From NCBI GenBank assembly GCA_907165135.1, contig OU015568.1, positions 6,510,001 through 6,574,000 of the forward strand: a stretch of 64,000 bases of DNA. The letters run 5' to 3'. Made by a program: the position numbers and the translations under genes. Positions within the stretch are counted from its first letter, which is position 1, and every line of letters begins with the position of its first letter. The stretch comes from Oikopleura dioica. Lineage: Eukaryota; Animalia; Chordata. The notes under the pieces were generated by a model, which saw only the letters and a program-made list of their open reading frames with translations, was not told the DNA's origin and searched no databases. Below are positions 1-64,000 of the stretch, piece by piece.

Positions 1-451
1 CACCCCCTCCGCCAGCACCGTCAGCTGCTCCGCCACCTCCAGCGATTCCATCAAAGCCAGCACCAACCGAGGAAAAGCCGACACTTCTCCGTGAGCTTGA
101 AAGCTCGCAGTTGAATTTGATCCAAATGATTCAAGGTAAAAATTTTTACCAAGCCACGTATCTACAAAAAATATAGAAGGTCCGCAGCTCCGTCACGTGA
201 GCGTCACCGACAGAGCTCCTCCTCCACTGAGTCCACGCTCTAAAGTCATGAAAAATCTCCTGGAGAATCCAAAATCAAATCTGAAGCATGTCCCGACCCC
301 GCCTCCGAAACAGGCTCCAGTTTTCGGGGACTACTTTCTCTCGTCGCTAGAAAAGCAGCTTCAAGAGATCAAAAGAATGACCCACTCCGATAGCGAGTAT
401 GAAAATGAAAATGAGCAAGATGATGCTTGGGATGAGGAAATTTTCTTTTAA
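1..451 (+). CDS. 3' end of a WASP/WAVE-family-like actin nucleation-promoting factor (polyproline, two WH2-like motifs, central and acidic-Trp tail); 5' part lies outside the window
   Basis: Frame reads PPPPAPSAAPPPPAIP...LLRELESSQLNLIQMIQ, then an intron from about 137, then PQLRHVSVTDR...MKNLLENPKSNLKHVPT...FLSSLEKQLQEIKR...SDSEYENENEQDDAWDEEIFF*. LRHV and LKHV are WH2-type motifs, and an acidic terminus with a Trp is typical of VCA domains. Confidence 0.6.
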
Positions 452-826
452 ATCAATACCAATAAATAATAAACTAAGAATTCGAAATCGGGGAAAAATA
501 CTCTTCCTTGATTTCAAAATTGATCATCTTTTTTCACGAAGGCAGTGTTTATTCTATCTCACTTTGATGGACAAGAATTTCACTAGAAAAAGAGAAAGAA
601 ACAGAGAATTATCACTTCAGAAAGTATTTGTACAGGGAGTTTTTAAAAGGGAAAGAGCAGTAAAATTGACTTGAAGTCTAAAATTAGATGAATGAGAGAG
701 ATAGAGTTAGGACTCCTAATTTAGGAGGAATTTCCAATTAACAGTAGTCGGAAAAAATAATTGAGAAAAGCAAAACATGATAAACGTTTCATAAACGAAA
801 AAGGATCAAAACGAAATGGGCGTGAT

Positions 827-1505
827 TCATCTCTTGTCCTGAGACTTGAGAAACTCTTCGCGTCTTTTTAGCGCTTCAACAGCGGTGAGCTGGTATGGAA
901 TATTTCCGTGGATTACTTCCAGTCTTGGGTCGCCGTTGACACCGATTGCCACGTCTTCGTATTCGATTATTGCGCTGTCAGCTTCTATTAGGGGAGTTAA
1001 TTCTTGAAGGGTTTGGAGACCGACCTTTTCCAGTTCTTCTCATGCTGTTTTCTAGCGCCGTTTGGGCCATGTAAATTGCGAATTGAGTCGCAGCGGCGCT
1101 GACGCACGAAGGAACCAGATTTCCTATCATCATTTCTGGGCTAGAAAAAGTACTTTAGTCGCTGAAAAAGAGGATTAAAACATACTTGGCTCTGTTTAAA
1201 ACAGCTCTGACGCTGCCAACAGAGAACTTCGACGTGCCGTCATCCATTTTTGGAATTTTCGATTTCACGGGCTCTTTTTGGCCGAGTTTTTCCAGCCGTT
1301 TGCCACCGGGGCTTCCAGCTTTTTTACCAGGCATTTTTCCAGAGGAGGAATTTTCTGTCACCGATTTCGCTGTCTTTTTGGGAGATTTTTTCAGCGGCTG
1401 ATCTGGATCTTCCACGGCGCTTTTGTTCGGCGTTTTCGCCTTCCAGAAGTCGGTGATTTTTCCCTGGTTTTTTGGCGACTCTTTTACAGCGCCATTTTTG
1501 GCCAT
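827..1505 (-). CDS. H2A-like histone-fold protein (CHRAC1/POLE4/NF-YC type) with a basic N-terminal tail containing a PIP-box
   Basis: Three exons joined by short GT-AG introns: MAKNGAVKESPKNQGKITDFWKAK...SKFSVGSVRAVLNRAN PEMMIGNLVPSCVSAAATQFAIYMAQTALENSMRRTGK EADSAIIEYEDVAIGVNGDPRLEVIHGNIPYQLTAVEALKRR. The ATG directly follows cttcag. Confidence 0.65.
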
Positions 1506-1653
1506 CTGAAGAATTAAATCGTAAATTGGAGTATTTGTGGCAAGTTTTGCATACATTTGGTAAGTGAACTTTTCCAGGTTAATAAAAATAAGCTTCACGG
1601 TAGCTACTAGCGCTGAGTGCGTAAAAACAAGCGGCAGTGAAGAACTAGTGCAT

Positions 1654-2792
1654 CTATTTTTGTGTTTCTGCTTGTGTTATTGCTCGTTCTTGGCTCTCGG
1701 CAAGGTTCATGCTCTTTTTGGCGAGCTCTGGGGCTTTTGGCGAGTTGAGTGAGTATTCTTTGAACGGGGGGCGAACAATATCGCCCTGCGATGGAACTTC
1801 TTGATTTCTAGCGAGCTCGAGGGTCGCTTTCCGGCCGTTTTCAAAGCTCAGCTGAACGTTTGTCCGCGACGGATCGCATAGCATCTCCACCAGACCCTTT
1901 GCAGTCTTTTGCTTGTCGGACAACGTCTCTTCTTTATTTTCACTTTCATTTGTCTCGATGCTCATTTGTTTCTGGACAGATGGTCGGTTTGTTTCTGTAT
2001 CCATAGGCTCTGGTTTTCGCGAATTTACGGCGGGCTTGATCTCCAATGATTCTGGCTCATCAACAGACGCTAAAATCGGAATTTGAAAAAGGCAAAGTTG
2101 AAAGTTGAAAGTCGAACCTTGAGTTCGTTGACGCATCTTTTCTTTGAGCGATTCGATGTCGGCAAATGCCTAAAAAATGAATGTTTAGAGAAAATTTCTC
2201 TTTAACTGTTACCTTGGATTTGGCAAGCGCTGGCGCAAGCTGTGGTTGCTCAAACGCAAGTATCTCGGCCATATCTCTATTTGCTGCTTTTTGCGTATGC
2301 TTCAGCTTCATCGCTCGTAACTTCAACGCCTCTGCTGCCGTTATTCTACGCGGGAGCATTCCTTGGAGCTTTTTCATTCTTGGATCGGAAGCGACTGCGT
2401 CTGCCATGTCGTCGTAATCGACTGTGAACTCGTTCGGCTTCTTCGACAAATGGTGCTGGAGGCCCATTTGGAGAACATGTGCGACGAAATGCTTGGCCGC
2501 CAGGGCCAGGTGAGTCGCTGCCGACTTTGAAACTTCATAATCTCTAAAATAGAAAAAAGCATGACTTCCACCGCCTTTGGAAAGCCTCCTACTTGTATTT
2601 TCTCGGTCGCTTGACATATTTCTTGTACAGCTCTTGAATGTGATCCTGCGAGATCATCGCCTTGTTCGCCAAGTTCTGAATGAACTCTTCTCGAATTGCG
2701 ATTTCCATCGCCAATTCTTCCTCCGTCACGAGTTCTACTTCCTCCTCCGATTTCATTTCCGAATCCTTCGGAACAGCCTCGTCCACCTCCAT
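1654..2792 (-). CDS. H2A-like histone-fold protein (CHRAC1/POLE4/NF-YC type) with a long C-terminal extension; paralog of the adjacent gene
   Basis: Spliced: MEVDE...MISQDHIQELYKKYVKRPRKYK DYEVSKSAATHLALAAKHFVAHVLQMGL...TVDYDDMADAVASDPRMKKLQGMLPRRITAAEALKLR. This matches the alpha2/alpha3/alphaC pattern of the family. The 3' exons end at AETQK*. Confidence 0.65.
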
Positions 2793-2860
2793 TTCTATTC
2801 TGAAAAGAGGAAAAAGTGAGAATCAGTAAGAATGAATGGTGATTTTTTTGAACAAGGAAA

Positions 2861-3686
2861 TTATGAAGAAAATACAGCAGGGAACCAGTATTGAATCTCT
2901 TTGGCTGGCGGGGCGTCAGCCCAAACTGTCCCTTCCCGCGCCAGTGTTTCAACCAATGAGCAAAATCGTAGCGAGCTCCAGCCCAAGTCGCGTTCCACTG
3001 AAAAGATGCGAGATTAGCATCTCTCGATTCCCTAAAATCTACCTAAAGACTGGGAGACCATTCCATTGTGTTTGCTCGAATACTCGACCAGTTTTGCCGC
3101 ATCGTCTGAAAACTCGCCCGGAACAGCTTGAACAATCGCTTGGGAGCCTTTCCCGATGACTTGGTAGCCTTTTCCGAGGCTTCTGAGCTTTCCAAGGGCG
3201 GTTTCAATATCGGCCGGTTCTGCTTTCAGGTCTTTCGCGATCGTAGAAAGAGCGATCAAGCCTCCAGTTGCATCTCGGTAAGCCATGCAATACTCGACCA
3301 CGCGCACCGAAAGTTCGTAGTAGAAATCGCCCATTCCAAGCACTTCCGCCCAAAATCCCTTTGAAGATGAAAGTGGATCTACTCCTATTGCAGCGCACAT
3401 TGCCTAAGAAAGTTATAAAAAATGAAAGAAAACAACAAAAAAATACTCTTTCTTTCTGAAAATCGCGGCTTCTCGATTTTTTTACCTGAAATTGCTTTCG
3501 GAAGGCCGGATTCTTTCTTATTTCGCTTCTGTGATTTTTTGCAAAATGCTCGAGTCTCTCTTTGAAGAGCGAAAACTGCTTCTCGACATGTTCAAAATCT
3601 GCTTTTTGTAATTCTTGAGCTTTTTCGGCAGTTTTTTCTTTGATTTTATTGCGATCTTTGATTCCGGCGATTCCGCGTTTTCTCAT
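2861..3686 (-). CDS. SNF8: ESCRT-II subunit SNF8/EAP30/Vps22
   Basis: MRKRGIAGIK...HFAKNHRSEIRKNPAFRKQFQ / MCAAIGVDPLSSSKGFWAEVLGMGDFYYELSVRVVE / VERDLGW...EGTVWAD...QYWFPAVFSS*. Three exons. Confidence 0.93.
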
Positions 3687-4147
3687 TTTCTAAAGAAAAA
3701 TCTGTTTTTTTGTTGGTTTTGGCAGTTTTGAAAAGAAAAATCGTCGAGTTCATCAAGTAAACAAACAAATTCTAGGGGGTAAGCTTTCGGGAATTTCTCT
3801 AAACATCGAAAATAAGAAAATTTGAATTCGTTTATTTTCTACTCGCAGCGTATCAGCGGCGCGGAAAATCTCCCAGAGGAAAATCGATGATTTGCTTTTC
3901 CCAGAAAAAAAATGGGATTATTTTTCTTCAGAGAGAAATTTTGGCGAAAACTATTTTATTTTTTTCTCATAAATTAAAAAACAACCCGCCTATTCATTTA
4001 AACATTATTACTTTATTTGTAGATTGCGCAAATTCTGCTTTAGTTAGTTTTCTAGCGCAAGATTTAATGATTAAAAATTGAGAAATTCCTCATCAGGCCT
4101 TTTTTAATCAACTTTTTCCATCACTAGAATGCTCAAAAAAACTTCCA

Positions 4148-5587
4148 ATGGCACGGAAAGTCGTACCTTTCCCGCCCGAGGCCCTTCCAATCCGCCAGTA
4201 CCTTTACTACATCGTTGCCCTTTTCATCCTTTTTCTTGAATCGAGAAGATGAAGCAGACCTTTGGAATTGTTTCCACAACGGCGAAGAGAGACAGATGCC
4301 AGCCCTACAAGACGGTTCAATTTCAGTTTGTCCAGGAATGCGTGTCAGAAGCTCAAGAAGAATTGAACTTTTTGGAAACACCAGGTTTTTGGTCGATTCA
4401 AAATAGGATGCGGCCTCTCCATTATTTTTTGCGTAAATCTTTTTGGCTGAATTTCTTTTGGTTGTATTTAGCCAATCAGATACTTCAAAAAGACATCTAG
4501 CCAATGAAAAATGGGGTAATGGCCTCTTATCCAATAAGAAAAATCTATAGACATTCCGAGCCAATCAGAAATCTCAAAAAAATTATTCGTTTCTAACGCT
4601 CAGTTTTAGGATTTTCGGATTTCTACAAGGGCCGCGTTGCAGTTTCTTGGACGATCATGACGAAATCTAAACTCGAACCGATCGTACTCATCTTTGAAGA
4701 TTTCTACCTGCCTTGTGATCTCGGTCATTTGGTCATCACAGAGGGACTAGATGAGTCGCAAGAAATCTGTGGAACTGACGACAAATGGCCAGCCATAATA
4801 GGTACAGTTTCATTTCACTTTTCAGTTATTGGAAACAATTCTTCCAGGGAAAAGTACGAACATGAAGCTGTCAATCCAGACAAGTCGGTCAACAATGGAG
4901 TGGAAAATGAAATTAGGCTTTCGAAAAGACGTTCTCGGCGCCTGTGGCAAACTCGTCAAAAATTACCCGAGATCGATAAACCCTTGCATACAAGACGAAG
5001 CTCCTACTAAACCGATCCGGACAAAAGGAAAGATTCCCTTCAAAAATCCTTTCGGAAAGGTAAGAAGCAACATTCTTCAACGATTTCATTCAAAACCTTT
5101 CTTTTTCAGAAAATACCCAAAAAAGTGCCGAAAAAAGACGAACCAGAACTAGAAGAAGAAGAAGTCGAAGGAACGAAAAGTGCCGAGGAAGATCCGAAGA
5201 TTCCCAAGAATTCGAATCCCAAGCCAACTCGAAAAACAACAACGAGGAGTACGACAAAAGAGCAAAACATCGTCCAAGGATACGACCCAATTCATGAAAT
5301 CGGAGCAGAAGAATTGCTCAAATTTCAAAACGATCTGGACACCCGTTATGTAAGTATCTTTCGCTCATCTCTTCTTATTTCGATTCTTACAGTGGAATTT
5401 GGACAGTAGAAATCACCGGGAAGAAAAGGCTGACATGAGTTGGGCGCTTTGGATTGTTCTTTTGCTGATAGTTACTGGAATAGTGTCGATTATTTCGTTC
5501 TACAGAAGGAAATTGAAGAATCTTCATGTTTTGCAAGAAGAAATGGAGTTGCCGGAAACTTCGAGCTCTAGAAAATTGAGAAGATAG
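4148..5587 (+). CDS. Putative single-pass membrane protein with a CUB-like domain; 5' end uncertain
   Basis: CUB-like segments SWTIMTK...IVLIFEDFYLPCDLGHLVITEGLDESQEICG and GKSTNMKLSIQTSRS, a low-complexity stalk, then TM WALWIVLLLIVTGIVSIISF followed by YRRKLK. Exons join in frame (DTRY|WNLDSR). Confidence 0.5.
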
Positions 5588-5777
5588 CCGATTATTCGAA
5601 TTCACATGATTGCCTGTAAATTTCGCCAAAAGCCAAAAAATAAATGATGAAAAAAGTTCAATGAATTTGAAAAGCAAACATTTAAAAACATCAAAAATGC
5701 TCCTGAAGGTGCCAAGTTGGCTTTATTAGCTTTTCAGATTTGTAAAGAAAAAAAATGAAGAGTAATTCGTGGCGAGC

Positions 5778-8700
5778 ATGAATGCGAAAAACGAGAAAGG
5801 CGAGCATGACGAGCATGCGATCCTCTTCCACGGGATCACTTATCTTGGAGCGACGCTGGTCGAGGACGCACGGGACGAGAAAGCCGTGAGGAAGCAGATT
5901 GAGGATCTTTCTGATGAAGAAGGGGGCTTCAATGTGACGGTGTCGATTCCTTCCAGTGCTGATGGCATTTTAAAACTTCTCGAGCCAGGATCGCTTACTG
6001 AAGGAAATGGATGAAAGTTTGAATCTCGGCAAAGTTTGACTGGTCGACATTGTTTTTTAAAGCTTTTGATTCGCTAAAAAACTGGTATAAAATAATTCGA
6101 ATCCATTTGAAAGTGACGTCTTTTTACCTTTTCCGAGTGTTGCAATTTGTGTCGCATGAAGCGAAGCCGGGGCTTATCGGCTTCACGGAGAATTCAGACG
6201 GCGCTTCGACTTACCGCTGCCATGTGCTCAGATGTCAGATTCCTGACGCGGCAGAGAAGATCATGTCCACCGTCTCACAGGCTTTTCGACGTGTTCCTGT
6301 GAGTATACTCCACTATTACTGCTACTGAACTCTCACGTTTTTAAAGACGACATCTGTAACGCTTGAAAACAACACGCACAATCTCGAATTCAACGTCTCT
6401 CTGGAAATTCACGAAGAAGAAAACGGAAAATTCGTGCCGGTTTTGTTCGACAAAGAGTCGTTCAAATTACGCCGCGGTTTCGAAAAGCGAGTCCAAGTTA
6501 CGGTGAACCAGACAGCTGGATTGGTGCTTCCCGTTGAGCGATGCTTCGGGCTGCTTCTTTGTCCGGGAAGACTGGCAAGAGCCGCGGATATGACGTTGTT
6601 GGACATGGAGATGTCCGAGTCAAAGGTACCAAAATCTCAATCCTAACCCTTTTCCAATTTTAGGACGTCCATTCGGCCATCGGAACATGGGACTGTGCCC
6701 ACCCTGCGCTGCGTCTTTTGAACACAGAATCGAAAGGAAATTGCTTCTTCGTTTCTGCTGCTGTCGATCTTGTCTTGTGCGGAATCGCCGATCCAGTCCG
6801 TTTTCTGATAGAGACAAAAGTTCGTGTTTTTCCACAAGAAGAGAAATGGCTCCTTCGAGGATTCAAAGCTAAGCACCAGGAAGAGCAATTCTTCATGAGC
6901 GTGATCGAAAGCAGGCAGAGCTCTGGCGCTGCGAGTTATACTGTCAAATCGATTGAAAGCAACACATCAAGAAATCGAGCTCCAGAAATGTCTCTCCGGG
7001 TGAAGGACGATGACGACGAAGAACCTCTCTCCTCTGGCTTCGGAGCAGTGACACTGGAATGCTCCTCAGAGCGACTGGCTTGGTGGACGAAGGAGCGTAT
7101 CTCCGGCTGGACGGAGAAAAACGTGAGGCCGGAAGGAATCGACGAAATCATTGTAAAATATGGTGTTCCTCACGCGCTCAGGGGAGCGATTTGGCCTCTG
7201 CTTGCGAAAATTAAAGCAGATAAAATGGAAGAGCTGAAAGAAGCGTTCAGAGTGTTGAACACGAGGTGGAGTCCTCATGATCAAGCGATACAAAGAGATA
7301 TAGGAAGCGTTCAAGAGCAATTCTCATTGAAAATTTCCAAACTCATTCTTCTGTAAAAAGTGTTCTTGAACATTGAGAAGGCCGGACATTCCCCGCTCAT
7401 CAATACTTTCAAGAATCCGGCGAAGCTGGCCAAGAAGCCCTGTATCGCGTCTGCAAAGCTTACTCCCTTTACGACTCCGAAGTTGGATACTGCCAGGGCC
7501 AAAGTTTTCTCGTTGCCGCTCTTCTCACCGTACAAATGCCAGAAGAAGAGGCTTTCGCTCTTTTTACAACGATCATGCATGAATACCATTTCAGGTAGTA
7601 AGCGCTTGGTGAATTTATTTAAGACTTTATATAGGGGTTTATATTTACACTCATTTTCCGAACTACGGCTTCGCTTTTGGATTCTTGAGCAACTCGTCGA
7701 ATCTGAACTTCCATCGCTTCATACCCACTTCAAAGATTTAGGTCAGAAATAACAATATTTTCCGATGGATTTGACCAAAAATTATAATAGGAGTGGAAGC
7801 GCACATGTATTCCTCACAATGGTTCCTGACGCTTTTTACCGCTAAGTTTCCTCTTTCGCTCGTTTATCACGTGATCGACTGGTTCTTGTTGGAAGGGCCA
7901 AATGTCATCTATCGCCTGGCGCTTGCTATGCTTAGGACTTGGAGAAGAGACCTGCTTTCTTACGATTTCGAAGGTAGGATTATCTTCCTCGATTTTTTCC
8001 ACTTGTATTTCAAAAGGCGTTCTTCGATTCTTCCGCGTCCATCTGCCTCGCCAGTTTTTGGATGAAGCTTCTGTCATTTCTTTGATAAACGCTGCCAAGC
8101 AAGAAAAACTCTCAGAAAAGAAGGAGCAAAAGCTCAGAAGCGAATGGGAAAAAGCCCAAGATGCTCGAGAAACTCCTGCTCAACGACTAGAGCGAGAAAA
8201 TAAACGGCTTCATTCGAAAGTACTCCGGCTCGATTTTGAAAGCGACCTGGTAAATTAATAAAATTTCAAGCCTTTCTCCTATATTTTTGTAGCTCGTTCA
8301 AAATATGATCGAAAAGGAAAACGCTGCCCAAAAACAGATGGACAAGCAAATGGAAGAATCGAAAAGAGTAAGCGCGGCAAAGTGTGATTATTCTTGATTT
8401 TTGCCTTTCAGATGGGACGCGAATTAGATGCGCTGAGACTTCAGCTTCAAGAAATACGACGCGAGCGTGATAACTTTTCACAACAAGTGGAAAACTTCAA
8501 AGAAGAAAATGAAGAACTCAAGGAGCTCTGGAGAAAGTCAGCAACAATTTCTCCTCTCTTCGTCTAACGATGTGTTTTTAGGGAAGTATTGAGAAGGGAT
8601 ACTGACGCTTCCGAGCTCCGCAACGATATTCTTCGTAAAAACGCATTGATAGCCGATTTGACAGCGTTGAACGAAAGGAATAAGAAGCAGAATGGAGAAG

Positions 8701-8966
8701 GGGGCTCCTCTCGTTCGTCCTTTTCAGAAAATCATGCAGTCTCAGATGGCGCTGTAGAGCTGGAACTCGCTCAGACTAAAGTAAATCATCCCTTTTCCTC
8801 GTTGATTTCATTGTCGATTCTTTTCTAGGTTCGCTTGGTTGAGATTCAATGCAAAAATCAAGACCTGGAACACACAATCCAGGAGTTGGAGAAAAGCCTT
8901 TCCGACGCTAGAAATACTTGGATCAACAAACTTCAAGCCCGAGCCTTGAATTCCGTCAAGAAATGA
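5778..8966 (+). CDS. RABGAP1: Rab GTPase-activating protein 1 (PTB, kinesin-associated, TBC and coiled-coil regions)
   Basis: PTB start LFHGITYLGA; FKLRRGFEKRVQVTV; TBC motifs IQRDIGRTFPAHQYF, VGYCQGQSFLVAALL and MYSSQWFLTLFTAKFP; C-terminal coiled coil. Two GA-AG introns are needed to keep frame. Confidence 0.9.
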
Positions 8967-9450
8967 TCAAAAATCTTCATTTGGTGAAAAATAATTTATC
9001 AAAAGGCTGCAATTTATGAAGCAATTTGCAAATCCCGAAATTTACCTTGAAAAGAAATAACTTCTGTGTATCGTGGAATTATTCCAAAATTAATGATAAA
9101 TCAAATTTGTAATCTTCACTGGTTCCATACTTCGTTCATGTCGCTCAAATGTTGCCTGTTTTCTGCTAAATCTTTCTGTTTCAATTTCAAAAAATGAAAA
9201 TCATTCAGCTTGATTTCATCCACAAAAGTAAAGCTACAGTTACTTAGAGTTGTTTAGCAGCTCGCCACCATTTCTTCATTTATATAATTCTTTTTATATT
9301 TTGATTCAAACTTAATGTTTGGTGACGCCTTTTAGACATGACAATAAATACAGTATTCATTCTTAACAAAAATTTATAATTATTTGAATTTGCGGTTTAC
9401 GGAAAACGTTTGCCGCATTGTGCTCCTGGATGCGGTAGAGGCGGTAAATG

Positions 9451-9621
9451 CAGTGGCACATCCTAAACTGGGCAGGTCGCTTTGTCCATCCGCGGCCCAC
9501 TTTGGGATGTGGTGACTCATGCCATTTCTTTTGCTCTAATAAGAGAAAGCGTTTCTGGAAGCGGCCGCCCCTGCCCAGTTTGGGATGTGGCGGCACCTGC
9601 CCAGTTTGGGATGTGCCACTG
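9451..9621. repeat. GC-rich hairpin element with a 27-bp inverted repeat and internal copies of the same motif
   Basis: cagtggcacatcctaaactgggcaggt (9451-9477) versus acctgcccagtttgggatgtgccactg (9595-9621), one mismatch. tttgggatgtg is repeated internally near 9500 and 9580. Confidence 0.7.
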
Positions 9622-9753
9622 TAGTGCGTGACGCCTACGCATGTGGTGGGTCTCTCGCGCGCCCCAGGTGTATATCACATGTGCGTAGGCGCCTTGTTCT
9701 TCCACCTCGTTGTTTTTTCGGAAACCGCAGTTCACTTGAGTGAATCCATTTAA

Positions 9754-10444
9754 GGGATCCCCCCCTGATTTCCCGAACTTTGACCCCTATCTACTTTTTT
9801 CTGGTCTTACTAATGAGTATGATTAGTAGCGCATTTAAAAGCTCGCTTCAGAATGAACATATTCTGGTAGAATCAGCTTCCTATCCTAACATTCGCTTAT
9901 GCATTAGAGGCCGTCAAAGTGATTAAAGTTGGCGAAAATGGCCATTTTAGACCATTTTCAAATCGTATCTACTTTTTTTAGGGCTTTTTAATCACAGATC
10001 TTTTTGCATCTATAGAGAGCTCAGAGCCTAGACTTAATATTTTGGTAGAATCAGCAAATTTGGATAAGTGAAAAAAAATTTTTCTAATTGTAAAACTTTT
10101 TGAACCCATTTTTGGCATTTTTTTGGAGGTTAAATGCTCTCTAGCGCCAACAAATGGTCGAAAATTCTAGTGCGGTAATTATTTTCGTGATCTAGGCATT
10201 CTAAGCTTTCGATTAACCCCTTATTTGTCCTCTTTTGATAACGATGAAAAACCGAAAAAAATTGCGATTTTCGCGCTAAGTACAATTTACATGCATTTTC
10301 CCAAACTTTGAAAGCCAAAATTTTGGGGAAGCATTAATGTAAACGGGTACTATAATACATCAAAATCATCCTTAGAACACGAGGAATCTAATAATAGGCG
10401 GTAATGATCCACATCAAAGTTTTGAAAAATCGGGGGGTGATCCC
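9754..10444. mobile_element. Non-autonomous TIR element (MITE) with TTAA flanks and GG...CC termini, Kolobok-like
   Basis: ttaa|gggatccccccctgatttcccgaactttga ... tcaaagttttgaaaaatcggggggtgatccc|ttaa. Imperfect TIR of about 30 bp, internal direct repeat tggtagaatcagc, no transposase ORF. Confidence 0.75.
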
Positions 10445-10467
10445 TTAATCCGTTCATCATTTCAGAG

Positions 10468-13400
10468 ATGGATCATCAATTCAAGGTGCCGAAGGTGCCC
10501 AAGATTCCGAAGATTCCGGTCGTTGTTCCGGTGTGGCGCCCGAGTAAGGAGTTAGAGAGAGAAAGGAGGAAACAAGACAAGAAGCACGAGAAAAAACTGA
10601 TCTTTGGCAGTCCCATCTACGCACCCATCGAAATACGATGGCTGCATTCTAACCTCAGTCTCATCGACGAGCTGATCGAGACGATCCAGGACGAAGACTT
10701 CAGGAAGATTCGTTACGCGGCAGATCTTAATATCATCGCCGCTTATCGTCAGTACAATTTCAAGGCATCGACAGATGCAGACATCAAGCCACTCAATCAG
10801 AGGAATGAGTATGCTGACCACAAGTTTGTCAAAATATTGGGCGGATATCTTGTTTCTCTGTTCTCTGAGCTGCCCAAAGGAACATGTAAGAACGCTCGTC
10901 CTTCCGGACTTCTTTCTTAATCTTTCTTTTAGTAAGTGAGTTCACCAAGATAAGCTACAAAAAAAAACTTGGTCGAGTCCCTACGTACGAAGAACTCTCG
11001 GACAAGGCTGTGATGAACCTGGTCAACTCGTTGCGAAGAATGCTTGCGGAATACGAAATGCACGCCTCGAATTTAGACCCATGCATGCGCGACGAAGAGG
11101 GCATGGCGTGCAAAGAGCTCAAGGAAATGGAATTGTTGAGAATGATGATGCGCATCATTCTCGATGCATTTGAATCGATCTACCAGCGAATTCAAGTTAT
11201 TCAGTTCAAAATGAATAAAGAATTGTCAAGTAAGTCAAATTCGCTTTCTAGGATCAAATTGATCTTAATTTGACTGATCAAAGGTTTACCAAGAAATTTC
11301 AGAGGCTATTGATGAACAAAATCGGCGAAAAACTAACTACTTGATCGCGAACAAGACGATTGAGGATATCAGAGATTCGTTGCCGAGCACCAAGATCTTC
11401 AACGATTACAATCACATGTACAATCTGATGCCGAGAGTTCATCTTATTCGAGCATACTGGGTATGTTTTTTTGCTATCTTCCTTGATTTCACGACTCTTT
11501 TCTTAGATCCTGCAAGATTACACAGATGTCATCTTGCACACACAGCATATGGCGGCCATGGAGTGGGAAACTTTCTACTGGAAAGGCGACAAAAAGTTTC
11601 ATGATGAATGCTTTGCGTACAACATTGAATCGTTGATGAACATGCAGCTCGAGGCGTACAGACTTCTCGACGACGACAACGGCAAAGTGATCGAAAACCA
11701 TCTCTACAATCGCGAGCCAACGTACGGCCTTGACGGGAACTTGACAAGTTTCGATCGAACGGCGAGAGCGCTCAAAAAAAAAATTGACGAACAGATGAAT
11801 CCACCTTGGGGAGACGCAGCCTTCAACGCGCCTGATCGAGTTCTCGAGCTTGGGGACTGGTCTCAGTTGGAGAAGGCAACGGACACGGCGCTCAAGACCT
11901 TCCCGATCAGTTTGGTCGATTTCGGAAATGAAAAAGACTTCCAGGCGATCACATACAAGCTCCTAGAGGCTCAGACAGACGCTATTCGAAAGGAAAACAT
12001 TGAGATCTTCGAGCGGGAGATCAAGAAGCGAGGCCACGAATGGTTCCACGATAGAGTGACCAACAGGGACGAGTACAAAACGACCCTGCCGGCACTTTTT
12101 CTGAACGATCAGCATGACATGTTGAACCTTCTGAAATACATTGATGACAAGGAAGAGGAAAGCAATCCCTTCAAATTAACCGACATGTACACGAAGATGG
12201 ACGAGCGACGCCGCCTCTGGGACGATCTTCCTGAACAGTGGCATCTCCTCAGGACCGAACTTCGGAGTCTAGTCAGTTTGCGGAACGGCCTGATCAAACT
12301 TCCTCTTGGAGCAAAGACAGCCAAAAAGTTCAAATTCAGACTCGACACGATTTGCGCCAATGTTTTGATGGAGAAAGCAAAGATGCTTCGAATGATGAAG
12401 GATGACGAAGGTTGTGATTCTTGCATCGATTTGGCGACAGATATTCTCGAAGAAGTTCACAACTTGAAGAATAAGCACTTGAAAAGGCGGCTCAACTTGC
12501 TGAACATCATCACGCTCGAGAATCATCAGCTCATCATTTCGCTATTGGAGAAGAACAACATTGAGAGATCGCACATGTACGAATTGTACAGCGAGTTAGT
12601 CGATGAACGTGAGCCGTACCGATTGCTGATCGGTTCGCCCGAAGGAACCAGGTGGTTTCGAGCAAGTGCTGCGAGCAAGATCGCCTTTTTGCTTGGAAAT
12701 ATTGCGCTGAAAGACAACTCAGAGTTGTTCAACGATAAGGGATTGTTCTTTGGCCTGGAGAATACGCAGCTCAGTCTCGACTACAAGACAACTGAAGAGG
12801 CTAGAGGCTGGTTCAAACGAGCGTGTAGGACTGCGGAGCTCTGCCGACCTGGAGATAATTTTCAAAAGAGAAAGTGCTACTATGCGATGGCCGAGCTGAA
12901 CGATGAGTTTTTTCGACAGCACTCGACGTTTTTCTTCCAGAAAAACACCGCAGAGCAGACGCAAGCTGATCTGGATGCATCTGTCCTATCCCCACCGGGA
13001 TCAGTCACCCAAGGAAGCCAGCTTACTGCTCGTAGTGAGAATAGAGAACTGGTCGATTGCGCTCTCAACGCGATTGAGAAGTACGGTCAAGCAATTGTTG
13101 CTGGTCACCGTTTGGACAGAATGTGTCTCTTTAAAATCATCGAGTTAGTCTTCCATGTTGCCGATGCCCTTGGCGAGCCTGGAGTCATGCAGCAATCTGT
13201 TCACGATAAGAGCAGGATGATTTTCGCTCGTTTTGAAAAGACGATGAACATAATTCCTCCAGAGCAGATTCTGACGATCATCACTCAGATTCTTGGTCGA
13301 TTGAGCCACCGATGCAAAGACTTCGTCACTGTGTGCTTCAAGATCACCCTGAAGATGACGAAGGTTTTCCCTTATCAAATGACCTGGTACTTCCTGAACT

Positions 13401-15489
13401 TCTCGCAACACGCGAAGGAATATGAAGACATCCGAAAGAAGGATGAGAGAGAGCTTTACAGAGAGTATCAAAATAACATTGATTTGTGGGAAAGAAAGGG
13501 GAAAAGAGGAGCGAAACCAGTCCAGACTGCATGGAGCGAAATGGAATCGAAAAATTTGCGATCAGCTGTTGTTCGTGGGAGAAAAATCTACATGACATTA
13601 GTAAAGAGATTAATATCTGTTGATGAAGAGTACAAGCGAATCTTCAGGCATTACTCTGCCGCGTGGACCCTAATCAACGAGATCATCAACCATAACTTTA
13701 CATCGTCTGGCAGGCCAAGTCTCCGTTCAATGAAAGATAAGGTGAACCTCGCATCTGCTTCTGTTAAACTGCTCGAGAAAAAATTGCCGGAAGACTTCAA
13801 GGTTCTCATCCCGACAAAGGAGTTTATGCGACCAAAGCAGCGTAACACGCGGCTTCTAGCAGACTTTGATGTAAATTTCTCGCCGTTTCAAACCACGAGC
13901 TCATCTCGATCAAAGCAAGGGAAGAAACAACCGGAAGAGGATATCGAGCAAACTGGCGAAGAGTTCTGCGCGATGCACAATCTCGATCATGGAGCTGACG
14001 ACGACGAAGAATACGAAGAAAATCCCGATGATCCAGAACTTGCTACTGTAATAGATTTCGACGATTATGGAGAGTTTCCAGTGTCTCCAGAGGAACATCA
14101 TGAACCAGAGGAAGACATGGACGGTGATCCGAGTACGTATGACCCGCCCATCGACACTGAGAAAGACACCTGGAAGAAACCCTGGCATCCCAACCTGGTT
14201 TTCATCACTTCTTTTCTGGACGAAATACTCCAGTTGTCTTCCCAGCAAAAACCAAAGCGACTCGTCTTATTGGGCACAGATGGTAGGGAGCACAGCTTCT
14301 TGTTGAAGAGAGGCGACGATCTAAACTTGGACTCGAGAATCGGAGAGACTTTCGAGCTATTCGACTATCTTCTCCGACACGATGAAGAGTCCCGTGATGC
14401 AGACATGTCTATTCGATCGTACAACGTATTGCCGATTGGGCACAAACGTGGAATCATTGAATGGGTGGACGATCTATGGGCTCGGGTTCACAAATAATTT
14501 TGATTATCTCTTAGTTGTTAGAGAATTGATATTGAACCTTTTAAAAGGCCTTCAAAAAGTGCTTGCAAGCTTATTACGAGCGCCGGGGCTACACAACATC
14601 CCAACTTTTTTGGTCACCGCCTGAGTTTTCCGGCGATGGCACTGATCGAATGAAGTCCTTCGAAGAAATCAAGAAGAAAGCTGGACCACCAGTTTTCCAC
14701 GAATGGTTCCTCGAAAGCTTCCCGACTGCTGGGGAATGGTACCAAGCCAGGGAGACGTATCAAAGATCACTGGCAGTTACATCGATTATTGGCTCTATCA
14801 TCGGCTTAGGTAATTTATTCATCATTGGCTCGAGTTGATATGTTAATTGAAGGAGATCGCCACTGCGACAACCTTCAAATATGTCAGCGAACGGGAGAAG
14901 TCGTCCATATCGACTTGAACATGATCTTCTTGAAGGGAAGAAATCTCAAGGTGCCTGAGATCGTGCCTTTCCGAATGACAAGGAACATTGTCGACGGACT
15001 CGGTCCTGTTGGCGTCCAAGGTAAGTCAAATGTTAATCGAAAACACTATTTATTTTTAGGTCTTTTCCGCAAAACAGCTTTACTAACAATCCGGATCGCG
15101 AAAGACAAGGGAAAGCTGTTGCGTACAGTATTCTCGCTTGTTCTCCGAGATCCCACCTGTAAATGGGAAAAGATCAGAAGCAAGAAAAATGTGCTCATAA
15201 CCAGCAGCGGAAAGGACAGGTCACAAGAGTCGCCAATCGTTCTCATGAAAGAGAAGAACATGATGAGAGAGGATCGACAAGCCGGTAAGATTTTTTTGTC
15301 TTGACATGCTTGTTTTAGCTCATTTCTTTAGCTGAAGACCTGACTGATCTTCTCAAAAGAGTCTATTGCTACGATCCGGAGACAAAGAAGATCCTGCCTC
15401 CCAGCGACTACCTCGATTTGCTTGTCCAAACTGCCAGCGCGGACGAAAACCTCTTCAAAATGTACCGAGGTTGGGCGCCACACATGTAA
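10468..15489 (+). CDS. ATR: Divergent, N-terminally shortened ATR-like PI3K-related kinase (FAT, kinase, FATC)
   Basis: SSQQKPKRLVLLGTDG, FLLKRGDDLNLDSRI, GIIEWV, GLGDRHCDN, VVHIDLN, VPEIVPFRMTRNIVDGLGPVG, and FATC ADENLFKMYRGWAPHM*. About 8 exons, including a likely GC-AG intron at 14480-14547. Confidence 0.88.
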
Positions 15490-15799
15490 CGCTTCCTATC
15501 TTCTCACTTCCAGTTAACCCAGACCCCTCAAAATCTCACCAAATTCCCCACCCTTTTCAACAAGTTCAACACCTAAACAATCCTGACAATAGAACATGTT
15601 AACTGCCCCTCACTTCACGTTCCTTACTGATACATTTATCGTAAAAGTTCAAAGAATAAATTTTACCCAACACAATCATTGTACACTTTTTATGCAACCT
15701 CATGCATCTTTATGGTATCATATGAATGACGGAAATCATTGGGCTCTTCACAATTTTTTCTCTACTGCTAATTGAGAGATCTTTCGCTAGAATGATAAG

Positions 15800-18792
15800 A
15801 TGAGAATTCTCTGTGTAGCAGAAAAGAACGACGCTGCAAAAAATATTGCAGCTCAATTGAGCAATGGTTCAGCGCGGAATGAAGCAGGGCCGAGCAAATA
15901 TAACCGACTCTATAAGTTTTACTCGATGTTTGAGGTAATGAATCGGAACTTAGACTGCAACTAGTCTTATTGCAGGGGCACCAGGCAGACTTTGTGATGA
16001 CTTCGGTAAGCGGGCACATGCAAAACTACGAGTTTCCGATCCAGTTCAAAAGCTGGAGCTCGACCCCGCCAGACGCTCTCTTTGACGCACCACTCGTAAA
16101 GAATGTCACGAAAGACATGGTGAAAGTAAAGCAAAATCTTGAGCAACAGAGTCGAACACACTCGGTCCTCATCATCTGGACCGATTGCGATAGAGAAGGA
16201 GAGAACATCGGTGCAGAGGTTCGAGACGTCTGTCTTCGAGCGAACAGAAATCTTCGGGTCCTTCGAGCAAGGTTTTCTGAAATCACTCAAACGGCCGTTC
16301 GGCGAGCGATGGCTAATCTTGTCCCGCTCAATGTGCTCATTGCAGAAGCAGTCGATGCTAGACAAGAGCTGGATCTGAGGATCGGCGCTTCTTTCACCCG
16401 ACTACAGTCTTTATTCCTACAGAACCGATTTCCAACTCTTGTAGACAGATTGGTCAGCTTCGGGAGTTGTCAATTTCCAACACTGGGCTTTGTCGTCGAA
16501 AGATGGAGAGCAATCGCGGAGTTTCAGCCAGAGAAGTTTTGGAAAATCGAAGTGCATCACAATAGAGGCGGAATGAACACAATTTTCACCTGGTCTCGTG
16601 TTCGGCTCTTCTCAGAACGAGCTGCGGCGGCGATTTTCGAAGAAATCGAGGAAAGCGGAAGAGCCAAAGTCACGCATTTAGAATCCAAGCCGAAGTCAAA
16701 ATGGCGTCCCTTTCCACTAGAAACAGTGGAGCTCGAGAAGAAAGCGCGAATGCTGGGATTAACAGCGAAAGATATCATGAAAATCGCAGAGAAGCTTTAC
16801 ACTACTGGTTTCATCTCGTACCCGCGTACTGAAACGAATATATTTCCTAAGTCGCTGGACTTGAAGCCGATGGTGGAGGCGCAACAGCGAGACCCGAGAT
16901 TTGGAGCCTTCGTGACGGAGATTCTTCAAAATGGGATCGACCCGAGGAATGGGAGGAAAACTGACGAAGCGCATCCACCGATTCATCCGCTCAAAGAAGG
17001 ATCAGGAAAGGGCCTTCAGGACTTTAATAATGCCATCATGATCATTTTCTGAAGCCTTGAATAAGGATTAGTTGGGGCCGAAGCGAAAGTATACGAATTC
17101 ATCGCCCGTCGATTTCTCGCGTGTCTCTCTCGAGATGCACAAGGCTTCGAGACCACGTGCAAGTTGGAAATTGCCGAAGAAGAGTTCACCGCAAAAGGGT
17201 TGCTCATTTCGGACCGAGGCTACTTGGAAGTTTATCCTTACGACAAATGGTCTGACAAGACTCTTCCCCAGTATCAATTTAATGAGGAATTTACTATCAC
17301 AAATGCGGAATTCATCGAAAGTACGACTACTGCTCCACTGTTGCTTTCTGAACCTGATTTGATTGGTTTGATGGACAAGTATGGCATTGGAACCGATGCT
17401 ACCCACGCTGATCACATTTCTACAATTCAACAAAGAGGATACATAAAACTCACTCGCGAAAAACGATTCGAACCGTCTCCCCTTGGAATCGGCCTAGTTA
17501 GTGCTTATGAAGATCTATCGATTCCTCTCGCAAATCACCTGCTACGATCTGGACTGGAAAGGGACCTGGTGAAGATTGAAAATGGCGAGAAGCAGCGAGA
17601 TGCAGTTGTTCGAGCGCAGGTCAACGCATATCGAGAGGCGTATAAAAAGGCGGAGGAGAATTTGAATCGATTCGGTGCTGTTATAGCGCAGAGCATGGGC
17701 GTTGCGCGTCAAAATGATCGTCCTTTTGAACTGCCGAGAAATCCAGCTGATAATTCAGTCGCCCGTTGTCCTCGGTAAGTTTAAGGTTGAGAAAAAGTCT
17801 TCATTGTTTGATTTAGATGTCAGTTACCAATGGTCGTAAAAACTATTCCGAATGGCAGCGTTTGTGTTTCATGTACTGGCTATCCAGAATGCAGAACAAG
17901 CGGATTCTTACCAAATGGTGGTAGAATGCTCGCTCGTTTGAGAGCATGCAACTGCAGCGCTGGATTTCATGTCGTCAGATGGAGCTTTGAGCCTGGAAGC
18001 GTGCCCAGCCACATGACAGGAGAGTACGAAGGATGCTTGGGATGCGATGATACGCTCAAAGAAGTGATAAGAATTTCAATAAGAGAAGGGGACGCAGCTA
18101 GGAACAATCGACGTGGAGGAGGACCACCACCAGGCCCTGGACCAGGACGTGGGGGAGGAAATCAACGAGGAAGAAAGCGAAAATCCGACCATGACTCAGG
18201 TCCAGGCGGTTCTGGAGGAGCAGCCGTAAATTGCGGCTGCAACAAGCCAGCAAAAAAACTAACGACGCGAAAAGATGGTCCGAATAAAGATCGCGACTTC
18301 TATGTCTGCAGCGATTTCCCAAAAGTATGTAACTACTTCCAGTGGGCCGATGAAGTCCAGCCAGGCAGTGGTGGTGGAGATGGTTCGAGAAATCCGCCAA
18401 AAAAGACGAATAATCCTCGAAATAATCCCGGCCCAAGCTCTTCTACTGCAACTGCGGCCAATGTTCAATGCGAATGCGGAAAAAACGCCATTTCACTGAC
18501 AGTAAGAAAAGATGGTCCTAATCAGGGAAGGTAGTATCTTTCCAGTTTGCGGTTTGTTGAATGCTTTTTCAGGCCATTTTTCAAATGCCCCGACAGCGAG
18601 TGTAACTTCTTTCAATGGGGCGACGAGATGAACCAAACATCTTCGAACTTCAACAGCAGCAGTTCTCGTGGCAGAGGTGGCGGTCGTGGTGGAGGAGCCA
18701 GTCGAGGCGGAGGCCGTGGAGGAACGAGAAAACCACCCACTTGTGGCCATTGCGGCCAAAGTGGCCACACTCGAAGAGGGTGCAAAAATTGA
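15800..18792 (+). CDS. TOP3A: DNA topoisomerase III alpha
   Basis: TOPRIM MRILCVAEKNDAAKNIA, IWTDCDREGENIG, catalytic GFISYPRTET, GIGTDATHADHI, a C4 finger, two GRF fingers (NKDRDFYVC, NQGRPFFKC) and a terminal CGHCGQSGHTRRGC knuckle. Confidence 0.95.
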
Positions 18793-18921
18793 AACGTAAA
18801 ATATTGTCTTCACACTATCACAACACATTTTTATACTTCTGTTGTACTTTCACATTCCTGCCGGATACTATCACTTATTTAACTATCACGCGGACGGTAA
18901 ATAAATTTCTTTCTTCGAAGA

Positions 18922-21384
18922 ATGTCAGACGCGGAGTTGTCCCAGTTTTGCTCAATCACTAGTGCATCTCCGAATCAAGGAACGTTGATTTCTTTACGCA
19001 GAAAAAAGTTTAAAAGTTGAAATGAACGATTACAGCGAAAAAGTACCTGTCTCGTTTTCCGACATTTGAATCAGCAGTTGAATCTTTTCTGGAGAATCCT
19101 GAGAAATCTCCGATTCGGCCACCTGATCAGCCCTACAACGACATTTTAATTGATTCTCCGGAGAAGAAGAAGCTGATAAAGGACACGACCGTCGCTGGAA
19201 AAGGGCTGAAGAGGAAGGTTGAAGAGCAGTTGAATGCTTTTTCTTCAACTGGCAAGCTCGGAGGCTGGAAAAGCGCGCAGATGAGCTCGGAGGATTTGCT
19301 ATGTTTGGGCCGGGTCGCGAAATAATTTGGGTTTTTCTTGTTTTCATTCAATTTGCGATCAAGGAAGAGTCGAAATTCAAGCGCAACGAGTTTTGATCAA
19401 GCAAAAAAGCGAGGACTCGTCTTGAGACGACCAGTTCTCGTCTCATTTTACGACGGAAGTGTCAAAGCCTGCCAGAAACAAACAAGCGAAATTTGGAACT
19501 CGGCGGATTACTCGTCGATATTGAAAGAAAATGTGTTGTTTTACCAAAACTCTGTTTCTTCCAACGACTACAGCGAATTCATAAGGGTCTATCGACTTGG
19601 GAGAACGATTCGGAATGATGAGTGGCCTCATGCAGCTCTGGTTGATCCCAGAACAGGAGCTCTCATCGAGGAGTTTTTCGGGGAACAAGCAAGCGACTCT
19701 GAGAGGTTTTTTGAAAAACTGACCTCGATTGTAAATGAAAAATGCAGCGAAGATTTTGGGAAGAAAATTGAAAAGAAGAGAAAATTCGGCTGGGGGGACA
19801 AAAGTCTAGCACCGCCCGAGGGCCAGGATACCACACTCGCTACTAGCCAAAATATGGGGGCGCAACGGAGCGCGCCCGCTGAAATGAAAAGCACTTCCTT
19901 AGGACTCCTAAGTTAGGAGGTTAACCCGTTAACAGGGTGGTCGATTTCGCCTACGCTTTTGCTTGTCGATGATTGAATGAAATCAAGGATCCGAGGATGT
20001 GATTGGCTACTCGTTTCCACGCGTGCAGGTAAAACCTGCACGCCTCTGTTAACGGGTTAAAGAATTGATAAAGGTAAAAGCTTATTATCTGAAGATAAAT
20101 TTCAAAGGAATTTAAATCAAAAGAATTGATACTAATAATTAATAATTACTCTTTAATTTACTTAACGAAATCACTATAAATTATATGAGTATAAATTATT
20201 ACAGTCTATAATTAAAAGTCTATAAATCAAGTTTGTTAACAAATATTCACAGAGCAAAAGGAATAATGACTGGATGATTTTTTATCTTCAGTATTAATCT
20301 TTATTGATTCAATGATCCTCTAATACGAGCAGAAAGTATTAAATCTAATTGCCCCTTACCACGGGGCTTCGCCCCTTAGGTCCTAAAATGCCGGGGTCTA
20401 GTCTAGGGTTACTTAGGGTTACCTTCGGTAACCCTAACTAACCCTAGCCTATCCCCCTCGGGTGAAACTGTTCTGTCATTTTGCGCGGTGCCCCCTAACC
20501 CTAACAATTAAATTAAGTCAACCACTAATTAAAGCCAATCATAATTTTAATAAATTCATTTAGTTGCAAAGTCCATGACTCATGGACTATGAGAGTGAAG
20601 TTGGGAGAGAGAAGAGAAGGGATTGTGAATTGCCAATTCAGAATTGGGCAGCTCTCCAGCGAGAGTCTTGCTCGAGAGCGCTACTCAGCGAGGGCCTGTA
20701 TCGCGGTGTGGTAGCTTGGCCAGGAGTTGGTGCTAGACTTTTGTCCCGATTCCCAGAAAATTCGATGAAATTACTGATCAAACTGAAGACGAGCAAATTG
20801 CTATTGGTAAACTTAACTAATTGAAACATTTCAATGATCATCATGATGAATTTTCATTGATAAATTTTCTAGCGATTGCTGCATCGATGAAATCTACGAG
20901 CAAAAAGCCCCGCCGAGCAGCGGAAAAAGAGGCCGAGAGTTTGAAAGAGTTCGAAGAGCCAGAAATGAACTCTGACTTTGAATCAGTGAGTGAAGGCGAG
21001 GACGAGTCTGATGAGGAGAAGTCGTGTGGCCATGACCCTGAACTCGCCGCTCAGGGAACAGATGAACACCAAAAAGTGACCGATGAGTCCAGCCGAACTT
21101 CCGCAGTTTCAATTTGTTTCCAAATTCGCTCTCCAGAGGTACTTTTCGCGTCGATTTCGGCTTCATTAACTGCTTCCTAGAATAAACGCACCATGATCAA
21201 AATGCTCGAGACAGCAGATGCAAGTAGCCTGAGAATGACGTTGTTGAACATGGGCTACTGCCAGACCGAGTACGAGCTGATCAGAGCGTATCCAAAGGAA
21301 GTGATGGACCTTTCAGAAGGACGAAGCCTCCAAGACTTGAAAATCGTCAACCAAGATTCTTTTCTGATTCAGAAGAAAAACTAA
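18922..21384 (+). CDS. UBXN7: UBX domain protein 7 (UBA-like, UAS, UIM, UBX), interrupted by a TIR element
   Basis: MSDAELSQFCSITSASPNQAKKYLSRFPTFESAVESFLE (UBA-like); TSFDQAKKRG...WPHAALVDPRTG (UAS); EDEQIAIAIAASMK (UIM); YELIRAYPKEVMDLSEGRSLQDLKI (UBX). Confidence 0.85.
19925..20056. mobile_element. piggyBac-like MITE nested inside the Mutator-like element
   Basis: ttaa|cccgttaacag ... ctgttaacggg|ttaa: TTAA TSD with CCC...GGG termini. Confidence 0.85.
20403..20447. repeat. 21-bp stem hairpin containing TTAGGG/CCCTAA motifs
   Basis: ctagggttacttagggttacc-ttc-ggtaaccctaactaaccctag, one mismatch. Confidence 0.8.
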
Positions 21385-21776
21385 TGCTGTTTTACTGCCT
21401 TCACAAATAAAACAAAAATCCACGAAGCCAAATGTTAAAGAAACTTTGAAAAAATCTGTCTGATAATTTCAAGTTCTTTTTGGAATATTCTCTCTCCAAA
21501 GTTCACGTCGTTGATTTATCAATATTATATTTACCCAAGCAATCAAGACTATCAGTCCTAAAAAGCACGGCCGCACGTGCTTTCCTAAACCGGAAAATAG
21601 AGATAATCGTCAGCTAAAATATTCTCAGGAAAAATTTCAACAATGCCTCACTTTTGAATAAACCTGGACAAACAAAAATTTTGAACCGCAGGGGGCGCCC
21701 GCGCCGGACGCTGATTTTGATAACTTTCCAGACATTTTACACGATTTCACGAAGAAAGAAAATTGAAGAAAAATAA

Positions 21777-24700
21777 ATGAAGATTTTGATCTTTCTTTTT
21801 GGCCTTTTAAATCTATCCAGAGCAGAACGAAATAAGTTTTATAAACCGATTCGGCATGAAGAGAAGCAAGAAAAACTATCGGACAATAAGCTCAGAGCAT
21901 ATTTGGCGAAGGCGAACGTTTTACTCGGTTATGACAAACCGGTTAAGCCGCTGATAGAGATTGATGATCTGACACCTCCCTGGGAAGATGAAGAAGCTTG
22001 GGATGCTCTTGATCCAAAAGAAAGGAAGTGGTTCAATCTGGATTTAGCTAAAATTTAAAATTGTGCAGTAGAAGCTGCTTATTATTTAATTAATTTTAGT
22101 AACATTATTTTAGTCATAGAAAATCATATTAAAAAAGCGGATTTAGGAAAGTCACTCTGGATAATTATTAATTGCCATTGACGCGTTAGCAATAAAACTG
22201 CCTCCTGAAATTGAACCTGACCGAAGATGGCGTCTAAGAAAAGATTTTTACGCGCAGCAACGTGAACAGGCTTGTTGACAAATTTTGTTTATTCGCTTTT
22301 TAAACTAAAGCCTAAGATTATGACTTGGAAACCTCAAGTCACGCTCCACCAAAATATTTATAATTTGCGCCTTTTTTGATGAGTAGTTGCGATGGCTTCA
22401 ATTTAAGGATTTATAAGTTATAATTTTTCAACGGAAAAAAGGATGATGCTCGGGAGAAAAATAAACGAGCGGCGCAGATGGAAATTAACGAAAGAATGCA
22501 AGTGCAGGGAAAGTTTCTTGAAATCCTTCAGGACAAAGGAAAACACGTCGCTTTCTACTTCATTTCGCAGTTTCTCAAATTCAAGGAGAAGCAACGGCTG
22601 CGCAAAGAAGGAAAGTCTGTCGAGCCCAAACTGGTCAGAGAAGGACGCGGGCCGACTGAAAGACCAGCACTTGGGAAGCAGCCGCATTTTCTCTTCATCC
22701 TCGCGGACGATATGGGCTATCACGACATTGGATACCACCAGGCGGAGATTCTCACGCCTTTCATGGACAAACTCGCTACGACGGGCATCAGACTCGAGCA
22801 ATACTACGTTCAGCCCGTTTGCACTCCCACTCGTGTTCAACTTATGACCGGGAGGTATCAAATCCGATATGGAATGCAACACGGAGTTGTTCGCCCGCCT
22901 CAGCCTGATGGAGTCCCTCTCGACGAAAAACTCCTTCCCGAAGCGTTGAAAAAATGTGGCTACAATACGGAAATGATCGGCAAGTGGCACTTGGGCATGT
23001 TTACAGAAGATCATTTGCCGCAGAATCGCGGGTTTGATCATTTCATGGGATTCTATACCGGCTCCCAGGATTTCTTCTCGCACAACAAGTGCTTTTCTGG
23101 AATGTGCGGTTACGACTTCCGCGAGGCAACAGCTGGCCAGCCAGAGGTCATCAGATGGGACTTGAACAACACTTACAGTACTGGCGTCTTCGCGGACGAA
23201 CTCGAAAAGCGACTGAAGAAAATGGATCCCAGTGAACCTTCTTTTACTTATTTATCCTTCCAGGCCGTCCATTCCCCGCTACAAGGTTTGATTTTGGAAT
23301 AATTTAGGGGAAATAAGAATGTTTCTTTTTGTTTATTCGGAAAGCATATTTTTAGACCTCCTTGAGAATATTACTCTTCAGCGCCAACGAATTATCTAAT
23401 ATTGAATAGGATGTTTAAAGCTTTACCACAGCATTATTTCTTGATGGAATTAAAATAATCATTCAATGATCATCTTTTCTAGCCCCTCGAAAGTTCATCG
23501 ATCAGTACCGAAATCTAAAGAACCGTAAGCGACGAAACTACAATGCAATGGTGACAGCAATGGACACAGCGATCTACAAAGCTGTCAAAGCTTACAAAAA
23601 GTACAAATTCTGGGATGATACCATTCTCATCTTCTCCTCGGACAACGGAGGTAACCTCAAAGCTGGCGGCTCGAATTGGCCGTTGCGAGGAGCAAAAGGA
23701 TCGCTTTTCGAAGGTGGAGTCAGGACAATCGGCTTTGTTCATTCGCCTCTTCTTCCGGTAACGAGAATGGGCACTGTTTCGCACTCGTTGATGCACGTGA
23801 GCGATTGGTTTCCAACTCTTCTTCAGCTAGCCGGATGCAAAACTACCGATTATGGGGGAAAACCACTCGATGGTGTATCTCAAGTGCGCCAACTCTGGAT
23901 CGGCGGAGAAAACGACCACGCTCGAGATGAAATCCTCCATGGCCTCGACCCACTCAACAAAGTTAAGAATACTGTCGATCCACGACCCTTTCCGATCCTC
24001 AAGAACAGAACCTTCTCCGTCGACGTAGAAGGCGCATTGAGATGGAAGCAGTGGAAGCTGATCACCGGCTCAATCAAAATTTCAGAACAAACTCGTTGGT
24101 CGACTCCGCCAACAGCGATGTACGGCGGAGCAAAAACAATTTTTGACAAAGTTGAGTTGCCAAAGATTGCTTACATCGACGACCTCAAATTAGACGTGGA
24201 CGAGAAATCACTCGAAGAAACGATCAAGCTGAAACGAACAATGAAGCAAAGAACTCGTCGATCAGAAAAGTCAGGAATAGATCTCGACGAAGAACTCGAA
24301 GCAGATCTTTCATCGAAAAGGAAAAGGGCTCAATATTTTAGTTCTCTAAGAGAACTTATCTTTCTAGTATTTCCTTTTTTCTCTTTATTGAACCCTTGAA
24401 AAGTGATCTGCGAAAAACCGCCGCAGAAAGAGAACAAGAAATCAAAGATAAACAAATTCTGAAAAAACTCATGAAAAAGAAGAGCAAAAAATCTCCGGTG
24501 AAAAAATCCTGGCTTCGCTCAACAACTGCGAATAAGCAAGAAAAAGAAATCAAGAAGACCAAGCTTGTTCGTCTCTACAACGTCGTCGACGATCCCTTCG
24601 AGCGATTTGAGATTTCAGATGCTCATCCGCAAGTTGTCAATGTCATGCTTACAAAATTGGCGGATTACTACGACGCGTCAGTTCCACCACGATACCCCGC

Positions 24701-25292
24701 GTACGATCTCAGAGCCGATCCTGCTCTTGGCGATGGAGTTTGGCGACCCTGGAGATTGACCCCAGCTCAAATGAGCAACATGACAGCTGAGGAGAGAAAA
24801 AAATACTCGCAAGAAACTCATGTAAGTTTCAAAGATCAATGGAAGAAACAAAGAAGACATGTGTTTTTTCAGGGGTTAAATCGGGTTTGTATAAATATTA
24901 AACTTAGGAGATGTTTAATCACGTGGATGATGGAAACGGTATTCGCCTCCAATTTATGGAGAACTTGCTGGAAGCCAGGAATCGGATTGATAAAAAAATT
25001 AATACCAAGAAAACCAGAATAACCGAGAACTGAATATTAATCCATTCAAAGATCGTCAATTAGGCTTAAATCGGCTGTCACCGGTCCCGGAACCTCCCCA
25101 AGTCGCAAACGACTAGATGAGCGAGAAACTCGCGAGCTTCGGAAAAAGTACAATTCTGCTAAAAAAGAGGTTTTCATTACCTAAGTCTACCGATTTATAA
25201 ACTTTTTTCCCAGGCCCGAGAAATTTCAAAAAGAAACAAGCTCAACTCAAGACGTCGGAAATCACGAAGAGAATGAGTCAAAAACTACCTGA
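21777..25292 (+). CDS. Arylsulfatase (ARSB/ARSI/ARSJ-like) with charged N-terminal, internal and C-terminal extensions
   Basis: QPHFLFILADDMG, the sulfatase signature QPVCTPTRVQLMTGRY, GKWHLG, SSDNGG, HVSDWFPTL, LYNVVDDPFER and GVWRPW. Signal-peptide-like MKILIFLFGLLNLSRA at 21777; linkage of this first exon is inferred. Confidence 0.88.
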
Positions 25293-25401
25293 AACTATCT
25301 TTTGAAAGTTCACTGTAAATTTTATCTGTAAATTACTGGTAATTGATATTAAATTTTTATTTTTCACGTCTTGTTATTTGATCAAAAGAGAGAAATCAGA
25401 A

Positions 25402-25628
25402 TTAAAACATCTGGTACATCAGTTGAGGATTAACATTGCTAATTGGGCCCTTTATCGCGGGAGCAGGGACATTGAAGTCGCCATCGAAACTGAAATCAAG
25501 GATGAGAATCTGAGAAGACAGAACTTCTTTTACCTGTGAAAAGTATCCGCCCGTCGCTGCATTTCTCGTAATTGCCGGAAATTTAAAGCTTGAGCAAAAC
25601 CCAAAAACGCTACAATAGAAATCTTCAT
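25402..25628 (-). CDS. Small secreted peptide precursor, 60 aa, two exons; absent from the ORF track
   Basis: MKISIVAFLGFAQA|LNFRQLREMQRR|ADTFHSFDGDFNVPAPAIKGPISNVNPQLMYQMF*. A 44-nt GT-AG intron at 25490-25533 joins in frame, and AATAAA lies downstream. Confidence 0.6.
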
Positions 25629-26129
25629 TGCAGAGTTTTTAATTGGTAATTTTATTTATTTCTGTCGGCGGTGAATTTCAGAAGAGGACTTTATTGGCGC
25701 GTTGAAGAGCGGCCCCTAGCGAGGAGGGTTAATTTTTCATCGCGTTTTATGCGTCGTATTGTTCTGAACCTTCTGGGCGCTGCAGATCCCTTTTTGGTAG
25801 ATTGCGATCTTTAATCATAAAAGTAGTCGACTTGTCAGGAGGCTGAATAAATGACTGTTCAAGCCGACCTGATTTCCTATAGTAGATTAAACAATAGACT
25901 ATTAGTACGATCCATCATTCTCTTTGAAAGAATGAGTGTAACAAAGCTGAACTTCTCGTCCTTGTCTTTTGAATCATAAAAATGGTGATTCCTGGCCCCG
26001 TTTTTACACAAAAAGGAGAGCAAATACGTCTCTCTTGTGCACAGGAATATAAAAAATAAGAAAATTTTTCGGCCCCGTGTGCTCAGGCTTGAAAAACCAC
26101 ACAAGAAAAACGCTCAAGTGGAATTATTG

Positions 26130-28203
26130 AAAAGAGATCTTGCTAAAAGAAGACCAGAATGGATCAACAACAATATCCACAACCACCGCCGCCTCAACAG
26201 GTTCAAGGGCAACAGGAGGCTCAGCAGGAGATCCTAGAGCCGTATGTTTCAGAAGACAAGAGATGCATGTCGAACTCGTGGAATCAGCCACCAGGAAAGA
26301 TTGAAAAGACATCGAACGTCAATGCTCTTTCTGCTAGTTAATTTTTTATCGAATAACAATGAACTGTTTTGCCAGACTTTCCGGACAAGGGCAATTCATT
26401 CTCAAGTTCATTAAAAACAGTTCATGCGCTTTTAATTAAATGCACCAGAATCTGCTCGAGGTAAAGATTACCAGTAAGTTCAGCTCGAAGAAATTTCTAC
26501 AGAAGTAGCCCGACAAATAATTCTAACAAATGCTTTAACACATGCGAAACTTTAAGCCAGTCGATGTATTATTCAGCCAATCGAGTCAGATAATCTCGAG
26601 CTACACATGGAGAGAGATGCATTTTATTAATCTCTCATCTCATCCTTTTGTCCCGACATTCTCAAGAAGATAGTAATGCAGATTGCATGAAAAATAAACT
26701 CTTGATCCTTGTCATCCGATGATATAAACTTAAAAATTAACCATGCCGCCACTTTCCCTTAGTTCTGTCAATTGAGGACCTACATGCGTTTCAATCACTA
26801 AATACAGGGCCAACAACTGGAGAGCTCTGCCCAAAGTACGCGTGCTATGGATGCTGCAATGAAAAGGAAGCTCTGAAGCATTTTGCATCTGGAGATGCTT
26901 ATGGGCATTACGGACCGTATCAGTTTTCTGGATGCTCAAGTACTGGACAGGAACGAGCCAAAATGAGCGAAAAAGAAATTTTATGAACATGAACTTGAGC
27001 TTGAAAATAGGTCGACAGAACCAACTCCGGAGGACTCAGTGAACAGTGCCATACATTCATCCAAAACAACCACTGTCTTTCAGCCTGTAGGTAAGAGAAA
27101 GACCTTCAATAATTAAGAAATTAAATCAATTCAAAATATCAATTCAATCAATAGCCCCAACGTTTATCTTTGGTTTGCATCGACAGGAAACTCGCGCCAC
27201 GATGACCATCTTCATGGGATGAAGGCTTGCACGAATTTTTGCAGCGACTTTTACAATTCTTGCAAGAATGAATACATTTGCTACAACAAAGAAGGCCTTT
27301 CGGAGTATTTCATGGACTTTTTGGCCGGAAATCTTTCTGAAGAAAAGGACTACAAGATCTTCCACTGCGAAGGGAACTACGAGTGCCAGAAGATTCAAGA
27401 TAGCTTGATTGCCAAGCCACTAGGTACAGTAAATTCTAAAAGAACTGAGTCCCAAATCGGAACATCTGCTGACAATCTGTTTTAAGATCTGTCGCGTATG
27501 ACAAGCTTGGGCCTAAATATGAAGGCTGATACTCAGTCAAGGGATGAAATTGAAAATTTTTGCTCAAAGTTTTCATTTGGAATGTTTGAAATGCAAAAAG
27601 AATCAGGTAAGACAAAAGCATTGCCTTTGGAATGGGTTCAAAATCAACATCTTCCATTCTTAACGGATCATTTAGAATTGAATTTATGACGGAGGCAAAC
27701 AGGTTCAATTACTACTGTTTATTTCAGATCATGTTTGCATCGATCCCAGGGGAAAGTTCCATCATTAACGCTGTCAAAGCAAGGGAAGAAGTTTACAACG
27801 GGGCTTATCCAGCCGATAAAAGGTCAATAAGAAACACGGCCCAAGTTTTAATCAATCTTTAGATCATTCCCTGTAACTCAAGATTGTCCCACAGGACTCT
27901 CAAAAGGAGCAATAATTGGTATTTCTGTTGCCGTCACTGCTGGTGTTCTCCTTATTGCCATTTTGATACGGTTTTCAATCTTTTTCCATATCCATTTCAA
28001 GCAAAAAGCATCTGATTTAATGATTAATGTCACTCAGATTGAAAATCTGGAAGTAGGTATTCTTCTTATGCTGTAGGAAAAAGGATGATAAAGATGAAGA
28101 ATACACAATGGGGAACCAGTAAGATACAGAATAAGGTTCAAAGAAAGAAAGAACGAAATTCAGGACTGACTACGATCCGTCGACCAGAGCATCTCAAAGA
28201 TAG
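26130..28203 (+). CDS. Folate-receptor/riboflavin-binding-protein-fold type I membrane protein; 5' exons uncertain
   Basis: LCPKYACYGCCNEKEA, LSEQCHTFIQNNHCLSACSPNVYLW and KACTNFCSDFYNSCKNEYIC match the folate-receptor cysteine pattern. TM IIGISVAVTAGVLLIAILI, then a short cytoplasmic tail. Confidence 0.7.
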
Positions 28204-28477
28204 AAGAAAATTACAATGACATAGAACTGATTTGATTATTGAATAAAAAAACACGCCCCTGTCAATAATTCTCGTTGCGCATTATAGAATTGAAAATTTG
28301 ATTCAAATGAAAAATGACTCTACCTGTCTAAAAATCTACATTCGTCGGAAAAATCAGTTGACCTGGATAAAATCGATCATAATTAGACACTATTTTCTTT
28401 GTGACTAAACGGGAAAAGCTATATAATAAATAGCTGCTTCCGCTGCAATCACATTTTAGACTTTTCGAATTTTTAAA

Positions 28478-29507
28478 ATGGGTTTCTATTATCAATCTCC
28501 AAAGTGAGTCTATTTTTCACCTCCGAGAGCAAGTTTTAAGAGATACAATTCTAGCTTCAAGCAGGGCTTTTACTACGACGAAAAGCAGAAGCAGGGCTTC
28601 TACTACCAGAACGGATTCTACTACGATGGTTTTTACTATGACAACGGCAACCACGGCAAACCTGCTGATGGTTTCTACTACGACAACGGATTCTACTATG
28701 ATGGCTTTTACTACGACCAAAAGCAACAACAGCAGGGTAAGTCTTATGAAATCAAGGAAGAAAACATGATGAAATGACTAGGATTCTACTACGATGGATT
28801 CTATTACGACCAGCAGGACAAGTTCAACAAGGACAACAAGGACTACTGGTACAAGGGTGAAGGCAAGGAGCGCATGCTCGAAGCCATCAACGGCATCAGA
28901 ACCATGGTCGACCACTACGTCTTCCAGAACCAAGAAATCGTCCCTGGCAAGAAGGTAAGCCCCCTTCCTATTCTGATTCTCAACACTCCTCTCAGGCCGG
29001 TGACGCTATCAACTCCATCGTCGCCACTGAAGTTTGCCGACAAGTGATCAAGCACTTCACCAAGAACGTCAACCCCGACGAGTTCTTCGAAAACGGCGGC
29101 GACGAGGAAGGCCTTGCCGTTTTGATCGCCAACGAAGCCCAGCGAAACCTTTCTCCTGCTGTTGACTTCACCAAGGAATGGAGAGCGAAGGGATCTGAGG
29201 CTGAGGAAATCATGACTGAGGTAAAACAACATCCTCAATCTCTTCGACAATAGATTTCTAGGTCACCAAGGAGCTCGTGCCCTTCTGCGTCGTCTGGAAA
29301 TCCAAGCAGGAATTCACCTCTCCCAACGACGCTCAAGAGAACGCCCTTCAAACCCTCGTCGCCAAGCGTGCCGTCGCCGAGGCCAAGTACGCCTTCGCCA
29401 ACCAGACCGCTCCCGACATTTCCCCCAACGAGGCCGAAGCCGTTGCACAGTCCAAGAAAATCGCCGACGTCCTCGCTAAGAAGGCCATCGACGAAATTGG
29501 TGCTTAG
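28478..29507 (+). CDS. Uncharacterised protein of about 290 aa with ten GFYY(D/Q) repeats and a predicted helical C-terminal domain
   Basis: Five exons with GT-AG introns. MGFYYQSPKYNSSFKQGFYYDEKQKQGFYYQNGFYYDGFYYDNG... Strong C-ending codon bias, TATATAA near 28421, AATAAA after the stop. Confidence 0.85.
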
Positions 29508-29642
29508 AAATAAAGCCATCTTTTTTCATTCTGTTAATAAATATTTTTATTTGAAAACAAAAGTCTATGAGCAGTTACAAACATTTTTTCCCCATTTGCA
29601 AGACGACAAGGAGATTTTGTTTTTCATTTAAGAAATTTTGTC

Positions 29643-31214
29643 TTATAGACTTTGCTTCAAATCTTGAATTTTCATTTTCGCCGAATAATAATCTAAAAAA
29701 GCTTTCAAACAATCACTTCAAAAAACTTCTCGACCTTTATGGACAATGTGAAAAAACGGCAAAGCTTGAATTCTCGTGTACCATTTGTTCAATTTCTCAT
29801 TTTCTTCATATTTGAATTTTGGATGCAATTCCATCTGAATCAACAAACCGTAAACGAGAAAGTCAACCCAGGTCATATTTGCGCCGGTGAGATATTCGTT
29901 CTCGCCGAGAAGTTCGGTGAAATAGCTGTATCCCGCGATCTTTGCGTTTTCAATTGTTTCTTCTTCAACATTTTCGGGTTGGCCCATGAAGGTGGGGATG
30001 ACTAGCTGGCTGACGAAAGGCACAAGGGTTTCGTAGACGTATTTGACAATTGCATCGACTTTAATTGCTTCTGCTCCGTCAGGGTTCATGGCTAAAGGAT
30101 GAGCAAATGAACGACTAACAGATTGAGCGATTCTTACATTTCTGTTGTCCAAAATTGTCAATTAGATATTTTGAAATCTCCACTGATTCAGTAAACGTCA
30201 TGTTTCCATGAACCAGTTCGTTCTAGCTGTTTTCGGAGTGACAAACGGGTTCACAGGCAGCTGAAAAGTTAGATTTTGATTTTTTTGAGAAAATGGAGAA
30301 GAAAAAGGAAGAAAAATCGTATAGAAAAATATTGAAAATGACAGCGATTCCACCACCTTCTGAGAAAGAATTTTCAGGAGAGTTTTATAAAAAGTTCAGT
30401 TTTAAAAAGCATGAGCGTGCGCCATTATCTCAGTGGGTGCTGTCTCACGGCCACGCGTGGAAATGAGTAGCCAATCATATGCCCGGATCCATGATTTCAC
30501 TCAATCACAGACAGGCAAAAGCGTAGGCAAAATCGACCACCCTGTTAACGGGTTAACACAAAAATTCCCGGAAGAAGCTGATTTATGTTTGCTACAGCCA
30601 ATTATCTTGAATAAATGGGTCAAAAATGGCTTTTGTCAATGAATTTTTATAAAACATGTAAGAAAAAATTGGTGGTACTGTCGTACTTTTTACCTTCCAG
30701 GATCACTAACTGTAGATTCAAAATCAAAAGAGGCGATTTTCTGGAAATTAGATTTTCTGGCATATTATATTTTCTGGCAGTGCCAGAAAATCGCCTTTGC
30801 CAGAAAGTCTAACTGCCAGAAAGTCTAACTGCCAGAAAATCGCCTCTCTCGGACGGGAACAGTATGCTTCGGGTTTATTTTCAAAAACCATTCTTCCATT
30901 TGCTCTTGTTTTTCCAAGTCAATTTGGACGAATTCAATGCTGAGATTCTCGCACATTTTCGCGACCATGATCGTAGTTCTTGCAAAAGCGGATAGTCCAC
31001 TTACATACATTTTCATTTCCGCTTCTTTTTTCGTTTCTTCATTAGTAGTATCTTGCCCAGATAAGGAACTGTCGCTTGACTGCGATGCTGCTTCATTTTT
31101 TAATTGAGAATTTTCAAAATTTTTTTCTTGTTCTGAATCTTTTTCCAAGTCTTTATTCTCTGGCGCGTCAAGTTTGGCTACGTCACTTGTCGACTTTGAA
31201 TTATTGCACCCCAT
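29643..31214 (-). CDS. Glutathione S-transferase (Ser-type, theta/delta-like) with an N-terminal MGC acylation motif
   Basis: MGCNNSKS...MYVSGLSAFART...INPKHTVP / LVHGNMTFTESVEISKYL / YLTGANMTWVDFLVY. The roughly 600-bp first intron contains repeats. Confidence 0.85.
30452..30552 (-). mobile_element. Truncated second copy of the piggyBac-like MITE at 19925-20056
   Basis: cacgcgtggaaatgagtagccaatc...gcgtaggcaaaatcgaccaccctgttaacggg|ttaa aligns with the reverse complement of 19925-20030. Confidence 0.8.
30731..30845. repeat. Foldback element built from tgccagaaa subrepeats
   Basis: Ends aggcgattttctgg / ccagaaaatcgcct form a perfect 14-bp inverted repeat. Tandem tttctggca units sit on the left and tgccagaaa units on the right. 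Confidence 0.75.
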
Positions 31215-31443
31215 TTAAAAAATCTCTGTCCTCATTAAAACGTATTTACATACGTTTCCGCGTGGCTAACGAAAGCACTAACTTGTCGGTTGCCAGGGAC
31301 GATGGATTTTGGATTGTGTTTTGTTTATTTTTTCGGAAGTACAGTTCTCGGAAAATATTGTGCCTAGGCTATTTACAGTGCGTAAACATAACAGTTTCAG
31401 TTTTAGTAACATATAAAAATATAATTCTAAAAATTTACAATTT

Positions 31444-33142
31444 CTATTCTTCTGGCGCGGCTTCTTCTGAAGCTGCTTCGGCTTCTTTCTTTTCCTTCAT
31501 CATTTGTGCAACCTGAAATTGAAATTGAAAGATACAGATGATTATTTCTAAGATACCTTCGCCATCGTTTCCTTGAACTCGCCAACTTTCTTTGCAACAT
31601 GTTCGATAGCCATCATTCTGTGGATGAATTCTCGGAGAACAGCGAGATCCTCATCGGGATTCTCATGATCGTGCGCGGGATCGATGACAGTTTGGATCAA
31701 GTTGTTGAAGATGAAGAAATCCGCGATGCAGGGTTTCTCGCCACCAAAGAATTGCTTCTCGCCGAGTTTTTCTTGCGCCTCGAGTTTGGCGGCCTTGACG
31801 AATTCTCGGTTCTCATCCGGGATTGGAATACCTCGCATTAGTGGACCCTAAATTGTTATGTTCGGAGCTCGTTAAAATTTGCGATATTGAACTTACCACA
31901 ATCTTGATAGCAGCTTGGAAGCATTTTTCTTCGTCAAATTGAAGCAGTTCGTTGATTTCTTCCTGCTTTTCAATCGCATACAAGGAATGGTCGGGGCAGA
32001 ATGTCTCGACCAAATATTTGGCGATATCTCGAGACTGACCAATGCATTTTTCACCGTGTTTCATTCCTGGGACAGTTCCATTGGGATTGATCTTGAGGTA
32101 CTCTTCTGCTTTGTGTTCTTGTTTCATGAAATCCAGAACCTGAAATGTGTTAAATTTAAAAATAATGACAATAGTCAACCTGAGTATCGTAGTCGATAGC
32201 AAGCTCATCAGCAGTACAAAGAACGGCTCTAGCGAGAGGAGAAGCAATGTTGATGTAAAGAGTCGGCTTTTCGGCCTTGGTGAAGTTGCTCTTGACAGCA
32301 AAGAACGCTGAAATTCCGGTGAAAAAGGTCAACTGCAATTTGATTTACCTTTGTGGACAGTTGAAAAGAATGGAAGAGCAAAGATTCGCTTGGCCCAGAG
32401 TTTGAGCTTGTCGTGTTCGCCCTGAGAAATTACCTTTAGATGGGCTTTGTTGTTGTTATCTTTACCTTGCGGATGAGTGGGTGAACATCCATTTGCATCA
32501 ACAAGCTGAAAACGAGGAAATCGGCCCAAGTTGGCTTCTCAGTTCCAAAGAGGAAGTCGTTATCTCCGAGAATATTGTTGAAGTACTCGTATCCATGAAC
32601 CTTGGCAGCTTCAAGATCTTCTTCAGGAACATCCTCTGGTTTTCCGTGGACCAAAACGGGGAGAACAATTTTTTTCCCGATAGGACCAAGAGTTTCGTAG
32701 GCATATGCAACAACTTCTTTGATTTTCTCGGCTTGTTCGCCGGAAGGGTTCATTTCTTGGAAAGCATTAGGAGAAAATATGGGAGGAAGAGCGTACCTTT
32801 GTGCTTGCCGTAGTTGTCGATGAGATATTTGGAGATATCAACAGTCTCAGTGAGCACAGTATCTCCATCAACAAGCACGGGGACGGTGTGATTCGGGTTG
32901 ATTTTTAGGTACCAGTCTTCGTTCTGTTCACCCTTCATCAAGTCGATTTCGTGGTAATTGACCTCGACATCGCAAGTCTTCGCGACCATTATGGCAGTTC
33001 TCGCGAAAGGAGACAACTGGTTGACGTACAAAGTCACCGATTTCGAAGCCGAAACGACTGTTCCATTTTCTCCCTGGACAGCCTTCACTTCAGTTGTCGA
33101 AGCGACGGCAGCGTTGGCGGATTTCGAAGAGTTACAGCCCAT
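31444..33142 (-). CDS. Two-domain (tandem-fused) glutathione S-transferase with an N-terminal MGC acylation motif
   Basis: GST1 LYVNQLSPFART...INPNHTVP...TETVDISKYL...PTWADF. A 41-nt intron (32308-32348) joins in frame to GST2 LYINIASPLARAV...INPNGTVP...QSRDIAKYL...PCIADF. Confidence 0.85.
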
Positions 33143-33989
33143 GTTGATATTCTATTCTTGATTCTCTCTGGTAAATGATTCTGTTGGTCAAGCGTAGACT
33201 CTTTTGAATCGAAATGGCGCTGTTCAAAGCTCAATGTTTGAGAATGCCCAGGGCTTCAATGTTTCTTCTGGAAGTTTCTACTAATAGCTGTTGCTAAGGG
33301 ATTTTATGACCAACTACTGGAAGATATGAAACTGTCTGTGGATCAAGCAGTAAATTGAAACATTTCATGTTAACATTGAGGCGACCATGATTCATTTAAG
33401 ATTCTAACATGCAGAAAATTATTGAAATTCTTCATCTTATTTTATGAACTCATAGATTTGACCCGGAAGATACAATTTCAATAATTTTAATCACTAAATA
33501 TTCAATTTTAATCCTGCATAAGGGATAGTCTATGAAGCAGACTACCCTGTTCCAATAGCCGCTTATCGGAAGTCGTGCGTTCCGGCATATCCGTAACCAT
33601 CAGCAACGTAAACAACGGACAATATCAAACGCAAATAGTTGGTGTTCCTTGACCCCGATTCTCGAATCTAGCCGATTGTCGTCGAATTCACGGGCTATTG
33701 GAAAACAATCAGACAATGTATTTTAACAACGGTTGCTGAGTGTACTGTAGTTTCGTCGTTAATGACGTTACGCGTCGTTAAATTGTAACTATTCTACTTC
33801 AAATAAAACGATGGAATTGTCGGAGAAACCCTTGAAATCAACGAGGAGTTTTTGGGTTGATGATGTCATCAGTGAGATTGAATCTTGAACTTGATTCTTG
33901 ATGATCGTTTTTTAAATAAATATAAGCTCAAGAGAGGCCAGATTAGATTAAAATGCTTCTTTTTCAACTTATTTCGATCGCATCCGCTA

Positions 33990-35057
33990 GAAAAGCGTTG
34001 ATTATTGGCGGGTCGGGAGAATTTACGTCGAATCTAGATGTCATCCTCAATAATGGAACGATTGAGCTATCCGATAGAGAAGCAATGAGCGAACTTGGAG
34101 GAGGAACAGCCAAGTCTTATCAATGGTAAGAGAGGTTTTCTGCTGAAGAAGGTATTTTGAGGCATTGTTCCGTTCTTTTCCGTGGAGAGCCCTACATTAT
34201 CGGCGGTTTCCCAACTGCCTACTACGAGCAAGTCATCAAGTACAACGGATTCTACTGGATTCAAGTCGAACGATTACCAGAGCCGATTTTCGGCCAAATC
34301 TGCAGTGTCTTTGACGATCGGATTTGGGTTTGCGCAGGAAAGCACATTCTCGGTAAATCTTGAGCTTGAAATTGAAAGTTTGATTGATTTTAATCAAGGT
34401 CATTCGAATCGCAAATGCTTCCTTTTTGATGGAGAACACTGGAGTTCGATGAATTCCTATCAAGCGAGATCGCTAAGACCAGCTGGTGCAGTTTTACAAG
34501 ACGGATTTTATCTTATCGGTGGTGCTCACGAATCAGGAAACAGCTTTTCTTTCTTCGCACTAATTTAGGAGGTTTTCTCGAAAAGCTGAACAAGACCAAA
34601 CGACGCCTCTGAGAACAGTCGAGAAATGCACCCTTACTGGTTGTGTTCAGTCCTCTCTTTATCCCAAACCAAACAATATGGCCTCTGCAGTTTCTGTCAA
34701 CGGAACCATCTTCGTTTTCGGCGGCTACGATGGAGAGGACCTTCTACGAGAAATCTACAGTTTCGGAAGCTTCAGCGCAGGTATTCAATTTACCCGTAAG
34801 ATCATCATTACTGGCATTTTACAGCCTGGCGTCACGTGGGAAACCTCAACCGTCAACGAGCAGGACATCTGGTCCTTGCACTCGGAAAGTCGAACTTTCC
34901 GATCTTTTTGATTTTCGGCGGAAAGAATAAAAATGGAGAACCAAAGTGCGAAATTTTCAACCCACTTGTTTCACGAAGATCTCAAGAATTTTCGATTCCA
35001 GAGCTGGATGGAAGGAGAATTGGCGCTTCTACTGTTGTTCTTGAATCTTATCCTTGA
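33990..35057 (+). CDS. Kelch-like beta-propeller protein; 5' end not resolved
   Basis: Repeated hydrophobic-GG motifs LIIGG, YIIGG, YLIGG, FVFGG and LIFGG with W residues at kelch spacing, across short introns. Confidence 0.6.
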
Positions 35058-35307
35058 AATTTCATTTCTCGAAATAAAGTGACTTTCATCAGTAAAAATT
35101 TTCTATCTCACCGAAAATCAGAACCGCGGTACTTTTCTTGTAAATTATCGAGTTTTCTCGCGGTTTCCACTATTTTCCCGTCCCCCAATTTTCAAGTTTT
35201 TATTGGTCGAGCGCGCCAATAGTGAAACCGCGCTCCATTCATTCCGATTATCTGTCCCCTCCGCTCCTTTTGTTCCAAAAACTAAAATCTTCAAAATTCT
35301 AGAGTAG

Positions 35308-37347
<2,040 letters not shown>

Positions 37348-37620
37348 ACTATTTTATTTCATGCTCTTGCCAGCTCTCAAACTTGCAGCTTTACACACAG
37401 TTACGAACTAGCGAAAAAATCCATTTCTTCTTCATCTCCCCAGAATAACAACGTGGCAATATTTTAGTTGTACATAATTCCTTCGTTTCAGCTTTTTCTG
37501 AATATTTCATAGAATATTTCTTTCTGTTCCGAACATCGTCGTTCTTCAGTCCGAGTTTAAACTCTTCAAAACTGTAACTGTGTGTTTAATTTCAAAACTA
37601 AAGCGGGCTTTTTAGAGAAG

Positions 37621-38400
37621 ATGGTTCACTGGGTAGGTTTGGAATCGAATCCAGATGTCTTTTCGGATTACATTCACAAACTAGGAGTTGGTCCTCAATG
37701 GGTAAGTCTGCAACCCTGAGTTCTACAGGTTACTAAAGTGATCGTAGATGTTCACAGACGTCTTCGGATTCGACCCAGAACTGCTCATCATGATTCCCCA
37801 GCCCTGCAAGGCCTTCATCTTTCTCTACACAATCACTGAAAAAGCTGAGGAGCTCCGAAAATCACAAGAAGAATCGATGAAGGATCAACCTCGCCCAACA
37901 GAGCCATTCTGGATCAAACAAACGATCGGAAACGCATGTGGCACAATTGCTATCATCCACGCTCTTGGCAACTTGACCAAGTCGGGTGAAATCAGCCTGA
38001 GCGATGGAATCTTCAAAAAGTACTTGGAAGACATTAAAGATCTCAGCCCAGAAGAAGCAGGAGAGAAGTTGGAGTCGTCGGAAGATTTCGCCAACTGCCA
38101 TGCGGCGATTTCAACCTCTTCTGGAAATCAGACTTCCGCGCCGACGGCCGAGGAAAAGTTGCAGGATCATTTTATCGCCCTTGTCGAGGTCAATGGAACT
38201 CTCTATGAGGTAAGGAGGACCAAAAATGGTCGAAAAACGACGCTATCTTTTAGTTCGATGGTCGTAAGAATCGTGCAATCTCCCACGGCCCGACTTCTAG
38301 CGACACCTTCACAGCTGACGCTGCCGCCGTTTGCCAAAAGTTCATCTCACAAGATCCAACTGGAAAAAATTTCGCTGCCATGGCCCTTTGCAAGGATTAA
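37621..38400 (+). CDS. UCHL3: Ubiquitin C-terminal hydrolase, UCHL1/UCHL3 family
   Basis: WVGLESNPDVF, QTIGNACGTIAIIHA, HFIALVEVNGTLYE|FDGR. Confidence 0.92.
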
Positions 38401-38624
38401 AAATGAAAGAAAGAAACACTACTTATACTTCACTTCACTTATTTTCCTCACTTTGTCCTGCTCTTGCATGTTGATCCTCTTCGTGCATTATTGATAGAAG
38501 AAAAAAATGTGTTCAATGATTCTAGAGTTCAATTTGTTTGTTTTTCTGTGTGAATCACCGCTCAGTTTAGTTTGAACCTTCCTAATCGAAACATCGATTT
38601 AGATAAAAAAAAAAGAAAGAAAAG

Positions 38625-39088
38625 ATGGATGATCTTAACGAAAACGCCGAGCAGGGATTTGTCATCGACGAAGTCAACTCAGTTATCAAGGTATGAACTA
38701 GCGCTAGAACTGCTTTGAGCGTTCTTTTAGGAATCAATCGAAAACGTCGTCGGCTCATCACAATACGAAAGCGTCAAAATCGACATGTGGATGAACTCAA
38801 TCATTGAGCAGTGCATCGAAAACTTAACTAAACTCGACAAGCCTTATAAAGTAAGATATTACGGTAAATGCTCTCCTAGTCAATTTTCAGTATGTTGCTA
38901 CTGCTGTCATCATGCAAAAGACCGGAGCCGGCCTTCAAACTTCTTCATCATGCTACTGGGACAGTACAACTGACGGTAATTCGTTACAATTAGCTCTTCT
39001 TGACATCTTCTTTCTAGGATCCTGCACCGTGCGATGGGAGAACAAGACAATGTACTGTATCGTCTCAGTCTTTGGACTCAAGATTTAA
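38625..39088 (+). CDS. DYNLT1: Dynein light chain, Tctex type
   Basis: [24 protein letters not shown]...[21 protein letters not shown]...[15 protein letters not shown]. Could equally be DYNLT3-like. Confidence 0.9.
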
Positions 39089-39213
39089 AGAACGACTCCC
39101 CAAATCAATGATCACTTGACTGTAGTTTTATATAATATATATCTATATTTTTATTACCCACTGTGTCTGTATTGATTGCTTTCTTACAGTAGCTGACTGT
39201 TTGCAGTAGTAGA

Positions 39214-40531
39214 ATGCATGCGTTTTTGAAAGGAGGTAGCGGAGTGACAGGTTCTACCGGTGGGGAGAAGAAAAAAGCACCTCCTCGGTGAGTTTTTTTT
39301 TGGAATCAAGGAAGAGAACGAGAGATTTAAGGGTCCTCCCTTGGATTGAAAAGTACCGGCCTAAGGGAGTCAACGACGTATGCGCGCAAGAAGAAGTCGT
39401 TGCGATGCTCAAAGCCGTCCTCATCGAGGGCAAAGAGCTGCCAAATATGCTTTTCTATGGCCCTCCGGGAACGGGAAAGACGAGTACAATTCTGGCGATG
39501 GCGAGAGACATGTTTGGAAATTTGATGAAAGAGCGTGTTTGTGAGTTGAACGCTTCCGATGAAAGAGGAATCGCAGTCGTGCGCGAGAAGGTTAAAAATT
39601 TCGCCATGACGACGGCGAACTCGCAGCGAGCTGATGGAAAGAAATGCCCGAACTTCAAGTTGATCATCTTAGACGAGGCGGATTCAATGACCAAAAGCGC
39701 CCAGGTACGTAAATACGGAACTCGATGCCGTTTTTGAATAGCGCGTTGAAATAACTTACCATCAAAAAGTCATCAAACGGAAACTTTTCAGGAAGCGCTG
39801 AGGCGAACAATGGAAGTCTATTCAAAGGGGACCCGTTTTTGTCTTCTTTGCAACTATGTGTCCAGAATCATCGACCCCGTATGTATCATGTGACCCACAT
39901 CAAGCCCTTTGAATATTTAATGGCTTCAGATTACCTCGAGAACTGCGAAATTCCGCTTCCGACTTTTGCCAAAAGAAATTCAATACAATCAAATTCGACA
40001 TATCAAGGAAGTCGAAAACGTTAACATTTCTGAAAACGCCGTGGAAGAGCTCATTTCAGGTTTCTTTCCTAAATATATCGAGCGATTAAAATCGATTCTA
40101 GTGGCTGCGGGAGACATGAGACGAGCTGTAAACTTTCTCCAATCGCTTCATCGTCTCCATGCGGAGGAAATTACGCCTGATGACGTTCGAGATGTGGCAA
40201 TTCTCTGTCCTGATGGAAAGATTAGTGAAGTGGTCAACTCAGCGCGGAGCAAGTCGTACGACAACTTGGTCAGCAAAGTTAAGGGGCTTCTCCAGGTTCT
40301 CTATTTCTTCCCCTTCGTCTTTTTCAACCCTTTTAGGACGGCTACCCAGCTTGCCAGTTCATGGAACAGCTCATGGACGCGATTATTGCCGATGAAGGGA
40401 TCGAAGACGGCCAGAAAGTCAACATCATCAACCAAATCGGAAAGGCGGATCATGCGCTGACCGATGGCTCGGATGAAAATGTTCAAATGATGGCGATTGT
40501 ATCGGTCCTTCAGCGTGAACTCAGCCGATAG
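39214..40531 (+). CDS. RFC4: Replication factor C subunit 4
   Basis: [62 protein letters not shown]. Confidence 0.95.
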
Positions 40532-41110
40532 AAAAAAGAGAAAGAACCATTTTTCCATTTTAGCTCAATTATCTTTAGATTCACTGCCTTTAAAAATCCA
40601 CTCACAATATAAATACATGTTTTACTGAAAAATTCTTGAGTTGACCTTTCGTTTTAAAAGTTGAAGGAAAATTTCGTGAATGTACAACTCTCTATCAGTA
40701 TCTATGGCAACGCGCGGCGAAAGAAATGTTTATCCATTTGCACCAAACAACTCCATTTCAATTCAGAGAAGAAAAGTGTGAGAGAGACAGACAATCGGAA
40801 GTGCCAGCTGTGAGCGTTGAAAAAAAATGCCCGACACAGACGACGCGTTTTCGGACTCTGATCAGTCGTTTTCAGCGCGTTCAAAAAGCAGATCCCCGAC
40901 CAGATCACCCAGTTACTCCAAAAGTAGTAGGAGGGCGACGGAACAGTATTCAGACTACAGGTAAGCGCGCTATGGAAGAAAATGTCCAGTCTTATTTTGA
41001 AAGCATTTTTTTGCAAAAATGACTTTCTGCGCTCGTTTCTAGAACGATTAATTGACAACTTTTTTTCGCAAGAAACGGTCATTAGTTCGTAGAAGGAGCC
41101 TCTACTTTTC

Positions 41111-41545
41111 ATGGGGTTTTGGAACAAGTCTAAACAGACTACGCCCAAAAAACACTCCCCTGTGGCTTCCCCAGAGCCACAGACTGATTATGAAACCACT
41201 TTTGTGTAAGTCAACTGTTCACTAAATGTTTTTATTGTCGTTATTCCAACCTTCTTCATTAGCGATACCGACGTCTCCAAAACCCGCAGCCCAAGTCCCT
41301 ACACGACCGATGACGAGACCCGTGCACCATCGATAGAACCATCCTTCGCGCCATCCATCAAACGTAAAAGCAACCAGTCTAGTAGTATTAAAAGGAATCG
41401 GTTTCAACTTCTCAAAGTTGATCAGCTGTCATCAGTAATTTTTCATGCTTCAGGCCATCTCTCTCTCTCTCTCTCTTTTGTAGATACAGGAGTATATTCC
41501 TCGCTAAGTGGGCACTTGAGGCCTCTCTCTCCGGATTCAGCATAA
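41111..41545 (+). CDS. Uncharacterised Ser/Pro-rich small protein; upstream exons near 40704 possible
   Basis: MGFWNKSKQTTPKKHSPVASPEPQTDYETTFV|DTDVSKTRSPSPYTTDDE... joined in frame across a GT-AG intron. No recognisable domain. Confidence 0.4.
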
Positions 41546-42319
41546 AGTGCCTTGAGCCATATGTATAAATATTTCTCCATTTTTCCCCGTTTTAATTATT
41601 AAGCTCTCGGCCCTTCTGATAGTTTCCTACTATCAGAAGAGCTAGAACTAGTCAGAAAAAATATCAAATGAGAGTTGAAGTTCGAGTCGCTCAGCTCGAG
41701 CTCATGTCAAAGCTCAAAATAAAATACCCCCTGCTAGAGAAAATACAAGGCAATACCCGCCCAGCAAGGGATTTTAGCAGAAGAGACTCGATTGATACCA
41801 ACTTTACGGAGATTTCATTGCGCTCAATTGAAAACCTTGAGAAAAATTGCTCAGTTGAGAATAGGCAAGAGTTCATCAAACAAGAATTTTCTTACAGTAG
41901 CGTTTTTGCAAATATTTGACGGTGTTTTATGAACTTGATGTTTTTTGTCTTGAAGAGAGTGTATCTCAGGGCTCTTCAAAAAGCGAGCACCTCGATTTGC
42001 CCGAGAATTTCGAGCAAATTCCTATTTTGCCGCCTCTCGAGAAACGCTCTTCCACTCCCTGCGATTCTCCTCCTGTAACTCAGGCAGATTCAGGGTACAA
42101 CACTTCGAACCCTCCATCATCCCTTCCTCCGAAAACTCTATCTCCTCAGTGACGGGTCAAAAGAGCCTCAAAACGACCATTTTGAGTCTATTTTGCGTCT
42201 CAGGTTTTCAACCCTAAGAGAAGTTTTTCGCAGAAATAGATGAAAAGTGCCCGGATTTTCTAGAACGGGAAAGTATTGATGAAAATTTTCACGACATTGA
42301 GAGTGGTTTATCTACTCTG

Positions 42320-45032
42320 ATGGGGGGTTACGATTCGCTCGATGATTTTGAAACCGATAGTAGAAGTAGCCACTCGAATGCGCCAGCTGAAGCCAACAGA
42401 AGTCACCTCACCTCGGCAGCAAAATCGAATGTAAGTTTCTCTTTCAACCTTTTTCCATGAAAATTTCCGTTGACTCTTCCTGGCCTTTACAATTTAAATT
42501 AAATTGAAGTCGTTTTAAATTCATTTTTCCCTCGAAAATTACCTCTACTTTTAACAGCAAGAAAAGCTACCGAGCATAACATCCAAACGATCAACTCCTT
42601 ACGGAAATATAACCACTAGAAATGGGTATATAATGGTAAGAATACATGTAATCAAACATCTATTTGAATCAATCAATCATTTTTGCGTTGTCGATTTAGC
42701 CGCTCGATTTTGTCAGAAAATCATTCCTATGTATACATGCTTATCGATAATTTGTGTGCACAAATGAAGTCCGCAATAGATTGTTTGTTGGCAAGTCTTA
42801 CTTTTCTAACTTTATGAATTTCAGGTTGGCAAGCACAAGAAAGGCAAAAAGGCTTCAAATACTTCACTAAACAATTCAAATTACACGAAATTGGATCCCG
42901 TCACGGCGCGTATTTTGTCAGCGCAAAAGAAGAAACGCAATCAGACCCAGAACGAAGCCGGTCAGATTCGCATTCGCAACCAGCAGCTCGAGTACGAACT
43001 CAAGGTACGAACTCTTTCAGCAACAGTTTTTAGTCGATGCTTCAAATTTTTGATTGTCTTCCTTGATTTCAACAAACCCCTTAGTCGCTGAGAATCCAGT
43101 GCATTCGTCAAGAAAAAGCTCTCGCTGGATTCGAAAACACCCAAAGCGCTCTTCCTCAAGTGCTCCAGCAGTACGAGGACGACAAGCGCGTACTCAAGGA
43201 CCGTCTGCGCAAGGCCAAGGAGTCCGAGCGACGACTTGAGCGCGACAAAAAACGACTCGAGGATGACAAGCACCGACAAGACCGAAAGATCAAGGACTTG
43301 AAGCAAAAAGTGAAGGCTGGCCATCTCGATGAGCGATTTGAGCTGCAACAGAAGCTCACTGAAGCTGAGCAGGCCGCGGAACAGGCTCTGATTGAGCTGG
43401 AAGAGGCCAAGAAGAATGCGCGACTCCAACTTCAAGGTACGCTTATTTCAGTAAATCGCAGTCGCCAACCCTTTGTTTAGCTCTTGAACGAGAATTGAAG
43501 AAGGAAACCCGCCGCCGAGTCAAGGCCGAATCCTCCGCCCAAGCTTCAACGGATGAAGTCGACCGCCTCCGATCCACGATCAAGGAGAAGGAGCGACAAC
43601 TCGGAGTTCTCAATATCTACTCCCAGAAGCGAAAGGCCAAGTCTCAGTAAGTATTTAACCAAAACAACAAATCATGCTGACACTTGCTCTAGAAGATCGC
43701 CACGGCGACCACGGGATCGCACGGAATATGTTTTTAAGTCATTCGACTTTAATTCAAGCTTTAAGACTTTTAACAGGTGCTTTGACCGCATTTACCAACC
43801 CGCAAGTCAATTATATTTTTCTACCGATTTGAATAATTAATAACTGATTTCAATTTTTTCAGCAACACGTCCCTTGCGTTGGAGCCCTCTGCCTCTCCAC
43901 GTCCCTATTCCAAGCGAGAGGAGCGACCTGTGCCAGCGTTCACGACTCCCTTGCCCGCTGCGAGCTCACCAAGACCTCAAAGCCAGCCAAAGGTGTTCAT
44001 GACGGAGCCGGAGGAAACCAAGATCTCCCTTCCCGTCGCCAAGCCTGAACCCGTCGTTGAGCAGCGAGAACCAACCCCAGAGCCATCTCCTCTTCCTCCT
44101 TCTCCAGCTCCCGCTCCCACCAACGAGGAGAAGACCAACGACATCCTCGACGATCTTTTGGGGCTGAACACGAAGAAAGAAAAAGGCACGGATTTGAAGC
44201 GCAAGCTTTCTTTTAAATTTTTACGTAGATACAAGGTGTAGTTTCTGTAACTCAGCAAAAAACTCGGTGATGGTTTTCAAGTGACTGATTACCGAATAAA
44301 TTTTATCACAAATTATTGAGTCTCATTAATCCTTCAAAAGACCCTTCCCCTCTTCCCCCAGCATCTCCCCAGCTCTTGGATCTCCCCGTCGCTAAAGAGG
44401 AGAAAAAGACCATCCCCAACTTTTTCGATGATGAGCCGGATGAGAAAAAGGATGATATCCTCGCGGATTTGAGAGATCTTCACGCTCAAGCACCTGCAAA
44501 GGAGCCCGAAGAGAAGAAGAATAACATCCTCAACATCTTCGACGATGCTCCCGAGCCCAAGATCGATCCTAAGGAGAAGAAACAACAGTCCGTCTTGGAC
44601 GATATCTTCGGAGACACGCAGAAAGGTACGTTGAAATGATAGCAAGGAAGAGAACCTAAACTCGATGATTTAGAGAAAGAAGTTGATGATTTGGACGCGT
44701 TCTTGGGAATCAAGCAGGAGAAAAAGAGCCAGCGGAAGGAGTACAACTTTACTCCCTCCGTGAATAACTTGCACGAAGGCAAGGCTGCAAATGGCTACGA
44801 ACCGGCACCTAAGAAAAAAGGTGCAAGGACGCTCATTTATCAAAACTTAATTCATAATAAGTACTCAGCGCATGCTTAATTTAATGTCTTATCGAGTCGA
44901 TAAAACATCATCCTCTTACCGAATTCAAGTTCATCTTTTCATTCTATTTTATTTTAGAAAACCTGATTGACAATCTTTTTGGAACAACCGGTACGTCCCC
45001 TGTGAAAACACCCTCACAATCATCCAGGATAG
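42320..45032 (+). CDS. LCA5: Lebercilin-like ciliary coiled-coil protein; both ends approximate
   Basis: DPVTARILSA, RQEKALAGFE, LKDRLRKAKESER, KEKERQLGVLNIYS and KKENLIDNLFG parallel the lebercilin motifs TKRILSA, RQEKALNKFE, KEKERELDIKNIYS and ANLMEQLFG. Confidence 0.82.
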
Positions 45033-45985
45033 GGATAAGAATCACTGCTATTCTTTCCCTTGCATAATTTGAAATTCATCACATTAGCCTTCAAATACCT
45101 TTCAGTAGTAGTTTTCATCAATCAAAATCACAAATTGTTCTCAAGCAAAAGTTGCCAAAGCAAAGCTTATTCTTTGCTTCGCTTCTTTTTCTACCACGAT
45201 TCATGAGTAATTGATTACTGCTATGAAAAATTCCATCCATTATAAAGTTTCTTCTCAGACTTTGATGAAGATCTGGAATATGTCTACTGACATTCGAGAA
45301 AGAAATTCTCATCCCTTGCGAAAGAAAGAACTCAATCAAGGACTTTTTGTTTTGACGAATCCATTCCAAGTTGCCTCATCGCCCGCGAGATCTGATGCCT
45401 CCCCCTCAGCGAAATTTATAATAATATTTTTATCATTTATACTCCCAGAAAGAATTATGCTGAAATTTACATTTTTGTACAGCGAAACATTTTATTTTCA
45501 TACACTGAACAAAGAAAATACAGAAAATTCATTTTCGTAAACGATTTGTGTCTGTCTTTGTGTCTCTTTTTCTTTATGCAGCAGGGCCGAATACAGGGCA
45601 TATTAGCATCTCAAACGAGTGATGGGGAAATATGTTCGAAACTAAAGCCGATCGATTTTCACTCCAGAGGAGGGAATATTGTCATCACGCAGAATAAAGT
45701 AAGAGCGGTTTCAAATCCGAATTCAGAGCACTTCCAACATCAAATTTGTCCATAGGTAGTGTTAGATCTATAACAGAGTCAAAAACGAACTGAAGGGAGC
45801 AATTTTTCTTAAGCTCTTCAGGAGCTATTTCCGCTTACTCGTTCAAATTTTAAAGAAAATGCAGAGTTTCAGACTAAATCAAAGTATTCACGAAGCAATC
45901 ATGAGACCGTCTTTGACTAATGCCTTGTCTTCTTTAGATTGGTCTCTGGAGCGTTTGAGAAAGAGAATCTTCTGTTCGGCAGATC

Positions 45986-46802
45986 ATGTCGAATCGTCGC
46001 GGTGATCGGAGAGCCCGTGCGGCCGCGCCTATTCCTGATGTTAATTACGGATTTAACGGACTTTTTTATTTTACGATTAATGTGAAAAGGAACACTTTTA
46101 ATCCCAACAAGGTTACAATTGATAATCATCGGCGACAGTGGAGTGGGGAAGACGAGCTTTATGGATCGCTTCGTCGATTCATCCCAGGCGGAATTTCGTC
46201 AGAGCTTCAATCCGACCGTGGGTATCGATTTCAAAGTCAAAAATATTCTCGTTGATGATAAGCGCGTCAAGCTGCAGATCTGGGATACCGCCGGTCAGGA
46301 GAAGTTCAATTCGATCACAACTGCGTACTACAGGTTCTTTCCCACTCCCTCCCAATTTTCAACCCTTTTCGTAGAAGCGCAAGGGGAGCAATAATAATGT
46401 ATGATGTTACTCGACCACAGACATTCAAATCAATAGAAAAATGGTACCAGCTTATGTCTGACCATGGCAGAGGAGATGTAGAAGTCGCCTTGGTTGGGAA
46501 CAAATGCGACTTGAACAGCGACAAAAAAGTTGACTCCAAGCAGGGAGAAAGCACCGCGACAGAGTTAGGCTGTCATTTTTATGAATCTAGCGCCAAAGGT
46601 TAGCTAATAACGAGATTCAAATTTTGGAGCTGGTTCTTTAGACAATTTAAATATCGAAAATGTATTCATGGGCTTGGTGCGCAATATCCTCGTGAACATG
46701 CCCCTGGAGCGACCGCCCGACGCCGCCGGTGATAGAGGATCGACGGCAACTCTGAGTCTTGAATCGAAGCCCCTCCCCAGCGGCGGTTCTTGCCCCTGTT
46801 GA
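45986..46802 (+). CDS. Rab GTPase, Rab3/Rab8-like
   Basis: [38 protein letters not shown], and a C-terminal CPC prenylation motif. Confidence 0.92.
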
Positions 46803-47099
46803 GCGAAAAGAAAAAGTCTAATCGTTAATCTATTCTATATTTTCCAATTTTCCTTATCTCATCTTCAAAACTACATAAATTTTTGTCCACCACTTTTTTC
46901 TCTGTAATTTGTTGCTACTGTATTTCCGACTGGAACAAAAAAAAAATGAAGATAAAAAGAATGAAACCAACTTTTCAAGTAGCAAAATCTATTATTTTCA
47001 TTATGCAGAGCTCTATTCTACCACACATGTGACATGTCATGCCCGTAAATTAAATATCTTTCTATTCCTGGACCCTTTTCTCAAAGAAAGTCTCATAGA

Positions 47100-48268
47100 A
47101 TGGTTGATAGAAAGTACTCTGCCGAGGAACTTGTCTCTGATGGAGTCAGCAAGAAGGACATCGTCAATGAGCTCCATGGTAGGTCGAGTGCAGCTCGAAA
47201 ATTCCTAGTAAAAGAGCTCAAAGTACGGGTGATTCTTACCCACACCTTTAAGGTTTTTTACTTCAATTTCCGAACATTCATCGATTTATTTTCATCTCTC
47301 TCTGTCTTTGTTTCTCGGAAAATGATGTTTTGCCCTCGGAAGGGCTGTTTATAAACCCTCCAGATGAATCATTATTGTCAGTAGCAGCACCTTGTGGCTG
47401 AAAAATATTGTTGTGTCTGTGGGAATCTTGGGGAATGTGTTATCAGCGCAAAAACCCGGCTTCAAGCGAATTCAGCGCTATTTGATTATGAGAAGGATCA
47501 TGCGCAGTGCGGATTAACACGCGATCAAGCACCTTCCAGGGTTGTTTTTTCGCCGTTTTGGTCGGATTTATGTTCGTCTTTCTAAGTTCTATTTATAGCT
47601 CATGGGGCGGAAGCCTTCCTCCTCGAAATGAAGGTCCTTGGTTCTGTCAAAAACGTGGCTAAAAAGCCAAAAGAAGATCTAATCAAGGCTTATGAAAAGA
47701 TGTACGAAGATGGTGCTTTCAAGGTTGCTTCCTAAAAATCCATCAAACTGCTTTGACAAAAATTCTAGGGCTCCGAAGCTGACGTAGAACTAGTGAAGCA
47801 AGTTGCGACTGTCAAAGTGACTGAAGAAAAGAAAGACGATGGACCACCTAAGTTCAAGAAACGCATCATCAAGAAATCGCCCAACAAAGATGCTCGCCGA
47901 CCCAACAAGGGCGAAAAGATCGGCTGTTATTACATTGGAAGGTTGGACGGCCCCGATGGCAAGATTTTCGATCAGCTTCAGCCGCAGCGACGAGGAAGTC
48001 AGACGCTGAACTTTAAAGTCGGAACTGGACGGGTTATTCGAGGTTCGTACTTGAGCGACTCAAGTTTACCCAGTTTTTTCGGATAGAAATGGAATCAAAC
48101 CCCTATTTTTCAGGCTGGGATGAAGCTCTACTGACAATGCAAACAGGCGAAGTCGCCGGAGTGACCATCGAGCCCGAGTGGGCGTACGGAAAGAAAGGCC
48201 AGCCTGAAGCTGGAATCGGCCCCAATCAAACTCTTTACTTTGAAATTACTCTCGATAGAATCGGTTAA
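47100..48268 (+). CDS. FKBP3: FKBP25/FKBP3 peptidyl-prolyl isomerase
   Basis: N-terminal helical domain SKKDIVNELHAHG...VLGSVKNVAKK, then GPPKFKKRIIKK and FKVGTGRVIRGWDEALLTM...EPEWAYGKKGQP. Confidence 0.92.
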
Positions 48269-48476
48269 CCCGTTTCGTCCCTGCTTTCCTGGACTGCCTA
48301 TCTATTATACAGTGTAACTCTAATTTTCTTTATCATGACTTTTTCGGCTTTAAAAAAAGTCGAGAGAAATTACTGTTCTATCCGCATAATCGAGCTGCTA
48401 CCAGAATTTCGCTAGAAGAATAAATTGTATCTTCTTCGCCAATAAAGAATTTCTATCTCAAAAAGTCTGCGCTAGA

Positions 48477-49096
48477 ATGTCGGATTTGGGGATAGTTGAC
48501 GATCAAAGTGCCTCATACTTGGACATTGATGATATTTTGATGACAGAAAACAAGATCTCCTGCCGAGCGAGATACGATCTTGTAGATCTTGAGCTCCGAA
48601 GGTACCTCTTTCCTCATTCATTCCTGCCTGGAAATAATGATTTTAAGAACGGCAGAGGACTTCCATGAGGGAAAGAAAGTGGATCTCCCAATTTGGATGG
48701 CAATGAGGCTCAACGAATTCTTCCGCCACGAGATTCCAAAACAATACAACACTCATTTCCAAGGCATTTTGAATGCTGATCCAGAAGTCGTAAATTTGCA
48801 TAAAGAGGGTCCAAAATACTTTGCCATGGGACTGCAGGTTGGTAGAAACGCACTTCAACAGCACTTTTTGAGCGCGGGAATTTCAGTTGACGAGTGAGAA
48901 CTTCGATTTTGCTGACGACGAGGACATTATCAACATGTGCCAAACTCTACTTCAAGCGTCGGCGCGGCGAGTCAGCTGGATTAGCGATATGGCCGCCGCC
49001 GACCATTATCAACAGTCGAAGGTTGATTCCAAACTCGACGATATGGAAAAGGTATTTTTGGAATTTACAAGCTCGACAAGTTCCCATGGCGACTAA
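48477..49096 (+). CDS. GINS3: GINS complex subunit Psf3; 3' end approximate
   Basis: YLDIDDILMT, GKKVDLPIWMA, EIPKQY...ILNADPEVVNLHKEGPKYF, KLDDMEK. Confidence 0.88.
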
Positions 49097-49777
49097 GTCA
49101 AGAAAAATGCCTCGCTAGCATTTTGATGTTATATTTGGAGCTTTTTGCTAAATTACCATAAAAGGAAATAATCGTACTCTTCCCTAACCAAATAACGACA
49201 ATTGTTACGTAAATGGATTGTTTTACGCGCGTTACTTTTATTGTCGATTAATCTGATGTCAAATATTATAAGGTCTTGCGAATCGTGGGTCGTCCAGCAG
49301 ACTTTTTTGATGGCCATGTCTATTTTTATATTCGCTTTTCTTCGAAGAATCGAGAGCGAAAGAATTTATGAAGAAGATTCTTTCTAGGAACCCTAGGAAT
49401 CACAGGTGCGGCCAGGATTTAGTTCACGATACTCGTGACACGATTAATTAAATGACGTTTCTTGGAGAGTTTCCGATGGAAATCTACCCCAGTAGTTTTA
49501 CAAAAGAATTTGGCGGAAGTCATAAACTCGTTTCTAACGCCCAATCTAACGAACGCGAGTACCCTTTATCCGAATCATCTTCACGCGGGCCCAACGGCCC
49601 ACTTGTTTCTTCAAATAGTCATTTTTGGCATTTGTCGTTTCAAGAAGTCGTTCGAGAAAGAGTTCACGAGTGAATAAGATAGTTTTATGTGCTTTATGTA
49701 ATATATAAAATTCAAAATTCTAACCATTACGATTCTCCTCGGTATCAGCACACTGAAATTTAACAAACTTTTTATTC

Positions 49778-51522
49778 ATGAAAACTTCAGGAGATGTACG
49801 CGAAGGCTATCTCCGAGAGAAAATCATGGGAAGACTGGACTCGCGGTATGTCAAACAGACTGACGGAATCGAAATTCATCGCGAAATCAAGGAAGAGAAA
49901 GCGCGATGCATTAGCCCAAAAGAACAACTGAAATCAAAGTATTCTTGCTGACATATGAATATACTCGCTTTGAACTGCCCTTTACCAATTTTTTGCTTAT
50001 AAATATTCGTTTTTCATTTCTACCTTTTAGAAATCAAATCAAAATGGCTGCAAATTTGCCTCCTGGTTGGAAACTGGCGCATTCCAAAAAGACCGGCCGT
50101 CCGTTTTACTACAACCCAAAGTTCAAAATCTCCGTTTGGGAGCATCCCCAATACTTTGAGCGATATGAAATCGACCGAAAAATAAAGAACACGATCGTTT
50201 TACGCAATGAAAACTACAATTTCTGCTTGGATACGAATGTGCTCATTCATCACCTGGCGTTTGTCGATTGGGTTCTTGACTTGTGCAATGAGTTGAAGAG
50301 GAGTTATGTTAATGTGCCTTACAAGGTGTGGGAGGAACTGGATAATGTTCACAAATATTCAAATAAGGAGGAGACGCGTGAACTGGCGAGAAAGGCGATG
50401 AAGGGGGTGGAGAAGTGGATGAGCCTCAAGGACTCGAAGCTTTTCATGGAGTCAAAGAGTGATTTTGATAAGGCGCGGGCTTCTATTTACATGACGATGT
50501 AAATATGACTTAGTAGCAATGTTACGTTCAACGTTAAAGCCACGTATCATTCACGCACTGATTTATGAGCCAGGTGTATCGGCCGTTTCTATTAACATTT
50601 ATATTATAAAAGAATTTGTTTAAGCAACGATATTGCGTTGTTGAAATCAAGGAAGATTAAGTTACACCAGAGTCGTGCACCGCAAAACCCACCGCTTGAC
50701 TAAGCCCTAAAAGAGAAAAAGTGATGAAAAAGACTTGTCCAATGATGAAAAGATTATGAATTTCTGCAAAGTGAAACTAGTCAGCACTCGACGGAAGCCG
50801 TTTTTCATCACCAACGATAGAAATTTAAGAGTCCGCGTGATCGCCGATGGGATCAAGTGCTGCAAGCCGGAATTCGAAGACATGCTAGAAGCGATTGCCA
50901 TAAAGACAGACAGAGAGCCTTCTACAGCAGAAGGTGTATCCAGAGAACTACCGTCGTCGACCTCGACGATTTCTGAAAGCTTGAGTGATGATGCGATGGA
51001 AGTGACAGAGTACCAGCCGCCAGATCCGAGAACAGCGTTGCCTAGGGAAATTCTAGAGCAATACTGGGACGAAGGAAAGAGAATTCTTATTTGGATACTG
51101 GTTGAAGAATTGAAGAACTTTTTTTCTTCAGCGTATCCAGGTCGAAGTGATCAGCAGTTGATTGAAATCATGAAGGAGAATCTCGGACACAAAAAATTCA
51201 ATCTTCTTTGGGGCGAGCATATTCGAATGATCGGAATTCTACGGCTATGGCATGAATACGACGAAGTTATCAAACTCGACAAGGATAATTGGACTGTTAA
51301 CAAATATCATGAGTAAGTTATTCAATCCCATGTACCATTTTCATAGAATTTAGAAACGCAAACCGCCTTTTGGATTTTGTCCAAAAAACTGCAAGCGTCG
51401 AAGATGAGCTCGATCTCGACGACCAAAGCTGGATCGACAATCTCTGCGGGATAGCTGAAGTTTTCAAGCATCATCAAGCTGTAGATAATTTTCTCAAAAA
51501 AATCGACGCCCAGTTTTCCTAG
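49778..51522 (+). CDS. SWT1: SWT1-like PIN-domain ribonuclease with an N-terminal WW domain; start uncertain
   Basis: WW LPPGWKLAHSKKTGRPFYYN...SVWEHP; PIN LDTNVLIHH, VPYKVWEELD, SNDEKIMNFC, FITNDRNLRVR. Confidence 0.75.
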
Positions 51523-51661
51523 TTTGAAAACTCTTCATTTACTTATTTTTTCACTTATTCACCTTTTTGCTTCTTGATTCCCAACCTCGTTCACTTCTTC
51601 TTTTCTGTCACTCTTCAAGAACATCAATTCACAGCTTCTCTGATGGATAAACTTTCAGAAG

Positions 51662-52219
51662 ATGTCATACTATGATCGGGAAGCCTGGTTGCGAAATCTT
51701 CAATTAAAAGAAGGCGCGGTCGTTCCTGGAAAATTTCCAGTTGGATTATGTTTCTTCAACAAGTAAAATTGACCATGTTTTCGTTTGAAACTAACTTCGG
51801 TTGAGGTGCCGCCGTATTCGTCCCTATCTACCAGCCTTCATGGCCAAGACCGGCAAAATCGCCTGCCTAGCATGCGGCAATGGGCCAGGTTCGTATGCCA
51901 GTCAAACTGGAATCGTCCCATTCCACGATGATGAATGGGAAGTCAACCACGGTCCGACTACGATCAAGCCGCCGACGATCGAAGATCTCCACGACAACGA
52001 GATATCCAACGTTACTTCATACCCACCACTGGTAAGATCAAACTCAAGTCGATTTTCAATTAACATACTTTCAAGGGAGTCGTAAATGACGACGATGTTT
52101 TCTCTCACACCTCTCTCGGCTCAGAGGTCAACGATAAAGTTGCTGAGAACTCTCATCGATCTCGTCTCAACACTGAAGATGACGACAACATCATGGAACA
52201 AGACTCAGCCCAGAGCTAA
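51662..52219 (+). CDS. Uncharacterised protein of about 158 aa with a C-x4-C-x17-C-x2-C motif and an acidic tail
   Basis: Three exons joined by short GT-AG introns: ...GLCFFNK|CRRIRPYLPAFMAKTGKIACLACGNG...YPPL|GVVNDDDVF... Confidence 0.5.
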
Positions 52220-53162
52220 AGACGAATCCTCTTCCTTTTTCTTTTCTCGCTCATTTCCGTTTTTCGCTCTCAGAGACTGGATGATGCTTTACTGTTCAGT
52301 CTGATAATCAGCTGTCTTAATTTGATTCCTTGAACAACCAACTGTTCCCTGTGATGAATGATCATCACAGGTTGTGATGAGGCTGCATCCAATTACCAGA
52401 GTGTTCATTCTTTATTGAAAATTTTGAGTTTCTTACACTTAGCAACATATTCCATGTATTTTTATACAGCCTTAACATTCATATTATTTATTGAAAAGAT
52501 ACTTGTGTTTTCTCCTTCTCTAACTAAACCTCTCCATTGAAAATATCTGACAGATACAACCTAAAATAAAATTCCAACTTGAAACTCGACACTTGTCTTA
52601 CTTTCTAAAGCTTTGGAGCACCAACTTCAACGGCGCGTTTTCGCATCGCACAAGGCCAAAAACGACACCTTGGTCTTATCCTCTCATCTCGTTTGACGGC
52701 GAAAAAACTATTGTTTTTCGGTTTTCGATCTCAGCCGAGCATTTTGAAAATGATTCTTGCATAAGGTCGCGATAGTTCGTCATAGCAACTTTCGCAGGAA
52801 AATGAGCATTACCGGCTGAAAGTATGTTCTGTTAGAAGCTGCATAAAAACAGATCCAAGGAAGTGGAGATTGAAGGTCAAAAGAAAACGTGAATTAAAAC
52901 CGCGGCCGAGCAGCGCGACATGTCCCCGCAGTCAGCAACGTGGCATTTAAGTGTTATGATTTTAAAAGGTTCGACAGGATTTAGTCGTGTTACTTTTTCG
53001 AGCATGGAACATCGATGCAGCGTGTAGTTGGTTACTGGATATTTGACCAAATGTTTAAAAACGATCTCATAGAAACGTAATAGCTTCTTATTCCACCTAT
53101 TTCAACATCTTTCATATAGAAAATTAACCCAGAAGCGGCTGTTGTCCATTTCTTTGGTCGTT

Positions 53163-53290
53163 GAATGAAAAGCCGCGTAGCGGCTTCTTTGAAAACTTAG
53201 CCGCTAAGAGGCTTAGCCAAAATTTTCTTCTCAATCTTCGTTTCAATGTTTTTATAACCCTATCCCTGAGTCAGGGACTCTGACCCTGTT
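53163..53290 (-). mobile_element. Copy of the CCTGAGTCAGG / AAGCCGC-hairpin MITE family
   Basis: The reverse complement aligns with 60560-60672 (gattgag...aattttggc-aagcc...gcggct...aagccgc...gcggctttt). Confidence 0.6.
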
Positions 53291-53444
53291 TAAAGGTTTT
53301 CAAGGAGAGCATCTTCAGATTTCAGTTTCTTTTAAATTCTCTAGAATCAATGTTGACCAACCCTTTTTTGAAAGAAACGAGTTCAGTTCGAAAAGGACCG
53401 TTTCAAATTTCACAAAAGAGGCTTTAAACTTTTCAACTTGCAGA

Positions 53445-55228
53445 ATGGACGCGATGCACATGCAGCAACAGATGCTGGAGAAGCAGCTACTCAAAGCGGC
53501 AGAAATGATGGAGGAGCAGATCGACTCCGAAATGAAGAAGATGGACGAGCTCGACGACGACGACATTGAATCGCTCAGACAGAAGCGACTCAAGGCCATG
53601 CAGAGGGCACATGCGGCGAAGCAAGTAAGTATTGTAATTTTCAGCTGGCTTTTCGGATCCGCGCAGCCGCAAATTCTAAAAATTCTAATTCAAATTCTCT
53701 TTGAGAGTTTTCGCGGTTAAAAGAGGAATATCATTTTCCGACCTTCTCTGAGTTCAAATAGAATTGATCGAAAAATGACTGCTTTAGGAGTTCATCGCCA
53801 AAGGTCACGGAGGATACGACGAGCTTCCCTCAGAAAAAGACTTTTTCGACAAGATTAAAAACTGCAAACGCGCTGTCGTGCATTTCTACCGGCCAACAAC
53901 TCTCCGCTGCGAGATATTCGGTAAGAGAACTCTACATACAGACCGTGTTTATTTTACTCCTTTGTAGATAAGCACCTGGCACTGCTGGCGCCGAAGCACG
54001 TTGAAACGCGATTTGTGAAGCTCAATGCCGAGAAGTGCCCCTTTTTGTGCGAGAGACTCAACATCCGCGTCATTCCAACTCTCCTGCTCATCGTTGACGG
54101 CAAAACACAGGTATTGTCATTTTCTGCCGTTAGAAAACACGCGACGCAGACCGCGGTATTCCTTTTCCAAAATTGATAACCAGTGATAAGGCGATTACTT
54201 TAATTGGAGGGGTGAAATGGGGACGGCCTGATAGAGGAAGTCGAAACTCTAGTCTGATTTTATAATAACAATAATGAAACTAAATTGGAATATTCAACTT
54301 TTTTTCAAGATTTATTTATGAAATAAATTTTTCGAGAAATTTCTTCCTCCAGAAAAGCAAGCTTCAGAACTGGAACTTGTTTCATTATATATAAAACGAA
54401 ATCATATTTTATGAATGATCTTCTATAAAAGCTTCTGCTTATATGCTCTTATTTGCCGAAAGGGGGCGCAACTTGCATGAGAAATTCTCGGTGGGGAACT
54501 CAGAAAATCGCGGTACCCCGGTGAGTTACTAAAGATTTTTCGAGATAAGCAGATGTTGATCAAAATTTAACCATCTCTTATCGATATAAGTTTATTTTCA
54601 AATACTAAAAGAAAGGGTTTATTTGCATAATTTTGAAACGTCAAAACGAATTCCGAGACTGAGGCAGCTTGGGCAACTGCGGTAGCAAAGCAGGCCAGTA
54701 AGAATGAAAACATAAACGCGGCCTCTGTTTTTCTAAACTCAGACCGTCAATCTGCCACAAGAGTCCACTCCTAGAAAGGAGCTTTAGTAAACTTGGCCGC
54801 CAAGCAATAATTTCAGCCCTCTTATTTTCAGGGTCGCTTAAATTTGCATTTGATCGTTGCTGACAATGCTAATTACGATATTTTTAGGAAAAAGTGGTCG
54901 GCTTTGATCAATTAGGCGGTCACGACAATTTCAGCACGGAGATGCTAGAATGGCGCCTCGGCGTTTCTAAAGCGATTAACTACCGTGGCGACATATCCCA
55001 GCCACCAGGTAAGCACACCACTGGCGATTATGAAATAGCGCGTTCAGAGAATTCGGCATTTAGTACTCTTCTAAATTTAACGCCAAATTCCATCCAAGGC
55101 AACATTCGTTCATCAACCCCTTCTTTTCAGAGGACAACGCGCCCGTAAAGAAGAAAATCCTCGGCCGACGAATTCGCTCCAACGATGATCCAGACACTGA
55201 CGAAGAATTATTCGGCGACGATAATTAA
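53445..55228 (+). CDS. TXNDC9: Thioredoxin domain-containing protein 9 (phosducin-like protein 3)
   Basis: [73 protein letters not shown]. Confidence 0.93.
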
Positions 55229-55890
55229 TATCTTCCTAACCCACTGTAGCCTTGCTTGTAGCCTGTTTGCATGTTCACTCGTTTTTACACTTCACATTTC
55301 TTAGAAGAATCTTCTATCCGTATATTTATCGTAACCTCACTTTTTTTACGAACTTCACATTCCAAATTTCAAAAAACAAAAAGAAAGAAAATACATGTAT
55401 CAATCCTTTTTCAACCCTTGTTCGTTCGATTTACAGTTGTAATTTCTGGGAATTATGAATTTGAGGCGTAAAAAAGGGAGTTCACCGGCGCATAGCGTAA
55501 TCGTGTAATCGCGCGTTCAGGTGAGCATTTTTTCCCTTATTGAGCCGAAATTCCAGGGTCAGTTTCAGTTTTTTCTTCAGAAGAGCGGTGTGAGGGGAAA
55601 GTTGTAGAGAAATCCTACTTGACTTAATGATAAGTGAATCGAACCCGTTTCCTCTCTTCTCAAGCTAATTTGGTGATTAGAGAAAGTCGACTACGGTAAT
55701 TTGAAGCTCTTGGAAGTTCACCTGGTCGGGTTCTTGCGGCTCAAGTATTAGCCGATCAAGCTGAATCAAGGCCACTTTCTATCGAGGACCGAGGCACTTA
55801 TGCCGGTTTTTCCACCGAGTAGACGCAGCTTTTTCTTGATTGAGAATAGTCAAATATCATTCATTTCGTTGAACCTTTCTTCTTTTGAAG

Positions 55891-58800
55891 ATGTCGAAAT
55901 TCGGACGAACGGGTCGGTCGTGGAACCGGTCATGGCCGCACTGGCTGGTGCTACTCTCGGTGGCGATTATGTACTACACCGCCTGGGCGCAGTCCCTCAA
56001 GATGCTTTCTGCGAAGAGTAACCCAATCGTGTTGGCACTCAGCAGGGGATTTTAGAGCGGCCCCGGCTCCATTCTTCTATTCGCCAGGTTCCATGAATTG
56101 GAATGTCGATTTTGAGTAACTAAAGGAGACATTCTCTAGTCTAGACTAATTCATCAAAATTGCACCCATTTTCCTCCAATAAGATTTCGCCCTTTCATCC
56201 TTCTAGCCAATAAGAACCGCTTAAAATCCCACTCTACAGCGACTATTCTGGACTTTCTGTAACAGCTTCTTACTACCTCCTCATCGATTTGGCCTGCACT
56301 GGTGTTATTTTTTGCTTTAGGTAAGAAAAACCAATCTTGAAGAAATTGGAGAAAGTGCTAGAAAACAAAAAGAAACGCGTGTAAAAATGCATGTCTGGTG
56401 TAGAACACAGCTTTGGCACATTCTGACATGCATAAGCACGTGAACTTAATGACGGTTATCAGAATTACCATTCATTTTGCTAACCACAACCAATAATAAT
56501 TTCAACGAGTAGAAAGGGAGAGGATGAATGAAAATGACATTCTCGGGACCAAATTCTGACCCCCATGTTTCTTGTGCTTTTCTGAAAGCCCGTGATCTGG
56601 CGAGTCGAATGGTATAGGTAAGAGGTCTTAGTCATCGATAATGACGTCATAGGGCCACTGTGATTGGTTGAAACCGACCGGGACCCGTAACTTTTAAGTT
56701 TGTCTATAAAAATATATTGATTTTGGGCTCATTTTAAAGAGCAGCTCGAGATCTATTTGCGGAGCCTATGTAGGTCAAAAAGTTCCCAGGGAAAAAAATT
56801 CTAGAGCCACCTAACCACGTGGTGAAAAATTGAAAACCGGTTGGTTCACCGAGATTTTTAGATCCGCAAATAGATTTCGAGCTGCTCTTTTTAATGAGCC
56901 CAGAATCAGTATATTTTTATAAACAAACTTAAAAGTTACGGGTCCCGGTCGGTTTACCCCATATCCCTCTTCAATCACCCAGAATGACGTCATTATCTAT
57001 GACTCAGACCCCAAAAAATACACCATTCGACTCCTTAGATCACGGGCTTTCTAATAAGCATGAGAAACTTGGGGGTTAGGATTTTGCCCCGAGAATGTGA
57101 TTTTACTTCATCGTGACTCACCTCGAAAAAAGGTATTTACTGTAATTATCACTTTTCTCTCAGTGACACTGTAATTATTCTTTTTCTCATCACTTTCTCC
57201 TCCTTGAAGTTAATACTGATTGTTGTTTCTTATTGAATGAATGATTGATTTTAGTTACTGTCATTAATTACGTGATTAATTACTCTAGCGCGGCGTGAGC
57301 TACTAACTCCACAGCGTAGCGAGACGTCCTAAATTTTAACCCGCGCGTGTCGCGCTCTTCGATTTATCGACGTGGAAAATAGCGTCTCATAATTGGACGG
57401 GTTCGCGCGTCCCCACGCGCTCCGCCTTGCCGACGGACTGTTAAAATTTTTCTCTCTTTCTTTCCATCGACAGATCGACTTCTTTCTATAGCGAGAATTC
57501 AAGAGCAGTCAAGAATAAGCAGGAGAGAGTGTGAGACCATGAATACCGCGCTGTCGGTCAAATGGTATTGTCTGGAACATGCAGGAGAGGGTTAAAAATG
57601 CGACTCACGCAATTCATGTTGATCTGGGTTCAAAGACCTGCGTTGAAAACCTGAGTCAGGATTCAACTCACGTTTTCTACACAGGCTGAAGAATCCAGAT
57701 GTTTAATTTGACCTTGAATTGACCCCAAAAACAGATCCTACCGGCCCGATTCCTTCCATCCGCTCAATCTACATTGACCGAGGCGAGTGTCTTGCCCAAC
57801 CTATTGGCGCCACAATCAACAACGGTACTCGACCAGGCCAACTCGTTGCCAGCTCCGCCATGGGTTTGACCATCTTCGACTTGTTTCGCGAAATTATGTC
57901 GGAGAAAGATTTGAAGTATTTCCTCCTGAGTCACGGAATAACGGATCATTTTGATGGAAACTCGTTGGCGCTGCGTTCTATGCTCTTGTTGATGGATTTA
58001 TCCGGCATTTTGCGGCTCGATTTGACGGAGAAAAATGCGGAAGAAGACGCAATCGAAGAGGTCGTAAATGAAGACGCACATGCGGTGCTGATGGAAGAAG
58101 ACATCAAGCAGGAATTCATCTCTAATTCAGATGGCGAGGCGAGCAGCCACACCTTTGACTCGTCCGCAATCTCCGACGACATATCAAATGAAAACTTGCA
58201 TTCCACGACGATAGGCAAGCGGTTAATGATCTTCGGAGCGCGCTAGTTTTTCTAGGAGCGAGTTTTCAAGTAGTAACCGCGCTATTTCGCAAATACGGAG
58301 TATTCCTGCCGATGATCTTCAAGGTTCCCGAAAGGTCAAACAAAACACCGCTTTTACATAGTACCGAGATGTACTGCGGTTACCTAAATTCAGTTCTCAG
58401 GACTAAGACTTCAATTCTTCAAAGTCCGGAAAACGACCTTTTTCTTCAGATTTTTTGGACAATTTAGACGCTTTATTGTAGAAAATTGCGAAATTCAGAG
58501 CGAGATAGAAGCAAGTATAGTAATAATATTTATCCCGAAACCGTAAATACAGGCAAGCTTTTCCGACAATGCAAAGCGTCACGATGCGGTTGCAATACTG
58601 TGTTCCCGACGATCAAGGATAAAAGAGACCATTATATCAAGAACGGTACGTTCCCTTGCAAGCGTTGTGATTATAAGGTACTGGGTTTCTATAAACACGG
58701 AGTAGCTGCTCCTGATTTTTGAGAGCGCGGCGAAATTAGATGTAATTTGGAGGAAAAAAGGGGACTTCCGTCCAAAGGTCATGTGGTTTTTTTTTCTCAA

Positions 58801-61800
58801 GTCTCAATATTCTAATGTGATATCATCGGTGACTATTACGGCGCCGCGGGTTTCTAGCGGCAAAATTTCTTCGGTAGACTTTTTCTTAGTCTGTCTCAAC
58901 ATCTGTAATTTGCCATTAACATGATTTCAAGGGGCGCGGCTTTCGACAAGAATAATTCTAGTGCAATAATCGCGTAATTTTTAACGAACTGGGTTAGATC
59001 CGAAACCCGAAATATTCACCTTGTAGCCTCTACTTACTCCCTGCTCTTGACGAATTGAGTCTGCTTGCTCTAACCCAAAATTATCGCATTCTCGTTAAAA
59101 TAACCCAATTAGTCACTAGCACTTCGTATTGCCCTTCATTTTTCGACTTTTGCCTTTTCCAAAAATAGTGCATTCCTCCGAAATTAGAAATCCAAACTGA
59201 AAAGGCTTGGAGCGAGAAGAATCTTCGCGATCATCGCCAAACTGAGCACCGAGTCATCGTCGAAACTCCAACTCGCTATCCCTGTCGATTGAGCAAGACT
59301 GGCTGCTACGATGTCTTCCAAACCGCGCGAGATCGAAACGAGCACGAAGAAATGGTAAAACACTATCAATGCGAGCCCTGTGGCCTTCGTTTTCACAAGC
59401 TGACAGGACCGTGGATATATTTTGATTGAAAAAATGGTCGGATGCTTGTTGATATCTCCATCAGCACCATTAAAAAACGGTGTTGTGATAACAGATCGCT
59501 CCCGCGATCGTTCGTATTACGAAAGATTCGAAAATTTATAGAATTTGTGGTGATAATATACAGTAGATTTGCGGCCGAGAGAGGTTAATTCCTCGTGCGA
59601 TTATTGAAAGCAACATATACAAGTCCGTCCTTTTCATTTTGAACTCAAATGAAACCGTTAATTAACATAATATTCTGCGTCGAGTTTCACCCTTATTTTT
59701 GGGATGAATTCCAATGGTTACTATAGTAAGAATTTGGCGATGTTATTGCTGAAAACCAAGAAGTCACTTGCGGCTCGAGTGAGAGAAGACTTAAGCCGCG
59801 CATAGCGCGGCTTCTCTGCCTTTTCTCGCTCAAAGCCGCAAGCGGCTTCTTGATTTTCAACAATAGCATCATCATATTCTTACTATAGTAACCATTGGAA
59901 TTCGACCCAAAATTAGTCAGTCTGGAATCAGACTCGCAGTGTTTCAATGTTCATAAAATATCCGCGATACAGAAAGAAACGCACACCAGAAAAACGACGT
60001 TGACTGTAAATCCTACATCTGCCCATTTTGCGATAAAGTGTGGCCACTTGAACAGCGCGGCGACCGCCAAAAAATGAAAACGCACATGTTGAGCTGCGAG
60101 AATCCGCGGAATTTCGTGTGCGATGTCTGCGGACAAGGCTACAATACAAAGCGCCATTTAAAAGGTAGTGATTATGCCTGCCAAATATTCGTTCAGCGAG
60201 GGTAATCGCTTCGTTCGCTCGTCTTTCTCCAGCCTTGTCATTAACCTTCCCGGAATGCATGTTTGAATTCAACAAAATCCACAAATCTAATCACTTTTTC
60301 TTCCTTATTTTTCGAAAGAGCTCAAGTCCGCTTTTAGAAGCAAGGGTAGCTCTTGTTTCTAATTGCCACTTTTCTGCTTCAAACTTCTAATTTGATCGAT
60401 GGCAAGCACTTGAACGGACCTACTCCTTGGAGGATTACGGTTGAGCACTAATTAAGCTATCTCCGGGTTTATCGGTTGATAAGGTACTCGCTTGTTACTG
60501 GCACTATGTGCTTCTTTATCATAATTATGAAAAACATAGGCGCGTAAGGATTTAACTTAAGTTGATTGAGATGGTAATTTTGGCGAAGCCGCTTCGCGGC
60601 TACGTTTTTGTACAAGCCGCAACGCGGCTTTTTATTGAAGCTCTTTCACAACCCTGACTCAGGTCTTTACACTGGTTTCTGTGTCGTAGAATTTCGTTTT
60701 GAAAGTTGGCTAAAGAAATCTAGAGCACCTGTCAGTCCACAGTGACGAAGCTCAACGACGTCGCGATAAGGCCCGCGCCTCGCGATTGGAACTTGGACAA
60801 GGGCTCGCATTCATTCCAATAGTAACTCCCTAATTTTCTAGCGCACATGCAACTTCACACTGAAGAGGGCCAAAAGCGCCGCGAAGAGACCCACGCCAAG
60901 CTTCTAGCACATGGGCAAGGGGCTCCGCATTCATTCTTTTTTTCGCCTCTCGGTTCCACTTATTTCTAGTGCTTGAGATATTCGCCAGCACCATCATCAA
61001 ACAAATAGTCAAAATAGCGACCAAATAGATCCTTGTCAAAATGTAGGTCAACCCTTTTCTTTCCCAAAGCTGGTCAAGGGTCGAATTTGTCAATGGAATC
61101 AATCAGTAGAAGAATTCAGAGTGAATTCCAGCGCTGAATTCTTCCATTTCTTCTCTCCCATTTTTCGAAAATAAAAATGAATGCGCAAAAAGTGAACTTC
61201 GGCGGAAAAATCCAAGACGATTTCCCTGCACGATGTGCGATAGAAATTATACTACGAATCAAAAGGTAAGTGCCGGATTGAATAGTTTCTATATCGCTTT
61301 TTTCTCTCTCTCATTTTTTTATCGAAACACAATCAGCGGTCGACATATTTTCACGTGTTTGGCGGTCAAGTAGCGCGCGTATTCTAAATGTCGACTAACG
61401 TGCACGTGGTTCTTGAGCTGGAGACTGTTTTTATCGCTGGTTCATTTTTTGGGTTAGACACAAGTCTTGCCCAAATCCATTTTTTACATTAGAATCTAAA
61501 TTTTAAGCGAAAAAAGATTCATTCTCATTCAATTTTAAAGCGATTTAAAAGCCACGTGACATAACATACGTGACCTCAATTGACCTCTCGTGACCCCAGA
61601 TGACCTCAAGTCCTTTTTTAGCTTCGATTTCACATGACGAGCGCCCACGGCATCGGAGAGAAGCTGGAATGCCCACTCTGTCCACGAAAACTGATGACAC
61701 CGAACAACCTCTCCGGCCATTTGAAAACCGTCCATGGTCGCGAAAAAGTCACGAACAAATGCTTCCTCTGCCACACGGAACATCCCACCAAAGTAAAGGC

Positions 61801-63723
61801 CATCGCGTGCGAAGTGGCGCACAGAAAGGAAAGGTTCGACCAAATGTCAAAGCTATCATTTCGCTGAAAACGCACCCCCGCGTTCTTATTTACTGATAAC
61901 GCGCGAAATAACATGCGATAAGGGGCCTGTTCTTCAAGTTACGCAACATTGTTATCGTAATTTTATACAGTTATAACACAAAATTTACAGTGAGATTAAA
62001 TTCTTTTCATCATTTTTTGAGAAAGCAAGAGTCGACAAGTTAAGGGTTCCTCGGGGTTAATGAATTTTAAGTGAACATATTGACACCCTTATTTTCTGGG
62101 CTCGTCAAACAGTGTAGAAAACCTGAGTCAGGTTCGGAAGAGCTTTCTTCAGAAGCTGGCTCAGATTTTCGAAACAGGTTGATGAGCCCAGAAAATAAGG
62201 GTGTCAGTACGTTAACTCAAAATTCATTCACCCCGAAGAACCGTAAACTTGTCGGTAATTACTTTAATTATTGAGTTTCTATGTCAATTTTAATTGATTT
62301 AGCAGCGTTTTCAATTCATCGCGTCTAAGTGTCAATGAAATTGAAGCTGCTGTTATGATGATAACTTTGAGTAATCAGCGACCTTTTGATGATATTCAAT
62401 TCAATATCGAGTTCGCCAGAACATGACGTGGCGAATTCTAAAAAAATAACGATGGTTGAACCAGTTTCAGGCGCACGCAGATGGAAATGTCGAAGGTTTT
62501 CTTGACCCAAACGACTTTTCGTATCCGGCAATCAACCCCGAAACCGGCGAAATCGAAAATGTTCAAGTCAGTGGCAGCGAACTCGGCGAAAATTCAGCGC
62601 TCTACTAGCTGAAAATTAAATTATTACGTTCTACTGCACCTTTCTTTTTCAACTTGTACAGTTTTTATTATATTTTCGCCGAAGTGAGGAGAAAAATGGC
62701 CGCCGCTCGAACGTAATTTAATGAGTTCGTGAAAATATACGCCCACAGCTCGGTGGGTATTGCGACGACTCATTGGATTTGACAGTCGGATGATCGGATG
62801 TGAGATAATTTCGCCGATTCCGACTGTTGATCAAACAGATTAAATAATTTAAAATTCTACGATCATCATCATCTTTCTTTAGTCTATGCACAAGATGTTC
62901 TCGTATAAGGTCCAAGAATGTCATTAAAATTTCGAAAATTCGATATCTATTCAGTAATAAAAATTGAGTTAAAGAAACCAATAGGGTTTAAGAATTTAGT
63001 GTGCTGATTATTAAATTCTTTATAGGCGGAACTCGAAAATTTACGACTGTATCTTTACTATAACAAACGCTGTATCTATTGAAAACTCATTATATGGAGA
63101 ATCTGTGAACCACAAAAGCCCTGGTTAAAGTCGGCAATCTTCGGAAAGCCCTGTCGATTCTGAAACGCCCTTCATTTTTGGAAAACACCACTGAGTTTCC
63201 AATAGATACAGCGTTTGTTATTAGTAAAGATACAGTCGTAAATTTTCAAGAACGCAAGTTTCGCCCATAATGAATTTGATAATCAACGCACTTAATTCTT
63301 TAACCGGATTTGTTTCTTTAACTCGATTTCTATTACTGAATAGATATCGAATTAGCGACATCGATTCAAATTCTCCTCATGACGCCCCGCTGCCGCAATT
63401 CGCCAAGACAATAAATAAACATCAACCTTTACATTTGTTATTTTGTCTCGCCATATTTCTTGAAATCGAATCTCCTAATAAATATGTTTTACATCTCCCA
63501 ACACGCAACCACCAAAAATGAAACAAATTTAGCTTTATCTGGAACAACTCGTCATGTTACGATCCATATTGGAGCATTTTGCCGATCCTGATTCTCGGAC
63601 ATCAGCTGTCGGAGAAATCAGCACTTGTTGGACGAGATTATGTCATTGCCACGGTTGTTCTTCTTTGGGGAGTCAGACTGACTTACAACTGGATGCGGAG
63701 CTTCAGAGCCTGGTCTCATCAAG
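55891..63723 (+). CDS. DUF1295 / steroid 5-alpha-reductase-like membrane protein with a 7.2-kb intron; continues beyond the window
   Basis: Exons 55891-56045, 56240-56320 and 63533-63723 give ...YYLLIDLACTGVIFCFS|FIWNNSSCYDPYWSILP...LLWGVRLTYNW...WSHQ. The phase-2 junction across 56321-63532 restores the conserved F-S-x-x-x-NSS-x-YDPYWS motif. Confidence 0.75.
56531..57104. mobile_element. Foldback/MITE with inverted arms of about 230 bp
   Basis: aaaatgacattctcggg...accgggacccgtaacttttaagtttg...gagcagctcgagatctatttgcgga matches the reverse complement of about 56862-57104. Confidence 0.85.
57562..61867 (+). CDS. Multi-C2H2 zinc-finger protein nested on the same strand in the DUF1295 intron; 5' end approximate
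   Basis: Exons ~57737-58214, 58553-58677, ~59957-60164, 60724-60802 and/or 60842-60920, 61193-61265 and 61623-61867. Fingers CKRCDYK..H, CPFCDK..KTHMLSC, CDVCGQGYNTKRHLK-EHLSVH, CTMCDRNYTTNQK-LRFHMTSAH and CPLCPRKLMTPNNLSGHLKTVH. Confidence 0.75.
59706..59903. mobile_element. Foldback palindrome of about 200 bp
   Basis: gaattccaatggttactatagtaagaat is a perfect 28-bp inverted repeat at the two ends, and imperfect pairing continues to the centre. Confidence 0.85.
60560..60672 (+). mobile_element. Partial copy of the CCTGAGTCAGG-TIR MITE family
   Basis: Aligns with the right half of 63768-63938 (gcgaagccgcttcg-ggct...aagccgc...gcggctttt...cctgactcagg). Confidence 0.7.
62044..62242. mobile_element. 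MITE with inverted arms of about 65 bp
   Basis: ggttcctcggggttaatgaattttaag...tgacacccttattttctgggctcgtcaa versus ttgatgagcccagaaaataagggtgtca...aaaattcattcaccccgaagaacc. Confidence 0.8.
62937..63353. mobile_element. MITE with inverted arms of about 140 bp and AATT flanks
   Basis: aatt|cgatatctattcagtaat...ttacgactgtatctttacta versus tagtaaagatacagtcgtaa...attactgaatagatatcg|aatt. Confidence 0.85.
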
Positions 63724-63767
63724 GTAAGGCATTGGTATGTCTATGCTTTCGATCTAGGCTCGGTAAC

Positions 63768-63938
63768 CTGTGTTGAAAACCTGAGTCAGGGTCGCAAAAT
63801 AGTACCAATAATCATTACAATTGTAATACATTTGTATTTTACCCTTAGCGAAGCCGCTTCGTGGCTTCTTTTTTGAAAAAGCCGCGTTGCGGCTTTTCGT
63901 TAAAGATCTTTCAAATCCTGACTCAGGTTTTGACATGC
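63768..63938. mobile_element. Full-length copy of the CCTGAGTCAGG-TIR MITE family
   Basis: tgttgaaaacctgagtcagg ... cctgactcaggttttgaca, with two internal AAGCCGC-nnn-GCGGCTT hairpins. Confidence 0.75.
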
Positions 63939-64000
63939 TGCCGAGCTCAGCTTTCGATTTTTTGGAGTTATTTCCGCTGAAAAATCGAGGTTTTTTTTCG

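Follow-up and report, generated by a model that had tools for sequence, protein, structure and literature searches.

Insertions of Ds and Mu in maize alleles are reportedly spliced imperfectly from pre-mRNA, as Wessler is said to have found in the late 1980s from sequenced transcripts. Introners are reported from Micromonas, Aureococcus and other organisms (Huff, Zilberman & Roy 2016; Gozashti et al. 2022; reviewed in PMC11282704). Within larvaceans, Fritillaria borealis has been described as having introns that derive from MITEs (Henriet et al. 2019, summarised in PMC11282704 and PMC13326754), and PMC3443670 (Yenerall & Zhou 2012, citing Denoeud et al. 2010) mentions indirect evidence for transposon-derived introns in Oikopleura. 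The window analysed here is a 64,000-nucleotide stretch of the Oikopleura dioica genome (contig OU015568.1, positions 6,510,001 to 6,574,000), and all coordinates below are positions within it unless a scaffold is named. It contains a 967-bp TIR element (19788–20754) inside the conserved UBXN7 coding exon that connects the UAS region with the UIM region. Its removal from the transcript as a new intron is conceivable, but the sequence offers poor means for splicing, and an allele that is broken or weakened is more likely.

Sequence comparison supports the identification of the interrupted gene as the O. dioica orthologue of UBXN7. Exon 3 matches the UAS structure of human UBXN7 (PDB 2DLX, “UBX domain-containing protein 7”) at E=4e-8, and a larvacean orthologue, P0014, matches the same structure at E=1e-16. 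Exons 1 and 2 are too short for Pfam and align with 55% identity to residues 21–94 of this orthologue, which has a UBA_4 domain (Pfam, 33 bits). Pfam finds Thioredoxin_7 weakly in the UBXN7 exon and, from the last exon by itself, UBX at 20.0 bits (cut-off 21). A UIM motif (acidic stretch-x-A-x-x-x-S) is present as EDEQIAI/AIAAS (a slash marks a boundary here and below), and all orthologues keep the UIM. The gene lies on the plus strand and starts with exon 1 (18922–18979; MSDAELSQFCSITSASPNQ, start of the putative UBA), followed by a 56-nt GA-AG intron (18980–19035; CAAG/GAACGT...TTACAG/CG), which, judged by inspecting the region, keeps the frame with GA-AG alone. Exon 2 (19036–19313, 3' end approximate) contains the remaining putative UBA and a linker, and intron 2 (19314–19367) has one GT-AG solution. 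Exon 3 is divided by the insertion into a 5' part (19368–19787), which encodes the UAS domain and has EKKRKF as its last residues, and a 3' part (20764–20806), which encodes DEITDQTEDEQIAI and the first half of the UIM. A GT-AG intron that interrupts the UIM (20807–20872), an exon that encodes AIAASMK..., an acidic linker and the start of the putative UBX (20873–21138), a further GT-AG intron (21139–21180) and the last exon (21181–21384; putative UBX, stop at 21382–21384) complete the gene. Apart from the insertion, the six exons have no stops, frameshifts or lost splice sites. The window copy is the sole intact UBXN7 in the Okinawan reference assembly; a second functional copy or an unmerged empty haplotig was sought there and just a decayed, stop-bearing fragment at ~148 kb on scaffold C1 was found.

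The element starts with GGCTGGGG and finishes with GATTCCC, its right end being GTCCCGATTCCC at 20754. A direct repeat, AGAAAATTC(G), flanks it at 19779–19788 and 20755–20764. The left 9-bp TSD copy, AGAAAATTC (19779–19787), holds exon codons R-K-F, and the right copy (20755–20763) has an initial AG (20755–20756) that creates an acceptor-like CCCAG. The core arms of the TIR lie at 19795–19836 (plus strand) and 20706–20747 (minus strand); these inverted arms are 42 nt long and 81% complementary, and the outermost left bases (19788–19794) match the right end only partly. Across the window, a 19-nt TIR core occurs at only these two sites, where chance alone would give 0.02 occurrences. Limits of 19788–20754 and a 9-bp TSD can be assigned because the genome holds four other full copies that have both termini in common, each with its own TSD; the G that extends the match to ten bases is coincidental. 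Among the five full copies, TSDs are 9 bp in four and 9–10 bp in one, and the 9-bp duplication is perfect here. Once the element is taken out together with one of the TSD copies, the exon reads EKKRKF/DEITDQTEDEQIAI in a single open frame. The repeats, the arms and the four further copies thus agree with the original prediction of a 967-bp TIR element with a 9-bp TSD in a UBXN7 exon, including the seamless frame that it expected after excision. A chimeric long read or mis-join could have put a repeat copy into the gene in a Nanopore-based, haplotype-merged assembly, but this is highly improbable: a precise 9-bp TSD, complete TIRs and exact exon restoration are a signature of transposition and not of a mis-join.

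The element probably belongs to the non-autonomous Mutator-like DNA transposons, a class for which we took a TSD of 9–11 bp as the criterion. It resembles Mutator-like elements in its 9–10-bp TSDs, in termini that start with GG(G), in sub-terminal inverted repeats and in having TIRs without a transposase ORF (no internal ORF exceeds 80 aa), and an internal core may relate it to elements with MULE-domain ORFs. This core is a repeat of ~180 bp with a TTAGGG-like palindrome (20328–20515) and has at least 40 genomic copies; it shares 92% identity (BLAST) with L013, a copy that adjoins an ORF of 420+ aa with a Pfam MULE score of 23.9 bits, at threshold. A second MULE-domain ORF, at C1:5821086, scores 28.3 bits, also at threshold. 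As a point of difference from Mutator-like elements, an autonomous partner with matching termini did not turn up, and the termini of the MULE-ORF elements bear only a loose likeness to those described here. A hAT origin, which would give an 8-bp TSD, is ruled out by the 9–10-bp TSDs of the five copies, and a Merlin/IS1016-type origin was rejected when PF12762 gave no genome match at E ≤ 0.001. The element also carries a nested 132-bp MITE (19925–20056, with CCC...GGG ends) flanked by TTAA on both sides (19921–20060 with flanks), which is missing in all four other full copies.

The evidence shows a genuine, derived and recent insertion that is confined to the Okinawan lineage or to the sequenced individual. 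In other O. dioica lineages, ten genomic ORFs have ERKRKFDEITDQTEDEQIAI uninterrupted and continue into the next intron, transcript-type orthologues from other larvaceans are contiguous at the site, and the decayed UBXN7 paralogue, with its stops, has an empty site. Because relatives and the in-genome paralogue read through the site, the insertion must be recent and no earlier intron existed there. An old intron, which would have contradicted the original prediction of a derived insertion, is therefore ruled out, and the empty site that was to be sought elsewhere exists in all of these sequences. Over 154 columns, the window's exon has one private amino-acid change compared with three in a sister lineage. 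A recent date also fits the perfect TSD and the intact state of the other exons and splice sites. These observations bear on the possibility that UBXN7 has been lost in the Okinawan lineage, with the insertion fixed and the gene a very young pseudogene. Interruption of the sole intact-looking copy is compatible with such a loss, the decayed second copy shows that the gene family has decayed in the same genome, and the nested MITE unique to this copy could mean longer residence. However, that MITE may have arrived inside the element, the six exons lack further damage, a single private amino-acid change marks the lineage and UBXN7 is conserved across larvaceans, so that loss seems improbable.

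Splicing across the insertion was assessed by enumerating G*-AG pairs that are in frame and stop-free. The exact exon sequence is recovered with neither a GT donor nor any G*-AG pair, in keeping with the expectation that no GT donor would restore the frame exactly at the junction. Fifty in-frame, stop-free pairs exist, with candidate introns of 940–1045 nt, and a frame-keeping fit is therefore expected by chance; all of the in-frame products alter the conserved KKR(K/R/N)(F/Y)-(D/E)(E/Q)I motif or the UIM. The candidate GA donor at 19778–19779 (plus strand, AA/GAGAAA), paired with AG at 20755–20756, is in frame and yields EKKKFDE with loss of one residue, an invariant Arg, as had been foreseen. 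Its suitability as a donor does not hold up: O. dioica GA donors have the context AG/GAA (PMC7072748), which served as our criterion for candidate donors, and the contexts at 19778 (AA/GAG) and 19775 (AA/GAA) both depart from it, whereas intron 1 has AG/GAA. The alternative GC19789-AG20788 pair is in frame as proposed, but it costs eight residues (24 nt) and not the seven originally counted.

Removal of the element by a tolerant U2 spliceosome through non-canonical sites, as an intron birth under way, is a tentative possibility that we consider unlikely but appreciable. Among the candidate pairs, GA19778 or GA19775 with AG20756, and GC19789 with AG20788 or AG20872, are the most plausible. A slightly altered but working UBXN7 would then be produced, which would make the insertion nearly neutral and able to drift to fixation. 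G*-AG introns are common in O. dioica, where they comprise 11–12% of introns (PMC8008620), and the relaxed donor use invoked by the original prediction agrees with their existence (PMC8008620; PMC7072748) and with UBXN7 itself, in which intron 1 is GA-AG only. Indirect evidence for transposon-derived introns in Oikopleura (PMC3443670) and MITE-derived introns in Fritillaria borealis (as outlined in PMC11282704) would also be in line with this possibility, as would the interruption of the sole intact UBXN7 copy when the remainder of the gene is intact and private changes are not in excess. The duplicated target supplies the acceptor AG, as predicted, and the element end and TSD together form a good-looking acceptor, CUUUUGUCCCGAUUCCCAG/A; this AG is present only because the target here starts with AG, and among six other right-end flanks only that of L006 starts in the same way. 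In the predicted fold, TIR pairing would juxtapose the element ends and the two exon halves, but the acceptor and its pyrimidine tract would be sequestered within a TIR stem of ~55 bp. Length is a further difficulty, because an intron from GA19778 to AG20756 would be ~980 nt, ~20 times the typical length in a species with a median intron of 49 nt (PMC8008620). Donor contexts are poor, and internal GT donors that would compete with them are stronger: CAG/GTAAAA at 20029–20030 in the nested MITE and AAAG/GTAAAA at 20074–20075, both on the plus strand and 3' of the in-frame stop. Exact restoration is impossible, and in-frame fits of the kind available would arise by chance. The protein collection (48–553 aa) has UBXN7 transcripts or gene models from other lineages only, with none from the Okinawan lineage, and metagenome contigs gave no match to the exact patterns of all plausible junctions or in a protein-guided scan. 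The more specific proposal that the ~1-kb element is spliced from UBXN7 pre-mRNA through weak GA-AG or GC-AG sites with help from its TIRs, as one of many such loci genome-wide, is harder to accept and rather doubtful.

The reading that we prefer, with a probability of roughly 0.55, is that the insertion is a disrupted or weakened UBXN7 allele, probably heterozygous in the sequenced male, as the default outcome. A non-autonomous 967-bp transposon, probably Mutator-like, moved by cut-and-paste into the UAS-UIM exon and duplicated 9 bp of its target. It appears to have brought no usable splice-site pair, from which a disrupted or weakened allele would follow by default. Reading from the exon into the element, the first in-frame stop is a TAG at 19914–19916 (plus strand) after 42 element-encoded residues (G...S), within a read-through ORF that spans 19338–19916; translation ending there would give a UBA-UAS protein without the UIM and UBX. 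Aberrant splicing from the strong internal GT donors would still keep the premature stop. Weak G*-AG sites (e.g., GA19778-AG20756) may allow a degree of in-frame removal, but the data are explicable without it. The OKI2018_I69 report describes a Nanopore-based assembly of one male with haplotypes merged by HaploMerger2, and its abstract identifies the two largest scaffolds as autosomes; the locus is on C1, a 17.1-Mb scaffold. With an autosomal locus and a haplotype-merged assembly, the insertion is most simply read as a heterozygous null allele; heterozygosity is possible on these grounds, and the reference would have retained the insertion through haplotype merging. The fallback of the original prediction, a null allele, is no less likely than a spliced intron. 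Several observations count against a disrupted allele: the assembly has no other intact UBXN7 copy, O. dioica routinely splices G*-AG introns, the acceptor formed by element and TSD looks good, and the exon halves would be brought together by the predicted TIR pairing.

If the element is spliced, it would provide a convenient test case: a dated, polymorphic-looking insertion with an empty site in several wild lineages. Splicing could show how exonic transposon hits become introns when a chordate genome is compact and its spliceosome permissive, and the loss of one Arg or of eight residues from its imperfect products would reveal the cost of intron births. The locus could then represent an intermediate on the way to the condition of Fritillaria and make intron birth directly observable in a chordate. 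Without splicing, the insertion amounts to a deleterious allele of an ordinary kind and mainly warns that the haplotype-merged OKI2018_I69 reference includes broken alleles of conserved genes. The value of the case lies in a population and RNA test and not in the sequence by itself.

Compared with introners, the UBXN7 insertion is similar in being a short non-autonomous TIR DNA transposon with a TSD in coding sequence, for which the duplicated target supplies one candidate splice site (AG). The element is nevertheless not an introner, because it lacks its own splice site, its family is small and its copies have no exon bias. Introners number hundreds to thousands of near-identical copies that act as introns across unrelated genes, whereas this family has ~5 full copies that are not biased to exons; no long ORF crosses the site in the flanks of L002, L004 and L005, and L006 is uncertain, so that the other copies are not clearly exonic. 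Each introner brings one splice site and is removed exactly with its TSD, whereas no exact donor exists here. The Fritillaria borealis introns, in the summaries cited above, are similar in host, a larvacean tunicate, and in the presence of a TIR/TSD element at a species-specific coding-exon position; their TIRs can pair in RNA, and the same idea applies of a tolerant spliceosome that neutralises insertions. They differ in AG-AC and AG-AT boundaries and in duplicated U2AF subunits, whereas non-canonical introns in O. dioica are G*-AG, and the Fritillaria elements are short and numerous, whereas the UBXN7 element is ~1 kb and rare. The maize Ds and Mu alleles are known from sequenced transcripts and the present case from genomic DNA alone. 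As in maize, cryptic sites within or close to the ends of an exonic cut-and-paste element could allow its partial removal, and the outcome could be altered, leaky alleles and not true introns.

The gene interrupted by the transposon is identified by homology as UBXN7 and is encoded on the plus strand. Exon 1 (18922-18979) holds the start of the UBA domain and is followed by exon 2 (19036 to about 19313, its 3' end being approximate). Exon 3 is divided by the element into a left part (about 19368-19787), which encodes the UAS domain and ends in EKKRKF, and a right part (20764-20806). Exon 4 (20873-21138) and exon 5 (21181-21384; UBX domain and stop) complete the gene. Several results support the identification, the exons having been searched individually: exon 3 matches 2DLX, the solved structure of the human UBXN7 UAS domain (E=4e-8); P0014, a full-length larvacean orthologue, contains UBA_4 and has a 2DLX match of its own (E=1e-16); a UIM is legible as EDEQIAI/AIAAS; and Pfam UBX gives 20.0 bits for the last exon, below the cut-off of 21.

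A direct repeat, AGAAAATTCG, flanks the element at 19779-19788 and 20755-20764, with inverted arms of 42 nt (19795-19836 and 20706-20747) that are 81% complementary. Within the window their 19-nt TIR core occurs only at the two arms, against a chance expectation of 0.02 matches. Whole-genome search recovered four further copies with both termini (loci L002, L004, L005 and L006), along with end fragments. Flanking duplications differ between full copies and are 9 bp each (9-10 bp at L005). Because full copies share termini and each has its own 9-bp target-site duplication (TSD), the element is delimited as 19788-20754, with ends GGCTGGGGGG...CCCGATTCCC and TSD AGAAAATTC; a tenth base is also repeated, through coincidental agreement with the G of the following codon. 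The 967-bp element and 9-bp TSD of the original prediction are therefore borne out by the termini and TSDs of its four sister copies. The L006 copy (about 1377-2077 of that locus; G000:C1:16,954,920-16,955,620, G000 being the OKI2018_I69 assembly) is 701 bp long and has TSD AGCTCAGGG. It too may interrupt a coding exon, since 182 codons are open across the reconstructed empty site; Pfam gave nothing above threshold for this frame, with DUF1451 sub-threshold only.

Comparison with relatives shows a derived and recent insertion. The ORF running from exon 3 into the element, used in a word search, returned a cluster of 10 ORFs from ENA and Logan assemblies, represented by P0001 (96% identity to the query). 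Each of the ten reads ...ERKRKFDEITDQTEDEQIAI before entering the following intron, with three forms of continuation overall (GN, GTFEF... and GFD), from which we infer that they are genomic sequences of several lineages in which element and intron are both absent at the site. Transcript-type orthologues are likewise contiguous there: P0002 (70% identity to the window ORF), P0012 (89% to P0002) and, from other larvaceans, P0014-P0016 (35-37% to P0002). The motif at the site is conserved as KKR(K/R/N)(F/Y)-(D/E)(E/Q)I(T/L)D(Q/K)TEDEQ(I/L)AIAIAAS, with Arg invariant in all orthologues. The same genome carries a decayed partial UBXN7 copy (L031 1868-3012; G000:C1:148,367-149,511; DNA identity 82-93%) in which there are stops and frameshifts and the N-terminal exons are missing; its target site is likewise empty. 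An additional insertion of about 210 bp lies in the UAS exon of this copy. An old intron in orthologues had been named as the finding that would count against intron gain; relatives and the decayed copy are instead contiguous at this position.

The most economical account of these sequences is a recent insertion allele that would break or weaken UBXN7. OKI2018_I69 (64.3 Mbp in 19 scaffolds, the longest 17.1 Mbp) derives from a single male, with haplotypes merged by HaploMerger2 (PMC8008620). The window (G000:C1:6,510,001-6,574,000) lies on the longest scaffold, and the abstract of that paper lists the largest two as autosomes; the UBXN7 locus is therefore diploid in the sequenced animal, which probably carried the allele heterozygous. 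The haplotype-merged reference would then have retained the insertion-bearing allele. HaploMerger2 tends to retain the longer of two alleles, a bias that would work towards insertions. Loss of UBXN7 throughout the lineage is considered improbable. No second intact UBXN7 copy was found in the genome, and the window exon shows no sign of relaxed constraint: across 154 shared columns it has a single amino-acid change of its own, compared with 3 in a sister lineage.

Productive splicing of the element as a newborn intron, the reading first proposed, is possible but less likely than a broken or weakened allele, and more likely than lineage-wide loss. In its favour, G*-AG introns are widespread in O. 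dioica, where 11% of the introns of the assembly are non-GT/AG (PMC8008620) and GA-AG outnumbers GC-AG (PMC7072748). UBXN7 itself already has one: intron 1 (18980-19035, 56 nt) preserves frame only as GA-AG, CAAG/GAACGT...TTACAG/CG. Element end and TSD together form an acceptor-like CUUUUGUCCCGAUUCCCAG/A, and the fold prediction pairs the TIRs in a terminal stem of about 55 bp, which places the two exon halves side by side. Against this, the same stem would bury both the acceptor AG and the pyrimidine tract belonging to it. The AG is owed to the particular target; among six other right-end flanks only that of L006 also begins with AG (1/6). The published GA donor context is AG/GAA (PMC7072748), to which intron 1 conforms, whereas 19778 (AA/GAG) and 19775 (AA/GAA) do not. 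Such an intron would exceed the 49-bp median about 20-fold in length (PMC8008620), and the element contains two strong donor-like sites of canonical type (20029, CAG/GTAAAA; 20074, AAAG/GTAAAA), both downstream of an in-frame stop at 19914-19916. The element family is also tiny, and no long ORF was seen crossing the L002, L004 and L005 insertion sites.

Enumeration of all G*-AG pairs around the element that are stop-free and preserve the native frame downstream gave 50 pairs. An in-frame fit is thus to be expected by chance alone and does not count as evidence of splicing; none of the 50 restores the exon exactly. Both options originally put forward are in frame, but GC19789-AG20788 loses eight residues rather than seven. 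GA19778-AG20756 would yield EKKKFDE, losing the invariant Arg, and GC19789-AG20872, also in frame by arithmetic, would skip the 43-nt exon half and destroy the UIM. Protein word searches (lengths 48-553 aa) found no window-encoded protein and no transcript of the Okinawan lineage; neither an exact-pattern scan over every plausible junction nor a scan of metagenome contigs guided by the protein gave a match.

The element is composite, and no ORF longer than 80 aa was found in it. A piggyBac-like MITE of 132 bp is nested at 19925-20056, with CCC...GGG ends and TTAA on either side (19921-20060 with flanks); it has at least 40 genome copies (77-96% identity, best 96%) and is missing from all four other full family members. 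A partial second copy lies on the minus strand at 30452-30556, in the GST region. The core repeat of about 180 bp (~20328-20515) contains a TTAGGG-like near-perfect palindrome (GGGTTACTTAGGGTTACC/GGTAACCCTAACTAACCC) and occurs in at least 40 genome places (76-95% identity among listed copies, most 86-95%), far outnumbering full elements. At L013 and at C1:5.82 Mb a distance of about 1.2 kb separates it from long open frames in which Pfam places a MULE transposase domain (23.9 and 28.3 bits, respectively; cut-off 27.6). Such frames, of 541-596 codons and with scores at threshold, occur at L013 1-1260 (G000:C5:10,116,726-10,117,985, minus strand), G000:C1:5,821,086-5,821,304 and G000:C2:8,822,519-8,822,731, and are possible autonomous relatives of the element in UBXN7. 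The L013 element shares with it the sub-terminal motif GTGTGGTAGC and a ...TCCC end. Given this motif and end, the proximity of the core to MULE frames and the 9-10-bp TSD, the element is best classified, from sequence features, as a non-autonomous Mutator-like element; no autonomous partner with identical termini was found. A hAT origin is excluded by TSD length (9-10 bp), and a Merlin origin was rejected, with no genome match to PF12762 at E <= 0.001.

Gain of introns through transposon insertion is well described, both for introners and for Fritillaria borealis (PMC11282704, PMC13326754), and Yenerall & Zhou 2012 (PMC3443670) list Oikopleura among species with indirect evidence for it, citing Denoeud et al. 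2010. The UBXN7 element does not qualify as an introner family in the tests applied. It is a further case of a known kind, a transposon in a coding exon, and its particular assets are a target motif of clear conservation and an empty site that is well documented, both in a paralogue and in several wild lineages.

What the first reader, a model, noticed from the sequence alone, without database searches (positions are those of the whole stretch)
28478..29507. Orphan protein with ten GFYY repeats, probably highly expressed
Seen: about the first 85 residues contain GFYY ten times with D, Q, N and K spacers, spread over three exons. A roughly 200-aa Ala/Glu/Lys-rich domain that I do not recognise follows. 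There is no signal peptide or TM segment. Codon usage is strongly biased (ttc, tac, gcc, aag) compared with neighbours, and the gene has its own TATA box. Established: Gly-aromatic repeat domains drive phase separation, amyloid or cross-linked biomaterials (FG and SYG repeats, reflectins, Tyr-rich adhesives). Inference: an abundant self-assembling intracellular protein of a possibly undescribed family.
Basis: partly seen in the sequence, partly recalled or inferred. Interest (0 to 1): 0.75.

Follow-up and report, generated by a model that had tools for sequence, protein, structure and literature searches.

The report
Oikopleura GFYY-repeat protein family
A real, probably strongly expressed gene of the planktonic tunicate Oikopleura dioica encodes a 283-residue protein with ten invariant Gly-Phe-Tyr-Tyr motifs and a duplicated helical domain. 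It is not a lone orphan but one of at least seven GFYY genes in this genome and part of a large, unnamed family seen in ocean plankton transcripts, and its function is still unknown.

Summary
A five-exon gene at 28478-29507 (+) encodes 283 residues with ten GFYY motifs at residues 2-78. It has no signal peptide or membrane segment, a TATA box and strong C-ending codon bias. A natural full-length cDNA from a sister O. dioica lineage matches all five exons end to end and starts 27 nt after the TATA box.

"Orphan" is only partly right. This genome has a paralogue with the same architecture, two short forms with one helical unit, two GFYY-only genes and a GFYY gene with a proline-rich tail. The scan had already noted two of these on other DNA. 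More than 150 relatives occur in Tara Oceans, JGI and Logan transcript sets. The only named ones are "uncharacterized" O. dioica proteins.

GFYY is almost invariant (1533 of 1538 motif instances), while spacing (5-11 residues) and copy number (3-22) vary. The C-terminal part is an internal duplication of a roughly 95-residue three-helix unit, with no Pfam, PDB or fold match. Some relatives pass the Pfam OCRE threshold; this protein does not.

The most likely role is a multivalent aromatic assembly module on a new helical domain, but that role is inferred, not shown. The joined spliced model was never searched or folded; the cDNA-derived orthologue P0070 stood in for it.

The parts
28377..28396 (+). 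20-nt upstream block containing TAATTA, identical in the sister-lineage orthologue; candidate regulatory site
   Evidence: The alignment of the 120 nt upstream of the ATG with L007 keeps this block intact, although synonymous divergence (dS) is about 0.9 and the introns are only about 57-75% identical (motif positions).
28420..28426 (+). TATA box (TATATAA)
   Evidence: It is conserved in L007 and lies 27 nt upstream of the mapped cDNA 5' end.
28437..28443 (+). CTTCCGC, an ETS-like core just upstream of the transcription start
   Evidence: It is conserved in L007, and similar CTTCCG(C/G) or CGGAA cores lie upstream of the other GFYY genes. Any function is an inference.
28447..28447 (+). Inferred transcription start; the mRNA carries no spliced leader
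   Evidence: cDNA L019 begins with a template-switch oligo. The next 16 bases match window 28447 onward exactly.
28478..28503 (+). Exon 1 (ATG and first GFYY)
   Evidence: cDNA 57-82.
28555..28736 (+). Exon 2 (seven GFYY and the Gly codon start of the ninth)
   Evidence: cDNA 83-264. Against L007, pN is 0.026 and pS 0.69.
28782..28954 (+). Exon 3 (last two GFYY, the conserved DKFNKDNKDYW linker at 28817-28849, and the first helix of unit 1)
   Evidence: cDNA 265-437. The linker residues are nearly invariant in the 56-sequence alignment.
28996..29220 (+). Exon 4 (rest of helical unit 1 and start of unit 2)
   Evidence: cDNA 438-662. The 75 residues are identical to L007 despite 30 synonymous differences.
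29262..29507 (+). Exon 5 (helical unit 2 and the TAG stop)
   Evidence: cDNA 663-908.
28481..28807 (+). GFYY array, residues 2-78 (interrupted by introns 1 and 2)
   Evidence: AF2 gives pLDDT below 50 for residues 1-80 of the orthologue.
28835..29166 (+). Helical unit 1, about residues 88-184 (includes intron 3)
   Evidence: AF2 predicts helices 97-118, 126-151 and 164-179. hhalign of unit 1 against unit 2 gives probability 91% and E 1e-6 over 83 columns.
29167..29504 (+). Helical unit 2, residues 185-283 (includes intron 4)
   Evidence: AF2 predicts helices 195-216, 225-250 and 259-282. The internal duplication rests.
29509..29541 (+). Two AATAAA signals (29509-29514 and 29536-29541); the poly(A) site is expected near 29555-29560
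   Evidence: Sequence. cDNA L019 carries a poly(A) tail about 22 nt after the second signal of its own lineage.

Best explanation
This is a genuine gene of Oikopleura dioica, probably abundantly expressed, for an acidic protein predicted to stay inside the cell. It is the 'long' form of a family found so far only in larvacean-like sequences.

The family is defined by an N-terminal array that starts at residue 2 and consists of invariant GFYY tetrapeptides. These are separated by polar Q/N/D/E/K/P spacers of variable length. A conserved DKFNK-NKDYW linker joins the array to one or two copies of a three-helix unit of about 95 residues.

Proposed mechanism (inferred). The GFYY array acts as a multivalent aromatic 'sticker' module that is flexible or only weakly structured. 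It lets the protein associate with itself and with the other GFYY proteins of the cell (the GFYY-only forms, the form with a proline-rich tail and the short forms), building a dense protein phase or gel. The duplicated helical domain would add a folded second interaction or oligomerisation surface that sets each paralogue apart.

Shown here: the gene model, the transcript, purifying selection, the family, the motif invariance and the internal duplication. Inferred: abundance, location and assembly.
For: - Gene and transcript. The five exons match a natural cDNA as abutting blocks, with a start site 27 nt after the TATA box and a poly(A) tail.
- Selection. Against the sister-lineage locus L007, pN is 0.006-0.048 and pS 0.40-0.69 in exons 2-5, giving an overall dN/dS of about 0.05. 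The repeat exon is included.
- Expression proxy. Nc is 36.6 and the codon profile matches the most biased actin gene. Seven full-length 283-aa transcripts from JGI and Logan sit in the same 90% cluster.
- Modularity. The same MGFYY array is joined to different C-termini in this genome: long B, short forms, a proline-rich tail, or nothing.
- Sticker-and-spacer pattern. Across 168 proteins there are 1533 GFYY against 5 variants. Start-to-start spacing is spread over 5-11 residues, copy number runs from 3 to 22, and the spacers are mostly Q, N, E, P, D and K.
- Disorder. AF2 gives pLDDT below 50 for residues 1-80 but confident helices after residue 86.
- Not secreted. There is no hydrophobic stretch.
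Against: - Nothing here measures expression level, location or assembly.
- A strictly invariant tetrapeptide suggests specific recognition rather than generic aromatic stickiness.
- Some relatives pass the Pfam OCRE cut-off, so the array could be a folded beta platform.
- Low AF2 confidence does not prove disorder.
- The helical domain has low pTM (0.29 and 0.37), so its packing and any oligomer state are unknown.
- Many house proteins of this animal lack classical signal peptides (PMC3390340), so an extracellular fate is not excluded.
Confidence: 0.4

Rival explanations
1. The GFYY array is an OCRE-type tyrosine-rich beta-sheet platform. Like the RBM5 OCRE domain, it would bind proline-rich ligands, for example the proline-rich tail of the GFYY gene on contig 5.
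For: - Pfam OCRE (PF17780, cut-off 24.7 bits) is passed by relatives P0110 (44.2 bits), P0097 (27.9) and P0109 (27.5).
- 13 of 56 long-form members match OCRE at E <= 0.01.
- The Norwegian copy of paralogue long B reaches 20.2 bits.
- The two best PDB hits of the family profile are the RBM10 and RBM5 OCRE domains (E 0.13 and 0.26). P0110 alone hits RBM10 OCRE at E 0.0086.
- RBM5 OCRE is a beta-sheet that binds poly-proline motifs through conserved aromatic residues (PMC5127646).
- A GFYY gene of this genome carries a proline-rich tail.
Against: - This protein's exons and its orthologue P0070 give no OCRE hit even at E 10.
- Its motif spacing is 5-14 residues, not 8, and spacing across the family is spread over 5-11.
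- Copy number ranges from 3 to 22, whereas OCRE is one compact domain of about 52 positions.
- AF2 predicts no confident beta structure.
- None of the 56 long-form members scanned has an RNA-binding or any other Pfam domain at E <= 0.01.
- The match may reflect only the shared G-aromatic-Y-Y-D word.
Confidence: 0.2
2. GFYY is a repeated short linear motif read by a dedicated folded receptor, possibly the family's own helical unit. The array would then be a multivalent ligand, in the manner of GW or FG repeat arrays.
For: The motif is almost perfectly invariant (1533 of 1538) while spacing and copy number are free. All four replacements between the window protein and L007 in the array region fall in spacers. 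The motif and the helical unit occur together in both the long and the short forms.
Against: No receptor has been identified. The GFYY-only genes and the proline-tailed gene lack the helical unit. At least one environmental relative seems to carry the helical units without GFYY in the same open frame. Nothing was tested by docking, because the joined model could not be used.
Confidence: 0.15
3. The protein leaves the cell by a non-classical route and serves as a tyrosine-rich, enzymatically cross-linked structural material, for example in the house, the egg envelope or the cuticle.
For: Tyr makes up 21 of the first 92 residues. Only 18 of 80 house proteins score strong SignalP predictions, and a peroxidase-domain protein is among them (PMC3390340).
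Against: The protein lacks the M(K/R)(I/L/F) start typical of oikosins and has no hydrophobic segment. No GFYY or FYYD string was found in that paper's held supplements; this is weak evidence, because full sequences may not be included there.
Confidence: 0.1
4. The repeats are a chance or neutral low-complexity expansion in a mis-predicted or non-functional gene.
For: The public annotation of this assembly does not list the gene on its own but fuses it to the upstream gene.
Against: A natural cDNA is collinear with the model, dN/dS is about 0.05 including the repeat exon, all ten repeats are conserved in the sister lineage, and the motif is shared by at least 168 proteins.
Confidence: 0.01

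Closest known systems
OCRE domain (Pfam PF17780) of RBM5, RBM6 and RBM10
   Same: Both have repeated G-aromatic-Y-Y-D words. Several family members pass the Pfam cut-off, and the OCRE chains are the best, though weak, PDB sequence hits.
   Different: This protein and its orthologue do not hit the model. Motif spacing is irregular and the arrays are up to four times longer. No beta fold is predicted. There is no RNA-binding context, and the array is fused to a novel helical domain.
Aromatic 'sticker and spacer' low-complexity domains such as the FUS-type [G/S]Y[G/S] prion-like domains (from my own knowledge, not tested here)
   Same: Aromatic residues are spaced by polar Q/N-rich spacers, copy number is variable, and structure prediction confidence is low.
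   Different: The sticker is a fixed four-residue word with three consecutive aromatics. Aromatic residues make up 37% of the first 92 residues, which by my recollection is far above FUS-type domains. The array is net acidic and has no RNA-binding partner domain.
High glycine-tyrosine keratin-associated proteins and other Gly/Tyr-rich matrix proteins (from my own knowledge, not tested here)
   Same: These are small, abundant, Gly/Tyr/Phe-rich proteins made without a signal peptide that act as an intracellular matrix.
   Different: There is no sequence relation, no Cys-rich context and no known filament partner in this animal. Here the repeats are joined to a folded helical domain.
Uncharacterized O. 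dioica proteins CBY09694.1 (E4XG96), CAG5082781.1 and CBY06764.1 (E4WSW1)
   Same: CBY09694.1 (E4XG96) and CAG5082781.1 are database copies of this gene from two O. dioica lineages, and CBY06764.1 (E4WSW1) is a copy of its long paralogue. CBY09694.1 and CAG5082781.1 share P0070's 90% cluster, and CBY06764.1 sits in the paralogue's cluster.
   Different: None is named or described. CAG5082781.1 is a 576-aa model fused to the upstream folate-receptor-like gene, and CBY09694.1 lacks 12 residues (two repeats).

Membership tests
OCRE domain (PF17780) | Scores above the Pfam gathering cut-off (24.7 bits) | tested here: not met
   There was no hit at E <= 10 for exons 2 and 3 or for the orthologue P0070. 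Relatives P0110, P0097 and P0109 do pass.
OCRE domain (PF17780) | Aromatic repeats with an eight-residue period in one compact unit of about 52 positions | tested here: not met
   Spacing in the window protein is 11, 10, 6, 5, 14, 6, 5, 11 and 5 residues. Across the family it is spread over 5-11, with 3-22 copies.
OCRE domain (PF17780) | Antiparallel beta-sheet fold | tested here: inconclusive
   AF2 gives pLDDT below 50 for residues 1-80, with only isolated bridge residues.
OCRE domain (PF17780) | Binds proline-rich motifs through conserved tyrosines (PMC5127646) | not testable with these tools
   This needs binding assays. A proline-rich tail exists in the GFYY gene on contig 5.
Unnamed GFYY family, long form | The array starts at residue 2 (MGFYY) and has at least three GFYY | tested here: met
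   The window protein has ten GFYY from residue 2. MGFYY lies within the first 25 residues in 150 of 168 family proteins.
Unnamed GFYY family, long form | Conserved DKFNK-NKDYW linker followed by two homologous three-helix units | tested here: met
   D82, N85, K89, Y91 and W92 are nearly invariant. The exon pieces align at 35-78% identity with the long-form relatives listed. The two units are related at hhalign probability 91% and E 1e-6.
Oikosins (house proteins of Oikopleura) | Signal peptide or the M(K/R)(I/L/F) start, and detection in the house proteome | tested here: not met
   The protein starts MGF and has no hydrophobic N-terminus. No GFYY or FYYD string was found in the held supplements of PMC3390340 (a weak test).
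Aromatic sticker-spacer low-complexity domains | Aromatic residues spread among polar, low-complexity spacers, with predicted lack of fixed structure | tested here: met
   For composition and spacing; for low pLDDT. This is a resemblance in kind, not homology.
Aromatic sticker-spacer low-complexity domains | Concentration-dependent phase separation or gelation that depends on the aromatic residues | not testable with these tools
   This needs recombinant protein and Tyr-to-Ser variants.
N-myristoylated proteins | Gly2 followed by a permitted small, uncharged residue and Ser/Thr-type residue at position 6 (PROSITE PS00008 rule, from memory) | tested here: not met
   The sequence starts M-G-F-Y-Y-Q-S. 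Phe after the Gly and Gln at the fifth position after it both break the rule as I recall it.

The most novel reading that the evidence does not exclude
The GFYY tetrapeptide array could be a previously undescribed, larvacean-specific assembly system. A small toolkit of co-expressed proteins would build an abundant cellular or secreted material that matters for larvacean biology. The toolkit would comprise the GFYY-only forms, the form with a proline-rich tail, and the forms with one or two copies of a new three-helix unit. GFYY would act as a new kind of specific multivalent sticker or ligand motif.
Probability: 0.3. Interest if true: 0.75.

Novelty: new variant of a known kind. Interest (0 to 1): 0.55.

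Why it matters
Larvaceans are among the most abundant zooplankton and are central to carbon export in the ocean. This family is visible as more than 150 distinct sequences in Tara Oceans, JGI and Logan transcript sets, yet it has no name, no Pfam model, no structure and no paper.

The arrays have three consecutive aromatic residues in a strictly fixed word, with free spacing and free copy number. That makes them a clean natural test case for two questions. Does assembly driven by aromatic repeats need specific motifs or only composition? How far does the OCRE-type tyrosine platform extend?

The helical unit may be a new fold. In practical terms, the public annotation of this assembly hides the gene inside a fused model, so proteome-based studies would miss it.

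Tried and rejected
- Pfam scans of the four exon pieces gave only a sub-threshold PP-binding hit (E 0.056), which I treated as noise.
- Pfam scans of full-length relatives gave only OCRE and scattered noise such as Vel1p, DUF659, RTTN_N and VSG_B.
- PDB sequence searches with exon profiles gave noise. The 'Cake' designer repeat proteins hit one 17-residue stretch repeatedly, which is an artefact. Searches with P0070 and with the family profile found nothing significant.
- Two AF2 models were searched with Foldseek (best E 2.2 and 3.0) and with VIA-align against 48,161 chains. The best Z was 6.0 and 5.8, from helical hairpins only, below the level that means anything for helical proteins.
- The ESM Atlas gave no usable hit for the whole protein or for residues 86-283.
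- Literature searches for GFYY alone, GFYY with Oikopleura, 'tyrosine-rich' with Oikopleura, and the run accession of the cDNA found nothing relevant.
- The house proteome paper holds no GFYY or FYYD string in its supplements.
- N-myristoylation at Gly2 was considered and rejected on the PROSITE rule, recalled from memory.
- The first codon-usage controls were poor. The longest open frame of L011 was in the wrong frame, and L025 is not EF-1 alpha. I rely only on the actin match regions.
- In one search my exon 1 coordinates for L007 were off by one, so the exon 1 row and the pooled figures there are slightly distorted. Exons 2-5 are correct.
- The origin of the environmental relatives could not be settled. 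A neighbouring gene on scaffold L033 has a 32-44% identical relative in this genome. This fits another larvacean but does not prove it.
Full report
WHAT IS IN THE SEQUENCE

The region holds a compact five-exon gene on the + strand. The exons are 28478-28503, 28555-28736, 28782-28954, 28996-29220 and 29262-29507. The four GT..AG introns are 51, 45, 41 and 41 nt long, and the CDS of 852 nt encodes 283 residues.

GFYY occurs ten times, starting at residues 2, 13, 23, 29, 34, 48, 54, 59, 70 and 75. The motifs lie in exons 1-3, and the ninth is split by intron 2. Shuffling the first 92 residues gives 0.08 copies on average and never more than 2. All ten GFYY words in the six frames of the whole window lie in this gene.

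The first 92 residues are Y 21, G 12, F 12, Q 12, D 12, K 8 and N 7. The remaining 191 are led by A 26, E 22, K 17 and V 17. The protein is acidic (44 D+E against 31 K+R). Its highest 19-residue hydropathy mean is 0.65, so there is no signal peptide or membrane segment.

HOW THE SPLICED MODEL WAS HANDLED

I did not hand the joined protein of this window to any search or folding tool. The joined CDS was put together only inside local scripts, to count motifs, residues and codons.

For every step that needs a full-length protein I used natural database proteins returned by the searches. The main one is P0070, the 283-aa product of a natural cDNA. It is 94-100% identical to the four in-frame exon pieces tested (exons 2-5) and collinear with them.

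THE GENE IS REAL AND TRANSCRIBED AS MODELLED

A word search with exon 5 found an 80-aa open frame on marine metagenome contigs. One of these contigs, L007, carries the whole orthologous gene with the same four intron positions.

The whole-library profile search with exon 5 and the follow-up word search led to P0070. It is encoded by L019, a 990-nt contig of the Logan assembly of run SRR28368985. The five exons of the window and of L007 map to L019 as abutting blocks 57-82, 83-264, 265-437, 438-662 and 663-908.

L019 begins with a template-switch oligo, and its next 16 bases match window 28447 onward exactly. It ends in a poly(A) tail about 22 nt after an AATAAA. The TATATAA box at 28420 is therefore 27 nt upstream of the start site. 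The mRNA begins with genomic sequence and carries no spliced leader.

SELECTION

Against L007, exons 2-5 show these values:

| Exon | pN | pS |
|---|---|---|
| 2 | 0.026 | 0.69 |
| 3 | 0.021 | 0.42 |
| 4 | 0.006 | 0.61 |
| 5 | 0.048 | 0.40 |

Overall dN/dS is about 0.05. My exon 1 coordinates in that call were off by one and should be ignored. Exon 4 is identical at the protein level over 75 residues despite 30 synonymous changes. The introns are only about 57-75% identical. All ten repeats and their spacing are kept, and the four replacements in the array region all fall in spacers.

EXPRESSION PROXIES

Codon usage is strongly biased. Nc is 36.6 against 57.4 for 29 long open frames of the window. 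C at third positions is 52% against 25%, and AAC is used 19/19 times, AAG 22/25 and GCC 17/27. The neighbouring GST-like frame and the long ATR-like exon show no such bias.

The most biased actin gene of the genome (L011 match region) has the same profile: C3 56%, AAG 19/19, AAC 10/10, GCC 20 and GCT 10 with no GCA or GCG. Seven independent full-length 283-aa transcripts from JGI and Logan fall in the same 90% cluster. These are proxies for expression, not measurements.

ORGANISM AND PUBLIC ANNOTATION

The genome has 64.3 Mb in 19 contigs. Its contig 4 is 14,533,022 bases long. That equals the contig length on record for Oikopleura dioica OKI2018_I69 chr1, which encodes P0114.

The 90% cluster of P0070 contains CBY09694.1 (E4XG96_OIKDI, 271 aa, 'uncharacterized') and CAG5082781.1 (OKI2018_I69.PAR.g10206, 576 aa). 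From FKQGFYY onward, CAG5082781.1 reads like my translations of exons 2-5 (read by eye). Its N-terminal 300 residues are a folate-receptor-family protein with a membrane segment.

That upstream gene can end naturally at a TAG at 28074-28076. The fusion needs a weak GTTTTC donor and a 584-nt intron. Together with the cDNA start at 28447, this makes the fused model probably an annotation artefact.

NOT AN ORPHAN: THE FAMILY IN THIS GENOME

Exon-wise searches of the genome found a paralogue at C4:3048964-3049900 (-). It has 255 residues, five GFYY plus one degenerate copy, the same linker and both helical units, but different intron positions.

Other members of the family in this genome:
- Short A lies head to head with that paralogue, about 310 nt away, at C4:3050279-3050930 (+). 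It has GFYY repeats and one helical unit, and is P0114 in the public annotation.
- A second short form lies at C4:2666541-2667016.
- A gene at C5:13353628-13353885 (-) has 11 GFYY, a proline/alanine-rich tail and an acidic Tyr-rich end.
- A three-exon gene at C4:9719388-9719964 (-) is made only of GFYY repeats.
- An intronless 112-aa GFYY-only gene lies at C4:13230905-13231243 (-).

The scan had already noted the contig 5 gene and a GFYY-only gene on other DNA (s1-367584 and s1-336656). I read both kinds of gene myself. A family-profile search of the genome finds the long C-terminal domain only at the window locus and at C4:3049xxx.

THE FAMILY ELSEWHERE

The exon 5 profile found 15 proteins at E <= 0.001 among 1.84 billion representatives. 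A word search with full-length relative P0003 found 88 clusters. They come from Tara Oceans metatranscriptome sets (accessions of the ERR17 series), JGI and Logan, and none carries a name.

The only named members are O. dioica 'uncharacterized' or 'unnamed' proteins. A Tara metagenome scaffold (L033) holds two family genes in tandem. It also holds a secreted Thr-rich gene whose relative in this genome is 32-44% identical. This fits another larvacean but does not prove it.

ANATOMY OF THE ARRAY

Over 168 retrieved proteins with at least three copies, one search gives these figures:
- There are 1533 GFYY against five single variants (GSEY, GFFY, GFCY, GFNY, GFHY).
- The residue after the motif is D, N, E or Q.
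- Start-to-start spacing is spread over 5 to 11 residues, with counts of 197, 168, 96, 247, 244, 216 and 184.
- Copy number is 3-22, with a median of 9.
- Spacers are mostly Q, N, E, P, D and K.
- MGFYY lies within the first 25 residues in 150 of the 168 proteins.

AF2 on P0070, with a 56-sequence alignment, gives pLDDT below 50 for residues 1-80.

RELATION TO OCRE

Relatives P0110 (44.2 bits), P0097 (27.9) and P0109 (27.5) pass the Pfam OCRE cut-off of 24.7 bits. 13 of 56 long-form members match at E <= 0.01. The Norwegian copy of long B reaches 20.2 bits.

The best PDB sequence hits of the family profile are the RBM10 and RBM5 OCRE chains, at non-significant E of 0.13 and 0.26. P0110 alone reaches E 0.0086. 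The RBM5 OCRE domain is a beta-sheet that binds poly-proline motifs through conserved aromatic residues (PMC5127646).

This protein's exons and P0070 give no OCRE hit at all, and its spacing is not octameric. I therefore treat OCRE as the closest described relative in sequence pattern, not as the family this protein belongs to.

THE C-TERMINAL DOMAIN

AF2 predicts helices at 97-118, 126-151 and 164-179, and again at 195-216, 225-250 and 259-282. A second model of the domain alone (P0018 with 78 sequences) has mean pLDDT 78.7 but pTM 0.37. The helices are therefore confident but their packing is not.

hhalign of residues 88-184 against 185-283, cut from the family alignment, gives probability 91% and E 1e-6 over 83 columns. 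The domain is thus an internal duplication of a three-helix unit of about 95 residues that opens with a conserved Trp. By eye, the short forms carry one such unit.

Pfam, PDB sequence search, Foldseek, VIA-align (best Z 6.0 and 5.8, hairpins only) and the ESM Atlas find no relative.

MECHANISM

What is shown: the gene and its transcript, purifying selection, a modular family, an invariant motif with free spacing and number, and a duplicated helical domain.

What is inferred: the array is a multivalent aromatic module that makes these proteins associate with themselves and each other, with the helical units as a second, folded interaction surface (confidence 0.4).

The rivals are:
- an OCRE-like beta platform for proline-rich ligands (0.2);
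- a ligand array read by a dedicated receptor, perhaps the helical unit (0.15);
- an extracellular cross-linked material after non-classical secretion (0.1), which stays open because many house proteins lack classical signal peptides (PMC3390340);
- an artefact (0.01), refuted.

VERDICT

In kind it is a new variant of the aromatic-repeat proteins, joined to a helical unit that has no detectable relatives.

Noticed in passing
window 27400-28076 (+) and 28555 onward: The public model CAG5082781.1 (576 aa) fuses an upstream folate-receptor-family gene that has a membrane segment to exons 2-5 of the GFYY gene. The upstream frame has its own stop at 28074-28076, and the fusion needs a weak GTTTTC donor near 27970 and a 584-nt intron. 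It is probably an annotation artefact.
   Followed up: partly
window 28377-28396 and 28437-28443; upstream regions of L002, L014, L016, L020: A 20-nt block with TAATTA is identical between the window and the sister lineage. A CTTCCG(C/G) or CGGAA (ETS-like) core lies close to the start of most GFYY genes. This hints at shared regulation, but the chance level was not properly assessed.
   Followed up: partly
G000:C4:3048964-3050930 (L002, L020): The long paralogue (- strand) and a short-form GFYY gene (+ strand) sit head to head about 310 nt apart, which suggests a shared bidirectional promoter region.
   Followed up: partly
L002 compared with window 28478-29507: The two long paralogues have different intron positions in the helical domain. 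The window gene has an intron after ...MTE and none at ...LSP, while the paralogue has the reverse and an extra intron before EAAYAF. This looks like intron turnover between paralogues.
   Followed up: no
P0119 (CBY09694.1) compared with window 28737-28819: The Norwegian reference model lacks 12 residues (two GFYY repeats) at the start of exon 3. Canonical GT..AG sites do not give this junction in the window, so it is either a non-canonical splice model or a mis-annotation. Seven transcript-derived 283-aa proteins support the long isoform.
   Followed up: partly
L007 2997-3428 compared with window 29718-30161: The gene downstream differs between lineages. It is a GST-like gene on the minus strand in the window and what looks by eye like a DEAD-box helicase frame in L007, while the upstream folate-receptor-like gene is shared. 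This points to local gene-order change between O. dioica lineages.
   Followed up: no
L033 1369-2133 and 6263-7182: A Tara metagenome scaffold carries two family genes in tandem about 4 kb apart. The second shows the linker and both helical units but no GFYY in its open frame, so forms without repeats may exist.
   Followed up: no
G000:C4:13230905-13231243 (L036 506-844, - strand): An intronless 112-aa gene is made only of about 16 GFYY repeats with QQPRQ or QQPKQ spacers and ends in GFYY. It is a further member beside the three-exon GFYY-only gene at C4:9719388-9719964.
   Followed up: partly

What the first reader, a model, noticed from the sequence alone, without database searches (positions are those of the whole stretch)
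60724..60920. Duplicated exon pair offering two alternative His pairs for one zinc finger
Seen: the upstream exon ends mid-finger (CDVCGQGYNTKRHLK, phase 1). Two equal-length homologous exons follow: EHLSVHSDEAQRRRDKARASRLELGQ and AHMQLHTEEGQKRREETHAKLLAHGQ. Each supplies H-x3-H, and each is followed by a similar non-GT donor region (caagggctcgcattcattc, caaggggctccgcattcattc). If they are 79 nt (next acceptor 61192), including both breaks frame, so they are mutually exclusive. If they are 78 nt (AG|GG donors, acceptor 61131), both could be included. Inference: an isoform switch that changes the finger's helix end and the following linker, controlled through non-canonical donors.
Basis: partly seen in the sequence, partly recalled or inferred. 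Interest (0 to 1): 0.7.

Follow-up and report, generated by a model that had tools for sequence, protein, structure and literature searches.

The report
Duplicated alternative half-zinc-finger exons
A zinc-finger gene of the tunicate Oikopleura carries two tandem copies of a 73-base exon, each able to finish the same zinc finger; a short conserved RNA element may decide which copy is used, an ordinary kind of alternative splicing not reported in this animal in the papers searched.

Summary
A spliced contig from a sister Oikopleura lineage (L010/P0152) joins the upstream exon directly to exon B and skips A. It then joins B after 73 nt (…CATGG) to the base after the AG at 61191-92. In the window, exon B is therefore 60842-60914, followed by a GC-AG intron. 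The 78-nt model with acceptor 61131 fails: that reading frame is closed by a stop codon in the sister lineages.

Exon A (60724-60796 by homology) appeared in no transcript. It is nevertheless as conserved as B across four lineages, with no indels or stops and mostly synonymous changes. Its donor is unresolved (GA at 72 nt, AC at 73, GC at 79).

New here: an identical 11-nt element follows each exon. It is complementary to a site 7 nt upstream of the exon C acceptor. The post-A element and this site are invariant in all lineages. This is the docking-site/selector layout known from insect mutually exclusive exons.

The likeliest reading is a mutually exclusive pair guided by RNA pairing (about 0.45). 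The main rival is A as a cassette exon spliced in frame to B.

The scan has not noted this on other DNA.

The parts
59990..60164 (+). Upstream constitutive exon. It encodes finger 1 and the Cys half plus helix start of finger 2 (…CDVCGQGYNTKRHLK). It ends in phase 1 with the canonical donor AAG|GTAGTG. The start at 59990 (AG at 59988-89) is inferred, not verified.
   Evidence: sequence; transcript L010 is colinear with 59954-60164 and leaves the genome exactly at 60164.
60165..60290 (+). Highly conserved block at the start of intron 1. It is more conserved between lineages than the coding exons. Function unknown.
   Evidence: three-lineage alignment, long invariant runs; a predicted stem pairs the 5' splice site with GUCAUUAACCUU, with no covariation; fold no more stable than shuffles (z = -0.63).
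60724..60796 (+). Exon A. It encodes E-HLSVH-SDEAQRRRDKARASRLEL-G. The 73-nt end is set by homology with B. The real donor is unverified: GA at 60796 (72-nt exon), AC at 60797 (73 nt) or GC at 60803 (79 nt).
   Evidence: Present in all four lineages with no indel or stop. Window versus L006: 10/71 nt differ, as 5 synonymous and 4 non-synonymous codons.
60806..60816 (+). Selector A (CGCATTCATTC). Ten nt are perfectly complementary to 61176-85.
   Evidence: D6, I12.: -13.0 kcal/mol, second-best partner of the dock in the whole region; invariant in L006, L013 and L014, where it is the best partner (-15.7, 11 bp).
60842..60914 (+). Exon B. It encodes A-HMQLH-TEEGQKRREETHAKLLAH-G and is 73 nt long. 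The donor is GG|GCAAGG, a GC donor.
   Evidence: L010 joins the upstream exon to B, and joins B after 73 nt to exon C; the B-spliced finger (P0152 residues 26-48) matches PF00096 positions 1-23 of 23.
60926..60945 (+). Selector B. It is a copy of selector A extended by a T-run. It forms 20 nt of pairing with two mismatches against 61166-85. Found in the window lineage only.
   Evidence: I2, 90% complementary.: -18.5 kcal/mol, the best partner; pairing probability 0.93; absent after exon B in the sister lineages.
61166..61185 (+). Docking site. Its core AATGAATGCG lies at 61176-85, and the site ends 7 nt upstream of the exon C acceptor AG (61191-92).
   Evidence: The core is invariant in all four lineages although the surrounding intron cannot be aligned.
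61193..61265 (+). Exon C (ELRRKNPRRFPCTMCDRNYTTNQK). It enters in phase 2. Its donor is AAG|GTAAGT.
   Evidence: L010 bases 324-395 match 61194-61265.
61622..61828 (+). Exon D (LRFHM…AHRK), followed by a GA-AG intron (AAG|GAAAGG).
   Evidence: L010 bases 399-602 match 61625-61828.

Best explanation
**What it is.** A tandem duplication of a 73-nt mini-exon lies in a single-copy multi-C2H2 zinc-finger gene. The genome matches the size and scaffold count of the Okinawa Oikopleura dioica assembly.

**What each copy encodes.** Either copy supplies helix position +6 of finger 2 (E or A), the H-x3-H pair, and a charged linker of about 19 residues.

**Why only one copy fits.** Exon C is entered in phase 2. 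Only an mRNA with exactly one copy stays in frame. Both copies at 73 nt, or neither copy, shifts the frame.

**What is shown.**
- The exon layout.
- The B-only mRNA, seen in a sister lineage.
- B's 73-nt end and the acceptor used.
- Conservation of both exons.
- The complementarity itself.

**What is inferred.**
- Exon A is used.
- The choice is made by competing long-range RNA pairing. An element just downstream of each exon (CGCATTCATT) can pair with one docking site ending 7 nt before the exon C acceptor.
- Pairing of selector A loops out exon B and brings A's intrinsically weak donor next to the acceptor.
- Pairing of selector B bridges the 278-nt GC-AG intron. That intron is long for this genome, whose median is 49 nt.
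- Only one selector can hold the dock at a time.
For: **Transcript.** P0152/L010 lacks four introns. It reads …KRHLK|AHMQLH…MAHG|EVRRKNPRRFPC…TTNQK|LRFHM….

**Finger.** Pfam zf-C2H2 matches in full across the junction.

**Frames.** Checked for 78/79/80-nt exons; the 72- and 73-nt cases follow by hand, 73 being in phase with 79.

**Conservation.**
- Exon A: 10/71 nt differ between lineages, as 5 synonymous and 4 non-synonymous codons.
- Exon B: 13/71 nt differ, as 7 synonymous and 4 non-synonymous codons.
- No indels in either exon.
- By contrast, intron 1 is about 67% identical with many gaps, and the B-C intron cannot be aligned.
- The excess of synonymous changes gives binomial P = 0.02 for A and 0.0001 for B.

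**Age.** The duplication predates the lineage split, because A orthologues are closer to each other than A is to B.

**Complementarity.**
- inverted repeats I12 and I2.
- the two post-exon elements are the two best partners of the dock anywhere in 60165-61150.
- the post-A element is the best partner in all three sister contigs.
- in partition-function folds the dock's leading partner lies just after exon A or exon B, though only 0.43 (L014) and 0.54 (L006) of the pairing is there.
- the chance rate of a 10-nt perfect complement is 0.0025.

**Not a repeat.** The locus is single-copy, so the inverted repeat is not a mobile element.

**Precedent.** The layout equals the duplication model for selector/dock origin and the downstream-dock type of 14-3-3zeta, Mhc and MRP1 (PMC6071210).
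Against: - No transcript with exon A was found. There is only one spliced contig in all, and it is B-only.
- Exon A has no good donor in phase with exon C. At the homologous site the intron would begin with AC. The GC donor at 79 nt has a poor consensus (GCTCGC), and the stem would start at its +4 position, which could mask that donor rather than help it.
- Selector B exists only in the window lineage. Sister lineages have GCTCGCAAAA plus a local hairpin instead, so competition between two selectors is not conserved.
- Selector A and the dock never vary, so there is no covariation. Both lie near splice sites and could be conserved for other reasons.
- At equilibrium the window fold gives the dock almost entirely to selector B (0.93 against 0.01).
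- The whole-intron fold is not unusually stable (z = -1.55).
Confidence: 0.45

Rival explanations
1. Exon A is a cassette exon, not an exclusive partner. It would use the GA donor one base earlier (TTG|GACAAG, giving a 72-nt exon) and be spliced to exon B's acceptor through a 46-nt GA-AG intron. The isoforms would then be A+B and B alone. In A+B the finger is completed by A, and B becomes extra linker. The selector/dock pairing would serve another purpose or none.
For: - A(72)+B(73) is in frame in the window and in all sister contigs (my reading).
- GA-AG is the commonest non-canonical class in O. dioica (PMC7072748), and the same gene has one after exon D.
- The A-B intron is 46 nt, against a genome median of 49 (PMC8008620).
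- The A-B intron has a CTAAT branch-like site and a TTTTCTAG tract.
- The GGA at A's end is invariant in four lineages, while the matching base after B varies G/T.
Against: - A's GA site lacks the flanks reported as highly conserved for O. dioica GA donors. Those are AG|GAA (PMC7072748); here it is TG|GAC.
- It leaves unexplained why 10-11 nt after exon A and their complement next to the exon C acceptor are invariant inside otherwise diverged introns.
- The intronless orthologue of a distant species has the single-copy length.
Confidence: 0.27
2. Exon A is no longer spliced into mRNA. It would be a relic of the duplication, kept for an RNA-level role such as a decoy or regulatory element for exon B. 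B would be constitutive.
For: - The only spliced contig skips exon A.
- The base at B's +1 donor position is A in exon A in every lineage.
- A pattern scan for exon A in JGI contigs returned only unspliced genomic contigs.
Against: - Exon A shows no indel or stop in four lineages.
- It keeps both His residues.
- It changes mostly at synonymous sites, with divergence like exon B's and much lower than the introns'.
Confidence: 0.13
3. One reading: both exons are 78 nt with AG|GG donors and acceptor 61131, so both can be included.
For: The frame is open in the window itself.
Against: - The transcript shows a 73-nt exon B, and exon C starts at the equivalent of 61193.
- The 61132-61192 frame is closed by TGA in the sister lineages, and the sequence there is not conserved.
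- The window's exon B has 1-nt insertions just past 60914, as expected of intron sequence.
Confidence: 0.02

Closest known systems
Downstream-docking-site clusters of mutually exclusive exons in insects (14-3-3zeta, Mhc, MRP1), as summarised in PMC6071210
   Same: Tandem homologous exons. A selector sits in the intron next to each variable exon. One docking site lies in the intron between the cluster and the next constitutive exon, so only one pairing can form at a time.
   Different: - Only two exons.
- Very short stems (10-20 bp) and very short distances (240-360 nt).
- The dock nearly touches the 3' splice site.
- The donors are non-GT.
- The second selector is present in one lineage only.
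- No experimental or read support here.
Duplication model for the origin of competing RNA structures (Ivanov and Pervouchine 2018, PMC6071210)
   Same: The duplicated unit includes the exon plus about 20 nt of downstream intron carrying one arm of an intron-bridging stem. That yields two selectors for one dock, which is exactly the window's layout.
   Different: That model is general and statistical. Here the sister lineages have since lost or replaced the second arm.
Human ATE1 exons 7a/7b, chosen by competing intronic pairings (PMC7797038)
   Same: A two-exon mutually exclusive pair in a chordate, controlled by conserved intronic elements competing for one partner.
   Different: ATE1 uses five elements including ultra-long-range pairing, and it was tested by mutation. 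Nothing has been tested here.
WT1 +KTS/-KTS (recalled from memory, not checked here)
   Same: Alternative splicing at the end of a zinc-finger exon changes the finger-to-finger linker and thereby the binding behaviour.
   Different: WT1 uses two nearby donors of one exon and leaves the His pair unchanged. Here a whole duplicated exon replaces the +6 residue, the His pair and the linker.

Membership tests
Mutually exclusive exons arisen by tandem exon duplication | Neighbouring exons are homologous to each other | tested here: met
   40% identity and 68% similarity over 25 residues, E = 2e-7. DNA alignment; alignment of A and B from three lineages.
Mutually exclusive exons arisen by tandem exon duplication | Same length and same splice phases at both ends | tested here: inconclusive
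   Both acceptors are in phase 1. Exon B is 73 nt by the transcript. Exon A's donor is unverified; the candidates give 72, 73 or 79 nt.
Mutually exclusive exons arisen by tandem exon duplication | mRNAs carry one or the other exon, never both or neither | tested here: inconclusive
   One spliced contig only, and it is B-only. Joint inclusion at 73+73 nt shifts the frame (73 is in phase with the 79+79 case run) and skipping both was run there, but 72+73 nt would stay in frame.
Docking-site/selector competing RNA structures | One site is complementary to an element beside each variable exon | tested here: met
   In the window. In the sister lineages only exon A has a clear selector.
Docking-site/selector competing RNA structures | The elements are conserved between species within otherwise diverged introns | tested here: met
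   Selector A and the dock core are invariant in four lineages. Selector B is not conserved.
Docking-site/selector competing RNA structures | Compensatory changes, or mutational tests, show that the pairing matters | not testable with these tools
   Both arms are invariant, so there is no covariation. No experiment was possible.
Classical C2H2 zinc finger (PF00096) | C-x2-C-x12-H-x3-H matching the profile over its full length | tested here: met
   P0152 residues 26-48 match profile positions 1-23 of 23 across the exon junction. The exon A version keeps the same spacing (by eye).
GC-AG introns | The intron begins with GC and ends with AG at the junction seen in mRNA | tested here: met
   The L010 junction mapped onto the window gives 60915 GC…AG 61192. 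The same holds in L013. In L006 and L014 the base is T (GG|TCAAGG), which is unexplained.

The most novel reading that the evidence does not exclude
This would be a working docking-site/selector RNA switch in a tunicate. In a genome with tiny introns and many non-GT donors, a weak non-canonical donor would become usable only when a 10-20 bp stem ties it to the downstream acceptor. The choice between two half-finger exons would then be set by which stem forms. The system would be conserved across cryptic O. dioica species while being rebuilt in one of them.
Probability: 0.35. Interest if true: 0.6.

Novelty: new member of a known kind. Interest (0 to 1): 0.45.

Why it matters
If exon A is used, one gene makes two proteins that differ at a DNA-contacting position (+6) of one finger and in the following linker. 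That is a compact way to alter target choice.

The locus would also be a small, tractable case of RNA-structure-guided exon choice outside insects and mammals. The whole regulatory unit fits in under 500 nt. Natural variants already exist among cryptic species, with two selectors in one lineage and one in the others.

It also bears on how Oikopleura splices donors that match no consensus.

Tried and rejected
- **Rfam scan of 59900-61700.** Nothing found.
- **Protein searches for A-containing products.** Three word-index searches and one exhaustive search gave only unspliced genomic ORFs plus one B-only transcript.
- **JGI contig scan.** A degenerate pattern of exon A alone returned two genomic contigs and no transcript.
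- **Retrocopy or paralogue in the same genome** that might record a spliced form: none.
- **Mobile-element origin of the inverted repeat.** Rejected, because the locus is single-copy.
- **A second, upstream docking system** between the conserved intron-1 block and sites near the exons. The best duplexes were long, gapped and different in each lineage, so I dropped it.
- **A second selector for exon B in the sister lineages** (…CATTCAT… about 45 nt into the intron). It is not conserved between L006, L014 and L013.
- **Steric exclusion by a too-short A-B intron.** Rejected: 39-46 nt is within the normal range for a genome with a 49-nt median.
- **Joined spliced models.** Searches went exon by exon by reference or used natural contigs. 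Exon combinations were joined only inside a script, to check reading frames.

Full report
**Observation**

- An exon ends at 60164 (AAAAG|GTAGTG), in phase 1, after CDVCGQGYNTKRHLK. That is the Cys pair and most of the helix of a C-x2-C-x12-H-x3-H finger.
- After AG acceptors at 60722-23 and 60840-41 come two stretches. Read in that phase they give E-HLSVH-SDEAQ… and A-HMQLH-TEEGQ….
- The two stretches are homologous: 10/25 identical residues and 17/25 similar, E = 2e-7 (DNA alignment).
- The locus is single-copy in its genome.
- That genome has 64,281,565 bases in 19 contigs. This matches the size and scaffold count published for the Okinawa Oikopleura dioica assembly OKI2018_I69. That assembly has 11% non-canonical introns and a median intron of 49 nt (PMC8008620).

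**Related sequences**

I searched the last clear exon (61622-61864) against the representative protein library. That gave unspliced ORFs from other Oikopleura lineages. Their contigs, together with two word-index searches, yielded:
- **Genomic contigs of three sister sub-lineages**: L006; L014 and L015; L009, L012 and L013.
- **One spliced contig**: L010/P0152 from a JGI sample.
- **One DNA contig of a more distant species**: L011/P0153. In it the whole region is one uninterrupted exon holding a single copy of the segment.

**What the transcript shows**

L010 is colinear with the genomic contigs but lacks four introns. Its product reads …NTKRHLK|AHMQLHTDEGQKRREMTQAKLMAHG|EVRRKNPRRFPCTMCDRNYTTNQK|LRFHM….
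- Exon A is skipped, and the upstream exon is joined directly to exon B.
- B is joined after 73 nt (…CATGG) to the first base after the AG that follows the conserved AATGAATGCG.
- Pfam's zf-C2H2 profile matches over its full length (positions 1-23 of 23) across the first junction.
- Mapped onto the window, exon B is 60842-60914, the intron is 60915-61192 (GG|GCAAGG … AG, a GC-AG intron), and exon C is 61193-61265.

- The acceptor at 61192 is right, but the 79-nt exon is 6 nt too long.
- The 78-nt model with acceptor 61131 is untenable. In the sister contigs an in-frame TGA lies two codons upstream of exon C, and the sequence there cannot be aligned.
- The window's exon B carries single-base insertions just past 60914, as expected of intron sequence.
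- The intronless orthologue P0153 has exactly the residue count of the 73-nt version.

**Is exon A alive?**

No A-containing product turned up. A scan of JGI contigs with a degenerate pattern of exon A alone found only genomic contigs. With a single transcript in hand, this says little either way.

Evolution argues that A is used:
- Between the window and the sister group, exon A differs at 10 of 71 positions, as 5 synonymous and 4 non-synonymous codons.
- Exon B differs at 13 of 71 positions, as 7 synonymous and 4 non-synonymous codons.
- Neither exon has an indel or a stop.
- Intron 1 is only about 67% identical with many gaps, and the B-C intron cannot be aligned.
- The synonymous excess gives binomial P = 0.02 for A and 0.0001 for B.
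- A orthologues resemble each other far more than A resembles B, so the duplication predates the split.

**Exon A's donor**

This remains unresolved. Exon C must be entered in phase 2.
- At the position homologous to B's donor, the intron would begin with AC in every lineage.
- The next in-phase G-start site is GC at 60803 (a 79-nt exon), with a poor consensus.
- One base earlier lies a GA site (TTG|GACAAG, a 72-nt exon).
- The GA site is out of frame with exon C but in frame with exon B's acceptor, through a 46-nt GA-AG intron.
- GA-AG is the most common non-canonical class in O. dioica. The reported flanks are AG|GAA (PMC7072748), and this site lacks them.
- The same gene has a good GA-AG intron after exon D (61829, AAG|GAAAGG).
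- Hence the main rival reading: A as a cassette exon included together with B.

**The new feature**

The 11 nt CGCATTCATTC are identical after both exons (60806-16 and 60926-36), although the exons themselves differ at about a third of their bases (26 of 71). They are the reverse complement of 61176-85, which lies 7 nt upstream of the exon C acceptor AG.
- After exon A the pairing is 10 of 10.
- After exon B it extends to 20 nt with two mismatches.
- Scanning every 30-nt window from 60165 to 61150 against the 33 nt before the acceptor, these two elements are the two best partners (-18.5 and -13.0 kcal/mol, next best -11.4).
- In all three sister contigs the post-A element is the best partner (11 bp, -15.7).
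- Both the post-A element and the docking core are invariant in four lineages.
- In partition-function folds the dock's leading partner is the zone just after one of the two exons: after B in the window (0.93) and L014 (0.43), after A in L006 (0.54) and L013 (0.90).
- A perfect 10-nt complement between 40-nt boxes at this spacing occurs at 0.25% of positions in the window.

This is the docking-site/selector layout of the type whose dock lies downstream of the cluster (14-3-3zeta, Mhc, MRP1). It is also exactly what the duplication model of Ivanov and Pervouchine predicts when an exon is copied together with one arm of an intron-bridging stem (PMC6071210).

**Caveats on the mechanism**
- There is no covariation, because both arms are invariant.
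- Both arms lie close to splice sites.
- Selector B is missing in the sister group, which instead has GCTCGCAAAA followed by a small local hairpin.
- If exon A uses the GC donor at 79 nt, the stem would begin at intron position +4 and could mask the donor.
- The equilibrium fold in the window strongly favours selector B.
- The intron as a whole is not unusually stable (z = -1.55).

**Likely working**

Either copy finishes finger 2. The copies differ at helix position +6 (E or A), in the residues between the two His, and in a charged linker of about 19 residues.

| Step | Status |
|---|---|
| Exon layout | shown |
| B-only mRNA (sister lineage) | shown |
| B's 73-nt end and the acceptor used | shown |
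| Both exons conserved | shown |
| Complementarity of selectors and dock | shown |
| Exon A is used | inferred |
| Pairing brings one weak non-GT donor to the exon C acceptor and loops out the rest | inferred |

My estimates are about 0.45 for a mutually exclusive pair guided by pairing, 0.27 for A as a cassette exon with B, 0.13 for A as an unused relic, and 0.02 for the 78-nt model.

**Comparison and novelty**

Tandem-duplicated alternative exons and competing RNA pairings are well known in insects and in a few mammalian genes. My paper searches found no report for Oikopleura. This is a new member of a known kind. It is of moderate interest because it is very compact, sits among non-canonical donors, and differs between cryptic species.

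Searches used exon references or natural contigs.
- Exons were joined only inside a script, to test reading frames.
- The typed pattern covers exon A alone.

Noticed in passing
window 60165-60290 (also 60383-60412): The first ~125 nt of intron 1 are more conserved between lineages than the coding exons, with long invariant runs. A predicted stem pairs the 5' splice site AAGGUAGUGAU with GUCAUUAACCUU about 70 nt downstream, which looks like a U1 mimic. There is no covariation, and the fold is no more stable than shuffles. There is no Rfam match.
   Followed up: partly
window 61829 onward; L013:2145: Exon D is followed by a GA-AG intron (AAG|GAAAGG). The junction is seen in the sister-lineage transcript L010. 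So the protein does not end at the TGA at 61865-67 but continues into exons near 62460-62608.
   Followed up: partly
L006:382-383 and L014:1175-1176: In two sister contigs the first intron base after exon B is T (GG|TCAAGG), where the window and L013 have G. Read one base earlier it is G|GT. How this lineage splices exon B in frame is unexplained.
   Followed up: no
L006:392-411: Right after exon B's donor, the sister lineage has a perfect local hairpin (TCGCAAAA-CTTC-TTTTGCGA) in place of the selector copy. It is weakened but recognisable in L014 and L013.
   Followed up: no
L011 (TARA DNA contig), whole: The orthologue in a more distant appendicularian is intronless across three intron positions of the O. 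dioica gene and has one copy of the segment. It has an intron at a different place (after …PSTLN). This fits intron gain followed by mini-exon duplication in the O. dioica clade.
   Followed up: partly
L010:1-106: The spliced contig still carries the intron sequence upstream of the exon equivalent to 59990, while four downstream introns are gone. Either the upstream intron is removed late or there is an internal start.
   Followed up: no
window 59694-59775 / 59834-59915: A large inverted repeat (82-nt arms, 87% complementary, 58 nt apart) lies in the intron upstream of the finger exon. It looks like a foldback or MITE. Small GCCGC…GCGGC hairpins occur inside it and at 60586-60630.
   Followed up: no
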